Shown here in pieces: positions 1-64,000 of a DNA stretch of 64,000 nucleotides. This DNA comes from Podarcis tiliguerta. Its lineage: Eukaryota. Under the pieces are notes generated by a model. It worked only from the letters and a program-made list of their open reading frames with translations, did no database searches and had not been told where the DNA came from. The position numbers were made by a program, and so were the translations under genes. The stretch is taken from the NCBI GenBank assembly GCA_965153285.1, contig OZ229119.1; one strand, 5' to 3'. Position 1 is the first letter of the stretch. The number at the start of each line of letters is the position of its first letter.

Positions 1-1546
1 ACAGCAGCACTTGGGTGTAACTACGTTACAGACGCAATGAAAAGCGTAACTGAATTTTCAAGTCCAGCCTACAGCTTTCATTTTATAGGCAAGAGGGCAG
101 GGGGCTTCTATTTTTCCATCAAGTGTTCCTTTCCAGGAAAATGTTTTTATTATTTCCCCATACTGCAGTGGGAAATTTGAAATGCAGTGTATTTTCAAAG
201 CCAGAATTGGCTGGCCAGCGATTCGAAACCTACTTCCCATTTGGAAAACTGTCATGCCCAATCGCCACACTGTTGTTGTTATTTTGTTGCCTTGGGGATG
301 CATGGGCATAGCAGTTTGGCTCGGAGTTTTGAACACCTGATTTTAAAATGTATTAAATTTCATTTTTTATATCAGTGGCAATATTTTTAATATTGGCTTG
401 TGCAATTTGACTCCTCAAGCTGAACACAGTCTACCAGGGGTTCAGGAAGCCCTCTATTGCTGTGTGCCTGGGCTGGGTTTGTATATGTGTTATCAATTTC
501 CTGGTAGGCTGCAATAAATAGATGCTGGGCTGCTTTCAACATGGCAGGTTGCAGGTGTGGAGAACCTTTGGTCCTTCAGAGGTGGCTGAACAGCCTCTCT
601 GTATCAGGATGCTTAAAGGAGTGGGTAACATTAAGAAATACTAGATTAATGGACTTGGAAGGATTTGACAGAAGATATGGGTGCAACTATTTTATTTTTA
701 TTTTTATGTTGCATTCATCCTAAAATCAAAATCAGAACTCAGCAGCAGCCATTCAGGCTTGAACCACAGCCATAACTAGTTTGTTTTGTTTTCCCAAGTA
801 AGTTTTTGGAATGGAACACAAATATGCACACCTCTTGCCCACTCCAATATTTATTTCTTTATTAAATTTATATCCTGCTCTTCCTTCCAAAGGAGCCCCC
901 TTTAGAAGGCTTTGCAATATGTGGCATTCTAAAAATAAGTATAAAGAAGTATTCTGTTGTATGACATACCCCACCTAATAGAAAGAAATGTAGAGCTGAT
1001 TCAAACATCACTGTGGTCCCTGTGAAATAAACTCAGATGTACACAGGCACAAATTGATGTGGGTGCACTGTTTGTGTGAAGGCGAGAGTGTCTCTATATA
1101 CACCTAGCCCAAGACATTTTATTGTCTGAGCTGAAAGACGAGATGGAACCCTCTCCTCCAAATTCTACACCTGACCAGACCTGCAGTTGAATTTTCTTTC
1201 AACACGTGGAAGACGTCATCTTCCACACCTGAAGGTAGCAGTCTAGTTTAGATGGCAAAGAGCAGGCTAGCTTATGGGATTTGTGGGAAACTGTGGGGCA
1301 GGGAGGGTTCTGCTGTCCTCTGACAGCTGCCTCACTAGCCTTGCCTGTAAATGAGGCTGCCATGATCTGAGATGGCAACTTTGCTCAGTTTGTGTGAGCT
1401 GAGTTCACGTGGGACACTGATGAGTAAGTTCCAAAAGGTCTGACTTTCTGTAGCCTAGAAACACAAGGCTTTGTTGGCAGACAGATGAATGTGGCAAGTG
1501 TTCCCTTCCATTAATGTCTGAAAACCACTGGCCTATAATATTGGTT

Positions 1547-1882
1547 GGAGGAGACTCTTGAGAGTCCCATGGAATGCAAGAAGATCAAACCTATCCATTC
1601 TTAAGGAAATCAGCCCTGAGTGCTCACTGGAAGGACAGATCCTGAAGCTGAGGCTCCAATACTTTGGAGAGAAGAGAAGACTCCCTGGAAAAGACCCTGA
1701 TGTTGGGAAAGACTGAGGGCACAAGGAGAAGGGGACGACAGAGGACAAGATGGTTGGACAGTGTTCTCAAAGCTAGCAACATGAGTTTGACCAAACTGCG
1801 GGAGGCAGTGGAAGACACGAGTGCCTGGACTGCTCTGGTCCATGGGGTCACAAAGAGTTGGACACAACTAAACAACAACAAC
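1547..1882 (+). mobile_element. BovB (RTE-clade LINE), 5'-truncated 3' fragment
   Basis: Encodes the RTE C-terminus (RREDSLEKTLMLGKTEGTRRRGRQRTRWLD) and ends in a (CAA)n tail. TSD ATATTGGTT at 1538-1546 and 1883-1891. Confidence 0.92.
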
Positions 1883-3223
1883 ATATTGGTTATTTACTTC
1901 AGCTCAGACTTCATAAAATGCATAAAAGACTGCTCTCCATGAAAGTTATTTTTGTTTTATTTGCAAAAAGGAAACCAGGGTGGTTTGGGGAGGCCAGGTT
2001 GAATGCAGAAATGTGAGGAAATATTTTCTCTCTCTCTTTCTGAAACATTTTGTGACCATTCAGTTCACTGGTGGGTGTGTATGTTGTGGTGTTCTGTGTT
2101 TTTACTGTAGCATAAGATGGGATTAGAAGAACATTGAATAACAATTCTTCTTGATAGCTGCGTGGAGGACAAGTGGCAGGGAAGAGAGAGGGTGGAAAGT
2201 TGTGATCTGAAGCATCTTTTTAATGGTAATTTTGACACTTTGTCAAGCAGAATGAAAATGGGTTCACACCTGTTAATGATCATTGTGTTTAGCTGGGCGA
2301 TGGTGATTTGTACACTCAGCATGTTGCAAAGATACAATCTCTAGGTGGAGATGGTAGGGAAAAAAAGCTGTATCTGAATTATTGTTCTGCACCCCCAATC
2401 CTGTTTTTAATCCTATCCAGTTTATTAGAGAAGCACTTCACAGCTTTGGAAGCAGGTGCATCTGGTGTTGGGGAGAAAAGACTTTGTGAAAAGAGCTCAG
2501 CTGCTGGAAGCCCAATTGGTTTCAGCTTCATTCTCCTTTCCCTTTTTCTCCTCTCCACAGGTCAAGGCCTACCAGCATAATTAAAAATTGAATTATTTAT
2601 GAAAAGCCATTAATGCAGGTGGCTTGCAGATTAGTCAAAGATGGCAGTGATTTCTTACAAAGCCAAGTCCTTGTCTTCTTTTGCTTGGCTTAAATGATGT
2701 CTCAACTGTGACTGCTGGGATGCCAGCCTGATGTATTTTGAACTGGGAGGAAGCAAATGTTCTGTGAGGCTCTTGAGTCATAAGCACTATAAGAGCTGAG
2801 TCGAGTTTTCATAAGTTTCATAAACTACATAGATGCAAACATAGTTTCAGCTTGATTCACTATACTATATGTGTGTTTTCATTTTCTATTATTTTCTGTG
2901 CATACCTGTGTCTAGATTACAGCTCAGTCTTGAGCTCCTTTACTAAAACAGTAAGCCTCATTCTGTTCAGTGGAGCTTGCTCACTAGTTTATGAATTTAG
3001 GATTTCAACCTTGATTTAGCTGAATGGTAAAGAACAATTTAAATAGGAGAATACAAATGTTAAGCATGTATGGTGATTTAGGACACAGCCACTTTTGGGG
3101 AAGCTAGTTTGATTCTTCATGTTTTCCCGTAGTATGGAATGAGAAGGAAAATACTGAGAATGGGCATTCCTTCTAATATTAAATTGCGTTGCAGGTTTTG
3201 TATATAAGGCCATAGTTTATCTT

Positions 3224-3568
3224 GTAAAGGTAAAGGGACCCCTGACCATTAGGTCCAGTCGTGACTGACTCTGGGGTTGTGGCGCTTTACATCTCGCTTT
3301 ACTCAACTTGCATACAGATTCAGGGTCATGTGGCCAGCATGACTAAGCCGTTTCTGGTGAACCAGAGCAGTGCACGGAAGCGCTGTTTACGTTCCCGCCA
3401 CAGCGGTACCTCTTTATCTACTTGCACTTTGTGCTTTCAAACTGCTAGGTTGGCAGGAGCAGGGACTGAGCAACGGGAGCTCACCCCGTCGCGGGGATTT
3501 GAACCGCCGACCTTCTGATCGGCAAGTCCTAGGCTCTGTGGTTTAACCCACAGTGCCACCCGCGTCCC
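3224..3568 (-). mobile_element. Sauria SINE, full length
   Basis: On the minus strand it starts GGGACGCGGGTGGCACTGTGGGTTAAACC (tRNA-like head) and ends in an (ACCTTT)n tail. TSD AGTTTATCTT at 3214-3223 and 3569-3578. Confidence 0.92.
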
Positions 3569-3919
3569 AGTTTATCTTACTTCCATTCATAAAAGGCACT
3601 TATATTGAGATTCTGGCTATATAAAATGTAGATGTAATAGATTTAACTGTAGAACTATATTGAAGCAAGGCTTCCTGGTAGTAACAGAATTTTGTATATG
3701 GAACTGATATGCTCACTGGTAAAATGTGTGATGCAGATTTCCCCTGTGGCTTAATGAGCAAAATTCACCCAAGCTGTAACTATCTTCTGAAATGGCCTTG
3801 AGAAATGTAATATTCTCACACACTGTGGGAAATCATCAAAACAAGCAACCTGTGAAGTGTAGTGGCTTAAGGTGGGCCTATACAACTTCTGTCAGCCCAC
3901 TAGCAGAAGAATATAATAA

Positions 3920-4014
3920 GGGTCCTGTTGGCTCAGACCAATGGCCCATTTGGTTTAGCATCCTGCTCCAATAACAGCCAACCAGATAGACAGACAGACA
4001 GACAGACAGACACA

Positions 4015-4052
<38 letters not shown>

Positions 4053-4300
4053 TTGATCATAGAAAAATAAATCCTCAATGTGGTTTACAAAAGGATACCC
4101 CTGGGAATCCAACAAGCAGAACCTGAGTGCAGCAGTGCTCTCATCATCTGTGATACTGAGCAAATGGTATTCAGAGGCATATTGCATCCAATTGTAGCAG
4201 TAGAACTTATCCTTATTTGAATTTGTCTAATTCTCTTTTAAAGCCATCCATGTTGATGGCCATCATTACCTCTTCTGGGCATGCATTCCATAGTTAAACT
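3920..4300 (-). mobile_element. Old CR1/L2-group LINE 3' fragment interrupted by a microsatellite
   Basis: Degenerate similarity to reptile LINE 3' ends; a similar sequence recurs at about 53230-53890. Confidence 0.5.
3988..4049. repeat. Compound microsatellite (AGAC)n(AC)n
   Basis: Directly visible. Confidence 0.95.
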
Positions 4301-6870
4301 AACCATGGATTGCTAGTCCATTGTGACTCACTCACTTGATTGTGTGTATAGGACTGCCTGTATAGGACTATAAAAACTGGGGGCAGGGAATGGCTGCAGT
4401 ACATAATGGATGGGGTCAATTCTTTCTGGTGAGTAAAAAGTTCTGAAGGTCTTAACAAGTTATGTTCGTTTGTTGTGGAAATGGAGGTTCAAGCCTTCGC
4501 TCTGCCATGAAACTATATAGATGTAAGCAAACCTTTAATATAACGTAACAACAAAACTTTACGCTTGTCACTGTTCTCCTCATCCCAAAGCTTGCAGGGA
4601 AAGGTGAGTCTTCACCTGTTTCCTGACAGACATATTTTTTGCTTCCATTTGTTTAGCACACACTGACTATTTTTCATAAGTTCCTCTGACACCTTAAAGG
4701 TGCTTCTCAGCTTTTCCAGACAATCTTGAGATTCTGCTAAATGTTGATTCCAATATAAGTAGCCAAAGTTCAGTGGTAGTTCTGCTTCTTTTTTGTCATA
4801 GTAATGACAGGTCCTACGGCCTTGGTCTTCTGCAAGTAAGGTATTCCTCAAATACCATGGGTGCATTTCAGAGACAAAGACAGCCATCTGAAGCAGTCCA
4901 CAAATAATTTGTTTTGAAGGGGAAAGGCAAAATATCCTTTTCATTTTAGGAGCAAAGTTACCCAATACGGAGTCAGACCATGAGTCCATCTATGTCACTC
5001 TTGTCAAGACTAAAGGTGGGAAACCTTCAACTCAGTGGCATGGCCAAGATAAAAGTGTATGTGGCCATCCCCATATATACACAAACATATGCTCACATAC
5101 AGCACCAGTATACACAGCACATCATGATTTCCCTTTCCTCTGCTTCCTCCTCTTAAGTCTTTGGGCTATTTTCTTCTTTTTATGTGACAGATGTGATTCA
5201 TCAGAAGCTCTTTTCTTTTGATTTTTGTAGCTAATTATTTGCAGATCTGAATGTGCATTCAGTCATCCAAGGAAAGCTGAACACCAAGTCCTGTTAAGAA
5301 TTAGTGTTACCTTTCAGTAAAAGAATGTTATCAGAAATGTAGATTGGTAAAAGCACTATGAATCAGCTTGAACTGAAGCTTAGTGTGCACAATTGAGATT
5401 GCTCAGTGCTGCTGCACTTATACACCTACATGCTTTGCTGGCTGCTTCACATGGTAATTACAGTTCTATTCATAGTTGATGAGTAATTGCCATGGTGAAC
5501 TCGGAAAACCTTTTTATAGTGTTTTATAGCAACATAATTGGTTAACTCTTTTGTTTTTGAAATTATGTTGTGCATTGGGGAGATGGCCTTAACACCACCT
5601 TGCTTGAATCCAAAGATAGCAAAACAGTTTTTTGTGTAGAAACACCTCCCTCCCCGTTTATCAATCTCTTGATTATCAAAATTCACTGAATAGCACCCTC
5701 ATTCATGCTAATAAGAGCCTATACTAAATAGCATTTGAGAATAAATTCTGTGTGTATAACTGTTTATGTTTTGTGCTTTGGAAAATATTTCTGTTGGTGC
5801 TGGAGCGCAACTGTCAACATTTGAGGCCTTTTGCTGTTGTTGCATTGCAGGCTTGTTCAGCAATAGCTGCTTGGGGGATAGGTTCTGAAATGGTGGCGAG
5901 ATGTGGAGGGAGATGATCACTTTTAGCATTTATGGTTGGGGCCTCGATTGGGTAACTTCTTTTGATTGGTCTGGCAAACAAGAGACAGGTTGCCTGGAGG
6001 TTCTAGAGTGAAGAAAATGCAGTTAACATCAGGTGGGAAAGTCCTCTGAAGATGCAGGAGGTGTGAGGCAAAGACCAGAAACCAGAGAAGGCTGAGGGGG
6101 ATCACAGGGGCCTGAATACTTAGCTATTCCTCCCTGATATGATAACTATTATTTGCTGATAAAGATCATGAGAAGGAAGCAAGTGTTATGCTAAGAAGGT
6201 TGCACAAGTGGCTTTTAAAAATCAGCTAAACTGTTCAAGAAACCAGAAGTAAAGTGGAAGAGCCTCGATGGCAGTGGTAGGTTGTATACAGAAGCTGGAC
6301 TGGGTTGCGGGTGAATTTGTCTGGGGTGGAGCTTTAAGGAATTTGACCTGAGATAAAAAGTCTGTCAGGAACAGTGACACTGAAGTCCATAGAAGCCCTT
6401 GAAAAATTACTTGGCAGCACTTGCCTTGTTGTGACGTTGCTTTCCTGTCCATGCTTCCCCCTTTCTTCTCAGCACCTTGTTTCAGCTTCTTTTGCCTTCA
6501 CATATCTCCACAGCCACTTAATTGTATTGACTGCCATGCTGCATGTGATTTGGCTTGCAGCAGTCCACGAAATCTTTCAGGTTGTGATAGCCGACATGAT
6601 TGAACAGCGTTGTGGGTGAGTGAAGGCAAAGGAGGAAAAAGGAAAGTGCCGTGAGAAGGATCGTGCAAATGCTGACAATTGCAACGAAATTGGAGGTGAG
6701 AACTGAACACGTGTAGGCACAGTTCTACCTAAAACTGCTACTTTCAGTATAATATGCATTACTTTGTGGCAAAAATGCTTTTGAACTTTGGGTTTATAGG
6801 AGTGTGGCAAAACATCCCAGGATGAAACGTCCTCTCCTTTGGTATCTTCAAAAATGTTATCTTTTAATGA

Positions 6871-7100
6871 CAGTGGCACCTCGGTTAAGAACTTAATTCA
6901 TTCTGGAGGTCTGTTCTTAACCTGAAACTGTTCTTAACCTGAAGCACTACTTTAGCTAATGGGGCCTCGCGCCGCTGGAGCACAATTTCTGTTCTCATCC
7001 TGAAGCAAAGTTCTTAACCCAAGGTAATATTTATGGGTTAGCGGAGTCTGTAACCTGAAGCATATGAAACCTGAAGCGTATGTAACCTGAGGTACCACTG
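6871..7100. mobile_element. Tc1/mariner-superfamily (Tigger/pogo-like) MITE
   Basis: TIR CAGTGG(T/C)ACCTC...GAGGTACCACTG, TA at the right end, internal AACCTGAAG repeats. Four copies in the window. Confidence 0.88.
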
Positions 7101-7745
7101 TATACTACTCAAGGCATTGTCACCATGAGCGTAAGGCTTCTTTATGAGATGGAAGGAACAAGAAGTGAAGGAGTGTAGCCAGCTGCAGCAAGGGAGCAGA
7201 TCAGCACTGGCTGGCTGGAGGTCTCTTCTGTTTAAACAAAATAAAACATTTGTTGTTAGCTTAGAACAGTTTCTAACTCTGTCCCACAAGTCAAGGAGTA
7301 ACACAGTCAGCATCAGAACACTTATTACTGTAGATACTTATCATCTTCTTATCTAATACCTTTTATGGAAAGCATCATGTCTTACTGTGCCTACAGGATA
7401 TTTGTATTTTTCATAATTTAGAAGGAAATAGTATGTTGTGCTGGGCACCTGTTTTAGAATTTATCTTTCAGGATCATTCAGCAGTCTGCTACTGAGTCCA
7501 GTAATCTTATGGCTACAATATTTGCTATTCCTGAGATAGAAGAGTTGGGAGATTTGCTTGGGAAGGCTAATGAAGTGGCAGTTCAGATGTAATGGTAAAG
7601 CATGGCTTCATTAAACAAGGATGTCTTAAGCCCACGGCAGAAGAGGGAGAGAATGTCTTTGATGGTGAAGAACATGCCATCTGACTGGAGCCATCTGCAC
7701 TTCAAGGTATCACAATGAAATGTAACAAGCTGTAAAGGCTAAAGA

Positions 7746-8029
7746 CAGGGCTGGTCCACCCATGAGACAGGCTGAGGCAGACACCTTGGGCGGGGGAACC
7801 CCATGAGGTGACACCACTGCGGGAGCACAGTCACCCCTGCTGCTGGTGGAAAATCAGCAATGGTGGCTGCCAGTGAGATCTTGCCAAAATCTCACAAGAG
7901 CTCAACAGAACCTGACGCTGCTTCTTTGTAGATGCTGCTGTACAGCCCAGGTAAGGGAGTCTTTGGTGGGGGGGGGGGCAGCACCTTCCTGTTTTGCCTC
8001 AGGTGACGAATCGGTCCAGGCTGCCCCTG
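7746..8029. mobile_element. hAT-type MITE
   Basis: Ends CAGGG...CCCTG. 8-bp TSD GCTAAAGA (7738-7745) / ACTAAAGA (8030-8037). Confidence 0.7.
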
Positions 8030-11000
8030 ACTAAAGAATAATGAGCAGCAAGTGGAGAACATGGTGGGATAAGGGACGTGTGTGCTGAATGAAGGCATTT
8101 ATTATAGTGCTTTGAGGAAATTTTACTTGCTGCTGAGGAAGGTAAATACCAGGATTTGAATTCATAATGATTTCTCTGTCATTTGTCCGCTTATGTGTTA
8201 AATATGTACAGGATGCAAAGCCACATGCCATTTGCAGCACACCCCAAAAAATGTGGCTTATGCTTGTACATCCACACACACACATTTGCTCCACACGATC
8301 AGCCCCTAGTTGTTCAGTATGTACGTAGGACTCCTTTTCAGACATGGTGACATCAGGAGGCTGGGCCAGCATGCTTTTTAGGTGGCAAAGGTGGGGCTGT
8401 CAGGGCACAGTTGCAGATGTTTAGAGTGTTCACAGAAGGAAAAACTGAGTCTAGTTGTATTTGTGGAGGGTTCTAAGAATTATCAACCATAGTATTGGAA
8501 CATGTTAAACAGTTGCAGCAGATCATGTAGGTCAGTTGCTACCTCATTTGGGGAAGTTCTCACTATGAACAAGCTCTAGGCTTGTGACAGATTTTAAAGC
8601 TAAATTTGGTGGAAAGGCTTTGGGGAGGTGGGGACCTTTAGACTCCACAACTGCTTCGTGGGGGCAAGACCTAGTGGAGTTGAGTTCATTTGCTCATTAA
8701 GCCTGATGCTCCTGTGCACATCCTGTTTTTGCTAATAGAGTTAACTCCAAATTGCTTGGTGTGATTTAGTGCTGGCTCACTCCTGTCAACAAATACAGTA
8801 TGCATAAAACAATCATTAAAAGCAAAGATAAAACCAATAAAACTTTTGAAAAGAAATATAAATAAATCACATGTCTGGGTAGGCTTGCCAAAACAGAAAA
8901 GTGCTCACTGCACTTGAATGGGCCAACCAATGTGAAGCGCATTTAACTATGATGGGGTAAAATTGGGAAGATAAGAAAACACTTTGTCCGTGCTCTACAT
9001 CCCATCTGTTTTGTCCTTCTTCTGAGAATGGGTCATGAGTGTACCTGACAATTCTGAATATAACTTTCTCAGATATAATATGAAACCATAAGGAAGCAAT
9101 AATTCAGACGGTTTTTGTTTTTTTAAAAATAGAATACCACGTATAAATGTTATCATGTTCCGTGATAGTCCTATTATATAAATCAATGCATTTAATCACC
9201 CCAACAACAGCCTTCTTGTTCTACATCAACTGATTTGTGTCTATGCCTAGGGGAAAAAAGCTAACACTGACGTGATCATTATCTTTTTAGGTCACCATTA
9301 CCACCTGGGACCATTTGTAAAATGTTCCCTATATTCCCCTACAGGTATAACAACCCCTTTTGCATGTCTCTTGGGCAGATGTGTTCAGTTCTGCACAGAA
9401 GCATAATTTATTTTTGTCATGAAACAATGTTCCTGACAATTCACCAGGCTTGTGGGAGACTCCTGTTCGATTGAAATTCACTAATACTGCAGTGTAAGAT
9501 TACTCTCCTTCATTTCATTTCTCCTGGGAATGTACTACCTGAATAATAAAATGCTACTCTTAGCTCCAAAAAACTTCTCTAGGAATGCATACAAGACAAG
9601 TTTGTCCAAACTAGTCAGCTAGAACTTTTCTGTAATGACCATATATACTGGTAATAATAATATTCCCGTTTCAACCTCATACATTCGCCTTACGTAGGTA
9701 AGGTAGCGGCATCCTCTCTGCTCCTGCTGCCAACCTAGTCACATAACTGAAAGCACTAGTGATGTATTTTGAATAAGTGATATGAAAAAGTTAATTCCAT
9801 TAGCCATCCAGTACAACCAAAGTGGTACATCACGATTGATAACCATTGGATAACCATGGATTTCAGAGATGCATCTTCACAGGAATTAATAGCAAGTGTG
9901 TGACTAACCATCTTCTTTCTCAAGAAATTGATAAATGTTAAGGCAGCCCCCATCCAGAACACATAACTTGCTTTTCTCCCAAACAAGAGCCTCTATCTTC
10001 CCAGGGCTCAAGCACAGTCTAGCACTGCATTCAGACATCAATCGGAGAAGCAGAGCTGTTTGTCGTCAGTGTACTATAATAATACTGATTGGCAGTATTG
10101 GTGTTTTAAGGATAACAGATGTAAGTGATGATATATTTTAAGAACTAATTAAAAGCACTGGAGAAATTCTACAATTTATTATAAAATCCTCTTCAGTTTT
10201 ATACCCTTGACCATGGCTTATCCTCAGAGACACTATTCAGCAATTAGTTACCAACTGGAGTCATAAGCACAGTATGGATGGTCATAGTGTTGAGAAAGAA
10301 CTACTGATATGTATAACTTAATCAAAGGATAAACATGACAATACCTCCCTACTTGATTTTACAATGGGCACATTCCGAATATCCAAGTGCACTGTAAAAC
10401 CAGAACCATGAGTTTTTGAAATTCATTACATTTTACCTATATAATTTAAGATGCACAAATCTGCATTTGGAACACAATGTAGTTTACCAAAAGGTTTTGC
10501 TCTGTGCATGAGGCAGCTTGCTGGCACTGGGCCAGTAACAGACGATGCTGCGATTAATGATATACATTACCATAGCCTTGACGCTGAAAATGCACATTCA
10601 GTACCAGTTGTTCTCTGCAGTCTATATGCACATAAATCTTGGGATAACTTTCATCTGCCATGGCAACTAACATTTAGTGAATATCGATGTTCCATTTTTA
10701 GGGTTAAAATGTGCAGCAAGATGTGAGGTTTACCTAAGATGTATATTCAGTGTGAGAGAACTACACTAAAACTTAGTACAATGAAGAAATGTGAGTATCA
10801 TATTTTGTAACAGACAAAAGACATTCATCAAAAGACATTCATGTGAGATTAACGGGAGAGTATGAAGATGATGCAAAATCTTAGGTTCTGTTCCCTTCAT
10901 CAAAGTCAGCATAAGATCACAGGATGCTCTGGTCAAAAGGGCAAATGCAGAGATGCCTTATCATTTTTCAGTGAAGGAGAAGGCAAGCAGATTCTCACCA

Positions 11001-11999
11001 ATATTTAATTTCCATTCCTAATAATATTAACGCAGGCAGTAGCTAATATTCCCCCCTTTTTCCTTCTCCCTTTGTATTAACTATGGTTTATTGTCATTTG
11101 ATTGTTTTCACTTTAACTATTAAAGGTCTGTATTCTGCAATAAAGAGAATAAAGTTTCAAAAATGCCTTTAAAAAAGAAAGAGAAAGCTCTCAGTACAGA
11201 ATCTTTGCTTTCCAGGGAGGAATATTCAGCTCTATATTGCAAAATAATGTAGCCCTTTTCCAGCTTATTGATGTCATGTTTATGTTGTGTTTACAAACTT
11301 TTAGTTGATTCCTATGAACCATCCTATCTGACCCTCCCCGTCAGGTTCCATTTTATAAACAGGAATGTTTTCCATAACCACACTTTTGATAGCATACTGT
11401 CCTTGCTCCTGAATCCCTGTCAATGCCACTATGCAAGGGGCAAGAGCCACTGAGTTGTCTCTGTAGCTTATTGGGTCCTATTTTTCATACCCCCCTCCTC
11501 CAAACTATGGTTTGAGCAATCAGGATTGAACCCTGGAGTCAGGAAACTGAAGTAGGCAGGTGGAAGTCTCAAGAAGACCTATAATCAGAAAGGATCCAAA
11601 ACAACTGGAATGGCGCAGGTTCTGTGCCTCTGTACTTGTAAAGAATCAGTTCAATCGCCTACTGATGGAGACTGGTGCAGATGGAGTGATAGCTAGTTAG
11701 GGAGCTAACTTCAGGATTTTGTTCCTTGAGGAGGGGCTTGCAGTATTTACCACACCCTTGACTTCTGTGCATTCATCCCAGTGGAAAAATAGAAATATAC
11801 TTTGAGTACAAGCAGCAGTCCTTCTCCTCAGATTGTCCAACAACTATGTGGGAGTTCTCCTTTATGCCGTTCTCATTCTGAAGCAAATGCAGTTTTATAG
11901 GATTTGAAAACAAGCATAATCATGAAAGATCCAAAACTTCTGTTCTCCTTGAAAACCATAGCCTAGATTACAAGAATAAAATGTAATAAGTGACCAAGA

Positions 12000-12300
12000 G
12001 GATGAGAAATAAAATCCCCTGCTTTGATCACAACCAAATTGCTCATGCTATCTCGATTTTATCTTACGCTGACATCACACTCTCTATGATACACTTATAG
12101 CAGCAAACTTGAAAGGAAAATTAAACTGAAATCAGCAGACGAATTAGAAAGACGCTGTGAATTCAAAAGCATCGGTTGATGAGAACGGCCTTTATGAAAG
12201 CATCTGACACAAGCCACTAATGAAAAAATCAATTTCTCTTAAAGATCATAACTTCTCCAGGACTACAGCTATGCAGAGGCACTAATTGGTTTTCTTTCAA
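12000..12300. promoter_or_regulatory. Candidate conserved non-coding (enhancer-like) block
   Basis: Non-repetitive, locally retains CpG, contains a TCF/LEF core (CTTTGAT) and TAAT motifs. Conservation not tested. Confidence 0.3.
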
Positions 12301-15300
12301 ATATCTATACTTCATTTAAAGATGAGTGAAGCCTTTTGTACAGACTACAATTGAATTCTGTGTCAGGGTGATGCATCAGATGAAAAGGCAACAATAAGTG
12401 GAGGCAGAGACTCAAGTTACCTGTCCTCTACCAGGCCATGAACTCGATCCTGCTTATTCTAGATTTATATTTTATTTTAAAGTCAGCACTCTATGTGATG
12501 GATGTCCATAGCTCACCCACAGAACCACATTTTTTACTGTCTTCTCTATCTGGGCAATTCCTATACATTTTACCTTGGGCGTTCCAGTCAGGTGCTATTT
12601 CCAGAGTGGTGGTGCTTGGAGCAGGCAGTATTCAGGAAGGTTCAAAGGCCTGTTCATGGTTACATTGTGGAGGGGGGAAAACATGCATTTAAAGAGTCTT
12701 AAGATTTTTAAAAACTTTTTGCAGTATCTGCAGCATGTCAGCTCTATCCCTGCCTTTAGTCTCAGGAGATGTAGAGCACCAGGTGGTTTCTTGTTCTCAA
12801 AGAGCCCCCTGGAGAGGACCTTACTCTGGGGGCTTCTCCAGACAGCACTTCTAATGGCATTGAGAGTGACTGGTGCTCTTGCTGGTGTCAGGATGGTCAT
12901 ACTATCCTGGCTCCCAGTTGGCTGAAGAACCAAAACTCAAAGGAAGGATTTCCCCCCTCAAACACTTTAATGTTTAATTGCTGCAGTACATATGCAAATT
13001 GCTGGTTTGTGGCCCTTCGGCAATACACATAATTAATCCTAGATACAACTACAACAAAGGCTGGTGATCTAACTCCCAAAGCTTTAGATGCTGATCTGAC
13101 ATTGAAACACCCGCTTGCTACTCTATATACAGGAACAGGTGAACTCAACATAGTGCAGCAAGTGTTTCTGCAATTGCTCAATATGCCTAGTAGGCAGAAC
13201 CATCTGTTCACTCCTCCTTTGGCACCTCCTGAATCTAGTTCAGGTATCTTCAACCTTTCCGGACCCAGGACCCATTTTTAACCCAAACAGCAATTGGGGA
13301 ACAATTAATCTTTTACCATATTTGCATGGTGTTAATGTTCCTGTTGCAACCTACTTTGGATCAGGCTGCAACCTGCTAATGGATCTGAAGACCAGTGATT
13401 TAGGTGATGGGGGGAGTTGTCTCTGCCCTCTGAAGGATATGGGGCCCTGGCAGAACATCCCCTCTGGAGCGGCAGAGCAGCTCCCAGTGTCTGCTCTAAC
13501 TGTGGGTTGCAAAGTTCCCGGCTTCACATGTAATATTTCCTCTGCACCATTGCATATAAAGTTCCCTTAATTGAATTTAGCTTGCCATGACTTATCACTC
13601 TGCTACAGTTTCTAATACCTTCCATGCCATCCTGGAGCTTTCCATGGACCAGGAGCAACAGCTGGCAGCTGCCAACACTTATTGCTACTCAGAAAAGCTG
13701 ATAAAGATTTTAGTAACTTATAGCTTGTAGGGTGAATTCTGGGGGGGAAACTTTCACTGAGCAAAGCAGGGAGGGACAAATTGATATAGCATGACTTGGC
13801 TGTAAATGAGCAAAGCCAGTTTTGAAAAGTATTTTTGTTTGCTCTGCTCCCTTGGCCAGTGTTGGATTTATGCACTAAATACAAAAACACCTAAATTTAA
13901 AGTTTAACATAGTTGGTTTAAAAAGGAAATAGCAAAAAGAGACTCACATATCATTCTTATGTGACAAAAATATACTTAATGGCTACACAATTATTTGTTA
14001 TATTGTATGTATAAATCTATGTGGAAATAATTAAAATACATTATTATTATTATTTTTATTATAAACAGTTTTCATATATGCAAAGTAAAAAATATAAGTA
14101 TTTCCATTTTAAAGGCATTTCATATGCAATAGGCTTATTGCAAGACATGTTTAACTTCAATTTTGCATCCTCACCTAGGTACCAGTATATATGCAAATAT
14201 GAAAGTTTATTATTTCTATTTTCTTTGTCCTTTCCGTTAGAATAATACACATTATTTGGTAATGCTATGGGGCCTGCTTAGGGCATCAGCATGTCTTAAT
14301 CTGACGTTGTCCTTGTCCTTCTGTTACACTTGAACACACAATTATAGGGTCACAGACACACAATGGTTGTACCATATAGCTTCTGGCATATAGCTATTAT
14401 TTTGCTTCCCCTTGTGCCTTTTTAAGTTGGCTCCTAGAAAGCTTTCCTCGTTAAGGCTACCCTTCCAGTTCCAAATCTGTATCTACTAGGATTTTCTCTT
14501 TCTAATATCTGTAGAATTTAAGAAAACCAAATTACAAAACTACTGCTCAATATTACAACATAGTTTTTCAGGTGCCCTGCTTCCCTTGTGTGTGTTCAAT
14601 AATTAAAACAAAATCTCTTTAAAATAAAGCAGCATTCCTTTCTTTTAGTTTTGTCAGTAGTAGTACTGAATTTTTGATGAGTGCTGCCTTCCTCCTGTTT
14701 TGTTATTCCTCTGTCTTCACTGATGATTGGATCCCAGATCAGTAGTACATGCAAATTTCATAAACATGCCATATACCCACTTCTCCAGGATCATTAAAGA
14801 AGTTCTGAAGCGGGAGAGAAGCTAATACCTATCCCCTTAGGTACCTAATTATACATCTCTACAATATATAACTAGGACAAACTCTGCAGCTAATGTAAGT
14901 TAGATACAAGTCAGCAGACACACACCCACTCTGCCATTCCCTTTAATCAAAAGCCTTTGTTTATGGTCAATCAGCCAGCTTACACAGTGCCATGAAGCCA
15001 AGCTAATTTTAATTAGTTTTTCGTGTTGGGTTTTTATGAGACAGTGTTGGGTGCTTCATTATATTCCAAATGTATTACAGATGCTGCATCTCTTTCTGGC
15101 TAATTATGTCAAAACAGAAGCAAATTTGTATTCTAGGAGCTCCGCATTGTAAATCCATATAATTAATCTGCCATTTAGAAGTGGGGAAATCTGATCTCCA
15201 GAGCAACCTCCCTACAAGACCCTTCAAACCATGAGCCTCTTATACCAACCTGGAGCAAGACTTGACAGATAGCTTTGTCTCGGCTTCATTAGCCAACCAA

Positions 15301-16141
15301 GAACATCACATAATCTTTGGTTTTATTCTTTCCCCCCAATATCTTTCCCTGCAAAGTGGTAATACTATAATTTTTCCCACACCAGATTTACTGAATTATA
15401 AAATTACAACCATAGTTGAGTCCCTGCAAATAATCAGAGGCAGGATACCCGTCTTACAATATAGAAATATTGTATTAAATACCAGGCATTTAATTTCATT
15501 TCTGTCTTGGAGTCATTTCTCTGCAGTCATTGAGGTTGCAAATCCCTAGTGTGGCTTATCTTGCTGTGAGTCATCCAAGACCTGGTCCCTTCTCTGTATG
15601 AATCACTTCCATCTGGCTTGGGAAGGTAAAGCTCCAACTGACTTGACTGCAGCTACAAAGACTTTTCCAGCTACACAAGGTACACAGAGACCATCTGGTG
15701 TGTGTTGAGACCTGGTCCTTGCTCTGTGGTTGACTCTCTACTGCCTGGTATGGACCTGACAGGGGCAGTTGCTGCTGCTCAAAGTGCCTAGAGGTTAGGG
15801 TATAGAGGTTTTTACTGGGGGCAACACCTAAGTTAGGAAAATATATGTTATTTTCACTGATATTTCTATGATGGTTTAAAAAATAGTGTTCTTATCATCT
15901 GAGTGTGTAATCATCAAAATGAGGTGATTAGCCTACTTAAATTTGTGCAAGTGCTTAAATTTTGCTATACTTTGTAAATAGTGCATAAAGTTGAATGTTA
16001 TATATATTGATGTTGTCAGCTCCTTTGAGCACGCAACTAAAGTTATAATGATGATGCTCTGCAGGCATCAAAGTGAGCTTTCTTACCTCTGCAAGGAACC
16101 GGGGTCACAGAAAAATTCAATATGACTGATCTGCAGAGCAT

Positions 16142-16313
16142 TATACCTTCCAACATTTATCCGATGAAAATAGGGATGTCTTCTTCTTCTTCTTCTTCTT
16201 CTTCTTCTTCTTCTTCTTCTTCTTTCCTAAGGAAAAGCAGGACAAATTAGAACCAGGATGGCTTTTACAAATCTGGGACTGTCCTTGGAAAATAGGGACA
16301 CTTGGAGGGTCTG
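16142..16313. mobile_element. Short DNA-transposon-like element carrying a (CTT)15 expansion
   Basis: Imperfect TIR TATACCTTCCAA / TTGGAGGGTCTG with GGGAC subterminal repeats; no clear TSD. Confidence 0.5.
16180..16224. repeat. (CTT)15 microsatellite
   Basis: Directly visible; explains the poly-Lys ORF at 16141-16416. Confidence 0.95.
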
Positions 16314-17099
16314 AAACATTTGCTTTGTATGCAGAAAGTTCAATATTCAATGAGGCTGTTGTCTGAAACCTGGAAATGGAAAGCATAAGGCAGATTTCTA
16401 TGTTCCTGTGTGACATTGCTGCTTCACACAGTGTATGGGTTTGTACATAAACACCTACGAAGCTCTGGAAATCTTTGGGGTGACATGGAAGTCTTTGTGG
16501 TTGGGTTGGGTCATGTGGTGACTCTGAGACGAGCCATTCTGAATATCTGGTGGCTGCCTAGTCTCATATACTCAGACCAGGACAACAAAGCAACAGTTAG
16601 AGGCAATAAAAAAGCTCTCTAGATGTTCTCTAGCAAATTTCCTAAAAGCCAACAAATGCGCTAGAAAGCCCTTTTATCACAATCAAATTGTTATGTTGAA
16701 TGAACAAACAAAACAAAGAATCCATGTGTTCATTCTTTGTTCAGTTTGACCATGTGAAAAGGGCTTAACTTTTTTGCAGCCAATATCTTTTTGCATTCAG
16801 CTTACGGCAAATTGAATTGTGAGAGAATTGCTGCCCTGATTTATCCTTGTCTCCCTCTCCCCAGGAAAATGTTTCTATTAGTGTTGGGCTCTTTAAGAAA
16901 GTAGATGAAGTTTCAACTCTTTAAAGCTTATAGCTTTTATGGTCATTATAAAAATGCAGGGGCCAGAGCAACTAATAGGCCATGCTTCCAGGACTGTTAA
17001 AGCTTTAAGCAAACAAATTTATTCAGTCCGTTTTCATCAGTCAGCTTTAAAAGCTGGTTTAAAGGACAAGCGAGCTCAGTTAAGTTGCAGCTTTGAGAC

Positions 17100-17340
17100 A
17101 GAATCATAGAACTGTAGAGGTTTTTTTTAGAGAAAAACATTTTACTAGAGAAATGCACATTTTAAAGTGGGGAAAATACATACACAGTGCATACATTCAA
17201 AAGGTTACACAATTAAGATAGAACTGTAGAGTTGAAAGGGATCACAAGGATCATCTAGTCCAACTCCCTGCAATTAAGGAATCTTTCTGCCCGACTTGGG
17301 GCTCGAACCCACAACCTGAGATGAAGAGTCCCATGCTCCA
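17100..17340 (-). mobile_element. Squam3-like SINE (tRNA-Lys-like head plus CR1-type tail) with a 98-bp nested insert
   Basis: The minus strand reads GAGCATGGGACTCTTCATCTCAGGTTGTGGGTTCGAGCCCC (tRNA-like) and then a CR1-like ...CAACTCTACAGTTCTAT tail. Confidence 0.7.
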
Positions 17341-17913
17341 TCAGATGTTAATCTTTTTCAGATGTATCACTTCAGTGCTGAACTGTCATCCTAAAGGTGT
17401 GAGTCAGCTTTTTTGAGAGCAAGGAAGTTCTTTGCAATATTTATTTTATTTGCCACATTTATATTCTGTCCAGTAACAACATTCTTTGGAAGCCTTACAA
17501 CTTCTATAAAATTTTAAAAGGCAACAAGCAACCATAAAAGAAAACAGAAATATTCAAAAAGCATTTAGCATTTAAGAGATCTTAAAAGGAAGGCTCCCCC
17601 TCCCGGGGGGGGGGGGGCATTTGTCTTGTGCCAAAATGAAGCCATAGGAGGTGCCAGACAAGCCTCTCTGGGGAGTGCATTCCACCATCAAATCAGCTCT
17701 AGTAGCAACCCGCTGCACCTCACTTGGTGGGGGACGTAGAGAAGTGTCTCTGAAGATAATATCAAAGTCCAGATACATATGGGAGGAGGCAATTCTTTAG
17801 TTAACAAGGGCCAACAAGAGATAATCTAATCATGGTTGTTTTACTTAATATGGATAAATATTGAGATACCTTTTCTGCGCTACAGAGTTATTTCCCCCTA
17901 CACAAGAAATAGT

Positions 17914-18145
17914 GGGATGCGGGTGGTGCTGTGGGTTGAAGCCTAGGGCTTGCCAATCAGAAGGTTGGCAGTTTGAATTCCTGCGATGGGGTGAGCGGCT
18001 TAGTCATGCTGGCCACATGACCCAGAAAAACTGTCTGCAGACAAACATTGGCTCCCTCGGCCAGTAAAGCGAGATGAGCACCAAAACCCCAGAGTCATTC
18101 ACGACTGGACTTAACTGTCAGGGGTCCTTTATCTTTACCTTTTTT
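17914..18145 (+). mobile_element. Sauria SINE, internally deleted
   Basis: GGGATGCGGGTGGTGCTGTGGG head and CTTTACCTTT tail. TSD TACACAAGAAATA at 17899-17911 and 18146-18158. Confidence 0.88.
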
Positions 18146-18684
18146 TACACAAGAAATAAATGGAAAGCTAATTACAACATCAGAAAATAGTTATCCACTG
18201 TAGATATTTTGAATTAACCCTTGGAGCTAAGAAACTGTTTTGAATTAATTTAAAGATGCCAGTGATTAGTATATCAGGTTTGATTTAAAATATTCAGTCT
18301 GTGTTATGGTTGAATCCAGTGGTGTGTTCAGCTGATGACAAGAGTGCCATCAGCAGAATGGGGACAGAAGCAATTTTTAGTGACTCCACCCAACCCTCTG
18401 GAGCTGATTGGGGGCACGTGTGGAACTGTAGGGGAAATCACTGCAAATGTCCTCCCTTGCTGATGGAAGCCTTTGTCAGCTTTGACACAACCTACTGTTT
18501 CTAATGGTTGCTGTGTTTAAATTTTCAGCATTGGTCGTAATTGATGGATTAAGTACAAACCCTGGCAAAGCTTTCATTGTTCTGGTTTGTTTATTTGATA
18601 AATGTTTTAATAGGCAATTAACAGTAATAAATTAAACCACAGTTAAAATTATACACTAACAAAAGTTCAATAAAAGCAGTAGTA

Positions 18685-19176
18685 NNNNNNNNNNNNNNNN
18701 NNNNNNNNNNNNNNNNNNNNNNNNNNNNNNNNNNNNNNNNNNNNNNNNNNNNNNNNNNNNNNNNNNNNNNNNNNNNNNNNNNNNNNNNNNNNNNNNNNNN
18801 NNNNNNNNNNNNNNNNNNNNNNNNNNNNNNNNNNNNNNNNNNNNNNNNNNNNNNNNNNNNNNNNNNNNNNNNNNNNNNNNNNNNNNNNNNNNNNNNNNNN
18901 NNNNNNNNNNNNNNNNNNNNNNNNNNNNNNNNNNNNNNNNNNNNNNNNNNNNNNNNNNNNNNNNNNNNNNNNNNNNNNNNNNNNNNNNNNNNNNNNNNNN
19001 NNNNNNNNNNNNNNNNNNNNNNNNNNNNNNNNNNNNNNNNNNNNNNNNNNNNNNNNNNNNNNNNNNNNNNNNNNNNNNNNNNNNNNNNNNNNNNNNNNNN
19101 NNNNNNNNNNNNNNNNNNNNNNNNNNNNNNNNNNNNNNNNNNNNNNNNNNNNNNNNNNNNNNNNNNNNNNNNNNNN
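18685..19176. other. Assembly gap (492 N)
   Basis: Run of N. Confidence 1.
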
Positions 19177-20095
19177 ACCACTAGTAAGTTAAAACATTTC
19201 AGTGGAAGAGAAGTCACTCATGGCCTGGACATCTTCCTGAACCTCAATATGGTACTGAGAATTTGGATGTGTTCTTTGTTGATATGACAATACCCGAAGA
19301 TTGAGTGGAGGAATAGCGTCCTATTTTTCCTGCTATTAGATTTGTCAGCAACACATACTATGCTCAACACTTACAGAGTCACAAAGTATTCCTTGGCAGG
19401 CCGCCGTGAAGCTGGCTTGGTCTGCTTTCTCTCACCTGGATCTTTCTGCCTGGTGAATATGAGGAGATGTTGTGAAGAACTGGAGAGGTGTTGCCAAGTA
19501 CACTAATATCACACATATTTATTTCTGATCCAGGCAATGCAGTATTGAAACTTAAACAGGCCACTGCGATGAGACAGTTAAAGGTTCAATGGACTCAGAT
19601 TTTTTGGGGTACAAATTTAGCAGGCCTTTGAGTGAGTAAAGACACTGTATATTGTCAGGATTCAACTTCCTCTGGATCGGGGTCACATCCAGCATCCCTT
19701 CCCCACTCTCAAATTAGACATGAAATAAGCATTATATTGTAGCCAATAAAACTGGTTGCAGGGTATGACCACAGCAGTTGGTTCTGGTTTGCAAATGTGC
19801 CAATAGACTCCAAATGTTTGGTGACCCCTGCTGTAGCTATTGAGGCTGTGGCTCTCCATGACACTTGGCCACTTAAGATGCTCTGGTGGTTAGAAGTACT
19901 GGTTAGAACTGTAAATCTCAGTATGACTTGAACCTAACATATGATAGGGTGGTGTGTGTTTTTTTTATACATCCTTCCCTAGAATTGTCTAAAAGTGCAA
20001 TGTTCACAATACAAGGTGTCTTGCTCCACTTCTGTGCTGAAGTTGTGCCTTCCCTCAGCACGATTCAGAAGCAGGCTTTCTTACACTGCGTAGTA

Positions 20096-20428
20096 AAAAG
20101 GTAAAGGGACCCCTCACCATTAGGTCCAGTTGTGATCGACTCTGGGGTTGCGGCGCTCATCTCGCTTTATTGGCCGAGTGAGCTGGTATACAGCTTCTGT
20201 GGCCAGCACGACTAAGCCACTTCTGGCAAAACCAGAGCAGCGCACAGAAACGCCGTTTACCTTCCCGCTATTTATCTACTTGCATTTTGACATGCTTTCA
20301 AACTGCTAGGTTGGCAGGAGCAGGGACCGAACAACGGAGCTCACCCCGTCGCGGAGATTCGAACTGCCAACCTTCTGATTGGCAAGCCCTAGGCTCTGTG
20401 GTTTAACCCACAGTGCCACCCGCGTCCC
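20096..20428 (-). mobile_element. Sauria SINE
   Basis: Same family as 3224-3568. 14-bp TSD TACACTGC(G/A)TAGTA at 20082-20095 and 20429-20442. Confidence 0.92.
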
Positions 20429-21054
20429 TACACTGCATAGTACCTGGTAGCAAAGGTTGATTAAAGGAAGGGTTGTTTAATTTACAGTGGGGTGTGGTTT
20501 TTTCGTTCCTTCTATTCATAATACATAGGTGCTATCCATCCAAGGTTTCTTGGGTAGAGTGAGATACAATCTGAAATAAGAAATGAATACACAGATTTTG
20601 GCAAACGTCAATCCTGTTATGAAGTCTCTCTCTAGTTGTCATATTGATAGTATTTAGCATTTGTATCTAAGATGAATTGCTTGTTGAAATTGTTGGAAGA
20701 CGCTTGATATAACTCACAAAGGGTTAGATACAAAGACAAGGTAACTTAAGGAAGTTTATGAAATGGAAGATTCCTTCCCTTTCCCCTTTTTTGCAAACCC
20801 CCTCCTCAACAATTTGGAATGGGGCATGGGTGCTATTAACAGAGGGGAGAATTGTCCGAAATTATTTTGTAAACTTCTTTAGGTTGCCTTATTTTTAGGA
20901 TTGAAGCCAAATAAATGTATATATTGTTTTACCATTGATAGGCTGTTGTTATCAGAACTATCTGCCACCATCCTGCTATGAGCAGGTTGCCTCTATTCCC
21001 CTGACACACACCCACCCTGTTCAAGTCAACAGGAACAAAGCAAATACTTGACTA

Positions 21055-21296
21055 CAGTGGTACCTCTGGTTACGAACTTAATTTGTTCCAGAGGTCTGTT
21101 CTTAACCTGAAATCATTCTTAACCTGAGGTACCACTTGAACTAATGGGGCCTCCTGCCACCGACGCACTGTCGGCACGAAACTTCTTTTCTCATCCTGAG
21201 GTAAAGTTCTTAACCCGAGTTACTACTTCCGGGTTAGCAGAGTCTGTAACCCTAAGTGTTTGTAACCCGAGGTGTTTGTAACCTAAGGTACCACTG
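21055..21296. mobile_element. Tigger/pogo-like MITE
   Basis: TA-CAGTGGTACCTC...AAGGTACCACTG. Confidence 0.87.
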
Positions 21297-22139
21297 TGTA
21301 GTGTTTCCAATGAAGTGCTAAAAAAATAAAATAGCTTGTAAGGAAAACATGGTGGGGCATGGGGAGAGAGGACAAGTAAAGGACGCGAGGTAAGGCATCC
21401 CCTTTTAATTGCTCCTTTGAACAAATACTGAGGGCTCTCCAGCAAGCACACATGCACCATTAAGCACACCATATATCACCGCTTTCAGGAGGGAGGGCGG
21501 AATATAAATGGGATAAATAATAAATAGATAAAGATCTCCACCCACACATGCACAAAGACAGATTAATCTTTGTCACTAACAATTGCTCGTCAAGCTACAG
21601 GAGAGGTCTCTTAGACCTGCATGGGCGTAGGGGAAATAGCACATTAAGCCTCACACTGCCAAATTAAGGACATCTATCAGGTTAACTTTTTTACATCTGT
21701 ATTTTTATGGCACGAAGAAGAGTTCAATAAAGGACTGAAGTATTTCACATTCCTGTAGTTTAAACCCTTTCCCAAACACTGTCGTGTTTTAATCTTTGTA
21801 CGAGTGCTGTAAAGGAAGCCAGTGTTTTTTATGGTCATATTAAAGGTCATCAACTGAGTTCATGTCAGAGGTGAAAGTAAAACCAGGAACTTCCTGTGTT
21901 TCTAGTTCGGCACGAGAGGAAGACTTGAGCAATCCTTGGGTGGTTCATGGGATTCTCCCATCCCAAGTGATGGGTGTTTATGGATTCAGTATGAGAATGT
22001 GGCCACAGCCTGTCTCTGCCCAACAGAGCAGTCATGATTTTTTCATGAATGGAGGCGTCTCCACTTGGCAACCCTGTATTCTCACAATATTTTGACCTTT
22101 TCAAACCCAACTGTCATTGAACGAAATGGTATATCAGGA

Positions 22140-22547
22140 TGTCAGGGAACTGCCATCGGAAGGACAGGAGGTGCAAGGGCTCTCTGAGGTGGAGAGAGAC
22201 GCAGCAGCGGAAGAGGGAACCAGTAGGGGGAGAGCAGGAACTTCAAGGGAAGGTGAGTCGGAGGAATGGCTCAGAGACGCTTCCAGCGAAAACAGCGGGG
22301 AGGTCTCAGGACCTCCTATAGGGACACCCATTCCTCGCCGGAAACTGTCACGCCGAGAGTCCAGAAGACGTGTTTCCGTTAAGGAGCTTTTATGTTGGAA
22401 ACGATTCCGAAAGCAACCACTTTCGGATTCTGCTAGCGATTGACGCAGCCATGCTGGAAGGGCTCCGTCACAGGCAGAGGTTTGAAAACTTGATCAAACT
22501 CTGAGGGACTTGCAGTTTACGCACAAGCAGCTCTTCATCCCATCACA
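22140..22547 (+). repeat. 5' LTR (408 bp)
   Basis: TGTCAGGG...CATCACA. Identical to 27230-27637 except A22486 versus G27576. Confidence 0.98.
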
Positions 22548-22549
22548 GC

Positions 22550-22560
22550 AATCCGAAAGT
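22550..22560 (+). promoter_or_regulatory. Self-priming primer-binding site (PBS)
   Basis: AATCCGAAAGT lies 2 nt after the LTR, lacks the TGG of a tRNA PBS, and is the exact reverse complement of LTR 22419-22429 (ACTTTCGGATT). Confidence 0.85.
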
Positions 22561-22594
22561 CACCGAAAGCTAGCTTGTGACAGGGAGAGGCATC

Positions 22595-23614
22595 ATGAGC
22601 GAACCAGCCGGAACCGGAGGAGCAGGAGCAGCTGGAGGAGGTCCAAGCCTGGAGGAAAGGTACAGAGCGTTGGAGATCCAGCTTGCCTTGCAAACGGCGA
22701 GGCTGGAGGAGAGGAGGGCTCAGGATGCAGAAAAGGGGAAGGAGAAAACCACCCCGCTCACCACAAAGATGCCAGGATTGGTGCAGAAATTCGGGGGGGA
22801 CCCCAGAAACTATCATGCCTTTAGAACAGAGATGCAGTACGCTCTCAACCTGCAGTTTGATGACTTCCCCGACGAGGAATCGCGAGTGGCTTTTGTAATT
22901 AGCCATCTCGAATCAGGGGCGAAGGACTGGGTTAGACCCCTGATGGCAGCGAATAATGAGATCCTAAAGGACACGATGAAGTTTTTTCGTGCCATGGACC
23001 TGATGTTTTCCAGCGACATTGAGCAGGGGGTGGTGCGAAGGCAGTTAATGGCTTGCAAACAGGGGAGCCGGTCTGTCCGTGAGTACTGGACTGAGTTTAC
23101 TATGTTGATTCATAGATTGGGGTGGGACCTATCGGCGGAACCCATTCAGATGCTTTTCGAAGAGGGGCTCTCTTCGTCCCTTAAAGATGAACTTTCCTGG
23201 GCCCCCAGGGCGGAGTCTATGGACCAGCTGACTAAATCCGCGCTGGCCATAGGAGCGCCCCAGGAAGCGAGGGCTTTGGAAAGGCGGGAAGGGAAAGGAG
23301 AACGTTGGAGGGAGCTCCGCATTCCAGACATTCCAGAGCCGCCTTTCCCGCCGGCAGAGCCGATGGAAGTTGGAACAGCGCGGGCGCGCGCAGTTTCAAA
23401 CCTCAGTGAAGGGCGGAAGAAGGAGGGAAAGAGCGCCAAGAAATGTTATCTCTGCCAACAGCCAGGACACTTTGCCAGAGTCTGTCCACAAAGAAAGGAA
23501 TGGCAAGGGATGGCAGGAGCTGTTGGGGGAGAAGAGGAGGAAAGCAAGGAGCAAGTAAAAGCCAACGCCTGGCTGCCACCGTCGGGGCACAGCAGCCAGG
23601 CCAAAAAGCAGTGA
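22595..23614 (+). CDS. gag: Gag (retrotransposon capsid plus CCHC zinc knuckle)
   Basis: ATG at 22595. Contains KFGGDPRNYHAF, LESGAKDW, KQGSRSVREY, PMEVG and CYLCQQPGHFARVC; sushi/PEG10-like. Confidence 0.95.
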   Translation: MSEPAGTGGAGAAGGGPSLEERYRALEIQLALQTARLEERRAQDAEKGKEKTTPLTTKMPGLVQKFGGDPRNYHAFRTEMQYALNLQFDDFPDEESRVAFVISHLESGAKDWVRPLMAANNEILKDTMKFFRAMDLMFSSDIEQGVVRRQLMACKQGSRSVREYWTEFTMLIHRLGWDLSAEPIQMLFEEGLSSSLKDELSWAPRAESMDQLTKSALAIGAPQEARALERREGKGERWRELRIPDIPEPPFPPAEPMEVGTARARAVSNLSEGRKKEGKSAKKCYLCQQPGHFARVCPQRKEWQGMAGAVGGEEEESKEQVKANAWLPPSGHSSQAKKQ

Positions 23615-25896
23615 AAGTGCCCACGCCAGAACCTCCCAGACCTGCTTTAGTGATAGAGGTGTTGCTAGAGCTGCCAAACGGACACCCACTACAGATCAAG
23701 GCGCTTTTGGATTCAGGCAGCTCCTGTAATTTCATGAGTAAGGAGTTTGCAGCTGAGCACCAGATACAGACCATCCCCTTAAGTAACCCCCTGCAGGTGA
23801 CCACGATTGACAGCAGAGAGCTGTTGGGAGGAGAAGTGAACCAACAGACAGTCCCTATGATAATGAGGGTGGCAAGGCACACCGAAAGGATAGCGTTTAA
23901 TGTGGCCACCTTGGGAGGAGCTCCCATCATTTTGGGGATGAGCTGGCTGGCACTACACGATCCTCTAGTGGGCTGGCATCAGAGGGTGGTCTCCTTTGGG
24001 TCAGCGCATTGCCTAGAACACTGCAAGCAGGGGAAGGTCCCAGGAGGAGCCAGACTCACCCTAGCCGGGATGGAGGTAATGAATAAAGGGAAGGTGCCTC
24101 CGCAATACGCAGATCTGAGCAACGTATTTAGCGAAAGGGAAGCGGACAAACTGCCGCCGCATAGACCCTTTGACTGTCAAATCAACCTACTCCCTGGGGC
24201 TCAACTCCCAGTGGGCAAGCTGTACGCCATGTCAGACAGGGAGATGCAGGAGTTGAGGGAGTTCATTGACAAAAACCTGAAGCGAGGTTTCATCAGAGAG
24301 TCCCGAGCGGTGGGGGGCAGTCCAGTGTTTTTTGTGGACAAAAAGAACACAGATAAGCCGAGACTTGTAGTGGACTTCAGGGCCCTAAATGCCGTGTCGG
24401 AACCCCTGGCTTTTCCTATGTCCCGAATTGATGACATTCTGACCAGAGTGAGGAAGGGGAAGATTTTTACAAAACTGGACCTGCGGGGGGCGTACAATCT
24501 GATACGCATAAGGAAGGGGGATGAATGGAAGACCACCATGTTCACCCCTTTGGGAGCATTTGAATACCTCGTCATGCCCTTCGGTCTCCAAGCAGGCTCA
24601 GCATGTTTTCAAAGTTTTATGAACCACGTCTTGGGACCTTTGCTCTACAAGAATTGTGTGGCCTTTTTAGATGACGTGTTGGTGTATTCGGAAGATGAAG
24701 AGCAGCATGTGAGGGACGTGCGAGAAGTGTTGGGCCGGCTACAAGCCAATCAGCTGTGGGTGAAACTGGAGAAGTGCCAGTTTCATACCAAGGAGGTGGA
24801 ATTCCTGGGGTACCGCTTGTCAGACAAAGGATTGGCCATGGATCCAGGCAAGGTCCAAGCGGTACTGGAATGGAAAACACCGAAGACCAAGAAGGATGTG
24901 CAAAGATTCCTGGGGTTTGGGAACTTTTATCGGAAGTTCATCAAGAACTTTGCACACTTGACGGCGCCCATCACCGACTGCCTCAGTAGCAAGAAGAAAT
25001 TTCTTTGGACGGCGGAGGCGGAGCGAGCATTTGAAGAACTGAAAAGGGCTTTCGCCTCGGAAGAACAACTTCTGCATGTGGACTTACGGAAACCCATGAG
25101 AGTGGAGACAGACGCGTCTGACCGGGCGGTAGGGGCGGTACTTCTTCAACCGGGAAGGAATACGTCGGAGTGGAGACCGTGCGCCTTCTTCTCGAGGAAG
25201 CTGAATAAGTCCGAGCGGAACTACACGGTGTATGACAGGGAGCTACTCGCCATTCACGAAGCGTTCCGGAGGTGGAGACATTTGTTAATTGGGGCACAAC
25301 ACAAGGTGCAAGTGTGCACCGACCACAAGAATTTGGAGTATTGGAGAACGGCTCGAGTACTCAACCAACGACAAGTGAGATGGGCACAGGAATTCTCCAA
25401 ATTCCACTTTGAAATTTGTTATGTGCCAGGCCCAGAAAACGTCAGGGCGGACGCTCTCTCACGCAAACCAGAGTATTTGGAGGGGGAGGGGGCAATCGAA
25501 GAAAGACATGTCATCCCTGAGGACCGCTGGGTGTGTGGGGCGGCGCTGGTGGGGCGACGAGAACTGGTAGAGGAAACGGAAAATGATGAGTATGCCCAGG
25601 ATAAGCTCAGAGGTCTCAGGGGAGAGGGTGAGAGTCCAGAAGGTTTTGAGGAAAGAAATGGGGCATTGTATTACAAAGGGGCACTGTATATACCAGGAGG
25701 TGAATTGAGGGGAAGAGTACTCAAGCAGTTGCACGATAGCCCCACAGCGGGACATTTTGGACAACACAAGACCATGTGGATGGTTACCAGGGAATTTTGG
25801 TGGCCCAAGGTGAGGGAAGATGTAAAGGAGTATGTAAGACGGTGTGACCAATGTCAGAGAGCCAAGGGGGAAAGAAGGGCGCGGCAGGGTTATTAG
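23443..25896 (+). CDS. pol: Pol part 1: aspartic protease, reverse transcriptase, RNase H, integrase HHCC (real translation probably enters near 23560 by frameshift)
   Basis: LLDSGS (protease); KLDLRGAY, MPFGL, FLDD (RT); TDASD, ELLAI, TDHKNL, ADALSR (RNase H); HDSPTAGH...CDQC (integrase Zn finger). Confidence 0.95.
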   Translation: MLSLPTARTLCQSLSTKKGMARDGRSCWGRRGGKQGASKSQRLAATVGAQQPGQKAVKVPTPEPPRPALVIEVLLELPNGHPLQIKALLDSGSSCNFMSKEFAAEHQIQTIPLSNPLQVTTIDSRELLGGEVNQQTVPMIMRVARHTERIAFNVATLGGAPIILGMSWLALHDPLVGWHQRVVSFGSAHCLEHCKQGKVPGGARLTLAGMEVMNKGKVPPQYADLSNVFSEREADKLPPHRPFDCQINLLPGAQLPVGKLYAMSDREMQELREFIDKNLKRGFIRESRAVGGSPVFFVDKKNTDKPRLVVDFRALNAVSEPLAFPMSRIDDILTRVRKGKIFTKLDLRGAYNLIRIRKGDEWKTTMFTPLGAFEYLVMPFGLQAGSACFQSFMNHVLGPLLYKNCVAFLDDVLVYSEDEEQHVRDVREVLGRLQANQLWVKLEKCQFHTKEVEFLGYRLSDKGLAMDPGKVQAVLEWKTPKTKKDVQRFLGFGNFYRKFIKNFAHLTAPITDCLSSKKKFLWTAEAERAFEELKRAFASEEQLLHVDLRKPMRVETDASDRAVGAVLLQPGRNTSEWRPCAFFSRKLNKSERNYTVYDRELLAIHEAFRRWRHLLIGAQHKVQVCTDHKNLEYWRTARVLNQRQVRWAQEFSKFHFEICYVPGPENVRADALSRKPEYLEGEGAIEERHVIPEDRWVCGAALVGRRELVEETENDEYAQDKLRGLRGEGESPEGFEERNGALYYKGALYIPGGELRGRVLKQLHDSPTAGHFGQHKTMWMVTREFWWPKVREDVKEYVRRCDQCQRAKGERRARQGY
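23554..23622 (+). promoter_or_regulatory. Putative -1 ribosomal frameshift signal (slip site plus H-type pseudoknot)
   Basis: pol is in the -1 frame relative to gag. Stem 1 is GCCTGGCTGC (23567-23576) / GCAGCCAGGC (23592-23601); loop GGGCAC (23585-23590) pairs with GTGCCC (23617-23622). Confidence 0.8.
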
Positions 25897-27533
25897 AACC
25901 ATTACCCACACCAGAACGGCCTTGGGAAGCGGTATCAATAGATTTTATGACGGATCTGCCAAAATCCAAGGGGAAAACAGCCATCATGGTAGTAGTAGAC
26001 CTGTTAACCAAGATGTGCCACTTTGTAGCATGCTCACATGCAGTCACAGCGGAAGAAACAGCTAAGTTGTTTGTAGAACACATCTTTAGGCTGCACGGCG
26101 CCCCCTTGAGGGTGATCTCAGACCGCGGCAAACAATTTACTTCCAGGTTCTGGAGGAAGCTCATGAGCTTACTGCACGTGGAAGTCAATTTTTCGACTGC
26201 CCGGCACCCTGAAACCAACGGGCAGGCGGAAAGAGCAAATGGCATCCTCCAACAATATCTGAGGTGTTATGTCAATGACAGAGAGAACGATTGGGTCGAA
26301 AAGTTGGCGCTGGCAGAATTTGCCTACAACAATGCGGAGAATGTGTCCACAGGGATGAGCCCCTTTTTGGCTAATTATGGGTGTCACCCCAGGGCTTTTC
26401 CAGGGGAGGGAGGCGAGAGATGGAGCGTCCCAGCGGCCGAACATTTTGTAGAGGAGATGGAAGCGATCCATCGTCAGCTCCAGCTCAACTTAGAAAGGGC
26501 CAAGGCTCAATATAAGAAGCAGGCAGACAAGAACAGAAGGGAAGGTGAAACCATAAGGGTGGGGGATCAGGTGTGGCTGTCAACCCAAGGGTTGCCGTTC
26601 AAAGGGGGTTGTAAAAAATTAAGACCCAAGAGATTGGGACCCTTTGAGGTCATTCAGCAGGTCAACCCAGTGGCTTTCAAACTCCGGTTACCCAGCCACA
26701 TGAAATTGCACCCAGTGTTCCACAGGTCGTTACTGTCACCGTACAGGGGGGGACGTGAAGGGGAGCACACCAGGGGACCACCCTTGGAAGAAAGGGAAAG
26801 AAGCAACCATGTAGCGGAAATCCTCGATTCTAGGTGGAAGGGAAATCAGGTGGAGTATTTGGTGGCGTGGGAAGGGGAACCGGAGTCAGAAAACACCTGG
26901 GTGACTGCAGGGGAGGTCAATGACGAGGTTTTAACAGAAACGTTCCACCAAAGATTCCCGAGGAAACCACAGCCGGTAGCAAGGTTTAGGAGGGAGTATT
27001 TCGGCACCACCGACGAGGAAGAGGAACTGGAAGGATTCGCGGAGTCGGAGTTGGAAGAGGGAATGGACTCCGATGACGAGGAGTATCGAGAGACCAGGAA
27101 CAGCAACAAGTGGAGGAAGGTGTTCGAAACCTCGGACGATGAGGAAGGTTCTTTCAGGGGTTTTACCTCCTCACAACCCGTAGGGAAGGAGACGGGAGGG
27201 GGTGAAGGGGGCCCTGGAGGGGAGGTGGATGTCAGGGAACTGCCATCGGAAGGACAGGAGGTGCAAGGGCTCTCTGAGGTGGAGAGAGACGCAGCAGCGG
27301 AAGAGGGAACCAGTAGGGGGAGAGCAGGAACTTCAAGGGAAGGTGAGTCGGAGGAATGGCTCAGAGACGCTTCCAGCGAAAACAGCGGGGAGGTCTCAGG
27401 ACCTCCTATAGGGACACCCATTCCTCGCCGGAAACTGTCACGCCGAGAGTCCAGAAGACGTGTTTCCGTTAAGGAGCTTTTATGTTGGAAACGATTCCGA
27501 AAGCAACCACTTTCGGATTCTGCTAGCGATTGA
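25851..27533 (+). CDS. pol: Pol part 2: integrase DDE core, GPY/F, chromodomain, acidic FxGF-motif tail and basic tail; separated from part 1 by a 1-nt deletion near 25882
   Basis: SIDF, ISDRG, PETNGQAERAN, GPFEVI, VAEILDSR...YLVAWEG...NTW. The stop codon lies inside the 3' LTR. Confidence 0.93.
   Translation: MSESQGGKKGAAGLLEPLPTPERPWEAVSIDFMTDLPKSKGKTAIMVVVDLLTKMCHFVACSHAVTAEETAKLFVEHIFRLHGAPLRVISDRGKQFTSRFWRKLMSLLHVEVNFSTARHPETNGQAERANGILQQYLRCYVNDRENDWVEKLALAEFAYNNAENVSTGMSPFLANYGCHPRAFPGEGGERWSVPAAEHFVEEMEAIHRQLQLNLERAKAQYKKQADKNRREGETIRVGDQVWLSTQGLPFKGGCKKLRPKRLGPFEVIQQVNPVAFKLRLPSHMKLHPVFHRSLLSPYRGGREGEHTRGPPLEERERSNHVAEILDSRWKGNQVEYLVAWEGEPESENTWVTAGEVNDEVLTETFHQRFPRKPQPVARFRREYFGTTDEEEELEGFAESELEEGMDSDDEEYRETRNSNKWRKVFETSDDEEGSFRGFTSSQPVGKETGGGEGGPGGEVDVRELPSEGQEVQGLSEVERDAAAEEGTSRGRAGTSREGESEEWLRDASSENSGEVSGPPIGTPIPRRKLSRRESRRRVSVKELLCWKRFRKQPLSDSASD
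27216..27229 (+). promoter_or_regulatory. Polypurine tract
   Basis: Purine-rich GGAGGGGAGGTGGA immediately before the 3' LTR. Confidence 0.85.
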
Positions 27534-27637
27534 CGCAGCCATGCTGGAAGGGCTCCGTCACAGGCAGAGGTTTGAGAACTTGATCAAACTCTGAGGGACT
27601 TGCAGTTTACGCACAAGCAGCTCTTCATCCCATCACA
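27230..27637 (+). repeat. 3' LTR (408 bp)
   Basis: Direct repeat of 22140-22547. Confidence 0.98.
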
Positions 27638-28959
27638 CAGGAGCTCTGCTCTTCCTTGGATATGCTTGTCCTCCATTCAGGATAGTGATGTCTTCTGCAT
27701 CCTTGCTATCTACCTTGGCTTCATGATCTGGCCTACTGTTTTCCTGTTTTTGCAAAGCTTTGACAGTCCGAGGAGCCAGATGTATGCCAATAAGTGGAAT
27801 ATGCCAGGTCACATTTTAGGGCTATGCACTCCTTAAATATCACCTGCTCTGCTAAATGAATGGGAAGCCTTTGTGAAGCATTATGTGTCACGTCCTCTTA
27901 AAACAGCTCTTCTTAATACCATGGTGATTAAATTTCTCTATATCTATTTAGGCAGTGAATGTGTGTGACTTGAATTATAATGTATTAATGATGCTGGACT
28001 TCCCCCACAGCATGCTGTGAACTCCCACTGGGACTTCTTGGCTTTTAGTGTGTGTGGTAGATATTTTGAGTTTTAAGTAAGTGCTATAAATAAATGCAGC
28101 AATTACTGTGTAGGGCAATGAAAAAGATAACTGGTTAAGTTTAGCTTTGTGGAGCTATCGTTGTTATATTATTGCTGCTAAGCAGTTAGGCTCAGAGAAC
28201 CTTTGTAATCTTTGTTAATCATCCTGTGGAGAAATTCTGTTTTCCTCTTTTTCTCCCTTCACCCCAATATAGTGACTATATACATAACTTTTGAAATAAC
28301 TAGATAGCATAAGGGTTAGAATTCAATGTAAAATGAGATCCTGGGAATAATGACACTGCTTGCATTAATCCCCATATCATCAGGAAATGAAAAGGAAAAA
28401 GAAATAACATTTGGATACACATCCCTCTACCATTTTTTAGCCAAAAACATTTTGTTTGGTTCCATTTATGAATTGCTTCCCATAAAAATATCTCAGAGCA
28501 AATCCACAGTAAAAACAACAGATTTCTTTGTCTTCTTTTGTGGGGTGGGGAAAAGGAATTCATATAATTTCCAATTTAATCCAATGCAAATCTGGGAGAG
28601 CTCACCCAGGGCTACTATTGATAGCCATGCCCCTATGAATTTCTCTAGTTCCCTTTTGTCTTTTAAAATGAATTCTAAGGTACTTAGAGAGACACCCATG
28701 ACTCTTCATCAGCCTGACTCACCTTTGTCTCTTGGCTTCCCTCATCCCACTCACTTGCTTCAGCTTCTGCCTCTGATTCTGCACTTCTCTCTGCCATTGA
28801 CTCTCCCAGCTCACTAAGCCCTGTCACTAAGCTCTTCAGCTTCCAATATCTCCTCCTCCCAGTCTCCACCCCCTGACCACTTCTTCCTTTGGGGGTTTCC
28901 CTTCTGGTTCCTTTGCATCCAACCAGTCCATGGCAGGCAGAAAGCACTGCACAATATTG

Positions 28960-29190
28960 TTATTTATTTATTACATTTATTTATATTTCACCTTTCTTCT
29001 GGGGAGTTCAAGGTGGCATCCATAGTTCTTTTCGTCCCCGCTGTTCTTTTCACAACTGCTTTGTGAGGTTGGTTAGCCTGAGAGGATTTGACTTGTCCAG
29101 GGTCACCCAGAGAGCTACATCCCAGTGAGCAGGGATTGGAACCCTGGTCTCCCAGGTCCTAACCCAACACTACACCACATAGGCTCACAG
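28960..29190 (-). mobile_element. Old MIR/L2-type SINE remnant
   Basis: (TTTA)n tail and a degenerate GGATTGGAACCCTGGTCTCC B-box-like segment. Confidence 0.5.
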
Positions 29191-30659
29191 TAGTGCATTT
29201 TGCCTTTCATTGGCAAAGTCTCTTGAGGCTAGAAGCCTCTTGGAGCTCTCCAGCTCACAGGGACAGCCGAATTGCATTTGGTAGGCTGCTCTGCTGCAGA
29301 CAACCTTCCAAATACACCAACGTCATGAGGGAGGATGTGGTGTAGGGCAAGCCTGCTCTCCCGCCTCACACAATTATCATCACATCATTTCAGTGTCCAA
29401 ATAAGGCTCCCATTGAAGCAGAACAAGTGTTTGGCATCAGGGAAAGGTATGAACTGGCGCTTTCCATTCATGCTGTTGTAAAGCAGTATTGTTTGAACTA
29501 AGGTCATGTAGTTTGGTTTGAAGATTAAAAAACCCCACCACTGGCAACATAGCAGGCATATTTAATGTGCAGTTGACTTTATATGAACATAAGCATGGCT
29601 GAAAAAGAGGGGGGAAGGTTTGTGGAGGCATGCACATAAAAGGGAATAACGACAGTTGATCTTCCCTGGCCTTAGCAGACATGGTCATAGATGTCCTCTT
29701 CTCATTACTGTGCAGTTTTTCCTTCTACCCTTCTGTAAGTTTAGAAAACTTAATACATAATGCAGTTTGTAATGCAGAGCATCATAATTAAATTAAAAAT
29801 CTCTTAAAATGTAGAAAGGGACCCAAATGACTGATGCATCTAAATTGTAGGCTGACAGGCTGCAGACGAACATCCAAGGCCTGGGGAAGGTGGCTAGCAG
29901 ATTGGGAAGGACAAGGGATTTTAAAATGTATTTTTAGAGATGGTCATAAAAACATAGCAAGATAGCCTAGAGACTGGTGCAGACCAGGGACCCTTTTGAA
30001 CCTTCCTATTTTTTCACTGAGTTGCTAAAGGCAAACTGTATACCCCTGTCATTATGGCTGGATACGTGTCCTGCAGTATTAAGAACTTAATTTATGGTGG
30101 CTAATTAGTTCAAGGATTGTCCTGGCACCAGATGATGCTGTACCTCTAGTCTGGGGCTGATACAGAGGGCTTTGTTTTCAGTTGGCAAGTTCATCTGGAA
30201 CATCGTTACTGACTGTATAGACAGAGGGGGTTTTATTTGACACCCTGGTCTTCTGCCATGAGACCATCATGTCCTAGATAAGGTGTGGCGGTGAAGGATA
30301 ACATGGATAGAGAGAATGAGAATAAATCAATCTATGATGTTCATGAAAATAAGCCCACCACAAAATAGAGGAATTTGTGGGAGGTATGGAACAAGGTAAG
30401 TATGATACAGAGAGGAACAAAACTGAGGGCTCGCCCCCACTTCTGTTTGCCCCACGGCTTTCCCCAGGGGAAACCAGCTGTTTACTGCTAAATCAGAACA
30501 AACATCAGTCAGGTTTACTCCAGATTGACATTTGCTCTGATAAAGTGCTAGAGAGTGGGTTTTCTAGCTGACAGTGGCAGGGCAGAAGCAAAGCCCTCAG
30601 CCTCATGTCTAGAGAGCAAGGGACAAGCAGAAAAAGCATGTTCTCCCTAGCAGAGAGCA

Positions 30660-31416
30660 CGTCTTGCGGTGGGGAATACAGGCCACCCCATTGTTGCTGG
30701 GCGGATGTTTGGAGAGACCCAGGCAGTGAATTGGTTAATTGGGTCGCTGGGGAGATTTGCTTGTTGCCAATTCTGGAGGAGGGGTCAGAGGTTTTAAATG
30801 CTGGACGCCCAGCTTTGGACGTCCTCTTGGGCTGCCTGAATTGGGGGGGGGGGGGGTCCTGTGCTTTGACCTTGCTATGCCTGTCATGGGGCCGCCTGCT
30901 TTTGGGGCAGGGGCCTGGTAGGAATTTTGTCCATTTGGCTGATTGGCTGTTGCCATTTGGTTTTTGCCTGCTGCATAGCAAATCGTCACAACTTGTAAGG
31001 TTGGGGGTTAGGCATTGGTTCAAATTGGTTGGTGGAGGGGTAAGTGCCTACCCCTCCAATGGTGGTGCGGAAAGGGAATTCCGTTAAAGGAATCCAGGGG
31101 CTTGCCATTCTTTTCATCCTTGTCCCTGGCATCGGACTTGGGCCGTGCAAGCCACCAGGAGCATGAGGGTGAGAAGTGAGGGACTGAAGCCCAGCTTCAT
31201 TTTCTCCCCAAAAATTGTTTCCCTCACTGGCTTCCGTTGGAATCCGGAAGTCAGTTCTGTCCCTGGACAAGGACAGATAGTCGGAACCAATGCCTAAGCA
31301 ACCACTCACTTGGGTGTATTTCAATAAAGTTGTGGCCAAAATCATGCCAAAAACCTTAAACAAAAATTGATGTGTGTGGTGTGAGTTTATTTGGGGGTGG
31401 CTTGAGGACCTCGACA
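30660..31416 (+). mobile_element. Candidate solo LTR of a different family
   Basis: GC-rich ~750-bp block with repeated ATTGG (CCAAT) boxes, AATAAA at 31323-31328, a downstream GT-rich tract and a ...CTCGACA end. Left boundary and TSD not resolved. Confidence 0.55.
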
Positions 31417-32950
31417 CACAACTGCTGAGTCTTGTGCTGTCTAGGCCCAGGACAAGTGGAAGTGAGATGAAAGAAGGAAAGATAGAGAATCCTGTTCAGA
31501 ATATAACCTATATATTGATTTAACAAAATTTATATACCACTTGATTGAAATAAAACCTCCAAGTGGTTTACAAAAAAAAATAAAAAATTAAAACATTGAA
31601 ATTATCAATAAAGGCAGCTAGAAACAAGTATTTTAAAACATTCAAAAATAAATAATACCAACAGTAAGCTGAAAACAAAAACTTCTACATGTGTATATTT
31701 GCCACCAACTTAACTGCACACCCATTTCCCCCAGGTTTTCAGAGTAAAATGTGTAAATAAATGTGCATATATTTACTTTGCATATATTGCTGCCCGTATA
31801 TTATTTATGATTTCAGGTATTCAAAGAATTGGTATTATGGGAAAAGACTGCCAGAAACAAAAGGAGGATGGGAGTTAAAGGGTTGGGAGTGGGGACTTTT
31901 GATTGCTATGAAGGCAGGGACAGGGCACTGCACAGGGCACTGAGGTTTTTATGCTTTTAATAGATGCATGTGAATCCGAAATAAATTGAGTAAAAAGAGC
32001 CTAGAAAGCCTTGCAAATGGCATTTGTAAAAGAATAGCTTATGTTGGAAGTGGTTTCCTTTTGCATGCCTCACATAATCTGGAACAATGTTATTAATTAT
32101 CTTGGCTAACTTCCTTCGTTGTATCTCAATGTGGTTTAGCTAATTTCCCCTCCTAGTCTTTCAATTTGGTCATTCATGCATCATAAACCGTACCATACAT
32201 TCAGATTGGGGCTGTTGCATACTGTCTAGCTTAATTTCCCTTTCATAAGTATACTCTCTTTAAGTGCCAAGATCTGTACTCAACTAGCTGACTAATTAAG
32301 TGTTTTGTCTCTCATAGTGAATCGTATTCATTCATAGGTCATTGGAAAGATATTGGCTTCCTGCAATATTCCTTCCAAGTTTTGATTTATATGAAAAACC
32401 AAACCAAAAAACCCTGGCAATGAAAAAAAAAAGTAGGAATATTTGGCACCATACGTACTCTGTAATTAGATATTCGACAGTGGCAACCTTGGAGAGCATG
32501 GTAGCTAACAAAAATACAGAGAAGAAGTGTCATGATGCTGGCTCACAATGAGCTGGCTCACAATTCGAACACAGAGCTGCATTCTACTGAAAAGTCCCTG
32601 TCACCAATCTGTATGATACCATCCATTGGACCTGGTCCGTGGGGACAAATGGGGCACTGCCCCACCACCCTGTCTCCCCTCAGTCACCCCCCACTTGCCT
32701 TCTTGCTTACAACCAGATCTGCCTGCCATCAGCACTGGGCCTCTTGCCTCCTGCTCCACCCAATTGGATACCAGCAGGAGGAGTGTAAAAATGGTTTGAG
32801 GGTTGGGCAATGAGATAACCTTGGTGGAATTGGACCCCGTAAATAGGTTTAGGAAAGCTTTTTGGCCCCGAGAACCACATGCAGACGTTTTTGGGGGGAG
32901 GGGGTGCCTGTATGATGGTAGGTGTGGCCAGAAGCAGCTAGTCCCATGTG

Positions 32951-33936
32951 CTTCATAAAACTTAGGGAAGTGCTGGGTGAGATCCCATGGACAGTAATAC
33001 TAAAAGGAAAGGGAGTTCATGATGGCTGGGAGTTTGTTAAGAGGGAGATAGTAAAAACACAACTTCAGGCAATACCAATGAGACGGAAACATGGAAGGTG
33101 CCTAAAGAAGCCAGGGTGGCTATCTAAAGAACTTTTAACTGAGTTAAGATTAAAAAAGGATGTGTACAAAAAATGGAAAAGGGGGGAAACCACCAAAGAG
33201 GAATTCAAACAAATAGCCAGCACGTGTAAACACAAAGTCAGAAAAGCTAAAGCACAGAATGAACTCAGGCTTGCTAGAGAGGTTAAAAGCAACAAAAAAG
33301 GCTTTTATGGGTATGTCCGTAGCAAAAGGAAGAACAAAGAAACAGTGGGGTCTCTCAGAGGAGAAGATGGTGAAATGCAAACAGGGGACACAGAAAGGGC
33401 TGAACTCCTCAATGCCTTCTTTGCCTCAGTCTTCTCCGATAGAGAAAACAATGCCCGACCTGAAGAATTTGGAGCAAATGATTCAGCAGAGGAAACACAG
33501 CCCAGAATAACTAAGGAGATAGTACAAGAATACTTGGCTAGTTTAGATGTATTCAAGTCTCCAGAGCCAGATGAACTGCATCCAAGAGTATTAAAAGAAC
33601 TGGCAGATGTGATCTCAGAACCACTGGCAGTCATCTTTGAGAATTCCTGGAGAACAGGCGAAGTCCCGGCAGACTGGAGGAGGGCAAATGTTGTCCCTAT
33701 TTTCAAAAAGGGGAAAAGAGAGGACCCAAATAATTACCGCCCAGTCAGTCTGACATCAATACCAGGGAAGATTCTGGAGCAGATCATCAAGCAAACAATC
33801 TGTGAGCACCTAGAAAGGAATGCTGTGATCACCAATAGTCAGCATGGATTTCTGAAAAATAAGTCATGTCAGACTAACCTGATCTCGTTTTTTGACAGAA
33901 TTACAAGCCTGGTAGATGAAGGGAACGCAGTGGATG
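32951..33936 (+). mobile_element. CR1 LINE ORF2 internal fragment (linker plus start of RT), open for about 330 codons
   Basis: AELLNAFFASVF, KSPEPDELHPRVLKELADVI, DWRRANVVPIFKKG, NYRPVSLTSIPGKILEQII, SQHGF, SCQTNLISFFD. Confidence 0.95.
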
Positions 33937-34149
33937 ATCTTTACTACTTAGAACAAAGCAGTGTACAATCCATAAAATGCATTGAAACAGCTGAACAATA
34001 AAAACAGACTAAAATGAGTCCTGGACATTAGCTCCCCTATCCAACATCCCAGTTTAAACTCCAATTGCCATTCTTGTTCCACGCTCCATACTAGGCGATT
34101 TCTCTCTCTCGATCTACAGGGCAGCTGGGAGAAATATCCCAATAAATGC

Positions 34150-34278
34150 AGTATGGGGAACTTCCAGCCCTGCAGATGATGCTGAACTATAGCTCCTCTA
34201 TCATCCTCGGCAAGCATGGGCAATAGCCAGGGATGATGAGAGTTCAGCAACATCTGGAGAGCCAAAGCTACACCTGCA
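34150..34278. mobile_element. Old palindromic hAT-like MITE (family also at 35862, 46510 and 59212)
   Basis: Core GAACTATAGCTCC...AGCATGG...GGGATGATGAGAGTT shared among copies. Confidence 0.55.
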
Positions 34279-35250
34279 GTACATGGTCATATCAACATCT
34301 AATGAACTCATTACATCTCTGAAAATCAGTTTACTCTCCAAACTACACAGCACTTGCTGAGTGGTCAAATCACTTGATATAGGTATCTCAATAAACTTTA
34401 CAACAACCATGCAAGATAGGTCAGTATTATTAATCCCATTATGCAAGTGGGAAATGGCGGAGAGTGTTTGGTTGCAATCCTGTACACATTTATCTTTACT
34501 TCGGTGTAGGATTGTGCTGACACTGGCTTTCCAAGGTCCACCTAGCAATTTTGCTTTGGACATTCAAGCTAACATGCTTAGCTGCTTCATTGCACAAGCA
34601 ATCTTTATTTCAGGAAGAAAAGCTCATCTAAAGTACAACAATAAGCACAATTCTTGTAATTACACCCCTTAAATCAGCTTTGAGTATTTTAGTGTTTTCA
34701 GTTTGTGTGTTTGTTTGGTTATTTTTTTTTAAGAATCCAACTTGCATTGTCTATACTGAATTGCATTGAAGGACTGTTAAAGAGTTTTAAAATTAGTGGC
34801 AATTTAGAGGAATCACAATAAGTACAATGCTAACAAAACAGCAGGGGGCGACCTCTTTTCCTATGAGTTGTATTTTTGATTGTGGCATAATGATGAAAGT
34901 ACAGATAATTGCGTGTTGTAATAAGCAACAATTAATCCAAAATATTTTTCAGTAAGTGTGTTAATAGTTCCCACACTTACTGGAGAGCTCTAGTTGTTTT
35001 AAATAATACATTGAGAAAATTAAGTCTGAAGGATATGCCAGGAAGCTACGCATTTTGAAGCTAATGCATAAGAGGGTTTATTCTATTATCTTCTATAATT
35101 TATCAGTTAATCCTTCCTGGCCTTGACATAGGCAGGCATCCATGCATATTTAAAATTGTTTATATTGTTGATTGTTGATTTTTAAATTTTTTTTTTTTAC
35201 ATCAGTTGTTATGTTTGCGGTGCTGGCTTTGGTCAGGAATTGTTCTAGAA

Positions 35251-35853
35251 CAGGGGTCAGCAACCCTTTTCAGCTATGGGCCGGTCCACCGTCCCTCAGA
35301 CCATGTGGTGGGCCAAACTATATTTTGATTTTAGAAATGAATGAATTCTTGTGCCCCACAAATAACCCATAAAGGTAAAGGTAAAGGGACCCCTGACCAT
35401 TAGGTCCAGTCGTGACCGACTCTGGGGTTGCGGCACTCATCTCGCTTTATTGGCCAAGGTGTACAGCTTCCAGGTCATGTGGCCAGCATGACTAAGCCGC
35501 TTCTGGCGAACCAGAGCAGCGTATGGAAACACCATTTACCTTCCTGCAGGAGCGGTACCTATTTATCTACTTGCACTTTGACGTGCTTTTGAACTGCTAG
35601 GTTGGCAGGAGCTGGAACAGAGCAACGGGAGCTCACCCCATTGCAGGGATTCGAACCACCGACCTTCTGATCAGCAAGCCCTAGGCTCTGTTGTTTAACC
35701 CACAGCGCCACCCACATCCCCATAGATGCATTTTAAATAAAAGGACACATTCTGCTCATGTAAAAACACGCTGATCCCCAGACTGTCTGCGGGCCAGATT
35801 GAGAAGGCGATTGGGCTGCATCTGGCCCCCGGGCCTTAGGTTGCCTCCCCCTG
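35251..35853. mobile_element. hAT (Charlie-like) MITE containing a nested Sauria SINE
   Basis: TIR CAGGGGTCAGCAACC / GGTTGCCTCCCCCTG. 8-bp TSD TTCTAGAA at 35243-35250 and 35854-35861. Confidence 0.88.
35372..35720 (-). mobile_element. Sauria SINE nested in the hAT MITE
   Basis: Family sequence with (AAAGGT)n at the left end and a short CATA/CCCATA duplication. Confidence 0.92.
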
Positions 35854-35861
35854 TTCTAGAA

Positions 35862-35997
35862 CAGCCTTTGCCAATCTGTTCCCCCCCACAATGTGATGTT
35901 GGACTTTGAATTCCATAAGCCCCAACCAGTTGTTGCCCAACCATGTCTAACACTTTAGTCCAACAAGATCTAGAGGGCACCAGGTTGGCAAAGCCTG
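35862..35997. mobile_element. Older hAT-like MITE
   Basis: TIR CAGCCTTTGCCAA / TTGGCAAAGCCTG. TSD TTCTAGAA / TTCTAGAG (35998-36005). Confidence 0.8.
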
Positions 35998-36330
35998 TTC
36001 TAGAGGGCAGTGAGGCTTTTGGAGCCACAAGGCTGGGAAAGGACTCGACATTCTGGCAGCGCTGTCATTCTCGCTTGGCCCAGGGACTCACAGGGGTCCA
36101 AAGCTGTGTGCAACAGTTCATGGTTGTTATGCTCTGCTTCCTCCAGGTTAATGGGCACTGCCTGAGACGGCCTTGCGCTTGAGCTGCCCCAGATCATGGA
36201 TCTCACTCTTGTTGTCCCAGTTTCACCTCTAAACTTTCACCTCCAGCTGTTAAAGGCAGTGGTTTAAAAATCAGTTTGGGGCACTTAAAATTCACCGCAC
36301 CATTTGAGTTGCCTTGAAACACAAGACTTT

Positions 36331-36371
36331 AACAACAACAACAGCAACAACAGCAACAACAGCAACAACAA
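36331..36371. repeat. (CAA/CAG)n trinucleotide repeat, probably an L2-type tail
   Basis: Directly visible. Confidence 0.85.
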
Positions 36372-36535
36372 TATGTATACTGCCCTCCAACTGTAGATCT
36401 CAGGACAGTTCACAACATAAAAACCACAAAGTACATAATAAAAGCAAAAACAAAACAGACCAGTAACCCCCTCCCCCAATTTAGCCATGCAAGATTTTTT
36501 TCAGCCCCAGATTTGCACATTCCAGTCGTGTTGTA

Positions 36536-36614
36536 CAGGGTGAGTCCTTTAAAAGAAGCCCTGTGCATACAGAGTACACATGTTCCACAGGCCTCTTTTA
36601 AAAGACTCACCCTG
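36536..36614. mobile_element. 79-bp mariner-type hairpin MITE
   Basis: TA-CAGGGTGAGTCCTTTAAAAGA...TCTTTTAAAAGACTCACCCTG-TA; TIRs of about 29 bp. Confidence 0.82.
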
Positions 36615-38164
36615 TATAACACCTCCCTCCCAAGACAAAGCACAAGATTTGGGAGTCCCCACGTTAAAACAATAGACTCCTGCCTGTCTATATTGACATG
36701 TGTCTCATGCCCAGTAATGATGTGCTGGATTAGGTCGCTTCTTGCATGTGTGAAGGAGTCATCGTGGACTCACCGCTGCAGGTAGCACTTCCATCCCTTT
36801 TCAGTGCCTCAGTCACAGTACATTTTAATGGAGTCAGTGGTCAGAGGCAGCATGTTTCTGAATGCTAGTTACTGGAAACAGGATTTGCACTCAGGTCCTG
36901 CTTGTGGACCACCCACAAGCATCTGGTTGGCCATTGTGAGAACAGGATGCCTTTGGTCTGAGCCAGCAGCTCCCCTTATGTTCTTATGTATCTCTTTTTG
37001 CTCAAAGCAGACTCACGGAAATTAATAAACATAAGTTAGCTGTGTCTGTTAATTTCAGTGGTTCTGCTCTGAGTATGAGGAATGCTGGCTACAATTTATT
37101 TGGCTGAGTCATAGCTTAAATTAAGAGATTTACCTACATGGCTAACATTCAGATTATATATTGACATATTTTTAATCCATTTTCAATCATTAAAAAATTA
37201 AATCTATTTTTAACTTGTTTACGCCAATGGTTGCTGTTGTTGCTTTGTTCACCCTGCATTTATTTGGGTGGTTGTTTGATCGAGACAAAATACTTTGATG
37301 GACCTACATTGATTTATAAAGCATTCCAAGATAAGACAGTGTGTATGACGCTGCTTTTGTGACCAGTGCTTTAGACCAGCACCCAGTAACAATATAGATT
37401 TTCTTGGGAAGCTTCTTGTTTGGCGCTCCTTGTTCAGGCAGGCTGAAAGATTTAAAACACACAGAGAGATTTGCTTCTTATGAACAGTCCACTGTTTGGA
37501 CAAGTGGAGCTAATTGTTGTTTTGAGCGCCCTTGCTGCAACATGAAAGGGTTCTCTTTATTAGTGCAGTCATCATATTGATTGAGATCAAAACCAGAATA
37601 ATGAAGTTCCCTTTTATTTGCATTCAATCTCTCCAACAGTATTGATCAGGCAACAAATATCTGGATCTCTTCCTGGTTTTCAAAACTATTGAGAGTGTTG
37701 AAGATTCATAGTAGAGAACCTATCTGTATAAATGTAGCAAGAGTACTTCAGCTACCCAAAACTTCTTCAGCGAAAACTGGAAGAGCCAAACCAAAGTTTA
37801 CACATTCAGCTGAAGACAGATTTAGAGCTAACACTTAAAAAAATAATTTGAGTCTTCTTTCTGCAAAGCAATACAAAACAAGGTGTGAGTATCACCTTCT
37901 TCTTCCCATATGAACAACATTATTGTTGTTGGCTACTTCTTCATTCCTTTAGGAGAAAATGCCATCTTAGATACATAAGTAATTTTCAGAAGTCACCTGT
38001 ATCCACAATACTTCTGCTAAATTTCAAATTGTGCTCTTTGTGCTGTCGTAATGAGTATTTAATCCAAAGCACCAGAAACTACTAATGGTGTAGCATTATA
38101 GATTGCAATATGGAAGACTGTGTACATTTCTGGCTGCTGTGCCTCTAAAATGACATTCCAGAAC

Positions 38165-38311
38165 CAGTGGCGTAGCGTGCGTTGTCAGCACCCGGGGCAA
38201 GGCAAGTAATTTGCACCCCCTAACCCGTGGATTTGCGCCCCCTAACATTAACCCCCAGATGTTGTGCCCCGTGCAGCCGGCCCCCCCTGCACCCCCCACG
38301 CTACGCCACTG
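38165..38311. mobile_element. Young GC-rich hAT MITE (147 bp)
   Basis: Perfect 15-bp TIR CAGTGGCGTAGCGTG. Perfect 8-bp TSD TCCAGAAC at 38157-38164 and 38312-38319. Confidence 0.93.
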
Positions 38312-38569
38312 TCCAGAACTACAGAAGATTCAGAAAATTTGTGGGATGATGTTGGAACTCATAGGAGTTTCTGGTGCATGTTGAAGACCTACCTCCCCAG
38401 GACTTTGTGTGCACTGCTGGTCACTGATTCTGTTATTGTTTACTGACTTTTTACATGTGATCGGGATTCATTTTTTTATAAGAAAAAAGTGCTAGAAGGG
38501 CAACCAAAGGTAATCTAGAAGAAACCCAGTCAGATGGGTGGGGTAAAAGTAATAAAATTATTATTATTA

Positions 38570-39140
38570 ATTAAGGGGTTGGAGCAACTCCCCTTGAGCA
38601 AAGGTGACAACATTTGGGGCTTTTTGGTGTAGGTGCGGACATGAAAGAGGTATATAAAATTATTCATCATTTGGAGCAAGCAGATGGAGATAAATTTTCT
38701 CCTTTTTTCATACTTGAATGCTAGAAGATTGAGGAGAGACAGAAGTAAAGGAAATACTTCTTCATATGGCGTATTGTAAAACTATGGAGTGTATCTCAAG
38801 ATGTAGTAATGGCTGCCAACTCGGGTGGCTTCTTTTAGTTATAAAAATAATTACATACTACTGCTCATTAAAAAAATAAATCAGAGTGGTTTATAGCATA
38901 CCTAAAACCATACAGGAAAAACAATATAAAAAATAAAAATCAGAGTAAAATAGACAAATTCATGGAAGATAAGGCTATTAAGAACTACGTAGCATGTACT
39001 ATGATACCAGTTTCTAAGAATATGTGTGGAATAGTTTTCATTTGCTTGTGGGCCACCCATGGATACTTGGTTGGTCACTGTGAGAACAGAATGCTCCACC
39101 AGATGTGGTCTGATCTAGCAGGGTCCTTCTTGTGTTTCTT
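38570..39140 (+). mobile_element. Old CR1-group 3' fragment interrupted by an AT-rich L2-like tail
   Basis: Degenerate CR1 ORF2 C-terminus (GGGTTGGAGCAACTCCCC...ATGAAAGAGGTATATAAAAT). Confidence 0.5.
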
Positions 39141-41567
39141 AGATTTATCATGAAAAAACTAAGTAATACAGAAGTTTTATTCTTGAACACCATGTGCAAC
39201 ATTTAAATCAGTTGCAGCTCCTTTCCCCTTAATTATTGAAGTTGCTGTTCTGCAGCCCTACTGCAGGAACACTCATGGAACATTTGATGAGTTGACACAT
39301 TGATATTTGACAAAAAGTGGTTACCAAATGGTGATCTTTCCCTGTAATTCTCCCATGGCATCTGGTGTCACAATCTGATCTGTATTGTGACTTCTCGTGA
39401 AGGTGCCACAATCTGATTTGTATTGCACAGTCTATTCAAAGGTTGTTCAAAGTATGATGAAAGCTCAATGGAGCACCTTTGCCACTCAGGTGCTCAGGAA
39501 TAAATTGTACCTGGTAAAAGTTTCACCTAAGTACAGGAAAGCCTTAGGAATAAATTGTACCTGGTAAAAGTTTGACAGTCACAAATGGGTTGTATAAATT
39601 CACCCTTACTAAATCTGGGAAAATGGCCATTTTATTTTCCCCATTTTATGATTGACAGCACAATGCCCAGGACATCACTGCACAATGGAAATTGCAGGTC
39701 AGGCTCATGTTCAGTTTGTCCATGTTTAAAATTCAGGAAGTAAATTCTAGAGCTCATGTGCAGGTTTACATGTATTTTCCTCAAAAACTGGGCTTGCAAT
39801 TGTATTTCCATCACATCACTCATTGTGGTGAGACAATAACTTGATACCAGTTGACAGCATTATTTTTAAGTAAAAATTATTAGGTATTGCTTTTCAATAT
39901 CCCCCCAACCCCCAGTTAAGCCTTTTCCCTTTCACCCAAACACCAGTCTGTAATATTTTAAGAGTTTTCCCCAAGGAATTCTTGCAGACAGGGCCAGCCA
40001 CTGATTAGAAGCAGCTTTGTTACAGCCTGAGGTATCGACAGATGCTTCAAATTGGATGCTTTATGCTTCGTGCCTGGTGTGAACGAAAAATTACTAAGGA
40101 TTTATGCAACATACTTTATTCACAAAAATCTGCTTTTTCTAAATCTTCCATCCCGTTCTCACAGTATGATGTTGTCAAGTGATTTTTCCATTCCCTCCCC
40201 CAGTGAACAGCACAGAGGTGGCATTTATACTCTTTCCCTGAGACATGCCAAGATCTAGTAATCTCTCACCAGGATTACATTATTCAGCAAGTGTAATGCA
40301 AGCGATACATTACGCTGACATTAATTTGCAGCTAAACTTGGAAATTATTCCTCTCCTGCCCCCTGAAGGGCCAGAAAATAGCAATAATGCCAATGGGATT
40401 GTGATGGGACCAAATAAGAAGTGAATGTTGTAATAGAATAAATTAGATCATTGCTAGGTCTACTGGAAACTGTATCTGGTAATCATGTTGAATGGGCAAT
40501 GAGATGAAACCCGTTTTCTGTCTTACTGACCTAAACTCTGGTTTCCACAGAGTAAAACAGCTGTTTTTCAGCAAGCTTTGTAGAGAACGTGGTTGCCATT
40601 GCACACTTAAAAGTGCATACATTTCAAAAGGATTTTGACAGGTTTAAGATAGGCAATTTCCCCCCTATGTTCTTTGAAATTGGAAGTAGGGAATGATTCT
40701 GGCAGGACTGAAAATCTTTAGGTAGTCTTGCAAGCTAAAGAGCACTTTTGAGATATTAAGAAGACATTTCTTGTGTTTGAGGCCAGAGACCTCTATCAAG
40801 GAATATATAAACATGAGAAATATAATCTAATGCTCAGAGAGTCAATTCAGTGAACTCTATAAATTCCCAGATGGTGGATCAGGAGAGGTGGTGAATCTGC
40901 AGAGCTGCCCTCCACTGCTTTTTTGCTGTTGGCCAGCCCCTCCAGCCATTGCAAGGACTCCAGGTGCACCACAACTGTGAGGTTCCTAAATGCATAGTTC
41001 AGGTTGCCTATGTCTCATTCTGAGGAAGGGTCCTCCTTGAGTGAGGTGGTCCAGGAGAGTGCCTGTTTATAGTTTCACCATCTATTACTATGAAACTTTA
41101 AACAGTTTTTGACAACACAAAAGTGGTAGCGGTACTGGTGCTCTCCAAGGCCACCTTGTCCATAGTGCCTCGCTGTTCCGCAGAGTGAGATAGTCCAGAT
41201 ACAGGCAGAGAACGAATCTCCAGTGGGCAGGGAGGTAGCAGCTGCTAGAGAGGTCAGAGAATGCCACCGCAAATGGGGCAGCCATTGCCAAGGCCCTTAT
41301 TCATTCCATGTCCAGGACAAAAATCAATCCAGTGACTGTCATCAGTATTTGTCGTTATTTTCCACCCACAACCCATTTGTAATCCATTGCATTTTTCTCC
41401 CTATTTGCATTGTATTTCCTCTGTGTTAAATTGAATGGAATGTAATAATGCAATATAACACAATTTATATAATTTATACAATTAACTATATACATTAGAT
41501 GGGTTACCAAATTTTGCCAAGACAAACAGTGAGACAAATAACATAGTTTTGGGTTGAAGACTGCAGT

Positions 41568-41818
41568 GAATCATAGAATTGTCGAGTTGGATGGGACCCC
41601 CGCGGGTCAGCTATGCAATGCAAAAATCTCAGCTCAAGCATCCATGACAGGTGGCCGCCCAACTTCTGCTTTAAAAACTGAAAAGAAGGAAAGTCTACCG
41701 GCTCCTGAGGGAGAAGATTACATTGCTGAACAGCTCTTACAGTCAGAGAGTTTTTCCTGATGTTTAGTCAGAATCTCCTTTCTTGTAACTTGAAGCCACG
41801 GGTTCAGGTCCCACACTC
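41568..41818 (-). mobile_element. CR1 3' fragment
   Basis: GAATCATAGAAT tail; homologous to 47053-47359 and 63047 onward. Confidence 0.8.
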
Positions 41819-42424
41819 AGTGCTTTGGAAGCAGTGCTGCATGTGGCGAATGCAGGGTGAAAAGGAAAGCAATGCCTTCCTACTTAGTAGCTAGTGGCTG
41901 GTCTCCTCAACTCAGGTGCTAAATGTATTGTGCGGACCCTGCCAGTACACATCTTTATGCGAGAGCCACTAATGTGAAGCTGGATTAATAGTAGTAATAT
42001 AATCTAGTTATACAGTACTAATTTTAGAAGAAAAAGGAATATGAAGATAATGTTTATATTTTCACATACACCCAGCGCATACCAGATGGAGCCTGAAAAT
42101 GGTGTGCTATACTGGGGAAACTTGATTGAAGTGTGATTGGTTGCAGATAGTTTTGGATAGGATTCAGTTGAAATCTGGAGGGTGAGCACACAGATTTCTG
42201 GAAAAAGCAGACATTGTTGACTTGTCAAACAAGGACAATAGACATAGTTAAGAATTGTTCTATATATTGGTATATGGATCGCCTTTCATATCTTTGTTTC
42301 TTTTTAAGAGCTTCCTTGAAACCCAGGAGCATTTAGAATGACTTCATAGTGTTGTTGACGCCATTTTGACCTACTGAATAAAAAAACGAATTAACTTCCA
42401 TTTTTGAAAAAGAAAGGGCTCATT

Positions 42425-42630
42425 TTCATGGAATTCTGACAGTAAGAGCCCTTCATCAGCGGAATGGTCTCCCTTGGGAGGTTGTGGACCCTCCTTCGTT
42501 GGAGGTTTTTAAGGAGAGACCTATCATGGATGCTTTAGCTGAGATTCCTGCATTGCAGGGGGTTGGGCGACATGACCCTTGGGATCCCTTCCAACTCTAG
42601 GATTCTAGGAATTGTAGAGTTGGAAGGGAA
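42425..42630 (+). mobile_element. CR1 3' fragment followed by an inverted copy of its tail
   Basis: CTGACAGTAAGAGC...GGAGGTTTTTAAG...CCCTTCCAACTCTAGGATTCTA. Confidence 0.75.
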
Positions 42631-43490
42631 CCCTTTCCAAGGGTGTATGTGTGTGTGTGTAGAAATCAGCCTACTGTACAAAGGTGGAATTTACATTTAT
42701 TGCTCCACCTGCTTGGCTATCATGCAGGCGATGCAGAGCACAATGACACCACTTTGCCAGCCCAATCAACTTCCCTGATGGCTGCTGAGGAGGTAGGGGC
42801 TGAGAGGAGAGGCTGGTGGACCTGTCTGAAAGGGTTCGCAGGCTGGATCTGTGCAGGCGCCCATCAGTTACCCACCCACAATCTTGGGCTTCTGTTGGTT
42901 TACTTAAGCAGCTCTTTGGCAGCTGCAAAGACCAGCACTTTGGAAAAAGCAGGTTTTATCATTTTACAGGAAAGCAGTGTCATCAGAACAGAACTCTTCT
43001 GCGTCTTATATGAGCACAAAGCTTTGTCATTCATCCCAGAGAGTATATAGTGTTTGTGGGTGCTTGTGTCAGTGTGAAAATTGTCACAGAAAGGGAAGTA
43101 ATTTACACTGGCTCTTACTCTTATTTCCAGAACCTTTAACATTATTAATAGTTAAGCACCATTTTGATGAGATAATTGAATGTGCTGGGCAGTTAGGAGT
43201 CCCAAGGCAAAGATGAAAGTGCTTAACCATACCCAGGAGGTCAATTATTAGGTAGCACGTACTGATGAGCAGTTTACTGTCATTAAGTGTTTCAGATAAC
43301 TTTTCTACCATGTGTGTGCGCGTGTGTTTCTGAAAGCCTACCACTTCCAGGCAATAGCTATGAGCATGAGAATGCAAAACTCTGTGAAAGTCAGGCTGTA
43401 GAAGAGTCTGTTTGCCTGTGTGTCTGTGTATGACAGAGAGAAAGAAGGCTGCAAAGCTTGCAACTCAACAAGAGTTTGGCCTGCCAGGTG

Positions 43491-43492
<2 letters not shown>

Positions 43493-43521
<29 letters not shown>
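43493..43521. repeat. (AC)n microsatellite
   Basis: Directly visible. Confidence 0.95.
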
Positions 43522-43525
<4 letters not shown>

Positions 43526-46509
43526 CCCAGACAGGCAGCGAAATGAGGTGCGTTGAACTCCCCCTAGATTGCCAAGCCTGCTTGCATTCAGCTTGCTGGA
43601 TGTTTTGGAAGTGTCCTTTTCCAGCCGGAATGTGTTGGCCAAGACCACTCATGGGATTTACAAAGTTGTCACTGTGATGGCCAAAGTTCCCCACTATTGT
43701 TTCCAAATGGGGGCATGCACTTATAAGAATGTTTTAGGGGGAAGAAATTCAACAAAAAAGTATTTCATTCAATAATTCATAATTGTGTTATCCTAATAAT
43801 AACTTATTCATATAGCTAGCTTAGAGACCTCTGTTCTTTGTGTTTCTCATTCTGCTAACCAAATATGAAGCTATCATGTTGGCAAGTAAGGGAAGGAATG
43901 GCTCAGTTTTTCCCTTCCCTTCCTTTTTGCCATGCAAACTGTCAGCCTTACGTCTTGACTCTGCACTTAACTGAACTTTTGCTGCTGAATAATTCAAACT
44001 AGATAATAGTGTGATGAAGAGTTTTCCAACACTGGGGACTGTGCATGATTCTTGATGCTATTTTCTTCTGGTCCCGGTTCACCCAGGTCTTACAGATTCC
44101 TGAGGAGGTCTCGTGGTTCAGTGGGACAACAGGCATGTTCGAGGTCTAGAATTTGTTTTCACACTTCGACCTGGAGCATCAGTGTGCACTTGGCAAGCTA
44201 TCAGCAGAGCAGACGCCATGCGCATGACACCGTGAAAGCTTGCAAGGCCTCTGAGTGCCTTCTTCTGCAAAGAATGTGGTTGCATCGGATGCATTGTATG
44301 ATACATTATTCCTTAGTATGTAATCCCTTTGTCATGATTTATAATTGTGAATGCAAACGACAGACAACAATGGCATTGGGCCAAAGTCAGTTAAAATGCG
44401 ACAACCCAAAATGTATTTCCTGTTATTTTTTTGAATTTTCATTGAAACATCCTTGTTTTTAAACACTCTCAGGGTGGGCTTTGTTAAAAGACGTGCCATG
44501 CTCTTAGGAGGAGGAGGAGGACAAGAAGAAAAGCCTAAGCTACCTCATTGGGAATGGTGTAGGCTGTGGAGCTGAAGTGCTAATTAGGAAATACATGGGT
44601 GTTGTTCATTATCCTTTTGAAATGGAAGGACACTAAGCTTTCACACTCGATTGCAGCTGAAAGGTCTCTGCACTGTGTTGCTAAGTGCCTTTTTATACAA
44701 AATTTCCTGCCTTGACTATGAATAGGCAATGGGAAGAATTAGATCTTTTTTATGGTCTCCGTAATTTTGTGAACTAGGGTGTGGTGCTGGTAGTAAGGAT
44801 AGCTTTACCACTTGCAAACTATATTTTCATCCTTTTAAGCTTTGCACCAATTTCTTTGGGACTATCATGGTTGGTTTTTTTTTAATACCGTTTATATTTT
44901 GCAACGTTTAAAGCTGTAAGCCTTGGAGAGGCACAGCCTGGAAAGACACCCAAGAAATATTTTAAATATATGAAATAAAAATGAAATAAAAGCATGTTTT
45001 AAATGGCATATTTGCCTTTCACACATTCGCACCAAGAGTCAGCGCCAAACTGGATCAGACACTAAATGCAGGAGGTGTGGCATTTCAGCAGGCATTGGGG
45101 GACCCAGTGCAATTCAGAGGAGGGATTTTCCTCTGCAGCAGGGGAGGAAAAAGTTGCATCTTGCCTCTGTCCCTTTTGCAATACGGATAATGATCAGTCC
45201 CCTTCCTGCTGATGGTGTTTGCAGAAGCAGCTCACCTGGTAGGGCAGAGCCACAGTTCCACCTTCCTGGCAGCAGGACAGGGATGAGCGAGGGCATGGTG
45301 AGGTCAGGCCCAGGGGCTGGAGCTAAGCTGGAGCCCTGGCCAGTGCACAGTCCCAACTGCCTCTCCTCTGGGAAAACTGGCAGTGCTGGGAAGTCAGCAT
45401 CGTGGCAGGTGATCAACACCTGCACGCATATTAAATGCAAAGGTGCATTAGGGTCCCATCGAGTTTGGCTAAAGAGAGACGCTTGGAAGCTCTTTGAGTG
45501 CCCACAAATCTCATTCACAATGAAAGAAAACCGAGCTTTTCTTACAAGAAACTCATCAATATGTGACATGGGGGGAATCTGCTTTTGCTGGTAAAATTTT
45601 CCTTTTGTACAATATTTTGAATCCATTTCAGTTAATTGCTGTGGTGATTTGCAGTTTTGCAGGTATAGGCTTATTTTGTCTTTCGTTATCTGTTTTTGCT
45701 TTTGCAGAGATGCTTATTATAAAACTTCTGGCGTGTGTGTTTATGCACAAAGAGAGTGTGAGAGAGCTGCCCTGTTATAATTACCTCAGGAGAACCTTAT
45801 TTAGGTAGTGCAAGACCACGGCGATAAATAAATCAAAATATTGCAAGTTTAAGAAATGCCAGAGCCAACTCCTGCCTGTGTCTTCGTTGTTTGGAAGCTC
45901 CTTGCATAATGTTCTGTAATACAGTTGGCTGAAAATAAGTTGGGTTTTTGTTTTTTTTATACCTTCGGTGAAAGAGTAGCTAACTTTGAAGGAGCCTTGG
46001 GCATCCCATTTAATCACAGAAATCACTTACCTTGGGGATGCCCTCTTTCTGTTGCACAATTTACCTGCCATTTTAAGGCTATTCCTTAGAGTTAGCATAC
46101 CTTTGCTGTTTCATGTGTTAGCAAAGCAATACTGTAGCTCCACCTGCTGACAGACAATGTACTTCATTGCACTCGGGTGCCATACAGTTAACATTGCATT
46201 GCCAGCAACAGTTGCAGCCAGATTCATCACACTATAGAGGAGAAACCAGCAGATTCCAAGCAGGGTTCCATTCACTTGGAATTCCATTCTTGGAATTGCA
46301 CCCTTTGATGAATGAAGTGTTCTCCTTTTGGCAGAACAACTCCCTAGAAGTTTTTTAAAAAATCCTTAGCATTGACAATTTTAATGGAAATAGAAATCCC
46401 AACTATGGATTAAAAAGAAGGGTTTGTAGTCAGCCAGTGGTGTCTCTGCATGCCATAGGTTATGGGCTAAGGAGTGAACTGAGAATGTGCTTCAGTGCTG
46501 AAGGGCAGC

Positions 46510-46645
46510 AGGACAGGGAAAATGTGGTCCTCCAGATGCTGAACTCCAGTTCCCACCATCCCCAGTCAGCATGGCTCAAGGTCAGGGATGATGGGAGTTT
46601 GAGTCCAAGGGCACTGGGAGAGACACAGGATCCCCACCCATGCCT
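46510..46645. mobile_element. Old palindromic hAT-like MITE
   Basis: CCTCCAGATGCTGAACTCCAGTTCCCACCATCCC...GGGATGATGGGAGTTTGAGTCC. Confidence 0.6.
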
Positions 46646-47052
46646 GGTTTTGGGAGTATTTTCAGCTTGCACAGGGAGTACAGGATTTGGTCTAGACAGA
46701 AGGGTTTCCTTGCATGCTATAAGGGACCAGCCTGATAGTATTCACATATGCCCATTGATTTGCTGTAGTTGAGGCTGGGGTGGATAATCTCTCCAGACTA
46801 GGTTAGTGAACAACTCTAGGAACCTTTGGAGCACAGGGCATAGATTTCATGGAAGTGGAGAGGGTTGTATTCCTTCACAGTGTTTTTGGTTTGCAGCTGG
46901 ATTTAGGTATATTGTCTGAACAGCATGCACCACGTTTTCCTATTTCTGTGGGCCTGGATAGTCAGTGTGCCAACTATGGAGGCTCATTTGGGGAATTTAT
47001 CGCCCCTCCCTCTGCAACTTGGAGGGTTAGAAATAGACTGGGTATGCTTTGT

Positions 47053-47359
47053 ATCATAGAATCATAGAATCATAGAGTTGGAAGAGACCACAAGGGCCAT
47101 CGAGTCCAACCCCCTGCCAAGCAGGAAACACCATCAGAGCACTCCTGACATATGGTTGTCAAGCCTCTGCTTAAAGACCTCCAAAGAAGGAGACTCCACC
47201 ACACTCCTTGGCAGCAAATTCCACTGTCGAACAGCTCTTACTGTCAGGAAGTTCTTCCTAATGTTTAGGTGGAATCTTCTTTCTTGTAGTTTGGATCCAT
47301 TGCTCCGTGTCCGCTTCTCTGGAGCAGCAGAAAACAACCTTTCTCCCTCCTCTATGTGA
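47053..47359 (-). mobile_element. Young CR1 3' fragment
   Basis: (ATTCTATG)n tail; encodes FSAAPEKRTRSNGSKLQERRFHLNIRKNFLTVRAVRQWN. Confidence 0.93.
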
Positions 47360-48559
47360 CTTCACTCTGGGTGCTTCTCTTTTCATAGCATCTAAAACCT
47401 CCACTTAGCACAAGGCTTTCATGCTGCCTATTATGACTTAAGCAGGCACTGAGTTCAGGAATTATAAATATGACACAGGAGGTCATGCGTTACATGCATC
47501 ATGGGAGCACAATATCAGTATCTTTGACCCAACCAAATACTATGAAAATCTATATGGTGAAACTCTGTTCACCTAGTAATAACCAGTGCTTGCTACTATT
47601 AAGATGTGGGCAATTAGGTCAGGATCCAAAGTGCTGTGCAGGTTATGCAAAGCATTTGATTTAGCATGCCCAGGGAGGTGTGTTTTTTTAATAGCTGACC
47701 CTCTGACATTTGACAAGCTGCTTCTGATACTCTGCTCAATTTCAAAAATAATTTGCCACGGGGTATAGGGACACGGATTGTCATTCACAGCTCATGGAAC
47801 TAAAGTAAGATTGATTAGATCCAGGCTTTAATCTTCAGGTAAAAGGACTGCATAGTGGTCTGCCTTGCATTTGTCCAGAGAGAGACAAACAGAAATTGAT
47901 TAATTTCACAGTTGCCATCAAGCAAATATAATTCTATAGGCACACGAACTGTGTGGTTTTCAAAGTATGTTGCTAGCTTGTGTGAATGTTTTATTTCTAG
48001 TTGCAAATCAGGTCTTTTAATGGTTTTACTACTTTCCTAGCATGCACACTAATTTTGGAAATGGAATAGTTGATCTGAAGCAGTGATTTAAACTGGGGCT
48101 TTTTTCTTGATCATCTCAGATCGATATGGCTACAGACCTATTTTCACTTTGCAGTTCAAAGGGACACACTTTAGAAATGCATAAGATTATGCTGTAAATT
48201 AAATTTACTGAATTTAATTGATCCTAGCCCATGTAAAAAGTAATTTAAAATGAAATCAAAATCCACTTCTGTGTTCATGAGCAATCCCACCCCTTTCATT
48301 TCATCTACTTACACTTAAAATTTTACACTCATGGAACTATTTTATTTCCTATCATGAATGGGATATTTTTGTTCCCAAATAAGGTAATTCTATAGCTATT
48401 TTTCGTTGAAAGTTCAATAAGATGTCCCGTCCCCCCATTTTTTAAAAAAACAGCATAAAATGTAAAATTAATATTGTTTTATGCATATATCTGCTTTTGG
48501 TGCAAAAATGGTAGAATATATTTTCCCCCCATTTAATCTGTAGGAGGAGGAAAAAAAGC

Positions 48560-49160
48560 AGAAATAGACTGCTTTGGAGGCTGGAACCTTTTTCTGCTGA
48601 ATAATTTTGCTCTGCCTTTATAAGCAATAGCGACAGCTAGAACTGAATTGGTACGCACAGCAAGCGATGCTCATTAACTTGAGCTCTCTTAGCTGTTAGG
48701 AATGTGGTAACCAAAGCCAATCTGCGGCTTCCCTGTTTCATATTCATGACACTTTCCTCTCTAATGGTTGATTGACAGCTTTAGTAGACGTTGTCCGATG
48801 TCTTCACATCAAGTGTGTGACCTCAATTCACCCGCCGTTTGCTCTCCTGTGTCAGCTGAGCCTATTGTGAGCGTCCATTATTCACACTCTATATTGTGTT
48901 ATGATGAATTGTCCTCTCGGGAGCTTTCGGACGTCTTAATCCCAGTCGGAAAAGAGCCCTATGCAATAAATAAGTGACAAGTGCCTCTGCTAAATGTGAG
49001 CAGATGAGCAAATGTGGGTTTTTGACAACTAATGAAAAGAAGCCAGTTCTTGGAACAGCTTCCATGTCTCGTTTCAATTTGCACTCGATACCTTTTCTCT
49101 GATAAGCTGTTTGAATTGAAAGGATGGGCGAGTCATGGTAACTTTTTATTTCCTTTGTTT
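48560..49160. promoter_or_regulatory. Candidate conserved developmental enhancer
   Basis: TE-free, CpG-retaining block with the PBX-MEIS/PREP decamer TGATTGACAG at 48769-48778, SOX cores (ATTGT) and TAAT sites. Conservation not tested. Confidence 0.45.
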
Positions 49161-49375
49161 GTACACTAACAAGCAATATATATTATTTTCAGATATCAGT
49201 TGCTAACAGAGCAATCCTGTACTCACGTTTTGCCAAGACCGGATGTATGCTAGCAGAATGATCATTGTATCCTATGCATGCTCAGCCTAGGAGAGGAGTG
49301 TGTGTGTATGTACAGCTAATTGTTGCCCATGGTAGAGACAGCATCACTTGTTGACTGGCTGTCTATCACAGAAGG

Positions 49376-49732
49376 AGGACGCGGGTGGCGCTGTGGTCTA
49401 AACCACTGAGTCTATTGGGCTTGCCGATCAGAAGGTTGGCAGTTCGAATCCGCATGGCGAAGTGAGCTTCCGTTGATCTGTCCCAACTTCTGCCCACCTA
49501 GCAGTTCAAAATAGGTACAGCTATGGCGGGAAGGGAAACGATAATTCTCTGACTTCTGTCATGGTGTCCCGTTGTGCCAGAAGTGGTTTAGTCATGCTGG
49601 CCCCATGATCCGGAAAGCTGTCCGCGGACAAACCCCGGTTCTCTCGACCTGAAGCGAGATGAATGCCACACCCCATAGTTGCCTTTGATTGGACTTAACC
49701 ATCCAGGGGTCTTTTAACTTTAGCATTTTACC
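49376..49732 (+). mobile_element. Sauria SINE, older subfamily
   Basis: GGACGCGGGTGGCGCTGTGGTCTAAACC head with a degenerate tail. Confidence 0.85.
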
Positions 49733-50252
49733 TGTCCCAGAATTCGCATGGGCAAGGAGATTGCCTGGTATGCGTAGGTTGGCAACTCCAAGGCTAACAG
49801 CTAGTGGGTGCTGCTGGAGAAGGGTTGGCCTGCACTGGACAAGTTTGTGTAAAGGTCTGGAGAATATACAAACTTTTTTGTCATTAAAAAGTGACAGGCG
49901 GTCCAGCCCCCTTTTCATCAGAAGTTGCCTCCCTTTCATAGACATCCCACGTTTTACTACAATTTTTATATGTCTTGATGAACATTTTCTATTAAAGAAG
50001 TTTTGTTTTCTTAAAAAAAAAAAAAGGTTTGTTTTAGCATATCATGAAACCTGTGTATGCGACCGTCTTGTTGCCATTGCTCTGATGAAGAGAGTTTCAA
50101 GTCTCCATGACCTCCTAAATGTTTGGGATTGTACCACTGGAGGTAGATGTATGAAGAGCCTCTCTGTAGATATAGTCCCATCAATGTGGGCTAGAGTTTG
50201 AAATTTCTTCAGAGGGTCTAGTCCTTTTGAGGTGGGCCTCACCAATAGAATA

Positions 50253-50494
50253 CAGTGGTACCTCAGGTTAAGTACTTAATTCGTTCTGGAGGTCTGTTCT
50301 TAACCTGAAACTGTTCTTAACCTGAAGCACCACTTTAGCTAATGGGGTCTCCTGCTGCCGCTGCGCCACCGGAGTACGATTTCTGTTCTCATCCTGAAGC
50401 AAAGTTCTTAACCTGAAGCACTATTTCTTGGTTAGCGGAGTCCGTAGCCTGAAGCGTATGTAACCTGAAGCGTATATAACCTGAGGTACCACTG
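50253..50494. mobile_element. Tigger/pogo-like MITE
   Basis: TA-CAGTGGTACCTCAGGTTA...TAACCTGAGGTACCACTG-TA. Confidence 0.92.
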
Positions 50495-50926
50495 TAGCCC
50501 TAATCCCAAGCCATGGGCACCTTGAACAGGCCTTTCCTCCACACACTCAGCCAATGAGCTCCTCAGAAGACAGTGGCATGCCTCTGGGGTGGGGTATGTG
50601 AGAGCGGGCCCTGGGGCATTCACCTCAATCCGTGCCTATGGCATCCTGTGTCGAGCCTTTGCAGTTTACTGCTGGCCTAGTCCCTCCAGCAAATGAAGAA
50701 GATAAACACCACTGAAGATCTTTGTGAAAACTATTTAAGTGTATGGGCTGTATTTCTTAGACAGATGAAGCAGCTGCCTGAGGCTTTTAGTTTCATTATT
50801 ACAAATGTGTGATGAATTCCTGGGAACTTTAAGAAACCTAAAGTACATTAATGATACACCACCAAACAACTCAGCCTCTACTTCAGCCGTCAGCAATGCA
50901 GAAGAAGGTTTCTCAAGCACTAATAA

Positions 50927-51390
50927 TTGTTGTTTAGTCGTTTAGTCGTGTTCGGGACCCCATGGACCACAGCACACCAGGCCCTCCTATCTTCCACTGC
51001 CTACCGCAGTTTGGTCAAGCTCATGCTGGTAGCTTTGAGAACACTGTCCAACCATATCGTCCTCTGTTGTCCCCTTTTCCTTGTGCCCTCAATCTTTCCC
51101 AACATCAGGGTCTTTTCCAGGGAGTCTTCTCTTCTCATGAGGTGGCCAAAGTATTGGAGCCTCAGCTTCAGGATCTGTCCTTCCAGTGAGCACTCAGGGC
51201 TGATTTCCTTAAGAATGGAGAGGTTTGATCTTCTTGCAGTCCATGGGACTCTCAAGAGTCTCCTCCAGCACCATAATTCAAAAGCATCAATTCTTCGCCG
51301 ATCAGCCTTCTTTATGGTCCAGCTCTCACTTCCATGCATCGCTACCGAGAAAACCATGGCTTTAACTATACGGCTTTAACTTTAACTATA
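50927..51390 (-). mobile_element. BovB LINE 3' fragment
   Basis: Encodes HGSESWTIKKADRRRIDAFELWCWRRLLRVPWTARRSN. TSD CAAGCACTAATAA at 50914-50926 and 51391-51403. Confidence 0.94.
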
Positions 51391-52135
51391 CAAGCACTAA
51401 TAAAGGTAACATATTTTAGGAGTCAATGATGCCAGTCTCTATCTATGAAGAAATGGCCCCTATAGGTGTTCCAGGAGTGTGTATTATGTTGGATGGGGCA
51501 ACCAATGAGAGTGATTATGTTCGTTATATATACAGTAGTTAAACAATTGTCTGTTTTTGTTGTTGTTAGACGAAATCTACAGATTCAAACTGCTGCCTTT
51601 GTGTGATGGCTTCCTTACTGAAAAAGGGAAGTTTTGGAGGAGTGGAACTCCTTTTTAGAGAAGTGTCTAAGTGAACAAAACTTGTAACTAAAAACCAAGT
51701 TAAAGCATAGTTTATATACGGGGTTGCCTACAGCCTGCATAAACTGGCCAAGATTCACTTTAAAAGAATCAAGACAATTGTTTCTGATACTGATTTACAG
51801 TGGCAAGCAGATTTAGCAGATTCCTAGAGAAACATAATGACTATACATTTATTCTAACAGTAGTGGATATCTTATCCAAATTTGCTTAGAGTGTACCTTT
51901 GAAAGACAAAAAGAGGGCAGAGCTGTTCAGGGCCTTTAGAGTTGTTGTCAAGGACCTCAGAAATCACAAACAGATTGTGGAAAATAGCTTTTAAATAAGA
52001 AAGTGACTCAGTTGTTAAAACAGCACGGGAGTCATCATCTTTTGGCCCATAATGAAGTCAAGCTGGCGATAGTGGAGAGGTTTAACTAGACTTGTAAACC
52101 CCTGGATGTGGTGATACCTACAAACTGTGTACTGG

Positions 52136-52245
52136 AATCATCAAATTATAGAATTGGAAAGAACTACAAGGATCATGTAGTCCAACCCCCGGCAATGCAG
52201 GAGTCTTTTGCTCAATGTGGGGCTTGAATACATGACCCTAAGATT
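52136..52245 (-). mobile_element. Squam3-like SINE remnant
   Basis: Homologous to 17218-17340. Confidence 0.6.
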
Positions 52246-53273
52246 GGCATATCAGTGTGCTGCCTGAACTTGAAAAAGTTACAACCATAGCTTTGACAGA
52301 ACCATACAAGCCAGGCCTGTGAATGCTAATCCTCCTAATACCTTCAAGATGTGGAGAACCATGACAGAGGCTTATCTGAGAGGGCAGAGCTGTGATTTAT
52401 TTTAAAAATCTAGTTTGGCCCCCTGAACCTGGAAATCTGGGGAGAAATTCAAATGAGAAAAAAATGTCACAAGCACTCTTACATGTGCACTGAAGCAAAC
52501 CTCAATTAAACACAACCTGAAGTTTTGAAAACTCAAGGAGAAATCGGTGAATGTTGACAATTGCCTTAGAAACGTGTCACATTTACATAGAAACTTTTTT
52601 TTTTTTTGAAAAAAGCTAGTAGATTGTCATGTAAGCCCTCATTTCCCAAAGGTAAGCCTTAAGGTTTAAAGCAGCACTTGAGCATTTCTTGCATAGACTT
52701 CTTTATCATGTTTAAGCCATGGCCAGCGTGTCAGACCTTGCCAGAAAAGCAACTTCTTCTTTTCTGAACTGTCATCCTCTCTGCCTTAATTAAGTGACAA
52801 ACCAACACTTCTTGAAATAAAAAGTGGTAGGTGTCTTGTGTCACACTTCACATCCGAGGCTTAGATTGACAATGTAAAGTCAGGATGTCATTCAGCGCTA
52901 TGCTGGCATTATAATTTAGACAGCTTGAGTACAAATTTTGAAGGGAAAGCAGATGAAAATTATCCTCCGTAATAGTGGCTGGAAAAGTTTTCATTTTTCT
53001 CCCAGCCAAGAAGATCCATCTTCCCCATCCATGCTAATGGAGAGCTGCTTTGTAGTTATGACCATGTCATTTCAAACCTGTAGTCTGATTTATATGTGAT
53101 GGGACTGTGAGTAAATTGTTTACCAAAATTAACATCCCACATGTACCCTGTTCACCTACAAATCAACTTACCTGCATGTGGCTTTTCCACTGAAATAACT
53201 CTGTCCATGTGTACAGAGGATGAGAACACAAGAAGAGTCTGCTGGACTAGGCCAATGGTATCCTGTCCTCAAT

Positions 53274-53612
53274 GGGACACAGGTGGCACTGTGGGTTAAA
53301 CCACAGAGCCTAGGACTTGCCGATCCGAAGGTCGGCGGTTCGAATCCCTGTGACGGGGTGAGCTCCTGTTGCTCGGTCCCAGCTCCTGCCAACCTAGCAG
53401 TTCGAAAGCACCCCCGGGTGCAAGTAGATAAATAGGTACCGCTCCGGCGGGAAGGTAAACGGTGTTTCCGTGCACTGCTCTGGTTTTCCAGAAGTGGCTT
53501 AGTCATGCTGGCCACATGACCCGGAATTTGTACGCCGGCTCCCTCGGCCAATAAAGCGAGATGAGCACCGCAACCCCAGAGTCAGTCACGACTGGGTCCC
53601 TTTACCTTTACC
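53274..53612 (+). mobile_element. Sauria SINE nested in an old LINE fragment (about 53230-53890)
   Basis: Full head and tail. TSD TATCCTGTCCTCA at 53259-53271 and 53613-53625. Confidence 0.93.
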
Positions 53613-54054
53613 TATCCTGTCCTCACAGATTGTTGTAGGAAACCGACAAGCAGGACTCTTCCTGTGGGTTCCAGCAACTCCTGTCCAGAAGTATTACTGC
53701 CTCCTCCTGTGGAGTCACAGCATGGACGTTTGATTGATCCTCTTTTAAAGCCTCTCTTAAAGTTTGTGGTCATCACTGCCTCCTGTGGGAGTGAAACCCA
53801 CAGTTTAACTATGCACTGGTGTGGAGAATCTTCCAACACTTAAGCTTCCAACATTCAACTTCACTAGATGTCCACGAGTTCTAGTGTCTCTTTGAAAGGC
53901 TGTCTGGTCCAAATATGGTTTAAAGCTAAAGGACCATGGACAGCAGGAGCTTTGCAGTTTCTCACCAAAGGAATCCAGGATAGAAAACACCAAAGTGGCT
54001 AAGCAATTTTTTAAAAAGTATTTAAATATTTAAATGCAATAAAAGTGCATCTAA

Positions 54055-54502
54055 CAAGGAAACTGAAAAATATCTTTATGTATGCGACAACGGTGGCAAG
54101 AGTCTTAATAGCACAAGGATGGAAGAACGAGGAAATCCCGACTAAAGAACTATGGCAAGAAAAATTGATCGACTATGCAGAATTGGCAAAATTGACACAC
54201 AAACTACATGACAAGGATAACTGATTTTAAAGATGAATGGGAACCCTTTACAAAATATTTAAAGAAACAACAAAATGAACTGGACTCCTTGGCAGGCTTT
54301 GAATAAACATTCACAAACCTTTTATTGATAACATTTGGATAGTTAAATTAAGGATCTGTACAGTTTTGTAACATGCAGAAAATAACATATGTTGATAAAC
54401 CAGAGAGAGGAGCTGAGGGAAGTCCGGGGTGTGTGTGTGTGTGTGTGATATGTTTTTTGATAAAATGTTATGTTGAAATTACTATTTTTTTTAATAAAAA
54501 AA
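54055..54502 (+). mobile_element. L1-clade LINE 3' fragment (ORF2 C-terminus plus 3' UTR)
   Basis: Reads FMYATTVARVLIAQGWKNEEIPTKELWQEKLIDYAELAKLT and ends in AATAAAAAA. TSD TGCATCTAA at 54046-54054 and 54503-54511. Confidence 0.8.
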
Positions 54503-56599
54503 TGCATCTAAAATGTTTTCAAAAAACTATGTAAAACAGTCATATTCCCTTGTAGCTAATTAATTCAAGGTTTCCAGGAACAGTGTCTGCCTGTTTTCAA
54601 ATGCCTGTGAGTTGTATCGTATTACAGTGAGGGTATGGTACCCAGCTGGAGTAGACCCATTGCAATCAGTGAGTTTAAGTGAGGTGTGATTAATGTAAAT
54701 CCATTGGTTTCAGTGACTCTACTCTGAGTATGAATTATTATTTCTAAACTTGAATCTAGAATTTATAAATTAATACATGGACATTTTATGCAAATCTGTA
54801 CCTATTTTTTTACTAGGGAGGGGGCTGATTTGTAAGTTGCTTCCCTGATTGCACTGGGGTCTGGGAAGGGTGAGCAGTCTGCTGGTGGTAAGAGAGGCAA
54901 GGAACAACTGGTGATCTTGCTAAATCAGAGCGTGCTCAAAACAGTGTCAAGACATAGATGACAAAGGTGATGGAAAGCTTATAACATTGCGCTGTGGGAA
55001 TCTTTCAGCATCCTGGTATGGTGCTGTTGGTCCAGATGATGCTGATGGTTTCTCTTTATAAATGGGAGGTGTGAGAGACTCACAAAACAAAGTAGCACCA
55101 GAAGTGGCACAAAGTGTTGTGTTTTGTGTGTGCAAGCGAGATTTTGATGCTTTGTGGTTTTCTTGTAAGTTAGAAGGTGGTAATTTTAACTTTCCTTTAT
55201 ATGCAGAGAAGTGGGAGACATCCTAATTAAACACCTTTGCTGGAAATCAGCAGTGAAAAATCCAGGCTGTTGAGTTCAGTTATCAAAGCTTTAAGCATTA
55301 CAAAAACCCATTTAGAACTAATAGAACAAGCAACTCTTCAGAAATCTCTTTTCGGGATCCAGGGTATCACAGTTTTGCTATTGAAAAGAGTTTGAGAGGG
55401 AAGAGGAAAAAATAGGGCAAAGTGTTGGCTGTAGGCCTCTGGCCAAAGGAGTCTTGAGCTACTAAAACACCTAGGATAAATATGTTTTGACCCTAGATGC
55501 TAAATTTCAACCATGGGAATTAATTGGAATTAGTATTAGTAGGATAAGTATTGGAATTATTCTACTCAGCGTGTGTATGGATGGGAAGCATGATGTTGAA
55601 ATGGAAAACTTAGGATTCTGCAAGGCACATGCTGTGAGCAGTAGCTTCTCATAGACTTTTCTTGATATCTAGACAAATGTTCCTCTCCGTTCCAATATAA
55701 GCTTACGGAGGAACAGCACTACATTAACCAGAGATTTGTGGCATGTTGGTTACAGTTGGGTATGTCAAAGCAATATCAAACTTCTATTCAGTATGATTAT
55801 ATTTAATGCTGGAGTCCGGGAACATAAGTGTGTTTATTTGGATGTGTTGGATGTGTTGGGTGAAGTTAAGAAGCTAGCCTAGAAATTTATGTGTGCAAAC
55901 ATCAAGCTGCCATTCTAAATAGAATATCATCAATTAAATTTACAGAAAGTTAATGAAGTTTAGTCCTTACTAGATGGCCACGTTTTCTGCATTGGTGATG
56001 GAATGCCAAAATGTGCTATTGTTCTGTTTAGCAATTAATCTCCTTTGTACAGAAGAATCCTTTTATACTAAAACAATTTATTCCTAGTGTACACAATTAC
56101 AGATTGGCAGACATTCAGAAAGGAGAGCTAATTGGTAAACCTGACTTTTTATTAGTATGGGGAGAGAGTGTTCAAATCTTGATACAGAAACGAGGCACAA
56201 GGTATTGTTTACTTTTATCTAATAAATCAAGCTGGGTTGCAAAAAGGACTGTAATTTGCCAGCTGTGGAACTTTCAATTTACACTCTCTGGAATCAAATG
56301 CTATGCGAGTCATTTTTTTGTTTTTGCAGGCTGCATCTGAATTTGTTTGGAGTCTTAAACAATCAGCTGAACATACCTTTGATGTATTAAGAGGCAATGA
56401 AACTTGATTGGTATCTAGTCTGCTTCTGTACATGGCAATAGTTTCTTGTCCGGTTAAGATTTCTGCGGAATTGTTTACCTTGAAAAAAGTGGGACAGTCA
56501 AAGAGTAGATCCTTTTAGAATGAGACTTCAGAAGCGTTCAGGTGATATATTTCTTTGATACCCAAATGTAATGATATATTCAAGGGGACTGCATCTTTA

Positions 56600-56975
56600 A
56601 AAATGTTGAAAATCAGATAAATGATTTAAATGGAGAATAAGTAAGTATGACTTAAGTATAAGTATAAGTAAGTAGATTGCGGTCGTTCTATAATTCCTCT
56701 CCGACAGACTCTGGAGTTGGGGGTATCATCTGGTGTTCCTTCTCTGTGAGGCGGAGACTCTCTGCTTTTAGATTATAGCTGGTGAGGTGTTGCAGCTGGT
56801 GAGATGTTTTCGGTAATAGGCAACCGGCAATAAAACAATAAAATAGGCCAATAAAGTAAAACAATAAGGGGGCTACAATTAAAACTAGTTGGCTGCGAAA
56901 AAGAATTTAAAACATTTAAAGCCAAGCTATAGGGTCAGAGATCCGCTAGAAGCTGCTGCCATCTTAACCGGAACT
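56600..56975 (-). mobile_element. Probable L1 5' UTR fragment
   Basis: The minus strand begins GTTCCGGTTAAGATGGCAGC (ETS and YY1 cores, typical of L1 starts) and is richer in CpG than its flanks. Confidence 0.5.
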
Positions 56976-57029
56976 AGCTTACTCCAGTAAAACAAAAAAA
57001 TTAATTAAAAGAGAAAATTGTCACACACA

Positions 57030-57285
57030 TATATATATACACCATATTTTCATTCCAAATTCTTCTTTTTCAACTTCCTTCATCCTGTACACAGTTTTCT
57101 ATTTCCTCCTTCTAAACTGTCTCTTTTTTGAATTATTTTTACGATTTCCCCAAATTGTAACCTAAGAACCATAAATCTTCTTGCAGAAGTTAATCAGAAC
57201 AAGACCAGGTATTTATCGGGGACACTGCTTTTTAAAATATTCTCTACATTTCCCCCATTCTTTCTGGAACTTTTGTTTGGGCTGC
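57030..57285 (-). mobile_element. Probable L1 3' fragment
   Basis: The minus strand encodes QKFQKEWGKCREYFKK, resembling the DEWEPFTKYLK end of the L1 at 54055. Confidence 0.5.
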
Positions 57286-59211
57286 TCCCTATTTACTGCC
57301 AACATTCACTCAGATGTGCAATATGGAAGTGATGATACTGTCATGCCTTACAGGGCTGTTGTAAGGATTAGAAATAAATATTAGTGAAGAGCATTTCACA
57401 CTTTGAAATGTGTTACATAAATATAAATTATATTTGATATTAATTGTTCCATGCATTGAATCTTCCTGAGAAAACAAATGTGCCCTCATGTTTAAAGGCT
57501 GTGAATTATTGCAGCATAAATGTGACATTTTTAAAAAAGAGAGTCTTGGAAATGAGCAGAATAAATTGTATGTTAAAAGAAGTAACAGTGTTCTCCAACT
57601 GGATAAGCTGTTCTCGCAAGATTTTACTGCTGGTTGTCAGGACAAATTTGCAAAGCTATTTCTTACTCTCTTTCCACTCATTTTTCTTCATATTTTAGCT
57701 ACAGCACTCTCTTATCGTAAATTCACATCTGAAACATTTCCCGGTACTATCAGGTTGTCATAGCGTTGTGGCTGTTCTATCAAGCTCTCAATTTCTGCAG
57801 CTCCTGACAGTCGGGGGGAGGATGAGGGGTTAATGGACCATCTGACACTAACAAAAATGGGTGAATGGTTGGTAAACTCCAGGTTTCATTCCTTGAAGTA
57901 GATAGCCTGCCTTAAATTAACACAGGGTTTTCAATTTGCTGGGGTTCTAGCAAGAGAGCATTTAACTTGTTTCTGGGAACCATGGCTCACTTTCAGTGGA
58001 GGGCTTTGCCCTACTTTCGTGATTTAGGCCAGGAAGTCTGCAGTAAATTAAACATATTCTTGGGTTGTTGTTTTGTTTTTCATAGCACGTTAATTACATG
58101 TCAGCAGGTTCACACATAGGATCATATAAATAAAGAATTGGGGCGAACCTTAGACGTCATCTAGTCCAACCCTACATTGAAAGGAGGATCTGTGGTGCAG
58201 GATTTAAGCACAGCATCCCTGGCCAGGGCTTAAATACCTCTAATGCATAACCCCCAATGGATTAAGCATACAACCATCTGGTCCAGAAGTGGGGATGTGG
58301 ACCAGAAATGGCTGGGAGTGTGTTCATGTCTCCCTCTACCTTGGGAGGATCATATCATACATATGAACACATAGGTGGCTAGCCTAAATACACTTGTTAA
58401 TAGCTTGAATAGTTGAGGGTGGCTTCAATAATTATTGGGTGAAGTGTATAGACTCTGTTGATGTTTCATACAGTCAGTTTCCAGGTGCTGCTCCCATAGG
58501 CAGTGCCTGGTACACATGGGAGCTACATCCTGGCTATGGTTCCAGTCTAATCCCTCCCTTGTCAACTTGCTCTTTCTTTTGACCTCTTTTCCGCCCTCCC
58601 TTTTCAAGCATGTTCTGTCTTATAGCCCCTGTGCTGGAGAGGAAGCATTCACTTATCTACTCTGCAACATTCAGAAATATTTGCAGCACAATAGGCACAC
58701 AGAAGCCACAATACTTCATTTTAAAAAAAGAAAATCCCTTAGACATTTACAGAGTGTGATGTGATATGCAATATCTTATTCCCTGGAAATTGAATTGGTA
58801 TATACACTTCTGTTTCATTATGTGTCTTTGGGTATTTTTCTTTCTCAAATACCCTAGGAGAAAATCATATATGGTAATGTGATAAAAACACCAGGAAGAA
58901 TAAATGTACTGAATTGGGTAAAATATTACAAAGAAATAAGCCTGTGTCAGCACCATTCACGAGGTATTCCAGGTTTCCGTTTGTGAGAGAGAGACTTTTT
59001 TTGCTGATAACTTGGCATATGAATATTTACAATCAAATGTGTCAAAGGAAAAAGAGAGCTAATGCCAGTAGTATAATTTTATGTGTCAGTGGGTTGGCAC
59101 TATTTAAATTCCTTTGAGATTAAGCAGAGACTTCAGTTAAAATATATATATAATGCAAAACATCATATTTGTCATACAATGCTTATTTATGAAATATATT
59201 ACATTTGCAGA

Positions 59212-59362
59212 ACCACACTTCCCCAAATTGGTGCCCTCAACGTGTTCCGAACTACAACTCGCATCAGCACCAGCCAGCATGGCCAATGGTCCATGGCCAA
59301 AGGTCAGAGATAATAGGAGTTGTAGTCCAGAAATCTTGAGGATGCAAAATTGGAGAAGACTG
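59212..59362. mobile_element. Old palindromic hAT-like MITE
   Basis: GAACTACAACTC...GGAGTTGTAGTCC internal inverted repeat. Confidence 0.65.
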
Positions 59363-61149
59363 CACAAGACTATAGGATAGCATTAATTGCAATCCTATTT
59401 CTTTACCCATAGCCATTGTGGATAAGAACCTTCACTAAAATAATAAAATAACTGGGAAAAGCCTCCATTTCACCTCCATGTCAGGCTAATTAACCCACCC
59501 CCTTCCTCAGTGGTCTTTAACTGACATCATGGCTTGTAATTATCATTAGACCACACCCTGATTTCTGCAATTTCTGCAGCCCAAATCCCAGTATACAAAA
59601 GGCAATTGTAAAGAGGCATTCCTCAGGGCATTCCTCAGGCATTCCTTTCAGTGAGGGTAATGTCAATTCTGCATGGGGCGGATTATACAAAAATGTAGAA
59701 TTATGTTATTTATCAGTGAAAAGAAAAGTAATCCCTCGATCTATACTTCCCATCTATGGAAAAGAAGTAACATTTCCCTGTAAGGGCTATTAAGTGGCAT
59801 AACTGCCTTGCAGAATACGTGGAGAATATAATTATGGAGAACAACTGATTGTATTTTAAAACATAATTACTAGGATCAGAGCAGCAAATGCTGGAAAGTC
59901 TTTGTCAAGTAGATTAAATGCACTGGAGATGTTTAGTCTCCTAAGAATCCTTAGGTTGGGAAGAAACCAAAAATTCATCAGAATCATTCCTGACCCTGCA
60001 AGTTAATACAATGCATCGTATAAAGATCTGTAGTACACCAAAGGGAGAGAGCAAGAGGCAAGAGCACAGGTGAGCTGGCTTCAGTCTTCCCCTTTGCAAC
60101 TCTTTAACCACCACCATTGCTAGTTACAATTTTGTAGTAGTTAAGTGGATTTCAGCCAGATTATCAAGGGTGTACACCTCTGTTAAGAGTATACCTATAA
60201 ATGTACCGTATGAATATGACAAATGTGCACTGGAGATCTGTGACTGGCTGCCACCTCATGTTTCAGTGTAAGATTGGTGATGTACCTGAGTTTGCCTTTT
60301 GCAGTGAAGTGTGTTTGATAACGGCATGTGTAAAATGTTCCGCACTGGAGAGTATAACATAACAGTGGAAAAGGGTGATGGAGGTGGCCACATACTGCCC
60401 ATGCTGCAAATGTGCGTTTAAGACTTTTCAGAAAAGTAACATTAAAAAAAATGAATTAGTAATGTGCACCCGATGTGAGTCATGTTACCTTAGTGCTGCT
60501 AACAAATGCAGCATGATTATTTGAGCAAAAATGTTCTTAGTAGGATGGCTTTCAGTCCTAATGTGGCTGGTAACATGCTGGGCAGACACAAAAGCATTTT
60601 TGTGACTAAAACTTCATCCACCATGAAATGAGATTCTAGGAAATCTGGTGCCACTCTCATTTCTCATAGTGCACTGCACAGTGTTTTCCTCACATATGTG
60701 ATCAGTTTGTAGTGTCTCCACACTGTTGGAACAAATTTAATTGCTTTCCAGCATATTTTAATGCTACAGTTTCTATAATTCAGTATTTTCCTAATTGTGC
60801 CTCGCACTACTGCTCGTCTGCAGGAATCAGTCATTACGTTCTAATAGTGCATTGGCTGATATTTACTCAGCCTGAGCCCCGTGTTGCTGCATGCTCTCAT
60901 GAGAAAGAGTCCAGCCCTGAGGACGTGTCTGCAGTGTAACTGCATTAGCTGTACTGGATCAAACCCATAGAATAACCAGAGAGATACCTGGTCTCTAACT
61001 TCGCCTCCTCCAAATAATTGGCTCTAGATAGCTTGTACAAAAAGAGAGACAGAGGGAGAAGCTCATCATCCTTTTGAAGTTCAGGTAGCTGGTGTGTTAC
61101 ATCCAAAGTTGGCAATGGGCATTGCAGGCCCTTGGCTCTTAACCCTGAC

Positions 61150-61360
61150 TCCACCTAAACATTAGGAAGAACTTCCTGACAGTAAGAGCTGTTCGACAGT
61201 GGAATTTGCTGCCAAGGAGTGTGGTGGAGTCTCCTTCTTTGGAGGTCTTTAAGCAGAGGCTTGACAACCATATGTCAGGAGTGCTCTGATGGTGTTTCCT
61301 GCTTGGCAGGGGGTTGGACTCGATGACCCTTGTGGTCTCTTCCAACTCTATGATTCTATG
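61150..61360 (+). mobile_element. Young CR1 3' fragment
   Basis: Near-identical reverse complement of part of 47053-47359, flanked by TGACTCC (61146-61152, 61359-61365). Confidence 0.93.
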
Positions 61361-61877
61361 ACTCCTTTACCGGCCTTACCTACTTAATGAGGCTCTTAAG
61401 CTGTGACTCAACTTGTGAGTCACAAAGTCAAATGTGCCCACCAACAGTGTATGGTGGCATGAAAGGGTGGAGGTTGCAGGAATGAGATACTAGGTTAGCA
61501 AGCCATCAGCATTCAGCTTGGTGGACCACAGGTTGTGTGTGCCTAGTCCAGTCCAAGAGAGAGGCTAAGTGCAATGAAACTGGATGTCTAACTTGGCGGA
61601 GGAAGATTGTTTACTCCAGAACGATACTTTCCATCATCTTGGAGAGGAAGCAATTTTAACACTGAACTACAATTGACCATGTGTGAGCTGCGGAAATGTA
61701 GGGGAACCTCCTTGTGCAAGACAGTGATGTGAGATTTCTGGGAACAGAGCACAACAAAGAGAGGGAATTCTGGCTATTAGATGGATATAAAAAATAGTAA
61801 TGATGGTTTGAAGTGATAGATTTAATTTTACTGTATTGTTTCAGGCATGTTTTGATATTCCCTTAGCTTCCTTGGGT

Positions 61878-62097
61878 CACTGGCAGAGGAAGAGGAGTGC
61901 GGGGGGGGGAGCGCACCACCCCTGGCAGCGTGATACCCAGGGTGCCATCGTGGCTGCCCCCCACCCGCACTGGGTGCCCTGCCCCTATGGGTGGCATGCC
62001 CCACCCCCAGGACGTGCGCCCCACCCCTGGGGTGCATGCCAGCCCCAGCCCCGCCTGCTCTCCACCCCCAGTGCTGGAGCATGAAGCTCCGCCACTG
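61878..62097. mobile_element. GC-rich hAT MITE
   Basis: TIR CACTGGCAGAG / CTCCGCCACTG. Perfect 8-bp TSD CCTTGGGT at 61870-61877 and 62098-62105. Confidence 0.85.
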
Positions 62098-63046
62098 CCT
62101 TGGGTATTGCTTGCATAACAGTAATTCCTTAGAATCCTACTTTTTGTCTGTTAGTTTTTAGTCTCGCACTGTAATGACTGTCTGTTTTCACAAAGTATAA
62201 TAATAGCCTGAAGTATTAAGAGGCTTTCAGATGTGCATACTTCAACTACTTAAAGCGGGTTGTGAGAGCACAAAAGGGCAGATCTTATTGTACTGTATAC
62301 TATTGTGATACCTTTTAAAAAGGGTCATCATATTAGCTGTCAGAATTGTGTGCTGGTCGAGAAGAGATAAAGAAGTGACTAATAAAACAAAATAAAATGT
62401 GAAGATGAATAAGCCTCCTTGGGAGCTGCTCTTTCTAGATCAGATAATTCTTCCTCATGTTTCTTTCCTTCTGATGGCAGCACATCAAAACCTTTTCTCA
62501 GATTACTAACACAGAGGCCCATGGGATGCCTGGGCCAGACCTTTCGAGGCACGGCCAGCTTTCAGACTGATGGATGATCCGGCCTTTTCTTTTTGGTGAT
62601 CTTTCATATCTCTGTAAAATGAACAGAAAGGTTCAGAGGCCGCACAAAGTAAATATCATAATTTATGTGTTTCTTCTATTTCTGTTCGTTTACATTTTAT
62701 GGTAGATTTTGGCCTACAGAATAAGGGGTTAGCAACTGCACCAGAAAGATTAATAGAAATCCACCACCTTCCCTTTTCCTCACTTGCTGAGTGGGAAGAT
62801 TGGCTCAAGGGCAAAATAGCTTTTTAAAAGGATAATTGTTTCTGCATTAATAACAGATGACTCATTGAATTGTAGGTTGCTGGAGGAACAGAGATCATAG
62901 TTCTAAGATGTGCATGGACATGCAATTCTGACATGCAGGGACATTGATGCTTGCAGTGGTTTTTAAGATTATTGTTAATAAATGATAATCTGCTGAGATG
63001 TAAACAGTGTCAGCAGTTATCAATAACAACAACAACAACAATATCA

Positions 63047-64000
63047 ATCATAGAATCATAGAATTGTAGAGTTAGAGGGGACTGCAAGGGTCATGTAGTC
63101 CAACCCCCTGCAATGCAGGAATCTCAGCTAAAGCATCCATGACAGAGGGACACCCAGCCTCTGCTTAAAAACTTCCAAGGAAGGAGAGTCCACAACCTCC
63201 CAAGCGAGAATGTTCTACAGTTGAAGAGCTACTATAGTGGTACCTCGGGTTAAGTACTTAATTCGTTCCAGAGGTCCGTTCTTAACCTGAAATTATTCTT
63301 AACGTGAAGCACCACTTTAGCTAATGGGGCCTCCTGCTGCCGCCACGCTGCCGGAGCACGATTTCTGTTCTCATCCTGAAGCAAAGTTCTTAACCTGAAG
63401 CATTATTTCTGGGTTAGCGGAGTCTGCAACCTGAAGCGTATGTAACCTGAAGCGTATGTAACCTGAGGTACCACTGTACTGTCAAAAAGTTACTCCTGAT
63501 GTTTAGTTGGAATCTCCTTTCTTGTAACTTGAAGCCACTGGTTTTAGTCCCACCCTCCAGAGCAGGAGAAAACAAGCTTGCTCCATCTTCCATTTGGCAG
63601 CCCTTGAGATATTTGAAGATGGCTATCATATTTCCACAGCATTCTCCTGATCCACACAGTTTGTAATTCCATCAAAAAATGAAAAAGAAAGGAAGAAAGA
63701 AATGGGGACAACATTTGCCCTCCTCCAGTCTGCAGGGACCTTACCTGTTTTCCAAGAATGCCCAAAGATCATAGACAAAGGCTCCAAGATTACACCTGCA
63801 AGCTCCTTTAGTACCCTTAGATACAGCTCATCAGGCCCTGGAGATTTGAATTCATTTACAGTAGCTAGGTGTTCCCTTGCTACCTCTTTTCCTATTTTGG
63901 GCTGCACCTCCCTCCCTACATCATTTATTCAGTTATCACCAGGTTGGCCAAAGTAGATGTTGAGTAGTTTCACCTTCTTCTGTCACCCAAAAGCATTTTT
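63047..64000 (-). mobile_element. Internally deleted CR1 copy running off the window end, with a nested MITE
   Basis: Tail at 63047. Encodes MIAIFKYLKGC, FFDGITNCVDQENAVEI, KSPGPDELYLRVLKELA and DWRRANVVPI. Confidence 0.9.
63235..63476. mobile_element. Tigger/pogo-like MITE inserted at a TA inside CR1
   Basis: TA-TAGTGGTACCTCGGGTTA...TAACCTGAGGTACCACTG-TA; CR1 sequence resumes on both sides. Confidence 0.92.

What the first reader, a model, noticed from the sequence alone, without database searches (positions are those of the whole stretch)
22388..22580. tRNA-independent self-priming structure (Tf1-type, 11-nt primer)
Seen: no TGG-type tRNA PBS follows the LTR. Instead 22550-22560 is perfectly complementary to 22419-22429, which lies 26-31 nt downstream of a TATA-like TTTTAT (22388-22393). 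U5 CACAAGC-AGCT (22522-22532) can also pair with leader AGCT-A-GCTTGTG (22568-22579), flanking the PBS. Known: fission yeast Tf1 primes with the first 11 nt of its own mRNA, and this was proposed for vertebrate sushi elements. Inference: transcription starts at A22419.
Basis: partly seen in the sequence, partly recalled or inferred. Interest (0 to 1): 0.7.

Follow-up and report, generated by a model that had tools for sequence, protein, structure and literature searches.

The report
Self-priming lizard retrotransposon with cap footprint
A young jumping gene in a lizard-like genome has no tRNA docking site; the 11 bases after its left repeat pair perfectly with a site inside that repeat, and its relatives keep this pairing with different letters, so it likely starts copying itself with the first 11 bases of its own RNA, as shown for yeast Tf1 and already proposed for this vertebrate group.

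Summary
The 11-bp match is real: 22550-22560 pairs with 22419-22429, two bases after the left LTR (22140-22547) of a young Ty3/gypsy chromovirus. Chance is low (30 of 20,000 shuffles). Relatives in the same genome carry 11 different primer/PBS pairs, each matching its own LTR. In a 9x9 cross test 0 of 72 foreign pairings were perfect. Tf1-type self-priming is therefore likely (0.9); it was proposed for vertebrate Tf1/sushi elements in 2001, and this scan has noted it in other genomes. The U5-leader helix holds in four of six families tested. The 'TATA-like' TTTTAT is not supported: it is a poor match, is not conserved, and lies in integrase codons. Added here: the base after the PBS is C in 145 of 150 junctions, although the LTR base before the primer is never G (0 of 39), and the next base is a mutation hot spot among sibling copies. 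This fits copying of the 5' cap plus an untemplated base, which would place the start at A22419 from genome data alone. No start-site data were available. New member of a known kind.

The parts
22135..22139 (+). left copy of the 5-bp target-site duplication (right copy 27638-27642)
22140..22547 (+). 5' LTR, 408 bp; ends fit the Sushi-clade att motifs TGTYANR / CNTNACA
   Evidence: motifs from PMC3601003 passage
22388..22393 (+).
22406..22413 (+). 8-nt U3 complement of the primer core; can form a hairpin with the primer if the RNA starts upstream; not seen in the other families' upstream contexts
22419..22429 (+). predicted self-primer, first 11 nt of the RNA (start inferred at A22419, in a YYANWYY initiator-like context; that consensus is recalled)
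22522..22532 (+). U5 arm of the U5-leader helix
22548..22549 (+). 2-nt spacer between LTR end and PBS (first base G in 38 of 39 elements)
22550..22560 (+). primer-binding site, perfect complement of 22419-22429
22561..22562 (+). fixed C after the PBS (candidate partner or copy of the cap G) and the hypervariable base behind it
22568..22579 (+). leader arm of the U5-leader helix
22595..23614 (+). gag (Retrotrans_gag, Ty3_capsid, CCHC knuckle)
23410..25896 (+). pol frame, -1 to gag (protease, RT, RNase H, integrase zinc finger); this copy is broken by a frame change inside integrase, near 25848-25896
25848..27533 (+). integrase core, Tf2-1-like SH3, chromodomain and a ~190-aa acidic tail that reads through the PPT, U3 and the primer copy of the 3' LTR
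27027..27164 (+). two acidic (F/L)xGF motifs in the integrase tail (27027-27038, 27153-27164)
27216..27229 (+). polypurine tract region before the 3' LTR
27230..27637 (+). 3' LTR; primer copy at 27509-27519

Best explanation
This is the left end of a young Ty3/gypsy chromovirus whose PBS (22550-22560) is perfectly complementary to 22419-22429 in its own LTR, and it likely primes reverse transcription as Tf1 does: a capped RNA likely starting at A22419 would fold back on the PBS and be cut after base 11, and that piece would prime minus-strand DNA. SHOWN in sequence: the element's anatomy; the 11-bp duplex 2 nt after the LTR; its retention with different letters in related families; a purine at +1 after a pyrimidine; a U5-leader helix round the PBS in four families; a fixed C after the PBS and a hot spot one base further. 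INFERRED from Tf1: the start site, the cut after base 11 by the element's RNase H, and priming. INFERRED here, about even odds: the C faces or is copied from the cap G when plus-strand DNA runs to the end of the primer, and an untemplated base added next is fixed at the second strand transfer. Copying the primer into the plus-strand PBS would also explain how single changes appear on both sides at once.
For: Exact 11-bp duplex; 30 of 20,000 shuffles. Of 87 long loci examined, 44 gave a TG..CA LTR pair; with the window 45, of which 39 had a target-site duplication of at least 4/5 and were scored. 27 of 39 have a perfect 11-bp match in the 5' LTR, 3 more (family B) a perfect 10-bp match, and 9 have 1-2 mismatches; 39 of 39 are within 1 mismatch of an 11-mer in at least one LTR. 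Family H: 29 of 29 junctions found in 30 loci are perfect. Nine distinct 11-mers share only the first A; positions 2-11 all vary and pairs differ at up to 10 of 11 positions. Single both-side changes separate close sisters D/D2, F/F2, H/H2 and B/B2. 0 of 72 foreign PBS-LTR pairings are perfect, 6 have one mismatch. Predicted pairing probability is 0.86-0.97 in 13 of 14 elements when the RNA starts at the primer. PBS+1 is C in 39 of 39 and 145 of 150; primer-1 is never G (0 of 39). PBS+2 is matched or exceeded in variability by 2/272, 0/268, 2/254, 0/265 and 23/254 control columns in A, B, G, H and D. Literature passages: Tf1 mechanism (PMC7175516); three-duplex 'pretzel' and Tf1/sushi group (PMC10085805); Tf1 RT adds untemplated bases and copies its primer (PMC11042837; PMC3185545); RTs copy the cap as C (PMC3853366).
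Against: No start site, cleavage or priming was measured. No TATA box supports the start in A, D, E, F or G. One family-B copy folds its primer elsewhere in the model (probability 0.00). The U5-leader helix is not above shuffles in G (60-166 of 300) or B (83 and 180 of 300) and is marginal in the window copy itself (26 of 300) and F2 (28 of 300). The stretch as a whole has z -0.51. The tRNA set compared was incomplete (28 distinct genes, 14 anticodons). Copies within a family are related and were picked as best hits, so 150 junctions amount to about seven lineages. E and F (3 and 6 copies) show no variation at PBS+2, and 5 of 150 junctions lack the C.
Confidence: 0.9

Rival explanations
1. Self-priming from an internal position: the RNA starts upstream of 22419 and two cuts (or one cut giving a longer primer) release the primer, so the start site is not A22419.
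For: No TATA box fixes the start in most families. In 10 of 14 models the duplex still forms (0.81 or more) with 40 extra 5' bases. Tf2 uses alternative start sites (PMC5341516 passages).
Against: The duplex always ends at a purine after a pyrimidine and never extends 5'. The fixed C and the hot spot sit where a copy of a capped 11-mer would end. In the window copy an upstream start drops pairing from 0.91 to 0.32, with a competing U3 hairpin.
Confidence: 0.06
2. A host tRNA fragment or other small RNA primes, and the LTR match is only a structural helix.
For: Half-tRNA priming exists in other LTR elements (PMC6317226 passages). Only 14 anticodon types were recovered. One 9-bp match to an intron-containing ARAGORN call was seen.
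Against: None of 8 family PBSs has TGG near the LTR. Eleven different PBSs each follow their own LTR letter by letter, which fixed host RNAs cannot do. A genome-wide pattern of the primer's last 9 nt before a T-loop gave 5 hits against 25 in the reversed control, and none is a tRNA under default ARAGORN. The 9-bp call probably lies in one of those pattern-selected loci.
Confidence: 0.03
3. The match is chance or a non-functional by-product.
For: The stretch does not fold better than shuffles overall. The primer also lies in integrase codons in some families.
Against: Shuffle rate 0.0015, the same 2-nt offset in all 39 scored elements, and both-side changes. The reading frame over the primer differs among families and stops before it in F and B, so coding cannot explain it.
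Confidence: 0.01

Closest known systems
Tf1/Tf2 of Schizosaccharomyces pombe (self-priming shown for Tf1)
   Same: Chromodomain integrase; no tRNA PBS; 11-nt primer inside the LTR complementary to the PBS; flanking duplexes of the 'pretzel' type (PMC7175516, PMC10085805 passages).
   Different: Here Gag has a CCHC knuckle and pol lies in the -1 frame (fission-yeast elements lack CCHC; Tf1 is one ORF). The PBS is set off by 2 nt, whereas the Tf1 passage implies a primer copy right next to the cDNA end (PMC11042837; my inference). The integrase frame runs ~300 nt into the 3' LTR and over the primer copy.
Vertebrate Tf1/sushi group (V-clade: sushi-ichi, Amn-ichi, -ni, -san); self-priming proposed by Butler et al. 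2001 (cited; the paper itself not seen)
   Same: LTR ends fit the Sushi att motifs; chromodomain and Tf2-1-like SH3; Gag's best solved relative is PEG10 (E 3.6e-4); nearest named Pol relatives are lizard and snake gypsy proteins (Podarcis 85% and 71%).
   Different: No tree with named sushi or Amn references was built. I found no paper showing family-level primer/PBS covariation in squamates, or a fixed C after the PBS, in searches.
Tj1 (S. japonicus) and plant Tcn1 chromoviruses
   Same: Self-priming predicted from the same kind of PBS-LTR complementarity (PMC4600332, PMC6317226 passages).
   Different: [quoted passage not shown]

Membership tests
Ty3/gypsy chromovirus | LTRs with TG..CA, target-site duplication, order PR-RT-RH-IN | tested here: met
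   best solved relative Ty3 Gag-Pol, E 1.3e-90
Ty3/gypsy chromovirus | Chromodomain behind integrase | tested here: met
   PF00385, 33.6 bits, cut-off 25.1
Tf1/sushi group | RT-IN phylogeny inside the fungi/vertebrate chromovirus cluster | not tested
   the tree holds only families from this genome, no named references
Tf1/sushi group | Sushi-type LTR end motifs TGTYANR / CNTNACA | tested here: met
   window ends against Table 3 passage of PMC3601003
Tf1/sushi group | No PBS complementary to a tRNA 3' end | tested here: met
   no TGG in the first 7 leader bases of 8 of 8 families
Tf1/sushi group | No better match to an internal tRNA fragment | tested here: inconclusive
   best match 6-9 bp against an incomplete set of 28 genes; pattern search at chance level
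Tf1-type self-priming | PBS complementary to ~11 nt inside the element's own LTR, kept by both-side changes | tested here: met
Tf1-type self-priming | Duplex between U5 and the leader behind the PBS | tested here: met
   met in A, D, E, F (0-11 of 300 shuffles in 7 of 9 elements; window 26, F2 28); not above shuffles in G and B
Tf1-type self-priming | Third duplex between bases after the primer and bases before the PBS | tested here: inconclusive
   3-5 bp extension past a 1-nt bulge in the minimum-energy folds of D, E, F; other register in A; weak in G and B
Tf1-type self-priming | Primer is the capped 5' end of the RNA | not testable with these tools
   only assembled contigs were listed; indirect support
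Tf1-type self-priming | RNase H cut between bases 11 and 12 | not testable with these tools
   RNase H domain present; the cut needs RNA or biochemical data

The most novel reading that the evidence does not exclude
Self-primed elements leave a readable footprint of their RNA cap in the genome. The C after the PBS is the partner or copy of the m7G cap, making a 12th pair, and the base behind it records untemplated addition at the end of plus-strand strong-stop DNA. Thousands of genomic copies would then map the start site and primer length to the base without RNA data, and would tell true 5'-end self-priming from look-alikes in any vertebrate genome.
Probability: 0.5. Interest if true: 0.6.

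Novelty: new member of a known kind. Interest (0 to 1): 0.4.

Why it matters
In the passages I read, self-priming is shown for Tf1 and proposed from sequence for vertebrate elements. Eleven covarying primer/PBS pairs in one lizard genome give strong comparative support for that proposal in a vertebrate. The fixed C and the hot spot offer a genome-only way to locate the primer's 5' end, and a sharp prediction for CAGE and cDNA-end sequencing. The mechanism itself is not new.

Tried and rejected
TATA-like TTTTAT as evidence for the start: rejected. U3 hairpin 22406-22419 and the partial second PBS copy at 22563-22569 as general features: rejected; the hairpin is seen in family A only, the second copy in A and B only. 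Expression: no RNA holder listed and no raw reads, so no start site. Contigs of 4 runs from related organisms were laid (RNA is a guess): none of the 40 listed differences falls in the primer or PBS, but 86 more were not shown, so this is not counted as evidence. Pfam searches for Gag families mostly returned one abundant family. A sushi-like PPT pattern gave 1 hit against 2 in the control. A distant lineage (RT about 48% identical; L118, L120, L131) gave no LTR pair and only old copies. L099 and L100 have degenerate LTR ends and were not scored. The Rfam tRNA search scored only 63 of about 269,000 candidates. A first hot-spot script mixed 3' LTR ends into family A and crashed; it was redone. 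One search was an empty alignment of no use. Papers not held: Levin 1995, Lin and Levin 1998, Esnault and Levin 2015, Atwood-Moore 2005 and 2006. The last two report Tf1 cDNA ends and may already describe a cap-derived C. No structure or complex job was run for the FxGF motifs, because a pass would mostly reflect likeness to solved complexes.

Full report
1. The observation. The finding lies at the left end of a 5.5-kb LTR retrotransposon. A 300-nt direct repeat at 5,090 nt spacing extends to two 408-bp LTRs, 22140-22547 and 27230-27637, with one difference and a 5-bp target-site duplication. Two bases after the LTR, 22550-22560 is the exact reverse complement of 22419-22429, and the bases on either side do not pair. 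30 of 20,000 dinucleotide shuffles of the LTR held an 11-nt complement to any part of the first 25 leader bases. The 182-nt stretch as a whole is not unusually stable (z -0.51), although its best fold closes the primer-PBS helix.

2. The element. Gag (capsid, CCHC), protease, RT, RNase H, integrase, Tf2-1-like SH3 and chromodomain are all found. The best solved relatives are Ty3 Pol and PEG10. The LTR ends fit the Sushi-clade motifs in PMC3601003 (passages). The nearest named Pol relatives are from Podarcis, Anolis and Naja (8 of 150 hits looked up), so the host is probably a lacertid-like lizard. The family is young and abundant: the 40 best-scored of 1,054 candidates are 98-100% identical. 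The window copy has one frame change inside integrase.

3. Covariation. I fetched 87 long loci, chosen from Gag, PPT-pattern and SH3 hits (fetched in 22, 29, 37, 40, 42-44). 43 gave no usable LTR pair or TG..CA ends. 44 did, 45 with the window; 6 were dropped for lack of a target-site duplication, leaving 39. All 39 were read at the same offset, 2 nt after the LTR. 27 have a perfect 11-bp partner in the 5' LTR, 3 (family B) a perfect 10-bp partner, and 9 have one or two mismatches; all 39 are within one mismatch in at least one LTR. A further family, H, was read from copies with a split or cut LTR pair and 30 short loci, with 29 of 29 junctions perfect. The nine distinct 11-mers share only their first A and differ at up to 10 positions. 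Sister pairs D/D2, F/F2, H/H2 and B/B2 differ by one base on both sides. No PBS matches another family's LTR perfectly (0 of 72; 6 have one mismatch). RT identity to the window runs from about 80% (D-G) through 72% (H) to 53% (B). The families are related, so these are about seven lineages, not 39 trials.

4. Flanking structure. PMC10085805 (passages) describes a three-duplex 'pretzel' for Tf1. With the primer removed and the PBS held open, a U5-leader helix encloses the PBS. Its duplex energy was reached by 0-11 of 300 shuffled leaders in 7 of 9 elements of A, D, E and F; the window copy (26) and F2 (28) are marginal, and G (60, 105, 166) and B (83, 180) are not above chance. The letters of the helix differ between families. 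A short third duplex (3-5 bp past a bulge) appears in D, E and F folds. With the RNA starting at the primer, pairing probability is 0.86-0.97 in 13 of 14 elements and 0.00 in one B copy.

5. The start site. The TATA argument fails. TTTTAT is 3 mismatches from TATAWAWR (consensus recalled), 15 LTR sites do as well, and E, F and G have 3-5 mismatches there; only B has a near-perfect box at -31/-30, unique in its LTR. The integrase frame runs into the 3' LTR and ends 25 nt past the primer's first base in A and D, and TTTTAT falls in Leu-Leu-Cys-Trp codons whose Cys-Trp recurs in A, D, E, F and G. Other features point to the primer's first base. It is a purine in 39 of 39 and follows a pyrimidine in 38 of 39. 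The base after the PBS is C in 39 of 39 and in 145 of 150 junctions from seven families (filter: at most 1 mismatch to a family PBS and a primer upstream, no filter on this base), while the LTR base before the primer is never G (0 of 39). So the C has no genomic partner but would face a cap G. One base further, sibling copies vary far above background: minor-allele fraction 0.10, 0.14, 0.43, 0.62 and 0.27 against 0.009, 0.009, 0.036, 0.028 and 0.058 in A, B, G, H and D. Control columns as variable: 2/272, 0/268, 2/254, 0/265, 23/254 (kept 31/31, 50/52, 7/16, 26/26, 11/16 copies). E and F (3 and 6 copies) do not vary there. RTs copy the cap as C (PMC3853366 passage), and Tf1 RT copies its primer and adds untemplated bases (PMC11042837 and PMC3185545 passages). 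My reading, inferred and at about even odds, is that plus-strand DNA runs to the primer's 5' end, copies the cap, adds a base and then transfers, leaving both marks. The C could instead be inherited or structural.

6. tRNA rival. No TGG follows the LTR in 8 of 8 families. Against 28 distinct ARAGORN genes (14 anticodons, incomplete) the longest duplex is 6-9 bp. The 9-bp match for the window is to an intron-containing call, probably in a locus picked by my own pattern search, which gave 5 hits against 25 control hits and no tRNA under default settings. Eleven PBSs that track their own LTRs argue against any fixed host primer.

7. Known and new. Tf1 uses its first 11 bases, cut by RNase H (PMC7175516 passage). 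Self-priming is given as a common feature of the Tf1/sushi group, vertebrates included (PMC10085805, PMC4600332, PMC6317226 passages). I saw only passages of these papers and no supplements. The primary Levin-laboratory papers were not held and Butler 2001 was not seen; they may already hold the cap observation or lizard examples. Searches listed no paper on squamate primer/PBS covariation or a fixed C after a self-primer PBS; searches listed none on FxGF motifs in a retrotransposon integrase (titles and abstract starts seen). This scan has earlier notes of self-priming in shark-like, ray, moss and diatom genomes (unchecked AI notes) and none on the cap.

8. Verdict. Self-priming is likely (0.9), the start at A22419 is probable but unmeasured, and the TATA argument is rejected. 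It works like Tf1. Membership in the Tf1/sushi group fits every feature that gave a clear result but lacks a tree with named references. New member of a known kind; interest 0.4, up to 0.6 if the cap footprint holds.

Noticed in passing
window 27027-27038 and 27153-27164; families D, E, F, G; L102: The integrase tail carries two acidic, Ser/Thr-rich (F/L)xGF motifs, both kept in 33 of the 35 A, D, E, F and G elements with an open frame, one kept in another; one FxGF in H, none in B. FxGF is the consensus of proteins that bind the LEDGF/p75 integrase-binding domain (PMC6877644 passage), so the tail may tether integration to active chromatin. 0 of 38 chromodomain hits among 158 fetched proteins had it. 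Binding untested.
   Followed up: partly
window 27230-27533: The integrase frame reads through the PPT and 304 nt into the 3' LTR, across the primer copy, ending in a basic stretch. It also enters the LTR in B, D, E, F, G and H, stopping between 36 nt before and 25 nt after the primer's first base in the commonest copies.
   Followed up: partly
window 22419-22547: No AATAAA-type signal among the variants searched in R-U5 of families A, D and B, whereas F, F2 and G have AATAAA about 70 nt after the primer. How A transcripts end is unexplained.
   Followed up: partly
window 23563-23625: A strong hairpin (-28.5 kcal/mol for the 80-nt stretch) with a possible pseudoknot lies at the gag-pol overlap, but I saw no canonical slippery heptamer just upstream.
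   Followed up: no
window 22563-22569; L091 leader: Families A and B carry a partial second copy of the PBS core just downstream of the PBS; it is absent in D-H.
   Followed up: partly
G000 contig C24 (22.6 Mb): This contig holds a large share of the diverged chromovirus hits, as a W-like or heterochromatic chromosome would.
   Followed up: no
L101-L103 (G000:C5): Two family-B elements are inserted inside family-H elements.
   Followed up: partly
window 32922-34001: A 359-aa frame with a weak RT hit (below cut-off), probably a LINE fragment; several interspersed repeat families also occur in the window.
   Followed up: no
window 18685-19176: Run of 492 N; the ORFs listed over it are artefacts.
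   Followed up: no

Follow-up and report, generated by a model that had tools for sequence, protein, structure and literature searches.

How a mobile element chooses its target site governs both the harm that it does and how long it survives, and the tethering mechanisms described so far are, to our knowledge, few, namely HIV-LEDGF, MLV-BET, Ty1-Pol III, Ty3-TFIIIB, Ty5-Sir4 and chromodomain-H3K9me. A locus in the lizard Podarcis tiliguerta raises the question of whether a Ty3/Gypsy retrotransposon might be tethered to chromatin through short motifs in the tail of its integrase that imitate the motifs by which host proteins bind the chromatin readers LEDGF and HRP2. The stretch of DNA analysed here, hereafter called the window, comprises 64,000 nucleotides of contig OZ229119.1 (NCBI GenBank assembly GCA_965153285.1). 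An earlier note on this DNA, written from its letters and open reading frames, had described two tandem motifs of this kind behind the chromodomain and had proposed that they connect the intasome with LEDGF, HRP2 or related factors.

The element and its insertion

The element is a Ty3/Gypsy chromovirus, having LTRs and a TSD, a gag gene, the series PR-RT-RNaseH-IN and a chromodomain after the integrase, and in the integrase tree it stands among vertebrate chromoviruses. Its parts are as follows.

22135-22139, + strand: 5′ copy of the TSD, CAGGA, 5 bp (identical pentamer after the 3′ LTR at 27638-27642)
22140-22547, + strand: 5′ LTR (TG...CA), 408 bp (one mismatch in the local alignment with 27230-27637)
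22577-23614, + strand: gag ORF (Pfam: Retrotrans_gag, Ty3_capsid, zf-CCHC)
23443-25896, + strand: pol ORF, part 1, with protease, reverse transcriptase, RNase H and integrase zinc finger (Pfam: RVP_2, RVT_1, RT_RNaseH, Integrase_H2C2)
25851-27533, + strand: pol ORF, part 2, with integrase core, SH3, chromodomain and disordered tail (Pfam, in residues: rve 22-120, SH3_Tf2-1 238-299, Chromo 321-368)
27182-27229, + strand: purine-rich stretch including the polypurine tract and abutting the 3′ LTR (from the sequence)
27230-27637, + strand: 3′ LTR, 408 bp, starting with TG and ending with CA, the first ~300 bases of which lie within the pol ORF (LTR alignment)
27638-27642, + strand: 3′ copy of the TSD, CAGGA (repeat of 22135-22139)

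The single position at which the local alignment of the two LTRs differs is 22486 versus 27576, and a TSD flanks the element, which is therefore a recent insertion. It is present in one copy within the 64-kb window. The second part of the pol ORF crosses the polypurine tract and ends inside U3 of the 3′ LTR. Near 25,880, within the integrase, the pol frame of the window copy shifts; members of the family read through at this place without interruption, and so either the window copy is broken there or the assembly has slipped. Among the window ORFs of at least 130 aa, no host gene could be recognised near the insertion, the sole match being a reverse-transcriptase fragment, and this single insertion site is therefore uninformative on target bias. 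Many full-length Pol ORFs are found in Podarcis muralis, and in wall lizards these families appear to be young and abundant.

A chromodomain of type II

The chromodomain that precedes the tail is the following feature.

26811-26954 (ORF residues 321-368), + strand: type II chromodomain (Pfam Chromo, E = 3.6e-08)

Of the three residues of the aromatic cage, the first and in most cases also the last are missing from chromodomains of type II (PMC3059260). In the lizard element only the middle cage residue, W, is kept and the first and last are absent, as read by eye from the translation in comparison with HP1, and with one of the three residues left the domain is therefore of type II. Because such a chromodomain is cage-less, the tail behind it may be the main targeting device of the element.

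Two motifs in the integrase tail

Between the chromodomain and the polypurine tract, two motifs and an acidic patch are found.

26982-27038, + strand: motif 1, RFRREYFGTTDEEEELEGF, with the aromatic segment F..YF, the 8-residue linker GTTDEEEE and LEGF (translation)
27063-27086, + strand: acidic-Ser-aromatic patch MDSDDEEY in the spacer (translation)
27108-27164, + strand: motif 2, KWRKVFETSDDEEGSFRGF, with the aromatic segment W..VF, the 9-residue linker ETSDDEEGS and the canonical FRGF (translation)

Translation of 25851-27533 (+) confirms the peptides given in the earlier note at the places given for them. The note had announced two tandem FxGF motifs in its title; the layout of both motifs stands, but the title does not, since motif 1 has LEGF (the text of the note had LxGF) and a true FxGF occurs in the window copy in motif 2 only.

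The TND-interacting motifs (TIMs) of host proteins contain an obligate short helix with F, V, L or I anchors, a flexible acidic linker of 8-16 residues in which D/E, G and phosphorylatable S/T are frequent, and an FxGF, optional in general, which fills a second, shallow pocket (PMC9987994). Both lizard motifs match this published TIM/IBM layout with an aromatic anchor segment as a candidate helix, an acidic linker and [F/L]xGF, and the likeness extends to the CK2 sites to which the note had drawn attention: the linkers of motif 1 and motif 2, with 8 and 9 residues, respectively, each contain 5 acidic residues and 2 CK2-type S/T-x-x-D/E sites. An anchor pattern [FWL]-x3-4-F, often with V, I or L preceding the F, is present in all motif instances found, and the phi-R-x-V-F with which motif 2 starts appears to resemble the MLL1 anchor.

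In an AlphaFold2 model built with a 13-row alignment, pLDDT is 84-94 over most of SH3 and chromodomain (~84-90 over most of the chromodomain), and is below 50 from approximately residue 147 of the model on, both motifs included, with no secondary structure. Both motifs are thus predicted to lie in an intrinsically disordered tail, and such a profile is typical of linear motifs in tails of this kind. The model has no helix in the free tail, but the helices of TIMs are expected to form upon binding, on which the model is uninformative. When the 77-residue tail and each 27-residue motif were compared by phmmer with PDB sequences, chance matches only (MHC class I, globins, oxidase) and no IBM-bearing chain were returned, short acidic peptides of this kind being below the sensitivity of phmmer.

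The motifs might be a chance resemblance, the tail being an acidic, low-complexity extension that contains FxGF-like strings and has no specific function. Acidic tails are common, and the window copy is frameshifted; in a looser scan, FLGF strings in an acidic context, which there are due to chance, were also detected in the reverse-transcriptase domains of related elements, and the tetrapeptide alone is therefore not diagnostic. However, when the 76-residue tail was shuffled 200,000 times with its composition preserved, at least two [FL]xGF strings appeared in only 0.06% of the shuffles, and two complete motifs, with aromatic segment, acidic linker and [FL]xGF, in 0.001% (~1 in 100,000). Both figures are indicative only, because the patterns behind these statistics were shaped post hoc, after the motif had been seen. 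A further test of chance resemblance is provided by the relatives of the element.

Conservation in the family and in lacertid lineages

Relatives were collected by three protein searches, an exhaustive representative search and two cluster look-ups, and those with a name are nearly all from P. muralis, P. lilfordi and Anolis carolinensis. They stem from few lizard genomes (Podarcis, Anolis and Logan/ENA contigs), copies from the same genome are not independent, and all conservation figures refer to a comparison at the protein level only. The window family has 10 other members with the same tail, including full-length Pols of 1,266-1,363 residues. Within this family, the only differences in motif 1 are at a single position of the linker and between the L and M of LEGF and MEGF, and in motif 2 of the 10 other members W, V-F, T-S and S-F-R-G-F are constant and six other positions vary.

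Five lacertid lineages were compared, whose integrase-core identity to the window copy is 81-87% as far as it was measured. Over the ten anchor columns, which comprise two aromatic anchors and F, G and F for each motif, pairwise identity averages 0.92, compared with 0.335 for the other 80 tail columns, 0.29 for the 28-column spacer and 0.72 for the folded chromodomain, and in 200,000 random draws no set of ten tail columns was as conserved. The W, F and F-G-F of motif 2 are invariant across these lineages, and conservation within the tail is highest at F-G-F. At the position of motif 1, sister lineages have FVGF, FEGF, FKGF, FIGF or FQGF. Depending on the lineage, the x of FxGF is E, V, R, L, K, I or Q, and the spacer carries indels; in the sister lineages it also contains a comparable acidic/S/aromatic patch that ends in W-E. 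The earlier note had suggested comparing the conservation of FxGF and of the helix aromatics with a divergent background, and in several lizard Gypsy lineages these anchors are indeed kept amid a divergent, indel-rich tail.

Conservation shows selection and does not name the partner. The motifs may have been selected for another partner or another step, such as the binding of histones (H2A-H2B) through acidic-aromatic stretches, transport into the nucleus or trafficking, an interaction with Gag or the particle, or processing by the protease after FxGF, which would remove the LTR-encoded extension. Histone binding would be consistent with the acidic-Ser-aromatic patch that the spacer retains, and cleavage with the F that is followed directly by P after the motif in several lineages, as in retropepsin F/P sites, but the residue after FxGF is variable (A, T, S, P, V or C), and neither a cleavage site nor a generic histone-binding stretch needs an upstream aromatic anchor at a fixed 8-9 residues together with an invariant Gly. 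An anchor, a fixed spacing and this Gly form a specific signature of LEDGF/HRP2-type TIMs (PMC9987994), and selection for some other partner or step appears unlikely to us.

Deeper lineages and distribution

In more distant lineages, one motif is kept. It occupies the second position in P0003 (70% core identity) and the first position in P0223/P0283, which come from two Podarcis species (56% overall identity for P0223), as well as in P0156/P0163 (55% core identity), where the linker is S/T-rich and non-acidic. The Anolis cluster P0222/P0279-281 (49% core identity) has no chromodomain after SH3, yet it carries the anchor, an 8-residue acidic linker and FEGF, and the Anolis group P0165/166/168 has no more than an acidic stretch followed by NLGF. 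The linker has 8 or 9 residues in every instance found with the pattern (14 proteins); outside P0156/P0163 it contains 3-7 acidic residues and, in all of these proteins but P0003, a CK2-type S/T-x-x-D/E site. A fixed ruler of 8-9 residues would be expected if the motif has to span two pockets of a single partner.

Chance resemblance fits these observations poorly, since the spacing stays the same even where integrase identity has dropped to 49% and since the anchor columns surpass the folded chromodomain in conservation, whereas the spacer decays. The shuffles, together with the constancy of anchors and spacing, led us to reject a low-complexity acidic tail that acquired its motifs by chance, and we consider it very improbable.

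A quick maximum-likelihood tree built from integrase cores unites every motif-bearing row in one squamate clade (SH-aLRT 93), and in the lacertid subclade (SH-aLRT 98) the motif is present in each row with an available tail, the unlabelled rows stopping before the tail. No motif was detected in approximately 70 chromovirus tails from fish, amphibians and fungi, where tails are short (median of 15 residues, 83 measured) and mostly basic. When ~200,000 residues of related Pol were scanned with the pattern, matches were confined to these squamate tails, and a query consisting of chromodomain and tail found no relative among metagenome contigs. It is quite possible, if slightly less likely than not, that a squamate clade of Ty3/Gypsy elements evolved or captured host-like LEDGF/HRP2 IBD-binding motifs in the integrase tail and thereby switched its targeting from chromodomain reading to H3K36me3 gene bodies.

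Proposed mechanism

The reading that we favour, with a probability of roughly 0.55, is that the tail motifs are selected short linear motifs which copy the host TIM of the LEDGF/HRP2 type and would tether the intasome. The anchor segment would fold as a short helix and occupy the first of the two pockets, a hydrophobic one, in the IBD/TND of LEDGF (PSIP1) and/or HRP2 (HDGFL2), and the acidic linker, probably phosphorylated at its CK2-type sites, would lie along a basic patch and aid binding. For the MLL1 motif, stronger binding after CK2 phosphorylation has been reported (PMC7220354). The second pocket would be filled by FxGF, and avidity may be gained because each integrase of the multimeric intasome carries two motifs. 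The readers LEDGF and HRP2 bind H3K36-methylated nucleosomes through their PWWP domain, because of which the intasome is proposed to be brought by this domain to H3K36-methylated, transcribed gene bodies.

The short helix and the acidic linker are common to all TIMs, and selectivity hinges on fine details (PMC9987994), which leaves room for a tether to elongating RNA polymerase II instead of the H3K36me3 readers, with the motifs acting as TIMs for another elongation TND (IWS1, TFIIS, Elongin A, MED26 or PPP1R10). That motif 1 of the window family is without the first Phe of FxGF would agree with such a partner. However, FxGF is optional for other TNDs, whereas it is present in, and essential for, all known partners of LEDGF and HRP2 (PMC9987994), and it is F-G-F that is most conserved in the tail. 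We therefore regard another elongation TND as a rather improbable partner and return to LEDGF/HRP2-type binding as the preferred reading. A precedent for such binding is the contact between FxGF and the LEDGF domain, which is conserved from flies to humans, the fly pair being JIL-1/JASPer and the JIL-1 motif DFxGFDE (PMC6877644).

Novelty and meaning

A full-text search of a literature collection made up largely of papers available without subscription turned up no account of motifs of this kind in the integrase of a retrotransposon. Tethering through a chromatin reader and the class of motif were already known; what appears to be new is their combination, i.e., a putative host-like LEDGF/HRP2 motif in the tail of a Ty3/Gypsy integrase that is kept across a squamate clade. 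If the proposal is true, it would be the first LEDGF/HRP2 tether in a non-lentiviral retroelement, achieved by linear-motif mimicry rather than by a surface of the catalytic core, and a vertebrate LTR retrotransposon would have taken an independent, convergent path to the lentiviral strategy. It would also provide a natural case of motif mimicry by a genomic parasite and would account for what cage-less type II chromoviruses use for targeting. The apparently young and abundant families of wall lizards make the tethering idea directly testable.

Comparison with known systems

The closest counterparts in layout are the cellular IBD-binding motifs of KMT2A/MLL1, JPO2, POGZ, IWS1, ASK and MED1 and of fly JIL-1, which are likewise disordered and combine a hydrophobic or aromatic anchor, an acidic, S/T-rich linker of the CK2 type and FxGF. 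Unlike these, the lizard pair lies in a retrotransposon integrase and consists of two tandem copies; its linkers, of 8-9 residues, are among the shortest that the range allows, and in motif 1 the first Phe is replaced by L or M.

Chromoviruses with a type I chromodomain, such as MAGGY, are also Ty3/Gypsy elements with a chromodomain after the integrase, and they share with our proposal the idea of a C-terminal targeting module. Type I chromodomains have three aromatic cage residues and read H3K9me, whereas the lizard element has a chromodomain of type II and, in addition, a motif-bearing tail that is absent from non-squamate relatives.

In HIV-1, the binding of integrase to LEDGF/p75 ties the intasome to the IBD of an H3K36me3 reader and leads to integration into transcribed genes (PMC9987994). 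The outcome proposed for the lizard element is the same. HIV integrase contacts LEDGF through the folded dimer interface of its catalytic core and not through a linear motif, whereas the lizard element would use a host-like, disordered motif in its C-terminal tail.

In this last respect it resembles two other systems, the C-terminal tail of MLV integrase with the ET domain of BET proteins and the targeting domain of Ty5 with Sir4, in each of which the choice of target is set by a short peptide, within or close to the C-terminus of the integrase, that binds a chromatin protein; the targeting motif of Ty5 is, moreover, regulated by phosphorylation. Both the class of motif and the proposed host partner differ in the lizard element, for which transcribed gene bodies are the suggested destination, whereas the MLV and Ty5 systems target promoters/enhancers or heterochromatin.

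Pol reading frame and its LTR-encoded extension

Two features of the element's pol gene lie outside the paired motifs of the integrase tail:
25851-25896, near 25,880, + strand: pol frame change, after the zinc finger of integrase and ahead of its catalytic core
27230-27533, + strand: extension of the pol ORF into U3 of the 3′ LTR, approximately 100 codons

The frame is uninterrupted at the position of the shift in other members of the family (for example, P0269 and P0002, related Pol proteins retrieved in the searches), and the frame change in the window copy reflects either an indel that disabled this very young insertion or an error of the assembly. At the protein level, the LTR-encoded extension appears to be conserved, because its basic end, which carries an LLCWKR motif, is common to the window element and to P0001, P0265, and P0003.

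Other retroelement sequences and host gene models

Elsewhere in the window, an ORF of 359 aa (32922-34001, + strand) has a weak match to RVT_1 (E = 1.1e-05, under the gathering score) and is probably a fragment of another, non-LTR retroelement. A run of N at 18685-19176 represents an assembly gap or a masked stretch.

Integrase fragments of the element's clade were also found fused into several annotated host gene models, including the following:
P0004: Podarcis muralis, XP_077774286.1
P0044: Rhineura
P0234: Crotalus

The host annotations among such models include vomeronasal receptor, TM9SF2, and mannose-6-phosphate receptor, and these fusions are likely to be annotation chimeras or intronic insertions.

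Acidic-aromatic sequences of the integrase tail

The spacer between the two TND-interacting-like motifs contains an additional patch:
27063-27086: acidic-Ser-aromatic patch, MDSDDEEY in the window copy

Its counterpart in P0001, P0002, and P0157 is of the EEESDWE type, in which the acidic-Ser-aromatic character is kept, and the patch may serve as a third, helix-less contact or constitute a separate acidic-aromatic motif. In a related Gypsy lineage of Anolis carolinensis (P0222, P0279, P0280, and P0281), the chromodomain is absent after the SH3 domain, and the long acidic tail contains one textbook motif composed of an anchor, an acidic linker, and FEGF.
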